This document shows positions 1-39,753 of a stretch of 39,753 nucleotides of DNA, piece after piece (positions within the stretch are counted from its first letter, which is position 1; every line of letters starts with the position of its first letter). The translations under genes and the position numbers were made by a program. Origin of the DNA: Craspedostauros australis (taxonomy: Eukaryota); NCBI GenBank assembly GCA_030167865.1, contig JALAGF010001698.1:1-39753 (forward strand). The letters run 5' to 3'. Below the pieces are notes generated by a model that saw only the letters and a list, made by a program, of their open reading frames with translations, ran no database searches and was not told the DNA's origin.

Positions 1-1391
1 ATCCATGCGCACGTCGCGGCACCTGTCCCCACCCATCTGCCACCTGTCCCCACCAATCCGCCACCAACCCCCAGACCTGCATACAACGCGGCGAGCATGA
101 TGACTGTTGCTCCTCCTGAGCCCTCGTCTGTTCCTGTGGCTTCTCCTGCTGCTGTTCGTCNNNNNNNNNNNNNNNNNNNNNNNNNNNNNNNNNNNNNNNN
201 NNNNNNNNNNNNNNNNNNNNNNNNNNNNNNNNNNNNNNNNNNNNNNNNNNNNNNNNNNNNNNNNNNNNNNNNNNNNNNNNNNNNNNNNNNNNNNNNNNNN
301 NNNNNNNNNNNNNNNNNNNNNNNNNNNGAAGTTACTTTCGAGTTGCCAGGTGGGACTTGCTACGGCGACGTCAAAGCGTCGATCAAGGAGCAAGGACGCG
401 TTTTGGAGGTGGGGTTGAAGCAGAACCATGAACTCGGATCCACTGCAGCTACGGACAAGGAGCTGCTTGACCGCCTGAACGAGAAGCTGCCTATACACTT
501 CAACATGCGTTCTTTTCAGGGACAACGCGAGCGGGGCGAGTCGTACGCGCTTGCTGTTCGCAGGATGTGTCGCGGACACCCCCAACCCTACCGCATTCAC
601 AGGGAGATTCTCCCCATCCAAGTGAGTGATCGTTTTGAGATGACCACAGATCATGCGATGCANNNNNNNNNNNNNNNNNNNNNNNNNNNNNNNNNNNNNN
701 NNNNNNNNNNNNNNNNNNNNNNNNNNNNNNNNNNNTTGATTGTTCGGTTGGTACCGGTGTACTCCGCGAATCCAGTGGTGCACAGTGCCACCAACTTGGC
801 ACGCTACGGGCGCAAGGCGGTGAATAAAACAACTAAGCATTCCGCAGGCATTACAATGGATGGGGATGATTACTCCTCGCTTGGGGAGGACGAAGTCACA
901 TTTGTTCCGTCCTCTGCTGCTCGTCCACCGATTCCACAAGGCCGCCGAGGAACCGGATTCGGAGAATGCTACGAGGTAAGCCCCATCGATGCCACACTCG
1001 CCTCTTGCGCATGACATCAACTTGCACACTCACACCTGCTTTCTTTTTGTTTCCGATTGGCCAGTCTGCTCCTNNNNNNNNNNNNNNNNNNNNNNNNNNN
1101 NNNNNNNNNNNNNNNNNNNNNNNNNNNNNNNNNNNNNNNNNNNGTGCTCCCCGTGCCATGGCATGCCGTTCCAGCCCAGCGGCTGTTCCTCCTGTCCCCG
1201 TCTCGGTTGTGGTGCCGCCTCCTGTCCCCTCCTGTGCCCGCGCACCGCGCATCGCTAAAACGAAGCGTAGAAAGCGTGAGACTGTGTTGATCGACCTCCA
1301 CATGGACAGCGATAGCGACAGCGATTTCGAAGCCACACCAGCACCTGCGAACTTGAAAAAGGGCGATGACGACAGCACAGAGACCGAGTGA
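1..1391 (+). CDS. Element-encoded protein, copy 1, partial (exon <1-975, intron 976-1064, exon 1065-1391)
   Basis: GTAAGC donor at 976 after GECYE, pyrimidine tract and CCAG acceptor at 1064. The phase-0 splice joins ORF 97..1014 to ORF 966..1391 in frame, with the same structure as copy 2. Confidence 0.7.
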
Positions 1392-1592
1392 GACTATCCC
1401 GACCACCCCTCAACACACGAACAAGAATAACACTATTAACGAATAACTCTAATCACCATGATCACACTAGGACGATTTGTTGTCTACGGTAGTACCTTCT
1501 AGATAGTCTAATTTGTTGCAACGGATTACTTGGACTACTATCGGAGTCCCATCGGCAAACCGACCAATATATGGTCTTTACCGCGGTTCCCA
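1..1592 (+). mobile_element. Interspersed element, copy 1 (5'-truncated by the window start); inverted copy of 36728-~38295
   Basis: Direct alignment with the reverse complement of 36728-38295. Similarity ends abruptly after ...TTTACCGCGGTTCCCA (1592), with different flanks in the two copies. Contains three N runs (161-327, 663-735, 1074-1143). Confidence 0.85.
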
Positions 1593-3358
1593 GGATAATA
1601 AACCGCCAACGGAAGCGCAAAACCACGAGCAACGTTCGTCTGATCGTTGTGTGCATGATCTATCCGCGACATCGTTGGTCCATCTCACACAACGAGGCAG
1701 GCGCGTTGGAGAGGAGAGGCAGTGGGATTCGTCGGTGGGTGGATGCTGTGGCGGAGACTGGTTCTCACGCTATCATCCTTACTCCTGTACCATACGACCA
1801 CTCGTACGCCTGCTGGAGTTGCACAGAAGTTCTGCTTCACGCTCCTCCACGTGGACTATGAGCTCACAGGATATGCTGTGCAAATCCAATCAACCAAATT
1901 CCTGTGATGGTTCCATTCATCCCTGTCTGGTCATCTCCTCTGCAAGTACGTCGTTTTGTACACGGTGCGGAGTACCATTGGTAGCCTCAGATGAAGTGCA
2001 TCTCTCTCTCTCTTTCTCCAGATTTGATAGAAACCGACGAGCCAAAAGAAGAGATAGAGAGAGATACAAGCAGGCAGCAACACTCACTCCTCTTCTTCGC
2101 CATCACACAAAGCAAAGCACTCATTTCCATTGGGAATGGACAGAGTTTTCTCCCCTTGATTACAGTTGTAATGGCCAAGTTTGCAAACATGGGAGTATTG
2201 GTGCAATCGTGTGGAGTGCCCCATCAACCTCCTCAACGCCCTCAGCCCCAATGCCACAACGCTTCGTGAATGTTTGCCAAAGACGTGAATGTTCCTCCAT
2301 CCGACACATCCCCATGCCAAACGCAAACGCAACATCGCTGAAGGAGACGGACAACATCACTTGCCACGCCGTTGAAGTTGTGATGGCGACAACATGTGCC
2401 TGCCTTTCGGTTGGACGGACAATGGATCGTGTGGAAGCAATTCGTCTAGCTTCGACTTGTTTGGCCCATCATTTGTTTTTTGCGATGCGCGCTCGCTTGA
2501 TTTTACGCGCCGACGTGATCAACAAATTGTGACAAAGACGTTAAATAATGGTTATTTCGGACAACAGAATTGGTGGAAATTTCGGTAACGAAGTCGTGTG
2601 GACCGCCACGGCAAACGGAGGAATTGACGTGAACGAGAAATTTGGCTCGTTGTTGTCTGTGGTTGGGATTCGGATGGTTGTCGTTGTTGTTGTTCGTTGT
2701 TGTTTGTTGCTCATCTGTTGGCGGTGTTGTGTTGTGTTGTGCTTGTGTTGTGTTTTTTTGCGCGCCATGAGATCATCCCTTGTTGTGTTGGTGTTGGTGT
2801 TGGTGTTGGTGGCGAACATCATTCTCAAAGAAACAACATCGAGCCAGATCATCTGTGGGAGACTCTCTGACAGTGCATATTAGTGACCAACAAGAGAAGC
2901 AACGAAGCAAGGAAGCAACCAACTGCATCCCACACATACTCAACATACTCTAGATTCCCATCGCAGAAGTCCACGCTCTGATCTATTGCTTCGATCGCCA
3001 CGTAAGGATCGAAGCAAAGAGAGAAAGAGAGAACCAGAGTTCAAGCTTTCTTGTGTGCATTGTATTCATCAACGATAGTATTTCACTATATCTTCGTTCC
3101 TTGCTACGTTGCCATCGTATTATATATCTATAATACATACTGGTGCGAAAGCAAACGCTCAAGACAAGCAAAGACAGGACAAGGCAAGACAAGACCTCAT
3201 CGCGACTCTTGTTGTTGGCATCACATCAGAGGATCACTGCGGACCGACGCAAACAAGAACCCCAAGAGAACTGCCGAAGCTTGGATTGGTTGTCACGTTG
3301 GCAATCTCACAACCACAAATCGCGCCATTTCCGAGGCTGCGATCGTGTCACGTGGATC

Positions 3359-3415
3359 CTCGTACAGTGAGGCTCCTACAAGTGAGGTTCCTACAGTGAG
3401 ACTCGTACAGTGAAG
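3359..3415. repeat. 4 x ~14-bp tandem repeat (CTCGTACAGTGAGG-like), ~200 bp upstream of the ATG at 3613
   Basis: Units ctcgtacagtgagg / ctcctacaagtgagg / ttcctacagtgaga / ctcgtacagtgaag read directly. Confidence 0.85.
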
Positions 3416-3612
3416 ACCCTCCGCGAGTATAGTACTGTGCATCATCAACACGTTGCTTGCGCTTGGATCGTCAGGATAGCAAACATCGCCAACAACGCAG
3501 CAAGGCCATCCATCTGCCAATCAGCTGCCTTCTCAACAGACCTTCTCATTTTGCAATTGAAGCTGCAACCCCTTCGGCCACAACCACAGATCAACAGCAA
3601 CAGACCACCAAG

Positions 3613-6600
3613 ATGGGAGCCTGCGGTTCGAAGGTCGTGACGGAGGACCTCATCAACGATCCCGAGAAGATCAACCGCGTGCACAGCGAACATCAGGATA
3701 TCGTAAGTCTTTCGCGACGCCACACTATTGTCTGCTTTGAACATAATATATGCATGGTATGGTATGCTATGCTATGGTATGGTAGTGTACGAGTAGACCG
3801 TCTGTTCTGCTCTGCACTGCTCTGCTCTGTATGGTGGCATCCCTTGTACTCACCCACTCAATCACCCATTCATCTCAAACATCCTATTCTCCTCGTTTCA
3901 TCATATCGTATCGTATCATATCATCGAATACCACACAACACACACAGGACGAAGCGGAACTCCAAAAACACCTCGCCAACCTCAACGCGTACGCCAAGAC
4001 GAGCAACCGGCGATCACGCAGGAAGAAGAAACGATCGGCGCGCAAGCGATCGCTCGCGGATCAGCTGCAGGAAAGCAGCGAGAGCAGCTGCGCCGGTTCC
4101 GTCTTGCCGTATGCCGAATCGGATGACTACTCGGATGGGATCTGCGCCCCACTCGGGATGAAGACGACGGGCAATGTCGTCTTCTTGGCGCCCACGCCGG
4201 AGTCGTCCAAGAGCGAGGATCACAACGAGCGGGAGGAGATCTACGATATTGGGGATCACAACCAACTGGAGGCGATCTATGATATGGGGGATCACAACAG
4301 TATCTGCGAGGAGAGTGTGGCGCGGACTCTCAGTCAGGATACCTTGGATGATGAAGGTGTGGAAGTTGACGATGAACGCAATAAGAACGATGGCAACAAC
4401 GACGATGATGGTGATGCTGCCGCTGCTGGCGAAGAAGAAGGTATTGAGGTCGAACATGAGCGCAAGACTAGTGTCGAAGAGAGTGTCGAACCAAAGGATG
4501 AACAAAACAAAGACAATGTTGAGGAAGAAGGCATCGAAGTCGAAGATCAACGCAAGGCTAGTGTTCAAGATAGTGTCGAACCTCAGGAGGAGCAAACCAA
4601 ACACAACGCTGAGGAAAAAGGTATTGAGGTTCAGGATGAGCGCAACAAGGACAGCACGAGTACCGAAGAGGGGATTGAAGTACAAGACGAGGGCAGGGAT
4701 ACTATCGGCGAAGGCATCGAGGTCCGCAACGAGAGCAAGCGAAGTCTTTGCGACAGCATTCATATTCAGGATGTGGCGAACAGCACCAGCGAGGGCATCG
4801 AAGTTCGCGGAAGGAGAAGCAACAGCAGCGATAGCAATAGCGACAGCAACGGCAACAGCCGTAACATTCGCATCCATCATCAGAACAGCAGCGCCAGTAG
4901 CACCATCAGCAGGCCCAATCGCAAGAGCGGCGATGCGCATCGCGACAAGCAAACAGAGATGGAAGGCAGCGACAACTCACAAACGTCTCCCAGCACAGCG
5001 CCAACCGTCGCAACGCCCACCTCCAGGATAGAGGACCTGGAATCGTCCGCCTCGACGGTGGGATTCAACAACACCGCCAACACGGTCGCCAGCACCGGCA
5101 CCGTCATATCAAGTGTTCTGGCGATGCCAGGCGCCAACCCGCTCACGGAGGTCAACGCGGCATCCTACCCCCTGCCTTCCTTGCAGTCAGGCGAGTCGTC
5201 TGGCAGAGCGTTTGGCAAGTACATTCGCAGTTCCTCCACGGAGTATGATGAATTCACCTGCACTTCCGTGGAGGAAGAGGCCACTCTCAACACCGCCAGC
5301 GGCGATGGTTATGCCACCAACGAAACCTCCCTTTACGAAGAGATGACGGTCGACAGCAGGAGTTTCACCGAGTACACGATACAAGAGGAAACCGTCGTGG
5401 ATCCCACGGAGGGCAACGATTCTACCGATGTCGATACCGACATGAAGAGTGATGACGGCAACAGTGACGACCATGATGACAGTGTTGACGACCATGCTGG
5501 CAGTGATGAGAATAACACCGATGCGGATGCGGTTGTGGATGAAGAGGAAATCTTCGAGGAGACGGTGGCATCCACGCCACCCGTCAAATCAAATGAGGTG
5601 TTCATTGAGGTTGGAGAAAACGTTGAGAACATCGCATTTGATTGGAGTGGCGTGCCCGAGTTGACATCTCCCGTCAGCCCCTTGACGACCTACTCGCACG
5701 CGCAGCCGCAAGCGAAATCGCAACAACAGCAGCAGCAGATGTCTGCGTTGCACGCCAAACCACCGCCCGGAATTCATCGCACGATCCCGCTGCGGGACAC
5801 GTTGCCCAAACAGGGACGTACCCGCAACAACATCCCGTGGCTCAACGGTCAGCAGCACCGGTTACTGGGCGAGACGAGCTTTGACACTTCGGCGAGCGTC
5901 GAAAGTGGATTCAGCGAGTTGACTCCGCTCACTGCTGCGCAAACGGACCAACCATCGGTCCGCACGTTCATCAGCGCGAGCGCGCACGTCAACACGATTC
6001 CAATGCCAACACCACAGCGCACCATGTTGCCTCCTTCGCTCATGGAGACGGTCCATTCTTCCAGCGCTTCCGTGTCCGTGTACGAGGAGTACACCATTGC
6101 GGACACTTGCAGCGTGTACGAGGTCGTGACAGTGGCGGGTCGCGACGAGCAGATCCTGCGCGTGGCGGATTTGGACTTTGGTGGTTTGGGTGGCAAGAAC
6201 AACAGCGATGACAACGACGACGACGAATTAACCGTGGACAATAAGAGTCTGCCGGAGCATGATCACATGCAGTTCGATCTGTCGTTGCTCAAGGTCCGAT
6301 CACAGCCAGGAATCACTGACGATTCACAAAGGATAGAGGAGAAAGCGAACGAGGAAATGAAGGCAGCTGATGGCGGCAAAGAGGAGGACAAGCAGCAAGT
6401 GGAGGTGGCTGTGCAAGAAGTGAAGGCAGATGTCAGTGACAGTGGCAAGGAGAAGCCAGAAGCTCAAGCGGAAACTCGAGCAGAAACTCCGCAGCAAGCG
6501 CCAGCAGCCGAAGAAGTGCAAGAGAAAGCTTCCAAGCGCAAATCCAAGAAGGCATCGAAGTGGAAGGACCGAGTCGCGAAGGCGCGGCAACGTCGAGCCA

Positions 6601-7325
6601 GCGTCGTCAACAGCGTGAACTCCAAGGACCGACTTGGGGAGACCGAAACGAATGTCAAAGAGGACGAGGAACTCCCAGCGACTTCGAACCATTGTCAAGT
6701 CGAGGCGAACGCGAATGCGAGCGTCAACGCAGTTGCGGATAGCCAAGATGAAGACAAGACCGCGCAGGAAGAAGCACCCTCCGATGTGCCTCCCTGCGCC
6801 ACGGCGACCGCCGCAGATGACGTCGATGCTTCGGAACCCAAGAAGGATGACATCGCAGACACACCATCAACAACAGAAGCAGAGGAGAAAGAGAAGGATA
6901 CGCAAGGACTCGTGCCTTTGTCCGCAAATCAGGTGGTGGCGTCCACGCTGCAAACTCTTCCAGGGACGGAAGTCGTGGATAGCAAGCCGATGATCTGGTC
7001 GACCGTCTCGAAGTCGCTGACGCACGAGGAAGGCGAGACCGAAGACGAGATGGACGAGGCCGTCGACGATCTGATCGGCGTCCTGCTCCAAAAGGCGCAG
7101 GCTCGCCTTCTGAAGAAGACGCTGAAGGTCGACTGCAACGTCGTCCTGGGCGTGACCACCACCATCGCCACCGACGGGCGTGTCGAAGAATCATCGGCGC
7201 AAGGCAAGACCAAGACGATCATCGTGACGCTGTCGGGCACGCCCTGCCGTGTCATGCCGACGGCGGACGCAGCGCCGGTCCGTGTCGAAGCCATTCCCGT
7301 GTCGCCACCACGCATGTCGACGTAG
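3613..7325 (+). CDS. Large acidic, low-complexity protein (~1155 aa) with N-terminal MGACGSK acylation motif; exons 3613-3702 and 3948-7325
   Basis: ATG at 3613, GTAAGT donor at 3703 and CAG acceptor at 3947 (phase 0) join into ORF 3831..7325. Internal EEEGIEVxDER repeats and YEEYTI/V-type repeats. Confidence 0.8.
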
Positions 7326-7779
7326 ATGCGGATGGCGTGAGATGGCGCAGCAGTTTGCATGAGCGTGGAAAATATTATTACAATGGTTAGAGAATCCGAT
7401 AATGAGCATGATAGAGAGAGCCAGGGCTAACGGCATCGAGAAATTGCATCCCGATACATTCGTGAATGGGTTCGTGACTGGAATGTTCGCTTTGGCGAGG
7501 CAATTGTGTTGTGTGTTGTCGTTTCTTGTCATCGCGTTCGCGTTGTTCGACACACAAGGAATCGGTTGGACACGACGCGACCCTGCGAATAGTCGTACGT
7601 ACTCCACCATTGCATGATCCACCAACATACCTACGACTACGAGTATTGTTGATGCAACAGCGGGTGTCGATGTCGGAGAGGAATGAGAGCGGCTTCTTGG
7701 ATATTACCTATGCAAGTTGTGTCTTGGGTGGCTTGAGTTGACGTGATCGGAACGGATGCATAAAAGGATGGATGAATGA

Positions 7780-10224
7780 ATGATGCTTCAAGTCAGCGCC
7801 CAGGATAGAATACGAGGTATGCAGAACAACGGCAGTACGAGAGCGGCCAGCATGGGGCCTTCCTCATCGCAGCTCAACCCCCACTCCGACTCCACGAAGC
7901 CAATCGGGCGACATGCGCGCAGATTTCTTATCAGGAAGTCCACCATCATCAATCTGCTGGTCGTAGTGGGTGTCTCCTTCGTCATCTTCTCATTCATGGT
8001 GGTTCGAGAATTGGAACGTCGCACGCTTCCATTCGATCAGCCCATCATTGGTGGCCAATCGACGCAACCACAGAAGAAGAGGAAGAGGAGGGTGCAGCAC
8101 AAACCACACGACCCTACGTTCCTGGCATTGGACAAAACCACTTTCGATCGCAACCTCATCTCTCATTTCCAGTCCATGCAACATTGCAACGAGAATGCAG
8201 CGCACACGCTCGCATTCATCGTGCCGTACCACAATGCCTCGGATGATTGGTTGCATCGCATGCGCGACATGCTGCCAACCGACATCATTCAGAATTCGTA
8301 CGTCTTCATCGTGCAGCAGTCGAAGGGGACCATGAATCCAGGATTCCTGTACAATGTTGGGTTCGATTACGTGTACGGGAGCAAGCTGTATCAGCAGCAT
8401 CTTCTTCAACGCAGACGGAAGGCAGCAAAGCCATCACGAGGATGTCAACCGACCACACCCTCGTTTGATTACGTCGTACTTCATGACGGCCTCGCATTGC
8501 CACGCGCGGCAGAAGCGACCACGTTCTATGCCTACAGACCCAAGCCGACCATTCTTCGACTCGATTCTGATCCATCGTCACGCAGTGCATTGATATCGAT
8601 CACTTCCAAGGACTTCGCAACGATCAATGGTTACAGCGCCACCCTACTCTCGGTCACCAGCGCCACAGCGGATGCTCAGTATGCTGATTTCGCCAAGCGC
8701 GTGGAGATGCGATTGCATCACACCATCGAAACCTTCGGCGGCAATCCAACTTCTCCACAGCGGCACGAGGCTGTCGACAAGCGCATGCAAGTCGTTGCCT
8801 CCGGACTCACGACGACACGTTACAGCATCCTGAACGAAACTTTCTCCTCGTTGCGGGGATGGAATATCACGCAGTTGGTGGTGCAGAAGGCAGTGGAACA
8901 CAAGGCGGCGGGACGGAAGAGAAAGGCACACAAGGCAATGGGACACAAGACAGTGGCACAGAAGGCAGAGGAACACGACACAGTGGAATACAAGACAGTG
9001 GCACGGAAGAGCAAGGCACACCAGATGATCCATCACGGCGTTGCACCCGACATTGTCAGCACCGTGAAGCGCAAACTGTCCTGCGATCAGACCTTTGGAG
9101 TTGATTCGATCCATTTGATTGCGGCGCATGACAAAGACGACTCGCAGCGATGCATCCAACATGAGTACCTCGGATGGACGTCGTGTCAGTTAGGAACGAT
9201 CATTTTGTATCTGGACAGGATCACAGGCAGTATGGGCGGGGAAGACGTGAATGCCGTGTTGGGACGTGCGGAAAATGAAGAGAGGCTGTTGTTCAAGCCG
9301 GGTGCGATCCAATTGTCACGTCCAATCCCAACGCCGTACACGCGCATGGCATTGACGGGACTTGCCAGCCAATTTCTGTCTGCAGCAGAGGTTATCAACA
9401 CCGCCGCTTCGCAGTTGCAGCACTCTGACAAGAAGGACGAGACCATCCACCTCCTCATTGACCGCGGTGATTACGCCAACCCGTGCATGTCGATGACGAA
9501 GATGTACAACGTGTTCTTGGTCCTGTCGCAGATGGATCTTCTGCACGCGCAACACCACGTGCACTTCCTGGACGGATACGCGCACACGTCGCTGGATGAT
9601 CTGTGGACGGTGCTGTTCACCAACGCGACGCATCTGAAGCAATCCGAACAGCACGTGCTGCACAACGCCATCCTCGTCGACACGGCCTCGACGTTGGGCG
9701 ATGAAGGCGTCCGCCGCCTGCGATGGGACACTAGCTGCAACGGCACGCAATCCACGGTGCGCGCCTTTCGCGATTTCGTGCTGGACAAGCTGAATTTGAC
9801 GCGCTCCCAATCCAGCCAGCAACTGACGTTGTTGACGCGCCGCGATTACATCGGCCACCCACGCAGCGACGGCATCACGGACCGCAAATTGGCCAACGTC
9901 ACTGCCGACGCCGCGTATCTGCGGTCGTTGTATCCGCAGCTCAATATGAACATCGTCCGCTTCGAGACGATGCCCGTGCGCGAGCAGATCCGCGTCATGA
10001 CCCAGACGCACGTCTTCATCGGCGTGCATGGCGCCGGCAACGTGTTTAGCATGTTCCTGCCCGACGACGCGACGTTCGTGGAGTACTTTCCGCCGCAATT
10101 CTGGTCGCGTGTCCGGTTTGAAATGATTGCGCATGCTTTGGGCATTGAGTACGTGAAGCGGCGAGCCACCGTTGTCGAGCGGTTGTCGAAGAATCGGGTG
10201 ACTGTGCGATTGCGGGCGGGTTGA
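7780..10224 (+). CDS. Type II membrane glycosyltransferase: degenerate GT7 (beta-1,4-galactosyltransferase-like) domain plus C-terminal GT61 (DUF563/EOGT-like) domain
   Basis: 814-aa ORF with TM segment IINLLVVVGVSFVIFSFMVV. GT7-like motifs LAFIVPY, YVFIVQQ, LYNVGFDY, FDYVVLHD, FATINGYS. GT61 motif EQIRVM..THVFIGVHGAGNVFSMFLP..ATFVE. The true start could be 7780, 7819 or 7852. Confidence 0.8.
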   Translation: MMLQVSAQDRIRGMQNNGSTRAASMGPSSSQLNPHSDSTKPIGRHARRFLIRKSTIINLLVVVGVSFVIFSFMVVRELERRTLPFDQPIIGGQSTQPQKKRKRRVQHKPHDPTFLALDKTTFDRNLISHFQSMQHCNENAAHTLAFIVPYHNASDDWLHRMRDMLPTDIIQNSYVFIVQQSKGTMNPGFLYNVGFDYVYGSKLYQQHLLQRRRKAAKPSRGCQPTTPSFDYVVLHDGLALPRAAEATTFYAYRPKPTILRLDSDPSSRSALISITSKDFATINGYSATLLSVTSATADAQYADFAKRVEMRLHHTIETFGGNPTSPQRHEAVDKRMQVVASGLTTTRYSILNETFSSLRGWNITQLVVQKAVEHKAAGRKRKAHKAMGHKTVAQKAEEHDTVEYKTVARKSKAHQMIHHGVAPDIVSTVKRKLSCDQTFGVDSIHLIAAHDKDDSQRCIQHEYLGWTSCQLGTIILYLDRITGSMGGEDVNAVLGRAENEERLLFKPGAIQLSRPIPTPYTRMALTGLASQFLSAAEVINTAASQLQHSDKKDETIHLLIDRGDYANPCMSMTKMYNVFLVLSQMDLLHAQHHVHFLDGYAHTSLDDLWTVLFTNATHLKQSEQHVLHNAILVDTASTLGDEGVRRLRWDTSCNGTQSTVRAFRDFVLDKLNLTRSQSSQQLTLLTRRDYIGHPRSDGITDRKLANVTADAAYLRSLYPQLNMNIVRFETMPVREQIRVMTQTHVFIGVHGAGNVFSMFLPDDATFVEYFPPQFWSRVRFEMIAHALGIEYVKRRATVVERLSKNRVTVRLRAG

Positions 10225-11393
10225 GTGGGTAGGTGAATAGGTGATGGATGAATGATGGTAGAGCATTGGTAGAGTAATGGGGATAGCAGAGTATGGTCAT
10301 AACGGTCCCAACAAGCAGTATGTAGGTCGCAGCATAGAGCCTTCATCACGCTTCGTCACGAGTCGAGAAAAGGTATCTTTGTTGGAGGCGATAGGAACAG
10401 TTTCGGCTGTTCGTCTGTCCGTGTGATTGGGAGTGCCGTGAACCTCCACAAACTCAACGTACCAAAACTGGAGCCACACACGACTCCTCTATTCTCACCA
10501 GGCAACAACGCACGAGAATGTTACATCATCACCGCCACCAAGAGGAACGACCAGTCGCACACCAAACTGCATGCATTGTCGGCATCATCCCATTCCGACA
10601 AGCGCGCGAGAGACAGAGAGGGAGGAACTCTGTGTGGTGGAACAACGAGGCGAGATCACAACGCGACGTGTCGAGAGAGACGAAGAAGCCATTCATCTCC
10701 ATTCATCCATTGATCTATTCATCTATCCGCAGCATCAGCAACAATAACAGCAACAACAACAACAGCAACAACAACGATCTCCTACCAACGAGTCGAAGAG
10801 AGAGATTCGACGTGGCGCAAAGGGGCGCAAAGAGGCAACACGAACGGCCAAGCAAACAAGAGGGCAACCAAGAAAAGAAGAAAGAAGACGGCAAAAACCA
10901 GTTCCTCCCTTCCCATCAGTTTTTCGTTGGCGCGCACCAGAGAGTCATTCATCCTTTATCTCTGTTGTTCCTGCGACAAATCAGTGGGAGTCCGAGTCCT
11001 CTTGGAGACACAAACACAGAAACAGGGAGACAGATCGTTCTTGGGCCAATTCAGATCGATCACTTCTTGGCTTGTCATTCGCAACAGTCACTCTCATAGA
11101 CGCAGACATAGACGCAGATATAGACACACACGCATACACGCATACATACACATACACACATACACAGGCAGAAAGGCATTCAGAGACCAGTGACGACAAC
11201 AGCAATAGTCGCAACAATCAACAGACGAAAGATCACGAAAGAAAGCACCACGACTGCGAAAACGGAAGACCGCATCACCAGCAATCACCATCAGCGTCAG
11301 CATCAGGAGCAGCGTCAGGAGCAGCTGAGAATTGATCGTTGCACAGTGATTGCTCAGTGACCACTTGTCTTCGCAGTTGTGAAGAGAGATTGC

Positions 11394-11441
11394 TTCATTG
11401 ACTGGTTCATTGACTGATTCATTGACTGATTCATTGACTGA
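11394..11441. repeat. 4 x 12-bp tandem repeat TTCATTGACTG(A/G) just upstream of the ATG at 11460
   Basis: Read directly; three perfect units and one with a single mismatch. Confidence 0.9.
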
Positions 11442-11459
11442 TTGATCATATCAGACACA

Positions 11460-13787
11460 ATGACGACAATGCACACCCACGAGCAACCCCTGGCCGGAGG
11501 AATCCCAGAGAAGCGACCCTCCATCGCCAGCACCGTGCGTCAGTCCAACGGCAACGAGAATGGCACTGCGCACGGGATGAATGGCATCAATGGCGTTCAT
11601 GGCGCCAACGGATACGCCAACGGATACGCCAACAAACCGTCAGCTCCGCCCGGCAACTTGGTCCTCAGTAGTGCCAGCACCCCCGTGGCTTCCAATGCAG
11701 GCAACGGCGTCCCCAATCCTCCCAGCGGCAGCACGCAGCGTCCGCCACACCCCAACAACGCAAACAGCAACGCGAACAATGACTTCATGGACGACACGGG
11801 CGCCGTCTCCTTCTGCGGCTGCGGCCGACGACCAAGAGATCGCAAGTACCGCCGACGCCCCGGACCGGCCTCCTGGATCACGCAGAGGATACGGCAACGC
11901 CGCGCCTCCCAGGCCAGCAACGGCTCCATCGCCAGCGCCAGCATCCGCACGGCCGATTTCCAAGACGCCAACCAATCGCAGGTCGGCAGCTCCGTCTGGC
12001 CACCCATCAACGACACCGATTCCATGATATTCTTCGATGCCGAGCAGGAGGCCTTGGGCGATGACGAGTATCCCATCACCTTCCTCACGGACGAACCAGC
12101 GCAGCACTACATCACCTTTCAGCTGCAGCCGTTGGTGGCGACATCCAACGACCTAGTCAAGGAGAGCAAGCGCGATGCGACGGTCGCCACGAAGGAGGAC
12201 AGCGGTTCCAGTTTGGATCGCAGTCGTTCGGAGCGGCTGCAGCGAATCGTTCGCAGGCCCACGTTGGAGCATGTGGCGGCATTGCAGACGCCACCCGTCA
12301 CGGTGCCCATCAAGGGATTTCCGGGATCCCTCACGCCGCACGAATTGGAGCTTTGTGTGAGTGTCCAGCGATGCATTCATTGTTCAATATTGTGGAGTAT
12401 TGTCATATGTTGAATGACGCTGAATGAATTATGGGTGCCAACCAAACCTTATTCCTTCCTTCTCACATCTCTCCATTCTTCTCTTTTCGACGACATGCAA
12501 TTCCATGACCATCTCCACCCATCATTCAACGTCATCCCATCGCTCATTCAACCGCAGCAAAAATTCATTCGCGAGGTCCGACTGCGAGTACCCGAGGTGG
12601 CCGAGCAGGTGTACTCGATGCGCGACATCGAGGACGAACCCTACACCATCTGCCGTTGGATGCGCGCCACCAAATTCGACGTCGATGCCATCCTCCAACG
12701 CTTGGAGGACAACGCAGAGGCATGGACGCGTGCCAAGGACAGGAACTTCTACCCAGATCCAAACGAGGCCCTCGGAGCGCCCTTCAGCGTCTTCCTCACG
12801 CAGTATCCCTTCCTCAACATCGGCCGTGCCAAGAACGGCTGTCCCGTCAACTACTTCCAGTGCGGAAAGATCCGTCCGGAAGGCATCCTCTGCCTCACCA
12901 CCCTCAAGCACATGGAGGGATACTTCTGGCATCAGTTCGTCTACAAGTTCAAGATTGCCTTGCAGAACGCACGCCAAGCGAATCCAAACTTCGTGCGCTG
13001 CGAGGGCGTCAACATCCTCGATCTGTCCCACCTCTCCACCTCGGCCCTCACCTCCGACACCATGGACGTCATCAAGATCGCGGGCAAGATCTCAGACTTC
13101 TACCCGGAAACCCTGCACTGCATGCTCATCCTCAACGCGCCCTCTTTCTTCGCCATGTCCTGGACCGTCATCAAGAAGTTCATCGACCCACGCACGGCTG
13201 CACGCATCCAGGTCTTCTCCAACGCCAAGAGGGGCATGGCCAGGATGCGGGAGCTCATCGACGATTCGCAGATCCCCGCCAACTACGGCGGTGGCGGCCC
13301 CTCCGTCGAATCCGTCCTCCTGCGCGAGGCCTCCAAATCATCCTCGCTGGGAACCGCTCTGCTCAAACAGGAGTACGACCTCATGCACATCAGACGCAAG
13401 GGCGGCAAGGCCCATCACACCTTCCAGCTCAATCCAAACGAGACTCTCGAGATCCGCGTCTACACGCGATCCGTCTCCAGCGCCAAATTCGTCGTCAACT
13501 TGTCCAAGGGAGGTGAACAGACCGTCCTCAAGCAGGTCCTCGTGCGCGGTCTCCTCAGCACCAACCCGGACTCGCAGACCAACAGCCCCAACGAGGGCAC
13601 CGAATCCAACGACAGCTACGTCAGCCTCGATCCCATGGCCTATCCCACAGAAAAACTCATCAGCCACAATATCAAGGGGCCCGGCACGATCATCATCGAT
13701 GCGATTGATCAGGATGACGTCAATCATGCCAAGTGGCATGGCCAATCGAGGGGGTACTTTTTGATCGTCGGAAATTATTCGAGATAA
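11460..13787 (+). CDS. Sec14/CRAL-TRIO lipid-transfer protein (~708 aa) with disordered N-terminus, FFAT motif and possible GOLD-like C-terminus; exons 11460-12356 and 12558-13787
   Basis: GTGAGT donor at 12357 and CAG acceptor at 12557 (phase 0). Sec14 motifs ICRWMRATKFDV, GRAKNGCPV, NILDLSHL, FYPETLHCMLILNAPSFFAMSWTVIKKFIDPRTAARI, IPANYGG. Confidence 0.9.
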
Positions 13788-16700
13788 AGCGTGCGCACAC
13801 ACATATAATATATATGCATACATGCATGGTGTTACATACGGTATGGACACGACAGAGGGAAAGCTGCGATCGCAATATCAATAGCCACAGGCAACATAAC
13901 AAAACACAATACAATACAACGTGATTGTACAATTACTCACAACTACAGCATCCGACTTGTACTTGTACTCGCACCGTGGGTGTATAGCGGTGCTGGAGTG
14001 CTCTGTGAGAGCTGCAGGTGGACTCTGGATTAAGCTAATGTCCTTGCAGCACATCCTACGCAAGAAATGAAGTGCAGAGCAGAGCAACTGTTCTCTGCGA
14101 GCGTAGAGTCCCGTGTAGATGCGAATAGCGATTCCATCATCACCCGGATTTCGGGACCATTCTCGACACTGTCCGAATTGGCGTCCGTTTATCGTATCCA
14201 AGACAAATCAAGGAGTCATACGTGCTTTCGCTGTGCTATGTTAGTCGTTGCTCGTTGCGCCGCTGATACGAGCGCAACGCTACCGCGAGCAGAAAAGGAC
14301 GTGCGGACACAGTCGTTCATGTCCTCGTCATCCAAATCTTCGGCATCTATGACGCTTCGCCACCATGATTCGATCCCACCAGTGCGCCATTTCGCGTTGC
14401 AGCATTTTGGGCATCACACGAGCATGATGAATCGCCCTGATGCATCCCGTTGTGCAGTTGGGACCGCAACAAGCGTAGCTGCCATACATGGGAATGCAAG
14501 AATCCTGATTGGTTTGGCTGTGATGATGTGCCATCTGCCATCATACTGAGATGATTCCACGAAGGCTTGGATTTTGCGGTGCTGTGCTCCGAGTCGTCAA
14601 TGATTGGCCTGTGCTTGTCTTGATGCCATTTTGTTTCACTTGTTTGCATGTGGACTTGGTGCATGATGTGATGTAATGCGTTGCTGTTGTTCTATCCACC
14701 CATCCCATGATACTTGGTCTGGCATGTGTTGCACTTGGTTGCTGCGAATGCCGACAGCGAAGTCCTTCGCAAGCGGTCTCCGCATTGGCAACCACCAACG
14801 AGATGAGAATCGCTGAGAACTCCCATCTTCCCTCCCTCCAACCATCACCATGCATGCCTTCCTCTCTCTCTCTCTCTTCAGCCGATGCCATCCACCTCAG
14901 AAATTGTGAGGCGCGTGACACCGTGCATGCCATTGTGAAGACACCATCGATCCATAAATCCTCTTGCCGAAACGAAGCTCTGACTTTTTGGGCATCTTGC
15001 ATTGCGCTTGGTCCAAGTCCAATCCATATCGTGGTGGGCAAGGAAGAGAGGCAAAGAAGATGATGATAACGATGATGCCAATGGTGATATGTGTGGACAT
15101 GCCATGTCATCAATGATGATGGCAACAACGATGCGAACAGCATGTCACAAACGTGCGGTTGTTGTTGTTGTTGCTGTTGTTGTTGGGGCTGTCTGGTTGG
15201 GACCTTTTGGGCGCCGCAAGGGATTTTGGTGCTAGTGCTGCTGCTGCATTTGCAGCCATTCATTGTGCTGCTGTTGCATCACTGTGGCTCTTGGCCGTTG
15301 TCTGCAGGATCGAGAGCTTGCTTCAACAGGTGGGAGCAACGAATTCCCTTGAAGCGGAATGAACACTTGGTTGCAAGAAAATCTTGCAATCGTGCCGCCA
15401 TGGTTGATGAGAATGAGACGGAGAGTGAGTTGTTGATGGGTGGTGCACAAGAGGAAGAAGAGAAATGCAACACTTTGTTCTGATACCAAATACACACGAG
15501 AAGAACCGAACAGAGCAAGGTGTCGTACACATTCGCAAAACGGCACCAAACAATTGAAGGTTGTTATTGCTGCTGTTGTGATGATGTCAGCCTGGTCTCA
15601 GAGGACAAGCTATCACAGGGAACCAGTCCGGACGGCATCCGCAGCTGCACATCGGGATTCGTGGGCTCAAGACAGAGGACGTTTGTGTTCGATGTGCCGC
15701 TGTGGATGGCCGACAAGACAGATTTCCTTGGACAACTTGTCCTTTGGAACAAGGTCAGCATTGTCATCATTGAGGATGGGACAGTGACAGCAGATGCACA
15801 CACACATACACACAGATGCACGCATGACAATGTCATACACAAATGTACGAACTGGTTGTGCCATGGTTGTTGATTTTGGTGGGAAATCCCACCTCGCTTC
15901 CTTCATGAACTTGCATCGTCTTCGAGCAGAGCCATTGTTGGGTTGTGAGGAGTCGCTGTGCTTCAGACTATGAGAATGTACAGGATGTGGATGTGGATGA
16001 TTGTTGTGCTGCAGCTACTGTTGGTGCTCTCTGTACCAATGACAACAACACCGCCGTGTCAACGCACACAACGCATGTGTCCCGCGAGAATGATTGCTTC
16101 TCACAAAAACCTCATCATGCCGAATTCGCTCGGTGTCGCGCAACAACGATGACATTCGCAACAAAAAATTGTGACACACAAGTTTAATCGCGCATTTTTG
16201 TGACAACTGAAATCACTGTCGGCGCAAGTGCAAGGCGCAGAATGCAGGTTTGGTACGAGCCGTTCGTATCGTGCTGTGGAGTTCTTTACAGACCCATGTG
16301 CGCGTCCTTTGCAGCTGGGTGGAGCCACTACACGACCAATCAGCTGTGTCATTGCCGTAGACTCGCATGAGGATAGAGGTCTAGTTGCAGTCTATTTTTT
16401 GCGTTATCCTGTTGGCGACGAGCCTTGGTATTCATGCAAGAACAGGGGGATCTTGGACAGGACCGCGCACCAATCAGAGGCTATGGTGCTGGTAGCGACA
16501 CGAATACACCCAACACGGACAATCGCAGAAACGCGTTGCGGTTATATCCATTCATTCTGGTTGGGCTCGGTTGGGTGGTCTCGGTGCGGTACCTTTCTTG
16601 CGCTACCCTGCCTTGCCTACTCGTTGTTTCTGTTTCTCTCTTTCTGCGGGCGTTCTTGCGCGGTTGTGCGCATGTCTGTCTGTTTGTTTTCACTGGTCGA

Positions 16701-17422
16701 GATGAGCGAGTACGTGGGCGAGCGAACAAACAGACAAGCAAAGAAGCAAAGAGAAATCCGAAGAGTCGATGGAACCATTTTAGTCGGAGCTGTCGATAGA
16801 ACTGTGGACTCACGACAGCATTTCATCAATCACGAACAGGAAAGACGCGCGTGGTTGGCCAATGAGAACGAAGAATTGACCGTGGGCGGTTTGACCGTTA
16901 TTCCGTTCTCGCCAAGTCTGCCCTGGTTGCAGTGTGGACGATCGTTGACCATGGCGATTTTGAGTTTTTGGATTTTTGTGCGTGGGTCTGTGCGTGTGAC
17001 AAACGCATGATGCTTGTGATGGTAATAGTTGCAGAGACAGAAATGATACGAGAACAGAACAAGTTGACTTAGCACCAACCACTCCATCGAAGCATTGCAC
17101 GATTCAAGCAGCAACAGAGTCACTTCCACGTTATATAATATAACATAAGAGGTCGTAGCGAAAGGAAGACCAAAGCAGACCACCAGAGCTCCAAAGGGAA
17201 GACGCATTATAGCAGGAGAGACAGCAAGAGACGGCAAGCAACCGAAAGAGAGAGGAAGGACGCTATCCATTGTCCAACTGCCTCAACTTCGTCGGATTCC
17301 GCTTCTGTTTCGGTTCCATTCCTCAGTGGTCGCAGTTGCGAGACTCGGTCTCTGCGTCACGCCTTCAATTATTCTCATACTAATCCTCGCAATCGCACCC
17401 ATCGCGATCCGAATCCAACGCC

Positions 17423-20175
17423 ATGGGCGCCGAGGGTGAATCATCGACGACAGCAACCGAGAGGATATCACGGACAGTGTCGGTCGAAGCATCCGAAGCA
17501 ACATCTGAGGTGGATTTCGTCGAAGTGGATGCCTCCGTTCCAGCGTCATATGCGCCGCAGCAGGAGGCTCAGGCACCGCAAGCGGCAGCAACCGACAGCC
17601 CGAAACCAGCCACGACGACTAGTGAGCCTCCAGGTGCTGCAACACCAGAAGAAGCCAAGACGGAAGCGACCGCCAACAACACGGTCGGTCATCTCGAAAA
17701 AGTGAGTGGCGGATTCAAGCAAATTTCATGAACAATGATGCATGCACGTTGTTGCATGTCGTCGCATGCTGTTGCATGTTGTTTTCATGGTCTTGGGTAA
17801 CGCGACTTCCATGCTTCGAAGAATAGCATCCACCACTCTTGCGTTTCACATGGCATTCTATTCGTCATTATGCCATGCAATACTATCCAATGCGATTCAG
17901 AATACCCTGCATGACTTGCAATCGACCTGGATTATTGTTCGCAGCTCACAAAACGCGTTTCTTCATTTTCTCTCGCTCGCGGCGGCGCTTGTATTCCTGC
18001 TCTCATTGCTGCCGCCACCTACTGCTGCAACTTGTGTTGCAACTGTTGTTGCTATGCGACATGAATTCGATATCACAGGATCGGCAAGTATTCAATCAGT
18101 TGTTCAGCACGAGACGACCGAAGGACGGATGGGCGGGTTTGTCATCCGGCCTCAAATCCGTCGCGAGAGGGACGGCCGCCGGCGTGGCATCCCTCGTCGT
18201 GCAGCCAATCGCGGGCGCGCAACAACACGGCGTGTCGGGCTTCGTGACGGGCCTCGCAACGGGTGTGGCATCGGCAGTGGCGTTGCCCGTCACGGGCGTT
18301 TGCGTAGGCGCCTACCAGCTCGGTCGCGGCGTCGTCAATTCGGCGGAGGCCATTCAAAAGTCGCATCAGGGCATGGTGTGGGACGAAGCCAAGCGCGAGT
18401 GGTTCTACTACCGCCTTGATGAGGAGGTGGAAGAAATCAAGCAGTTGGAGAAGGAGAAGCAGAGTCAGCCCGGAGTGGGAGCGCCGGTCGGCAACGGACC
18501 TGAACGTCACGTCAAGGATCGGGAATACTACGAACTGCTCGGCGTCTCCACCAACGCCAATGCCAACGAAATCAAGAAGGCGTACTACAAGAAGGCGCGC
18601 AAGTGTCAGTAAGTATTTGGATGGAGGACTATCATGTGGCGTGTGTGTGTGTGTGTTTGCTTGCGCCGTTGTGTATTGTATATTGCGTGTTGTATTAAGA
18701 AAGAGTGGCGATCCATGTATTCATCCATTCATGTACTCATCCATATGCGCAATACTCGTACTAACATTCGCACAAACACGCATACCCCATGTGCACATTC
18801 CATCCACTCCTATCGCAGCCCCGATAAGAACCCAAATGATCCAGACGCAGCCAACAAATTCCAGGAGCTGGGGCACGCATACCAGATACTGGCGAATGAA
18901 CAATCGAGAGCGGCGTACGATCGGGATGGTAAGCCGGATGACAAGAAGCAGAGCGAGCTGCAATTCCAGGACATCGATCCTTACATATTCTTCACCGTCA
19001 TGTTCGGTTCCGACGCTGTGCATCCTTACATCGGGGAGCTGTGGATTGCCAACAAGGCCGACACTCTGCTCAAGGATTCCACGTTGGCGCAGGAGCTCAC
19101 GCAGCAACTCAAGAAGGAGGAAGGCGCGGAGAAGTCAGCGGAGGATGCCACGTTAACGGATAAGCAGCGCGAGGAGCGACGTCTGCAGATGCTGCAGCAG
19201 GATGCCTGGAAGCAGAGAAAGCGCGAAGTGTCATGTGCCGTGAATTTGAGGAAGCGTGTGGAACCGTACGTGGATGGCAGTCAGGATGAGGAGGAGTTCG
19301 TCTCCTTGGCGCAGGCCGAGGCCGCGCAGATCGTCAAGAGCGCCTTCGGTCACATCTTCCTCGAGACGATCGGCGGCGCGTTGGAATGCGAGGCGGAGGA
19401 GTTCCTGGGGTACACGCAGAATGCCTTCAGTGTGGATGGACCGGCCGCCAGCATCAAGAAACGTGCCGTGTCGATGCAGCACAACATGAAAGTCATCGGT
19501 GCTGGCTTCACGGCGGTCAAGGCAGGCAGCCAGGCCATGCGCAAGGTGGAGAGCATCAAGGAGGAGATTCAGAAGCAGAAGGCGGCCAAGGCAGCTGCGG
19601 CGGCCGCCGGCACGGAGGTGCCCGGTGAAGAAAAGAAGGATGGCGCCACCCCCGACACGACCAACCAACCAGCCGACCCCTTGGGCATGGACTCGCAGAA
19701 GGCGAAGGAGACGATGGAGCAGCTGGAGGATACGCTGCCGGCATTCCTGGACCTGGCCTGGGCCATCAACGTGCGCGACATCAACAAAACCCTGAAGGAG
19801 GTGCTGTTCAAGATCTTCCACGACGCGGATATCGACAACGCGACGAAGATCCGACGCGCCGAGGGCCTTCGGATACTTGGGCACGAATTCTACTCCATCG
19901 GCACAGCCGCGGCCGCCATGCAGGAGGAGATCCGCGGCGATCACGAGAAGGCCATCAGCAAAGCCAACGTGGAGGGCGACGACAGCAAGAAGTCGTCCGA
20001 CAAGCCGATGCGGTCGCGCGAGGATATCAGCATGATCAAATTGCGGGCCGAGGTGGCCGCCATGACGACGTTGGCCAAGGCGCAGGGTCAGGAAATCAGC
20101 GAGAAGGATGCCGAAGAACTGATCAAGCAGCAGAAGGCCATGAAGGCGTACATGCAGAAAACGCAGGCGTCGTGA
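17423..20175 (+). CDS. DnaJ (J-domain) protein with DnaJ-X domain (~721 aa); exons 17423-17701, 18079-18608, 18819-20175
   Basis: [61 protein letters not shown]. The HPD motif is rebuilt across intron 18609-18818 (CA|C). DnaJ-X-type C-terminus WAINVRDINKTLKEV..RRAEGLRILG. Exon 1 and intron 17702-18078 are slightly less certain. Confidence 0.9.
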
Positions 20176-20378
20176 GCGAGCCAACCACTGGGTGTGATGG
20201 ATGTGATTTTGTTTGGAACAGTATGGATATGGTAGTAACTGTAATTGCACGTTTGTTGTTGTCCTTTACTGTAAATGATGTTATTTGAGTTATTGATGTT
20301 TGCGTGGTTGGCCACTGTGTGCTGCACAAGTGTTCGAATCGAATGATTGGGTGGGTGAAGGTGGAGGAGGATGAGATG

Positions 20379-21803
20379 CTACAATCCCAAGACTTCATCC
20401 CAGACGTCCGTCTTGGAATGTTCCTGCATCGCCTCATCTGCTTGATGACGACGTATCGATCGTATTTGGAACGGCAGATTGCGGAATCCATTGACACTCG
20501 CGGTGTTGCCTTGCACTTCTCCCGTTGTTGATGACGTCCGTGCAATCCGATCCTCCTCCTCCGGCACCATCTGCCGATAATACTCGCGCGTGCTGTCGGT
20601 CTCGTTGAGCTTGCGCGACAGGATGCACATATCGACCTGCGACCCGCTGCCCAGATCGTTGCGAATGCCCGACGTGATGGCGCGCGCCACGAGATCGATG
20701 GCCTGCTGCCGCGTTGGATTCGAAGGTCCGCATTCCAGCACGCTCGTGGCGGCCAGACCGCCGCTGCCCAACGCCGCGTGCGGCAACGCGACATCCATGC
20801 TGCCGTGCGGATGCAGGCATCGCAGTTCGGGACGTCCATCGGCCGTCATGCCGCCGACGATGAGATTGGCGCCGAGATTGCCGTGCTGGTCGTAGAGGGC
20901 GTCCTGCAGGACGCGGCAGATCGTGTCGATGTCGACGGGCAAGGCGATGAGTTGCGTGTCCATCTTCGCGTGTTGCGATTTTTCATTCCCGATCGTGGCC
21001 ACGTGCTGCAGCTGGTGCAGATTGAGGGTGTAGAGGACCTGCCGCGTGAGGGCGTCGAGATCTGCCGATGTGCCGGCGCCGCATGCCACGCAGTTGGAGG
21101 CCAGGACGTGGATCTTTTCGCATCGTTTGTCGGCCACCATGGTGCCCTCCGTGGCACGCGTGTCGGCAGCCAGGACGATGCCGGTGGCGTTGGCGTCGCG
21201 GAAGATGCAGCCCGCGATGGTCGTGCCCGTTTTGAGGGTGTTTGGTCGGAATGTGGTGCTTGTGCCGGCAATAGGGGTGTCATCATGTTGGGTATTGTGG
21301 GCATTGTGAGTATTGTGATGGATACTTGCAGGTGGCTCGTGGAGATGAAGTCGCAGCTGATGAGTTTGCGTTTGTGATTGCGATCGTGCTGATGGTGGAT
21401 CAGATGCGAAGCTCCCATCCATGTTGGTTTGCTGCCTCATGGAGTAGACCCCGTTGATCTGTCGATCTGAAACAGAAACGAAGGGCACGTTCCTTCCCAA
21501 TCCTCTCTCATCGTCATCGTCATCATCGTCATCTTCGCTGTCATCGTCGTCATCATCACCGTGACCACCACCATCATGCTGCGACGTGTGCGGCCACACG
21601 GGAACGATGCGAGCCTGCAGCATGGGATTGGATGCCTGCGCATGGTTGGGAACCAAGCTGGCGGATCCCAACGTGGATGGAGATTGCGGTCTTGCGGCTG
21701 CTCCATGCAACGCAGCCATGCAGCTCATCAGCGTCCACAGCAACCGACACATCATCAATGCCGTTGGCTGTTGGCAAGTCATGTTGGGGGCTGTTCGTGT
21801 CAT
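20379..21803 (-). CDS. PSMB7: 20S proteasome beta-2 (beta type-7/PUP1-like) subunit with a long N-terminal extension
   Basis: KTG|TTIAG..VLAADTRATEG..VADKRCEKIH..CGAGTSAD, HPHGS, ALGSGGLAA, GIRNDLGSGSQVD. Thr1 codon at 21224-21222. The start may be 21803, 21782 or 21755. Confidence 0.9.
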   Translation of the reverse strand: MTRTAPNMTCQQPTALMMCRLLWTLMSCMAALHGAAARPQSPSTLGSASLVPNHAQASNPMLQARIVPVWPHTSQHDGGGHGDDDDDDSEDDDDDDDDERGLGRNVPFVSVSDRQINGVYSMRQQTNMDGSFASDPPSARSQSQTQTHQLRLHLHEPPASIHHNTHNAHNTQHDDTPIAGTSTTFRPNTLKTGTTIAGCIFRDANATGIVLAADTRATEGTMVADKRCEKIHVLASNCVACGAGTSADLDALTRQVLYTLNLHQLQHVATIGNEKSQHAKMDTQLIALPVDIDTICRVLQDALYDQHGNLGANLIVGGMTADGRPELRCLHPHGSMDVALPHAALGSGGLAATSVLECGPSNPTRQQAIDLVARAITSGIRNDLGSGSQVDMCILSRKLNETDSTREYYRQMVPEEEDRIARTSSTTGEVQGNTASVNGFRNLPFQIRSIRRHQADEAMQEHSKTDVWDEVLGL

Positions 21804-22523
21804 ACTACTATTATACTAGAGTAGCAGGCGTGGGTATGTAGTAGTGGGGCTGATCTCTGCGTTGGTGATGGGCAGCAGGTTTGGCAATTGCCTCCATCAC
21901 GCCTTCCGATCTTTGGTGATCGTGTCGTGGCGCGGTTTTGCGTGTGGAATCCACGGTTGGAACCGCTTCCACGAATCAACCTTGACTGAGTCACGGCGAT
22001 CATTATGAGACGGTTGCCGTGTTTGTGGTTGAGGCCACATGGTCGTGTGATGGGCGAGAGTCACACTTTCGGTTCACCCACTCATTGCTCTTTGTGCGAG
22101 TGTCTGCGACCAGTTTGTCAGTATGGATGTGCGTGCGCGTGTGTGTGTGTACGATGAAGAACAGAGCATGTGCGCAATCGTGTCGTTGGAGCACTCCAGA
22201 GAGAGCCTTTCCCATGCCAACATGGACAGCATTCCATTCTGTTGGTCCTGCTCTACTTGTATCGCTTCAAAGCGTACCGTGCAAAACTGACAGTGAGTTA
22301 TTATTGTGCATTGTATTACACTATGTTGTGCTATGTATAATATGATACTAATTTGTATTGTGTATAATTTGTCATTATCGATGTGGATGTGGTGGTATCG
22401 ATGACAACGACTCAGCGAATGCCGTTGTTCCAACACTCTTTTGTTTTCGCTTTCGATTGACATTCGGTATCACCATTCGTGAATGCAGTGCGATACGATG
22501 TGATGTGATGCGATTCGTCTCAT

Positions 22524-23192
22524 TCACACGCTCACTGTGGGCGCCCACGAGACACGCCTGGCAACTTTCTGCTGTGATGATGCGCTGTGCGGCACCACGA
22601 TCTGCTGTCTCAGCTCCATGACGCGGCGTTCAGTGGCCTCGATGCGATCCAGCAGGCGTGTCTCCAATCGCTGCTGGTGATGGAATTCCGAATTCAGCTT
22701 GGCCTGCATGATCTGAGCATGAGAGAATCCGGCTTGACGCAGGATCTGGTATCGTGCCCATGACGACAGGTAGGCTGGTCTTTTGCTGTGGTGCATCAAG
22801 TACTTGTCGCTCGACTGGACATTGTCGGTCTCGGTGAGGTACGTTTCGATCTTTTGGATTTCGATGGCGGCGACCGTCGTGCGGATGACGCGGATTGGCT
22901 CCCAGTCCAATGACACGGGCGCACCCGACGACACGACGCCATCGCCCATCGTCATGGGATACTCGCGGATCTCGACGGTCGAGAATCGTACGCGGCTTCT
23001 TGTCATCAGTGGCGATGCGCGCTGTGGGGATGGTGGCGACAGCGGTGCTGCGCATCGGCGTGATTGTTCGTCGTCGCTGTCCCACATGGGGTGGGGGGAT
23101 CGTGCGATCTTGCGGTCGCTGGAGCGTCGCATCGACCTCTTGCTGGTTCTGATGATGGAGGTCGTGTTGTTGGTGGTGGTTGGTGCGCACAT
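22524..23192 (-). CDS. Hypothetical protein of the diatom-expanded CSRNP-N-like family (222 aa)
   Basis: Motifs RVRFSTVEIREYPMTMGD..SSGAPVSLDWE and YLS..ARYQILRQAGFS, recognised from memory as typical of this family. Confidence 0.7.
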   Translation of the reverse strand: MCAPTTTNNTTSIIRTSKRSMRRSSDRKIARSPHPMWDSDDEQSRRCAAPLSPPSPQRASPLMTRSRVRFSTVEIREYPMTMGDGVVSSGAPVSLDWEPIRVIRTTVAAIEIQKIETYLTETDNVQSSDKYLMHHSKRPAYLSSWARYQILRQAGFSHAQIMQAKLNSEFHHQQRLETRLLDRIEATERRVMELRQQIVVPHSASSQQKVARRVSWAPTVSV

Positions 23193-23234
23193 TATGCTTT
23201 GTTCGGATGGTATCGTGAGATGGAGGTTTACTGT

Positions 23235-23324
23235 TTGTTGCTTGTTGCTTGCTGCTTGCTGCTTGTTGCTTGCTGCTTGTTGCTTGTTGCTTGTTGCTTG
23301 TTGCTTGTTGCTTGTTGCTTGCTG
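23235..23324. repeat. ~13 x 7-bp repeat TTG(T/C)TGC in the 5' region of the 22524-23192 gene
   Basis: Read directly. Confidence 0.9.
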
Positions 23325-24917
23325 TGTATGGCGCGTTTCAAATTATGAGCTTGTTGAAGGGATGACAGATTGGAATTGAGAAATCGCAGTTCCTGTTCGT
23401 GGTGTGTTGCACATGTCGGTGCGGATTTGGACTCTCTCTTCCTCTTCCTCTCTGTCAGTCGGTCTCATCCTGTCATTTGGTACTGGTTTCGCCACCACGC
23501 TCACATGTGGGGGATGATGGGCCTTTTGTGGTCGTGTCGCTTTTGATGAGTCGTTTCTGATTTTGTGAGTAACTCCATCACCTCGAAAATAGCAATGAGC
23601 AAATCCTGCTTGGCGGCTCTACAAATGTGCGCAGATATTGCATAGAGGCACGCATGGTGATGAATAGTTAAGTGACAGATGTCGTATGGACATCCTATTC
23701 GTGATGCTTCTGCAATTGGAAATCAGTTTGTCGTTATATGAAGAGTTCGTCCGAGACATTCCTCCGACATCGAATCCGTCATGCAGGGGCTGCAAGATCA
23801 AATCCTACACGCACAGACGAGTTCGATACCGAACCAAAGCCGGGTTTGTGTCCTTTTGGAACTTTCCAATTTGTCACATCAAGGCATTCGACGGCTTTGC
23901 CGGGACGTTCACATGGGTCTCTCTGCGTGTGCGTGTAGTGGTGTTTGTGTGATGTCATGGTCTGAGAGTCGCACAAAGGTCACAAGAAGGGTGCATTTCT
24001 GCCTCGACGAAGACAAAAGGCATGCAGCAACTGTGATGTGCTGATGAAGCCTCCGTGTCACATTCTATTCTGCTTGGATGCCTTCCGGGTGGGGTTTGTC
24101 CATACCAGACATCGACAACTCCAAGAGAGAGAGAGAGAGAGAGAGAGAGGAGTTGACTGGAAGGGTCTCACCTTTTCTTGCGTTGATGCTGTTGATGCTG
24201 TTGATGCCATCTCATCGAGCGCACGAACTACGGCTCCGAGTAAAATGGTGTTGGGGCATCTCTTTTTGCACCAGAGAACTCGCAGCAGAGAGCCTCGATC
24301 CGTCTCGATGGTATTGCTGAGTACTATACGAGCTGCTTGTGTGGAATTGCGATGCCTCTCCGCATTGTTGCTTCATTGCACATTGACATTGTTGACGTGC
24401 AGCTGACGATGGCCACGGAGGGTAGTGGTGCGGAAGTCCCAGACAAAACCGCTAATGGTCTCCGTCAGCCAAGATTGTCGCGACGAAGGATGAGAGAGCC
24501 GTTCCATCCACGATTTGTGCCGCGCCGCGTCTCAACACTGTGGATTGTGACTTCCGTTTTGTCGTGGACACGTTGGCGAAATCACACTTTTTCTAGCACA
24601 CCGATTGCGACTGAAGGCACCTCCACGCACATCACCGATGGCAGAGAACAGTTGTTGCTTGTTGTACGACCTACTCGTATCAGTACGCGAACCATAGCAT
24701 GGCCTATTCAATCGCAGGCAACCATTGTATTATATGTCATTACACCATTTCAGAGATGTTATGCTCTGCTCTACTCTGCTCTACTCGTACTTTGCTCTCC
24801 TCTGCTAATATTGAAATATAATGGAATGCACAATACAACTCGTATGATGCACACTGTTTCATGGCTTCCTTCCATGCATGCAAGCGCACCTGCAAACGGT
24901 ACTCTCCTCTGCTATGC

Positions 24918-24946
<29 letters not shown>
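24918..24946. repeat. (AG)n microsatellite; another lies at ~24124-24149
   Basis: Read directly. Confidence 0.9.
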
Positions 24947-24949
<3 letters not shown>

Positions 24950-24964
24950 ACATGCATGAGTAGC

Positions 24965-27107
24965 CTAGATCTGCCTTTGCTTCTTGGTGACCGTGGCACT
25001 GCAAGATAGACCGTCTTTTCGCTTGGACTTTGCGGAACGCTTCGTCCTAGTTTCCGCCACTGACGTGCTGGGTCTTCTGGCGAGGAGGTTGCGGACCTTG
25101 TTCTGGATCAACTCATACTCGGCCTCCTGCCACAGGCCATGGAGTCCTCGGTGCTTCTCGCACGGTCGCAGGAATCGCATCCCCCTCGCTTTCATCTGAT
25201 CGATCAGCCATCTAGCGAAGACTCTCTTGGTTTGATCGGACTTGAGCTCGTGGTAATCTGTCTCGTGCTCTTTTGCAAACGAGGCGAAGCGCAAGTTGCC
25301 AACGTGCTTTTGGTGGTTCTGTCCACGATGGCAAATGACGTCATCCACTCGGATGAATTCGATCAGGCTGCTGGCGAGCACGAAGCTGGGATGCAGTTCC
25401 ATCCATCGACGGCGTTTCAACCATTTGGTGTAGTGCTTCTTGTCGAATTTCCCGCCTTCACCATCAATCGGGAGGACGTGGACCGGAACGCCATCGCGGC
25501 TGAGAACTCGAGAAGCGACTTCATGAGAGCCTGGAGAACGAATGGTTTGAGATCAAATGCGCACCCGTACGCGTGACAGTGAGTATCATGAGAGCAAGTG
25601 GCAATCGAAGACGGCGAACGTATTCACGTGTAGATTGTGTATTGTATAACATGCCATACGAATATGTGTGAGTCATGATACTTGGATGAAGGGACAATAG
25701 AATAATGTAGAACAAAGCAGAGCAGAGCAGAGCACCCCAGCGTGTGGTGCGCAATGCTTTGCTCTCGCGATGGAGAAGCAACGATTCAGACTGCGGTGCC
25801 AGCTCCATCAATTCTGATTTATGACTAGTCATGATCATCTCACCGGTGAGATTTATTGTTCCAAGATTCTCGGCTCAAACAGTGCTCGCATGGTGCTCGC
25901 ACGCGGACAGTACTCGTGTGTGAGTGTACGAGCAGGTGCGAGAGGTCAGGCACTGGTTCGCAGTTCGTCACCACACTCCGCTTCACTCGCTGTGCTCACG
26001 CCACTATATTCTGCTCTCCAATACCATAGAATATGCATCATACATGCATGCACACATACGCAAACGAAAACACAAACGCACATCCTTCACAATCCCGTTG
26101 GCTTACCATAGACGGGCTTGAATCGGCGCCGCGCAGATACCGGCATACTCCACGCGACGAGGTCGACGGCTGGCTGCAACTCTGGAGTGTTGTAGCAGTA
26201 GTGCAGGGCGGCAATTCTGATTGGGAGTGCGTGCAACAGTCTGCAGCCGGCCCACCAGACCGCGCGGTCGCGCTCGTGGTGGTGGGATTTGAAGCCGAGT
26301 CCATAGCAGACATACACGATGCCTTTCTCTTGTTGTTCGGTATTGTCTTGCATCAGCGCCATCAAGTAGTACCAGAGCAGCCGTCCCTTCAGAAGTAGAA
26401 TATAATGCGATATTAATATTGCGATGGTGAACGAATACGAACATCAAGATGAGCATGAACTTGGCCAAGAGCATTGTTGATCCGAAAGGTCATGCAGCCG
26501 CACATGTTAAGATGCGCCCTTGTATCATCATCGTCATCACCAACAACACCAACAACACCAATGGCAATGACCAGTGCAAAATAGCGCGCGACTTTGAACT
26601 TACATTGAACTTGGCGGGATCGTTCGTCCGAAAGTACCCTCCGTGCTCCGTCTCCATCGCAAAGATGACAATGCGACCTGCGTTGTCCAGCAACGGCAAC
26701 GCCTGGATGGTTCCGCTGGAATGCAGTACCTCTCTGCCTTGCGCGTCCAGATCATCCATCGTGATCCTCTCCTCCGTGAGCTTCTCCAAACCCCACCATT
26801 CGAGTTTTAGCGCAAAATGCAAGACCACGCGATGCGCCGCGGGGAGAGGCTGAAAGTTCTCGCAACGCAGAAATAGGAGGCACGAATTCAGTACGTACTG
26901 TGGATTCTGCCGCATTGCAAGGTCGTAAGCCGGCTTGTCGGGGATGCGAGCCAAGCAGAGCTGGAGCTGACACATTGCCGTTGCCACGTCCGTGCGCACT
27001 TGGTCGGTGGGTGGCGGTTGCGCCATGGCCTCTTGCAGCACTTCGTTGGCCGAAGGCACTGTTTCAGCCGGTGGTGGCGCGGCCTTCGAAATTGCGTGCT
27101 GTGCCAT
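24965..27107 (-). CDS. CRAL-TRIO-like / DUF6824 protein (~449 aa); exons 27107-26604, 26386-26107, 25530-24965
   Basis: Donors GTAAGT (26603) and GTAAGC (26106) and acceptors at 26387 and 25531 give an uninterrupted frame: LFLRCENF..AAHRVVLHF..K, DNAGRIV, QEKGIVYV, LPIRIAALHYCY, FKPVYG|SHE..LP, then the DUF6824 motif DDVICHRG..HVGNLRF..GMRFL. Confidence 0.8.
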
Positions 27108-27655
27108 AGTTATGTTTGGCGGATGCTCAAATTATGACATGCATGGCGGTTGGGTCGTGATCATCGTCCACTCGCAGGCGTGGACGGCGCCTTTGTTTCA
27201 CTCATGGAGTTTGAAGGCATTCACATCGCGTGCGATGTGGAATAGCAGTATTACATGTGCATCTGGGTCTTAATAGAAGACTGCGATGATCGCACACTTT
27301 TCGAGAAAGACAAATAAGGCGTTTGGGTTGGGCGCTGTCGATGTGTTTGGAATGTTGCGGCTACTCATCGTCGAGGAATGTGCCCAACGGTGCCGTGGGA
27401 TTCATAAGAATGCGGTAAAATTCGATAATCTGATATTTATTCTTCCACCAACACGACTCCATCGACAAACAACCCATCCATCATCGGCGGAATTGTGCTA
27501 GTGTTCCACACAGAGCGCCCTGATCGCGTACTATACGAGCATCTACGACCCAAGGCTGCCGTTTGCGTGCGTCCAAACATCGCGGAGTTGCGAAGACTAT
27601 GATATGTATTGTATTGCTCTATCGATTGGCTCTATTATATACAGATGTCCGCGAC

Positions 27656-29104
27656 CTACTCCCCGAACACCCGATCGAAGGCGGTGCGCCGCAAGTATTG
27701 CGACACGTCCACGGTGGAGGGTTGCTTCCCGCCCGGCAGCATCCACGGCGATGCCTGTTCGGTTGCGTAATGTTGCCCCACGAGCTTGCTGCGCTGCTTC
27801 TTGCCATTGACAAAGGTGATCTTGGCCTTCGTGTTGGACCCCAAGAAGGGCTGCACCAGGTTCCACAGCATGGCGAAGCTGGAGGGCGCGTCGAGGATGA
27901 AGATCTTGTGGACCTGACCGGCGTAATGATTGCGCAGCGCCAACATGAATTCCTTGCCGATTTCCATGGGCGGGGAATGCTTCCAGGCTGAAAAACCGGC
28001 GCAATCCACGACGGCGTTGATGGTTGGGAAGTCGTCATTGTTGTCGTTGTCGTCATTGGTGCTTGCGGCAGCTCGCTCGCGGTGTCGTCGCGCCGAGCAG
28101 GCGATGGCACGTTCCATCGTGTAGACGGCCTCCTTCAACGTCCATTCCTTGTCGTGTCCCTTGACGCAACGTGGTCGGAAGATGAAGGTGGCGCGCCCGT
28201 CCTTATCGTATCCTTGCACGTACATCTTTTCGGAAGATAGGTGATGATGCAGCTTTTGCTGAATGTGTTGTCGCTTGGATTGAGAGGGCGATGATGATGA
28301 TGATGAGCCTTCCGTGGTGCTCTCCGTGAGATCGTCGCCACCGTCATCATTGTCGTTGTTGTCTGCAGTTGCATCGAATGCCGTCATCAGATCCGCGACG
28401 TTCTTCTCCTTGCGGAATTGCAAAGTCGAACGCAGCTTCTTGAGCGCCAGCTTCTTGTTGCCCTTCTTGGATGCGAGGTAGCGATGCGCGATGGTCGTCG
28501 CGTACTTGCGCTGTTGGTCCTGCGATGCCATGTTTTTGGCGGTGTACTGCGTCAAGTACTCATAATCGGTGGCGGCCGCCAACTGGAGCTCGTCTTGCGT
28601 GAGCTGATCCAGAATCCAGTTGATCTTTTGCTTGATGATATCGTTCTCATCCTCGCTTGTGGCGGTGGTGTCATTGTCATCATCGCTGTCATCGTCATCC
28701 AGATGGAGGAGATGGCGAGTGGATTTATGGAGGTTGGAGAGGGATGTCTGCATGGTAATGGACAAGCGACGGACGGATTCTCCCACGGCGCCCAAGGATC
28801 CCTTGTACAAGAGACGGCGATCAACTGGGCGGATGGGTGTGCTGTCGGCTGGTGGTGGTGGTGGTAGCGATGTCGGAGTTGCTGCTGTCTCTGTCTCTTC
28901 CTCCCTGATGTCTGTGCAGTTTGTGACAGCAACAGATCTTGTGCCAGCAGATCGTTGCAATTGTGGTCGTTGGTTGGTGGACATGGAGGCGAGGTCGTCT
29001 GTGTTGTTGTTGCTGCTGTTGTTGTTGTCATTGACAATGTTGCTGTTGCTTTGTTTCCCCGCTTCTGCTGCTGGTTGGGACATGATGGATGCGAAGAAGT
29101 TCAT
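27656..29104 (-). CDS. CRAL-TRIO (Sec14/Pdr16-like) domain protein, 482 aa
   Basis: HRYLASKKG..ALKKLRSTLQFRKE, MYVQGYDKDGRA, VYTMERAI, AVVDCAGFS, LRNHYAGQVHKIFILDAPSSFAMLWNLVQPFL..TKAKI. Confidence 0.9.
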   Translation of the reverse strand: MNFFASIMSQPAAEAGKQSNSNIVNDNNNSSNNNTDDLASMSTNQRPQLQRSAGTRSVAVTNCTDIREEETETAATPTSLPPPPPADSTPIRPVDRRLLYKGSLGAVGESVRRLSITMQTSLSNLHKSTRHLLHLDDDDSDDDNDTTATSEDENDIIKQKINWILDQLTQDELQLAAATDYEYLTQYTAKNMASQDQQRKYATTIAHRYLASKKGNKKLALKKLRSTLQFRKEKNVADLMTAFDATADNNDNDDGGDDLTESTTEGSSSSSSPSQSKRQHIQQKLHHHLSSEKMYVQGYDKDGRATFIFRPRCVKGHDKEWTLKEAVYTMERAIACSARRHRERAAASTNDDNDNNDDFPTINAVVDCAGFSAWKHSPPMEIGKEFMLALRNHYAGQVHKIFILDAPSSFAMLWNLVQPFLGSNTKAKITFVNGKKQRSKLVGQHYATEQASPWMLPGGKQPSTVDVSQYLRRTAFDRVFGE

Positions 29105-29885
29105 GATTGCTCTGATCTATTCTATTCTATTGCCGATTGTCTCTGTTGGTACCGCCGATTGCTGTGGATGTGATTGTTTTTGCTGTTTGCGTTCTTTGGC
29201 TTGTGCAGTTTGGCGCTTGAGAGGGGGGCACACTTGCTTTGGTGATTCGAATGTAACGGGCGCTGAGGTGGCGAGGTTGTTGGGGATGTTTGGATTGTGC
29301 GTTCGTGAGGGAGCGAGTTGTCTTTGTTAGATTTTGTGAGAACATCGAATTCAATTCTGGCAAAGTCCACGAACACAACCACACAAGACCATGCAACCGC
29401 GTGGATGCTTGTGTGCGTCTCCTGCCTTAGCTGTTGCGCTGTCCAGAACGAGCACTATACAAGATCCGTCTCTTGTGCTCCTCGACTCTTTTTGATCGTC
29501 CCAAGACAGATGAGTAGTCGTGCCAAATCGTGGTGACTCGTGACTTGTGTCTTGACAAGACCCGAATGGCGAAGTGGACAAGCAATCACGAAGCAGATGA
29601 CCGCGTCACCACATCACGACATGTCACGCACGTGTTGATGTTGATGTTGATGTGCGCGCCTCCAACATCGCAGAAGAAAGGAGTGAGAGTGAGGGCAAAA
29701 GTGAGCCATCATCATTGTTCTCCAGAGCACCACTCGTCATTCGACAACACCAACAAGCGTTGAGGAAGGAACGATTGACCAAGATCTCCAACTCCGTTTT
29801 CGGCTTTGGCAGATTAGGAGCAGCAGGAGCAACAGAAGAACAAATCAAGTGCACCGACGAGTATTCTACAATATTTGGAACAACA

Positions 29886-30617
29886 ATGGCATTGGACCAT
29901 GAAAGAACGGAAGGCGATGCCACAGATCCTCCACAAAAGCGGCAACATGTGGAGAGCGCAGCAGCAACGGTTGATGACGCAGCATCCCATCGATCAGTGA
30001 CAACGCCTCCAACCCTGCCCGATTGGGCAGCGAAGGACTGGGGACATCGACTGGTCGTGGACGAATGGAAGGAATACGAAAAGCAGAAGGAGGAGGAGGA
30101 GGACGACAACACGTCCCAATCCTACCGCAAATGCAACGGCTGGTTGGGACACGACTTGGTCCACGACCGCCACGCCCCCGTCCGCATTCTGCGCTACTAC
30201 CTGCAGGACAAGATGCTGACGGGCATCGTGCATTTCACCAAATACGCCGAATCGCACCAAGGCTTCTGCCACGGCGGGTCCATGTGCAGCGTCCTCGATG
30301 ATGTCATCGGCTGGGCCGGATTCTGCGCCACGGGAACGTGCCGTCCTTGGACCGGCTTCACGGTGCAGATCAACAGCGCGTTGCGGCAACCGATTGCGGT
30401 CGGCAGTGTGCTGCTCGTGCAGGCCAACATCGTGTCGATCGAACGGCGTAAAGTGTCGGTGCGGGCGCGCATTGTGAATCCGGGGCGGTTGTCGGGGAAG
30501 CCAGATGGCGATGGTGACGATGGCGACCATAATAATGATGGATTTGCCAAGGGGTTGGTGCATGCCGAAGGAGATGGGTTGGTCATCCTCAATCGCGGCG
30601 TTCTACCAGGGTCGTGA
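29886..30617 (+). CDS. Hotdog-fold acyl-CoA thioesterase (PaaI/THEM4-like), ~243 aa
   Basis: ESHQGFCHGGSMCSVLDDVIG motif, GFTVQIN..LRQPI, ERRKV, HAEGDGLVI. First in-frame ATG at 29886. Confidence 0.85.
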   Translation: MALDHERTEGDATDPPQKRQHVESAAATVDDAASHRSVTTPPTLPDWAAKDWGHRLVVDEWKEYEKQKEEEEDDNTSQSYRKCNGWLGHDLVHDRHAPVRILRYYLQDKMLTGIVHFTKYAESHQGFCHGGSMCSVLDDVIGWAGFCATGTCRPWTGFTVQINSALRQPIAVGSVLLVQANIVSIERRKVSVRARIVNPGRLSGKPDGDGDDGDHNNDGFAKGLVHAEGDGLVILNRGVLPGS

Positions 30618-30878
30618 GGCAAACGACTCTCAGAGCCATGGCGTTGCTGCATGATCGGCTATGCAATTGTTAAACAAGAATACTCCAGAGAGAGTGTGAA
30701 GATTGCATCACTTGTAACGGTCGGAACATCTAAATTTAGGGCAGCCGGCTACTCCATTGCGCGTCGCCGGGCCACCCGTGTGCGCGGTTGCTTGGTTTTG
30801 CTTGTGGCATATGTGTACGGGTACATATAGTACACGTATGATACGCATTCCATCCAATTCACGCTCATGTATTTTGCC

Positions 30879-32973
30879 TTAGTTGGTCGAATTGGAAATC
30901 ACAACCAGCTGTTCAACGATGTCGTTGCGAATGCAGTAAGATTGCTGACCCAAATCCAAGGCATCCTCGTGCAGGATGGCTCCCATGATGCCACCCGTCA
31001 GCACGACGTACGGAGCCTGCACGCCGAAGATGACGGCCATCGTCAGGGCCGTGCAGAAGATCATGGCGTCGGCCGCATCGATGATGGCGGATTCCCACAA
31101 CGTCACGCAGGCTGCGCCGACAAATCCGATGGCCGTGGCGTTGACGCCCTTCAGAATGGCCTTGAAAGATTTGACGTGTCGCAGACGGGCCCAGAACGGG
31201 ACCATGCCGAAGATGAGGATGACACCGGGTCCGAACAGTCCGACGTAGGCGACGAGAGCGCCGGGTACGCCCTCGTAGACGGCACCGAGGTAGGACGAGA
31301 AGTTGAAGAGCGGTCCCGGCATGGATTGGGCCAGTCCGAGACCCTGCAGGAACTGATCCTTCGTCATCCACTTGGGTACGACCTCGTCTTGCAGCATGGG
31401 AAGGACGACCTGTCCACCGCCAAAGATGATGGAACCGATGCGGTACATGGTCTCGAAGATTTCGAGGTACTTGTTCTCCACCTCGAAGACGTCTACGAGG
31501 ACGATGCAAGCAATGAGCACGAGCAACCAGGTGAGGAAGTACATCGCTCCGGCCGGTAGCGAAATTCCAATGCGCTTCATGGTCTCGTCTGATTCTCTGT
31601 CCCATCCCTTCGACGGGCTCTTGTAGTTGGAAAACGGCGTCTCGCGCTTGTGATCGAAGTAGGTGACGAGGCCTCCGCAGACGAGGCAGATTGGGAAGAC
31701 GAACTGGCTGGAAGTGGCATCGATACGAGCGTCGTTGTTGATGAGGATGGCGACGAGGCAAGAGCACAGGGCGAGGTAGATTCCGAGGGTGTCGAGCTTC
31801 ATTCCGAATCCGTAGAAGGCCTTGAAGACGAGCGAAATGGCGGCCGGTGGCAATCCAGCCAACCAGAATGGCGGATCGTCCGCGTCCACGAATTCTGCTA
31901 GCAGTACACCGCACTGCATGAGTATAATTGAGCCGAGGGAGGGCATGAGTGAGTGAGAGCATTCACGAAAATGAATGGATCATTGGACCATTGATTGTAT
32001 GAATGAGTCATCGCATGATTGAAGAATACAAAGCGTGAGTGATGGAATGAAGATTGGTACATCGAGGGACATGCACGGAATTCAGAGCAAATCACTAAAC
32101 AAGAAAAGTTTCATGAATACACTCTCGATTGTTCATAGCACAGTTCAACGTACCGTCGTCAGAATGATCAATCCTGGAAGATTCCACAAGAAGAAGGCCA
32201 TCAATCCTCCCAACGGTCCCGCACGGCTGAGAGCTGTGCTGATGACGAGCTGGGTGGAGGTCGGTCCTGGCAGACCCTGTCCGATGGCGAACAATTCCGT
32301 GAACTGCTCCTCATCCAGCCAATCTCTTTGGACGACCAAGTGATCTCGCAGGATGGCAACGTGAGCCTGTTGTTGAGTTTGACAGAATAGTGTGGAATAG
32401 AGAAGAAAAATGAAGGTTCGGAAACGCGTGAGTGAGCCGACTTGGATTATTGATGATCGGACTCTGACGAATGAGGGTTTTGCATGTGTACGTATGTTCG
32501 CACGAAGTGGCGAAGCACTTTTGTTTTCGCTTGGCATCATCCATAGCATCATCAATGAACCTGCTCCATTGCACTACTATCGATGGACCACCAAATGAGA
32601 CCTTCCACAACATTCAATGCAATGATTGCCCAACAAAGATCACCACGACATTGCATCGCAACGCATCGTAATGTAACGCGATGTAATGTACTGCGAGAGC
32701 AATGACATTCCAACGTACTTGGGGACCACCAAATGCGACAAGTCCCAACGGCCAGAAGGTGGAGAAGACTTCCCACATGCGCTCCGACCATGGTGCATCG
32801 GCGGAGACCTTCATGTGCACTCGCTTGTCGTCGCCTTCGTCATTCTCGCCGCTCTCTTCATCCTTCTTGGTGGTTTCCTGCACGCCTTCCTCCTCAGTCT
32901 TCTCCTGCACGCCTTCCTCCTCAGTCTTCTCCTGCAGCTCCTTCTCAATGTTCTCCTCTTCTGGCACCGTCAT
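30879..32973 (-). CDS. chrA: Chromate ion transporter (CHR family, long-chain), ~500 aa; exons 32973-32719, 32366-32154, 31913-30879
   Basis: Two CHR repeats: LGLVAFGGPQAH..QRDWLDEEQFTELFAIGQGLPGPTSTQ and IGSIIFGGGQVVLPML..WMTKDQFLQGLGLAQSMPGPLFN. Both introns are GTACGT..CAG, phase 0. Confidence 0.92.
32878..32935. repeat. 27-bp tandem duplication in chrA exon 1 (QEKTEEEGV x2)
   Basis: ctgcacgccttcctcctcagtcttctc repeated twice. Confidence 0.85.
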
Positions 32974-35900
32974 TGTTGGATGTCTGATGTGTTGGATGCT
33001 GTTGTTGCGTTAGGGGTGTTTTGTGGTAATGTGTGCACCACACTTGCTTGCTCTCTCTCGATGTAGTTCAAGGTTCCTTGAGTGTAGCGCAAGTATGTTG
33101 ATGTTGATGTGAATGTTTGACGTGATTGTTTGATGTGAAAGTGAATGACCACATTCGTACATTCCTCCGTGCGTCAACAGGGTTGAAGCAACGAGTGACA
33201 GTTCCAGCCAAGAACAAAGCAAACCACCACAAACCAAAAACCGAGATTCAGTGGAGATACTTGGGTGGCGGCGGGAGGTGAACGATGCTGTGTGTTCGTG
33301 AAGCGCCGGAGGATGACGAAAAACACGATGTCCACTTGGATGGCTGTCGCTGGCGTTGCGAACGGTGCTGCTCCTTGACATGTCGTTCCCAATGTCCCTT
33401 TCTCCAAACCGATTAATTATTTGACATTATTTACCGTCTGATACGACGTATTAATGTCTTGGTTATCCGTCCGACATGTCACACAATTGGAACTTCGAAT
33501 CTTCCAGATTCGATTGCTGACACATTGCTGACGTCGCGGAATGAATGTGTGTTCTTTTTGATCAGTTCCGAATTGATCGGCTGAGTCAACATCGGCCACC
33601 GCATTTCGCTGTGTTGGCAAGTTCGAGTCTGCTGCTGGTCGCACCTGCAACTGCATCGAATGCGGTTGGAACTGCGATGGGCTCGATCGGCTCTGATGGG
33701 TTGCAAACCTGGAAAGTAGAGACGTGTGCAAGTCTATTCGAAACTGCATTTCTATCACTGGGATAGCTTCCAGTTGCTCCCAAAATGGAACTCGAACCTG
33801 TCTGCTTCATCTCGGGCAGACGAGAACTCAAGCCCAGCGCTCGCCTTGCCAAGTTTGATGAAATGGTGACGTTGCTGCAGCCGAGATCTTTTGGAAGCGA
33901 GCCACCTGGTGATGTTGACGAAGTCATCGATACGCAGAGTACAGAGTAGAGTGCTCAAGTGCACAGTGTGCTATCCTCCGCTGCGCGCTCTACATGATGC
34001 TCTAGATTCGTCTCCAAGGGTGTCCCGTTTTACTGCTGTCAATACAACAGATACCTATCATACAGTATCATAATGCCGGTGGTACTCAACACTCCCATTC
34101 AATTATGATTTATTTGTACTTTACCGCAGACTACATAGAATCGGAGTATCACCTATTTTTGCAAGACTCAAGTCGATATGACGTCATGTTTCGCCGAACT
34201 TTAGACCCATTCGATCAAACGCAGATGATTCGTTTGGCTAGTACTCGTGGCTCGACAGTCTACGCTGCGAGAAGTAGGCCCAGTTCTTCACCACAGCCAG
34301 ACATCTATTCATAAACTACAGCATTGGTACCTCGTGTGTATGGTATCGCACCCAGGAGGCAAGAAAGTATGCATCCAGTCTCTGATTTGATAGCGCAGAT
34401 AGTCTCTCGAAATGACCATTCCATCTGTGAGAACTGGAATGTGGCACGATCTGTTCCGCAAGATCTATGTCCAAAGAGCAAAAAGACATGAGAAAGCGTT
34501 GCGGAGTGGAGCGCGTCGTTGCGGGGCGGAGATCAATCCTGCCGTGGGAGATCTTGCTGTTGTGCTCGATCGTGATGACGACACCAACGCATTCGTATCG
34601 TATGCTTCCAAGGCGAACACAGACTTTCGTTTGTTTCTCATCCTGGCGACTACACTGACCGAAGTGTGCGAGAACACGCATCAGAGTAGTCGAATCTGTC
34701 ACTCGGTTGAAGCCGTCGATGATCTTGGTGGGTAAATCGTGGTCTTGCGCCGAAGTCTTGGATCTTTTCGATCCACGAAAGATGACAAAATTAGAGAATT
34801 CTCGCAAGCAGCCACTTCCCGGTTTCAACCACCCACGAAGACAGAGATGTGACACCTGTGCAGATTTAGTGCCAATTCCCGAATCTGGCCGAATCCGAAC
34901 TATGAGTGTCGATGGACAGACGATACCACACAAACCACGCGTAGGATCCACGTTGAGCAAATGACCGCTCCGCACAGTCATAATATATTTCAGAACAGAC
35001 AGGTTTCACCCCCCAACACCTCCGGTCACGTGAAAAAAACCTGCACAACACCGGTTTGGTTTGCTCCGAAATCGCAAAAAGTTGTTCGGAGGAATCAAAT
35101 GCTGAGCGTTTCGTGAACAAAATTGTACGCGAACAGCGCCTTTGTGGCACTGTATCAGTCCCTATTAGTCTACCACTCGATAATGTTGAGTCTACTACCC
35201 TCGGTTGCGTTTGCCACTGATGAACAATCTTCAATGAATTTGTCGTATCATTTATGTGACTATCACTCTCTGTTGTTGAATTCCATGCTTCGTTGCTTTG
35301 CATCTGCGTTCTTAGAGGCTTGTCATTCTCTGCCAAGGTGTCCTCGTCCGTTGAGAAGTTCGAAAGTGCTCGTCACAAACCCAAACACTCTCTCCACTCT
35401 TAACCATCTCCAGCATGAGCAAGAAGACTTGGAACAACGTTTATGAGAAACTTGCTTGCAAACGTGCCAGACTTGCATTCATCAACACAGCAACCAGCCT
35501 AATTGACATGCGTGAGCAGTCTACATCTGGACAGAAGAGCGCAGTCTACAACGAAAGAATTTTGTGATTGGTCAGTTCCGAAATTGCTACACGTGGAAGA
35601 CCTTTTCGCGGGACTCGATGAAATCGGGAAGAATTGATTATCCCGGTTTCGAGAGCCCATTTGAAACCGGATTCCGATTTCGTTTTTTGGGGCGACCCCA
35701 CAAGAAATGTCTCTATCTGGTTATGGTTCCTCCGCGGGACTCCGAAATCGGGCTGCGAGAATTCTCTATTGAACAGGAACGAATCGCAACCAAGATCTTG
35801 ATAGTTCCAGCGGAAGCAAGAACCTCCACGCATGGGCTCTCTGACCTTCGCCAAACAGCTGAACACCAAAGAGGATCCGGAGCAGAGTCTCTCTAGAGAG

Positions 35901-36928
35901 AGCGAGAGCAGAGCAGCACACTCGATGAAACTGGAACACTCCACCGCGTCTTGTTGGCGGGTGCGTGCCTCCTTCGCTTTGCTTTGCGCGCAAAGGGCTC
36001 CAAGAAAGGTAGAAACAAAGACTGCTTTAGGAATGCAATCATGAATTGGTGCGTCTCGTCGGAACATGGCCATCAATTCCACCTCCGACGACTTGTGATT
36101 TCCTGCAAGCAGACTGTCTCAGCCGCCATCGTACCATTCGGGTACAGGGACCATCGACCATTCTCAAGACAACACAGGACCTCACTTTTCCCAACTGTTT
36201 CGATACCCCTGTGTTGATGTAGTGAGATCTCTCCAGAGATCCCTCTCGATGACATTCTTCGGGAAATTGTGTTCTTCGCACACTTTCTCAACAACAGCTA
36301 TGCCCACACATCACATGTGAGGTTCGCGCAGGCCAAGCAAGAGTTGTCTGTTGTGAAGCTGGCGTTGTCGCGCGAGTGCCGCTTGAGCCAACCATTGATC
36401 AAAAGTTGTATCTCTGGTCTGATAGCTGTTTGCTGAGTATTGCCGCCACAGCTTTTGGGTGCGACTGAGCAACAGTTCTGACACTTGTGCGCCTTACGTT
36501 TCGTCAAGACAATTGACGGATCCGTCTCATTGTGTCCATCCATGCCTTCTTTGGGACCCATGTTCTGGCGAACAAATATGTCACAGTTTCTCATGTGCCA
36601 AATTTGCTTGTGCGGGCTGTTGGGTCCGTGCGCAAACACTCGTTCCCGTCTTTGTTTCTCTGTGCAATTTTCTTTCTTTCGTTGCACCTTTCACTCTTGT
36701 TGGTATCTTCGCGGCGCATTTGTTCCTTGGGAACCGCGGTAAAGACCATATATTGGTCGGTTTGCCGATGGGACTCCAATAGTAGTCCAAGTAATCCGTT
36801 GCAACAAATTAGACTATCTAGAAGGTACTACCGTAGACAACAAATCGTCCTAGTGTGATCATGCTGATTAGAGTTATTCGTTAATAGTGTTATTCTTGTT
36901 CGTGTGTTCAGGGGTGGTCGGGATAGTC

Positions 36929-38849
36929 TCACTCGGTCTCTGTGCTGTCGTCATCGCCTGTTTTCAAGTTCGCGGGTGCTGGTGTGACTTCGAAATCGCT
37001 ATCGCTCTCGCTGTCCATGTGGAGGTCGATCAACACGGCCTCACGCTTTCTACGCTTCGTTTTAGCGATGCGCGGTGCGCGGGCGCAGGAGGGAACACGA
37101 GGCGGCACCACGACCGAGACGGGGACAGAAGGAACAGCGGCCGGGCTGGAACGGCATGCCATGGCACGGGGAGCACGTTTGCGAGAAGCAGAACGGCGCG
37201 CAGGGCGACGAGCGACTGTCATCCTGTGCACGGACACACGAGATGGCGAAGGAGCAGACTGGCCAATCGGAAACAAAAAGAAAGCAGGTGTGAGTGTACA
37301 AGTTGATGTCATGCGCAAGAGGCGAGTGTGGCATCGATGGGGCTTACCTCGTAGCATTCTCCGAATCCGGTTCCTCGGCGGCCTTGTGGAATCGGGGGAC
37401 GAGCAGCAGAGGACGGAACAAATGTGACTTCGTCCTCCCCAAGCGAGGAGTAATCATCCCCATCCATTGTAATGCCCGCGGGATGCTTAGTTGTTCTATT
37501 CTCCGCCTTGCGCCCGTAGCGTGCCAAGTTGGTGGCGCTGTGCACCACTGGATTCGCAGAGTACACCGGTACCAACCGAACAATCAAGAGAGGCGCATCA
37601 GCCTCCACGTCGCTGTCACGGTCGTTGAGATTGACACCCGGATTGAGGAAGTCGACACCGTGCATTGCATGATCTGGAGTCATCTCAAAACGGTCACTCA
37701 CTTGGATGGGGAGAATCTCCCGGTGAATGCGGTAGGGTTGGGGGTGTCCGCGACACATCCTGCGGACAGCAAGCGCATACGACTCGCCCCGCTCGCGTTG
37801 TCCCTGAAAAGAACGCTTGTTGAAGTGTGGAGGAAGCTTCTCATTCAGGCGGTCAAGCAGCTCCTTGTCCGTAGTCGCAGATGACCCGAGTTCGTGGTTC
37901 TGCTTCAACCCCACCTCCAAAACGCGTCCTTGCTCCTTGATGGACGCTTTGACGTCACCGTAGCAAGTCCCACCTGGCAATTCGAAAGTGATTTCGAAAA
38001 CCTCGCCATGGCCTTGAGGAGAGTACACGTGACGCACAGCAGGTAAGAAGACCAGGCTGTTCTTGTTCATCCAATCAGAAATGGATTGCGCACGACTCGG
38101 ACCCTCTTGCAAGGGTGTCCCAGATACGGCACTGTTCATAAGCATGCCGGTAGCAGAGGCAGGACGAACAGCAGCAGGAGAAGCCACAGGAACAGACGAG
38201 GGCTCAGGAGGAGCAACAGTCATCATGCTCGCCGCGTCATATGCAGGTCTGGGGGTTGGTGGCGGATGGGTGGGGACAGGTGCTGCGACGTGCGCCCGGG
38301 TTGGTGGGGCGGACGGACGGGCAGTTGTCGCGACTTCGGTTTCGCCGGCTGGTGGGGAGGCGTACGCCAAACGAGAGAATGTGTCCATTGTTTGCTTCGC
38401 GTCTTCTGGTTTCTGGGTTGATACTTTTGCGATGGTGTTGTCAAATTGTTGTTTGTATTGTACGGCATTAGCGACAAGATCAGAAACGTTCGGAGAGTTT
38501 TTGGTGTCCATTCGCACTGGATAACGGGTTAGTAACGGTTTCAAATTTGTTCATTCAGAAGTGATGTGTCTGGTTCACAAACACGCAGTGACGTACCAGC
38601 TTTGGCTTCTTTCCTGGCGCGACTTCTTTTCACGGAATTGCGCAAATTGCGCAGGTTGCGAGTAAAGTTGCGCCTTGATAAGAACGCCAAGTCGGCGTTC
38701 TCGCTCCAAACGAGTCTTGCGGGCTTATCCATGGGGATCTCACCGCTCTCGACCTGTGCCCTGAGTGCGCGGATCTGCGGGTACAGCGACTCGTTCCATG
38801 CGACCCCATCGGGACTGTCCTGTTTCTCCGTAGCAGCTTTTCGTGGCAT
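36929..38849 (-). CDS. Element-encoded 583-aa protein: basic helical N-terminal domain, Pro-rich linker, HSP20/alpha-crystallin-like domain, basic/acidic tail; exons 38849-38597, 38516-37348, 37258-36929
   Basis: Intron 38596-38517 (80 nt: GTACGT..TACTAAC..CCAG, phase 1) and intron 37347-37259 (89 nt: GTAAGC..CCAG, phase 0) join three ORFs into one 1752-nt frame. Many synonymous differences from copy 1. Confidence 0.75.
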
Positions 38850-39544
38850 GTTGCAGTGGCACTTACTGTTGAATTGGGGATCAGCAACAGCTACACGTCT
38901 GTCAATGTTGGATCCAAGTTGATTATGAGATGGAGACTGCATCTTGACTTCGTTGCATTCCGCAGAGTAGAGGTTGCCGCGGGTGATCAACATGCGGCTT
39001 GCGATGTGCAGCATCCGTGCTTGAGAGGATGAGGGACCCATCAATCAACGTGTCGCAGCGTGGTAACAGTCAACGCGAAACATCGGCAGGAGAAACACTG
39101 TACAAAACACGTGTGGTGTAGAGCTCTACTCTGCCCATTTAGTTTTCAACGCATGCTGTTTGCCTGGCCAATCCCACGTTCAGTACGGCTTGCTTTAGCT
39201 GTAATTAGAATAAATGTATACATCTACTATATATATGTTAGTATTAGCATCTTATACTATATCCCTAGGCATATAAGTGTATACCTACCGTTAGTCTAGA
39301 CTCAATGCTCAACGTACGAAAAAGGACGGCTCCGGTGAGTCGACGATTGTGGAGGCACATGGTTCTTCTGTCGTGTGCGACACTCGCCCGGCGTATTCGC
39401 CGGCCACTTGTCTTCNTCGTTGACNTTTCACCATGTGCTTCATGGCGCACGACGTGGGGAGCTGGTATCTGNGNAGCCGTTGGAGCACCGATGTTTGACT
39501 CGCGTGCGCTGCACCATGTGCCTCTAAACGTCAAGCATCGGAAT

Positions 39545-39710
39545 AGACACCGACACGACATGGAATAACCGCAGACACGAACCAGGATCTTCGTGGATGC
39601 AACATGGAATCGTGTTAGAAACGAGCCAGGATGGGTGGAGACATGGCACAGAATCGCACCAGACACGAACCAGGACGTCCGGAGACACGGCACAGGACAG
39701 TCACAGAGAA
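39545..39710. repeat. Degenerate tandem repeat with a 44-bp period
   Basis: ACGA(A/G)CCAGGA at 39577, 39621 and 39665; GGAGACA(T/C)GGCACAG at 39637 and 39681; ACATGGAAT at 39558 and 39602. Confidence 0.8.
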
Positions 39711-39753
39711 CACATCGACACGAAATGAGCACCAAATGAGCATCCAATTACCG

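Follow-up and report, generated by a model that had tools for sequence, protein, structure and literature searches.

A three-exon gene in two inverted copies in the diatom Craspedostauros australis, probably lineage-restricted and possibly encoding a nuclear protein

The window analysed here is the whole of a 39,753-nucleotide stretch of DNA from the diatom Craspedostauros australis (assembly GCA_030167865.1, contig JALAGF010001698.1, positions 1 to 39,753 of the forward strand). On its minus strand the open reading frames 38541..39044, 37309..38550 and 36929..37453 were confirmed, and three exons lying in these frames join to encode a protein of 583 amino acids (about 64 kDa, pI 9.5) that starts at ATG 38849 and ends with the TGA at 36931-36929. 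Exon 1 (38597..38849, minus strand, as for all features of this copy) holds 84 codons and 1 base counted from the ATG, exon 2 (37348..38516) holds 389 full codons, and exon 3 (36929..37258) holds 109 codons followed by the TGA and encodes a basic, P/A/S-rich tail. Intron 1 (38517..38596, 80 nt) reads GTACGT...TACTAAC...CAG, with a GC content of 0.43, in-frame stops and the branch site TACTAAC 14 nt 5' of the CAG. Intron 2 (37259..37347, 89 nt) begins with GTAAGC, and a pyrimidine tract precedes its terminal CAG. For the donor GT at 38596 two AG acceptor candidates were tried, and the frame stayed open only with the one at 38518 (80 nt). The product of 583 residues was obtained from the donor at 37347 with one acceptor alone, that at 37260 (89 nt); the sole other in-frame AG was rejected, as it implies an intron of 5 nt. 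When intron 1 or intron 2 was left unspliced, translation ran into a stop within 13-18 codons. Two introns of host genes in the window could be placed by domain continuity, one in a DnaJ gene, where it splits the HPD motif, and one in a chromate transporter gene; their donors are GTAAGT and GTACGT, which the donors GTACGT and GTAAGC of the present gene resemble. The choice of ATG 38849 as the start codon is uncertain, and more in-frame ATGs, placed by hand from the translation, lie 5' of it at 39041, 39014, 38993 and 38942. The peptide strings quoted in an earlier note on this DNA were all found in the translation, with EVFEITFELPGG beginning at 38004 and LLIVRLVP finishing at 37567; in exon 1 the spacing had to be corrected to W-x8-RALRAQ from the W-x8-LRAQ given there.

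Comparison of the window with itself revealed a second, inverted copy of the gene, which is new here and was missed by the earlier note. Positions 1-1592 of the plus strand are the inverted counterpart of 36728-38301. This copy (copy B, 1..1592, plus strand) is truncated by the left window edge, and is compared below with the complete one (copy A). It comprises part of exon 2 (to 975), intron 2 (976-1064), exon 3 with its stop codon (to 1391) and a 3' flank (to 1592), and the comparison of the copies spans these four parts, exon 1 and intron 1 lying beyond the edge of copy B. The DNA of the two copies is 93-98% identical in four main blocks and a 31-nt piece at the left window edge, the only interruptions between blocks being runs of Ns in copy B at 161-327, 663-735 and 1074-1143. 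Both copies retain open frames, and the sole indel in the compared coding sequence is a 21-nt in-frame insertion in copy B, in the proline-rich part of exon 2. The copies are inverted and convergent, 35 kb apart, with ordinary host genes in between. The 3' flank common to both (36728..36928 in copy A) is identical at 198 of 201 bases, and similarity breaks off sharply about 200 nt past the stop codon, at ...GGTCTTTACCGCGGTTCCCA. Beyond this boundary the sequences next to copy A and copy B are unrelated, with no N gap at either junction. The gene is thus more than single-copy, its second copy lying 35 kb away and ending at a sharp 3' boundary. Other recent duplications were absent from the window in the self-comparison, and a search of its six frames with a regular expression for the exon 1 motif found no second occurrence outside the gene. 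Two CRAL/TRIO genes in the window are also inverted, which raised the question of a large palindromic segmental duplication; this was rejected, as the two genes share only about 33% identity and nothing else is duplicated.

The two copies allowed the coding frames to be examined for constraint. Between them, 36 of 714 compared bases differ in exon 2 and 15 of 254 in exon 3, as against 1 of 89 in intron 2 and 3 of 201 in the 3' flank. Third codon positions hold 32 of the 50 differences that fall in complete compared codons (chi-square p=2.4e-5), and Nei-Gojobori counts gave Sd 31.5 and Nd 18.5. In the proposed frames exon 2 had a pN/pS of 0.18 and exon 3 one of 0.22 (Fisher p=1.9e-9), whereas the two shifted sense frames gave 1.3-2.9 and contain stops in both copies. 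This frame-specific pN/pS, together with the excess of third-position changes, shows that the gene codes for protein and that purifying selection acts on it: exons 2 and 3 are translated in the proposed frames. These are two different frames, and translation can pass from one to the other only if intron 2 is removed. The hidden three-exon gene for a spliced product of 583 residues that the earlier note had proposed is therefore real, on the strength of a unique in-frame GT-AG solution for each intron and of the frame-specific constraint between the copies. The coding verdict holds for paralogues and alleles alike. Divergence along the copies is patchy, with 2 differences in 240 bases from 37461 to 37149 and 2 in 181 from 36908 to 36728. 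Besides the intron, the former tract takes in coding sequence on either side, namely 114 nt in exon 2 and the first part of exon 3, for which reason the pattern is read as gene conversion and not as constraint on non-coding DNA; it looks like conversion between paralogues.

The codon usage of the gene differs from that of its neighbours. Scores were 0.008, -0.052 and -0.069 bits per codon for exons 1, 2 and 3, compared with 0.21-0.43 in 8 of the 9 Pfam-supported open reading frames of the window, and GC3 was 0.56-0.66 in the gene versus 0.65-0.78 in the Pfam-supported frames. By the same score the proposed frame was the best of six for exons 1 and 2, and for exon 3 it came marginally second (-0.069 versus -0.057 for one frame of the opposite strand). 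A weak codon score of this kind is atypical for a well-expressed host gene; it would suit a gene that is young or little expressed, and also one of foreign or mobile origin. Peptides of copy A or copy B were absent from a protein collection that includes the organism's transcriptome, which points, weakly, to expression that is low or conditional. By exact look-up, one of ten translations of neighbouring open reading frames was found; the neighbour with a DUF6824 domain, a domain of stramenopile or diatom range, matched a transcriptome-derived protein at 100% identity. Both the domain and this match are in keeping with a marine stramenopile, probably a diatom, as the source of the DNA.

Searches for relatives outside the window found none. 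An exhaustive phmmer search of 1.84 billion representative proteins with exon 2 gave no match at E<=0.001, and a word-index search with the same exon returned 7521 candidates, none of which scored. With exon 1, the word-index search returned 54 candidates among longer proteins, none of them scoring, and no candidate among proteins of similar length. NCBIfam gave no match, and PHROGs gave a single sub-threshold match (E=0.026) to a family of unknown function. The one hit of exon 2 in a sequence search of the PDB had E=1.4, lay in the proline-rich part and was not significant. In the ESM Atlas exon 1 scored 0.85 at best, short of the 0.9 level, and the central region of the protein was without usable match. 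Pattern matches were obtained in metagenome and viral contigs, and no relative was confirmed among them.

The earlier note had suggested that the gene may be borne by a transposon, with a Myb/SANT-like accessory protein of the Harbinger type as its model. An explanation of this kind holds that the gene is cargo or accessory of a mobile or repeated element, that the copies are insertions of one family and that the conserved 3' 200 nt is a cis-acting terminus. We consider it rather unlikely, although several observations agree with it. The copies are inverted, end at the same sharp 3' boundary and lie in unrelated surroundings; codon usage is only weakly host-like; peptides are missing from the collection that holds the organism's transcriptome; and pN/pS between the copies is low, as in active element lineages. 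In addition, intron 2 and the 3' flank together differ at 4 of 290 positions, compared with about 32 of 237 synonymous sites (Fisher p=2e-8), as might be expected of a conserved terminus. The low divergence extends, however, into the coding sequence on both sides of intron 2, which is more like patchy gene conversion than selection on non-coding termini.

The surroundings of the gene also speak against an element. Pfam-supported neighbours in the window are a GT61 glycosyltransferase, the two CRAL/TRIO proteins, a DnaJ/DnaJ-X protein, a proteasome subunit, the DUF6824 protein, a thioesterase and a chromate transporter, that is, host genes. Domains of transposases, reverse transcriptases or integrases were not found by Pfam scans of 41 of the 97 open reading frames of at least 130 aa (the longest per locus) and of all 70 frames of 60 aa or more in the interval 32.1-39.75 kb. 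A transposase of the DDE_Tnp_4 type was thus missing from the scanned frames; with 0.9 kb visible upstream of the gene, one could lie beyond the window edge. Neither inverted nor direct repeats bracket the gene in the window, and the terminal 20-mer GGTCTTTACCGCGGTTCCCA is confined there to the two copy ends. The 3' terminal 60 nt had neither an inverted nor a direct match beyond shuffle level in the roughly 900 nt upstream (38850-39753; score 16 versus a shuffle mean of 16.4). Rfam and tRNA scans of the window gave no match. The lack of relatives among the representative proteins and the metagenome and viral contigs further argues against an element, as does the fact that just two copies are seen within the window. 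The visible sequence 5' of the gene amounts to 0.9 kb for copy A and to none for copy B, so that the 5' end of the unit is seen in neither. The gene is therefore not demonstrably part of a transposon; a mobile origin is possible.

When set beside PIF/Harbinger transposons, the gene is alike in being multi-copy with a defined unit boundary and in having an N-terminal domain that might bind DNA. It differs from them in that, within the window, no nearby DDE transposase, no terminal inverted repeats and no Myb_DNA-bind match in Pfam were found. PIF/Harbinger elements generate 3-bp target-site duplications of the TWA type, and no such duplication is present at the visible end of the unit. A literature search for diatom Harbinger/Myb elements brought up no paper on such a gene.

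A second explanation is that an assembly artefact in a draft scaffold has produced the copies, either from the two haplotypes of a single locus or by collapse or misjoining of a repeat; the gene would in that case be single-copy. The N runs of copy B have lengths of 167, 73 and 70 where the homologous stretches of copy A measure 167, 73 and 73, single Ns occur near the right end of the window as well, and an identity of 93-98% is within the range that divergent alleles can show. This reading is nevertheless improbable: the copies lie in opposite orientation on a single unbroken sequence in which nothing else is duplicated, and past the 3' boundary their sequences are unrelated, with junctions that carry no N gap. 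A local duplication is accordingly preferred for the two copies in what follows.

From its N-terminus onwards, the protein consists of a basic module, a linker, a central region and a basic tail. A single-sequence AlphaFold2 model of exon 1 (mean pLDDT 75.6, pTM 0.57) predicts helices at residues 24-35, 44-50 and 59-83, which form a putative basic three-helix module (residues 24-83, 38601..38780, minus strand). Its third helix is rich in R/K/N (RNLRNLRNSVKRSRARKEAKA) and the module has a pI of 10.9. A Foldseek search with the model returned nothing at E<=0.001; 20 of the 50 fold neighbours listed for it, all weak matches, were homeodomain or Myb/GARP DNA-binding domains. Since the pI is 10.9 and the third helix arginine-rich, it is a reasonable inference that the module may bind DNA or RNA. 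The helical DNA-binding domain postulated for exon 1 is in this way supported as a possibly DNA-binding module by the predicted three-helix model, while its assignment to the Myb/SANT-like accessories of Harbinger elements was not sustained, as exon 1 had no Pfam match to Myb/SANT (Myb_DNA-bind) at E<=10. Exon 2 opens with a linker of about 137 residues, 52% of which are P/A/S/T, and its C-terminal ~250 residues hold a region of no recognised fold. The C-terminal tail has a pI of 11.0 and contains KRRKR, then VLIDL, then DSESDSDFE (aa 542-565, 36986..37057, minus strand), a sequence that resembles a nuclear localization signal and, after it, a SUMO-interaction motif bearing serines of the casein-kinase type. 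Such a match arose in 51 of 5000 shuffles of the protein (1%), in what was a post hoc search for short motifs. In copy B the KRRKR/VLIDL/acidic motif is retained, with changes at flanking or acidic positions only.

The central part of the protein had been likened to the alpha-crystallin domain (ACD) of HSP20 proteins. In a Pfam hmmscan with a threshold of E<=10, none of the three exons matched any family, the HSP20, CS and related models included. A custom ACD profile was built from 41 distinct bacterial ACDs (E. coli ibpA/ibpB and HSP20 loci of Pseudomonadota genomes). The 208-residue central region scored 6.0 bits over 37 residues against this profile, a value reached by 2 of 1000 composition shuffles, in a test that is not independent in that the region had been picked for its likeness to the motif. 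The profile is bacterial only and without eukaryotic positive control, and the query was a single sequence. The sole scoring part is the stretch VFEITFELPGG...VLEVGLKQNHE (37891..38001, minus strand; custom profile and hhalign), which matches positions 94-128 of the 137 in the profile, that is, the C-terminal beta7-beta9 of the ACD. Nothing upstream or downstream of it aligned, so that there is no colinear coverage of the whole domain (about 90 residues, beta2 to beta9). With hhalign, the central region and the ACD gave a probability of 14.3% over 32 columns with 41% identity, and the probability for the register originally proposed, in which an 'LPG...VKV...VL.I' block was assigned to beta3-beta5, was 0.8%. 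Neither the domain nor that block was thus upheld. Within the ACD two segments of the form 'x-LP-x...VL-x-[VI]' resemble each other, and one such stretch can therefore not define the domain. A single-sequence AlphaFold2 model of residues 223-430 (mean pLDDT 31.4, pTM 0.18) was unusable for comparison with the seven- to eight-stranded beta-sandwich of the ACD.

Residues ~223-430 could still form a very divergent beta-sandwich of the alpha-crystallin/HSP20 or CS type with two long insertions, a structure that would fit either origin of the gene. The 6.0 bits reached by so few shuffles and the 32 hhalign columns with their 41% identity would agree with this, as would the near constancy of VFEITFELPGG...VLEVGLKQ in copy B. 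We nonetheless hold it to be very doubtful, given that the Pfam models failed to match, that the hhalign probability was low in either register, that a lone segment fits the C-terminal strands and leaves the rest unaligned, and that the shuffle test and the bacterial profile have the dependence and the lack of control mentioned above. As compared with ACD/HSP20 proteins (PF00011), the gene has a stretch of 32-37 residues of the form hydrophobic-x-F-x-LP...A-S-x-K...G-x-VLEV-x-L, like the last ACD strands; it lacks a profile match at usual thresholds and a colinear remainder, and should not be filed as a member. It is thus not demonstrably an alpha-crystallin-domain protein.

Plants possess nuclear or chromatin ACD proteins, namely IDM2/IDM3 and ACD15/ACD21, and the present gene likewise has features of a nuclear protein, judged by its sequence. 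Arabidopsis HDP1/HDP2 are reported to be Harbinger-derived anti-silencing factors (PMC5339849). The link to the Arabidopsis IDM/HDP1/HDP2 system drawn in the earlier note found no footing, since nothing connects the gene to HDP1/HDP2. It is highly improbable that the unit of 2 kb or more is an unrecognised mobile or self-propagating diatom element whose single spliced gene encodes a factor acting on silencing in host chromatin, made up of a DNA-binding three-helix module, a very divergent beta-sandwich like that of the ACD and a tail that binds SUMO. If true, this would give protists a counterpart of the plant IDM/HDP and ACD15/21 systems.

The category that fits best is that of the taxonomically restricted (orphan) diatom gene families. 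Lineage-restricted genes are common in diatom genomes, and the present gene shares with such families the absence of a detectable outside homologue, richness in disorder, a basic character, weak codon adaptation and local duplication with purifying selection; no difference of substance was seen. On balance we favour the view that it is a lineage-restricted, locally duplicated gene of the nuclear genome for a probably nuclear protein, which seems somewhat better than an even choice when all its parts are taken together. The product would then be a nuclear adaptor associated with nucleic acid or chromatin. In such an adaptor the basic N-terminal three-helix module may contact DNA via its long arginine-rich third helix, the proline/alanine-rich stretch of about 140 residues would serve as a flexible linker, and the region of about 250 residues of no recognised fold would follow this linker. 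The basic tail would contribute the NLS-like KRRKR cluster and the VLIDL/acidic-serine motif of the SUMO-binding kind.

As it stands, the finding has modest weight, adding one more lineage-restricted gene. If many bounded copies were present genome-wide, the gene would have to be considered as a possible chromatin factor of a new, element-borne kind in diatoms. In its product a module that may bind DNA stands beside a conserved region of no recognised fold. The practical value of the gene is that of an unannotated-looking spliced gene which could be proved from the window alone, by comparison of paralogues.

The gene studied is present as two inverted copies that are 93-98% identical and enclose 35 kb of host genes between them: copy B, the paralogue truncated by the left window edge, at 1-1592 (+), and the matching part of copy A, the three-exon minus-strand gene, at 36728-38301 (-). 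Inverted repeats as large as these could mediate inversion of the 35-kb interval. The copies are distinguished by an in-frame insertion/deletion of 21 nt where exon 2 is proline-rich; it occupies 54-74 in copy B, which has CACCTGTCCCCACC as a repeated motif, and falls between 38267 and 38268 in copy A. Copy B is also interrupted by three runs of N (161-327, 663-735 and 1074-1143). Their lengths agree near-exactly with those of the corresponding segments in copy A (167/167, 73/73 and 70/73, respectively), which suggests that the runs are not true gaps but bases of a repeated region that were left uncalled or were masked. Single Ns occur at 39416, 39425, 39472 and 39474.

Close to the right window end, 0.7 kb upstream of the gene studied, a 36-nt unit is found in four degenerate copies (39552-39697) that are spaced by 22-44 nt and show 67-78% identity to the reference copy. 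These could, for example, belong to the promoter region or form a subterminal repeat within the duplicated unit. On the other side, a 3.5 kb region of lower GC content (0.48; 33400-36900) separates the gene studied from the chromate-transporter gene. Several minus-strand ORFs of 130-230 aa within it have codon scores (bits per codon for host-like usage) near zero and no Pfam match, and may be intergenic DNA or additional orphan genes.

Elsewhere in the window, two CRAL/TRIO-domain genes are mutually inverted, at 12414-13784 (+) and 27659-29116 (-). They are old paralogues, with an identity of approximately 33% over the best tblastx segment. An ORF of 1164 aa at 3831-7322 (+) is without a Pfam match; its codon usage is host-like (0.22 bits/codon) and it contains a 125-nt direct repeat (4431-4645, 77.6% identity, offset 90). 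An intron of approximately 210 nt (~18608-18818, +) interrupts the DnaJ J-domain within its HPD motif and served in the comparison as a verified host intron; its boundaries read CA|GTAAGT...TCGCAG|C.
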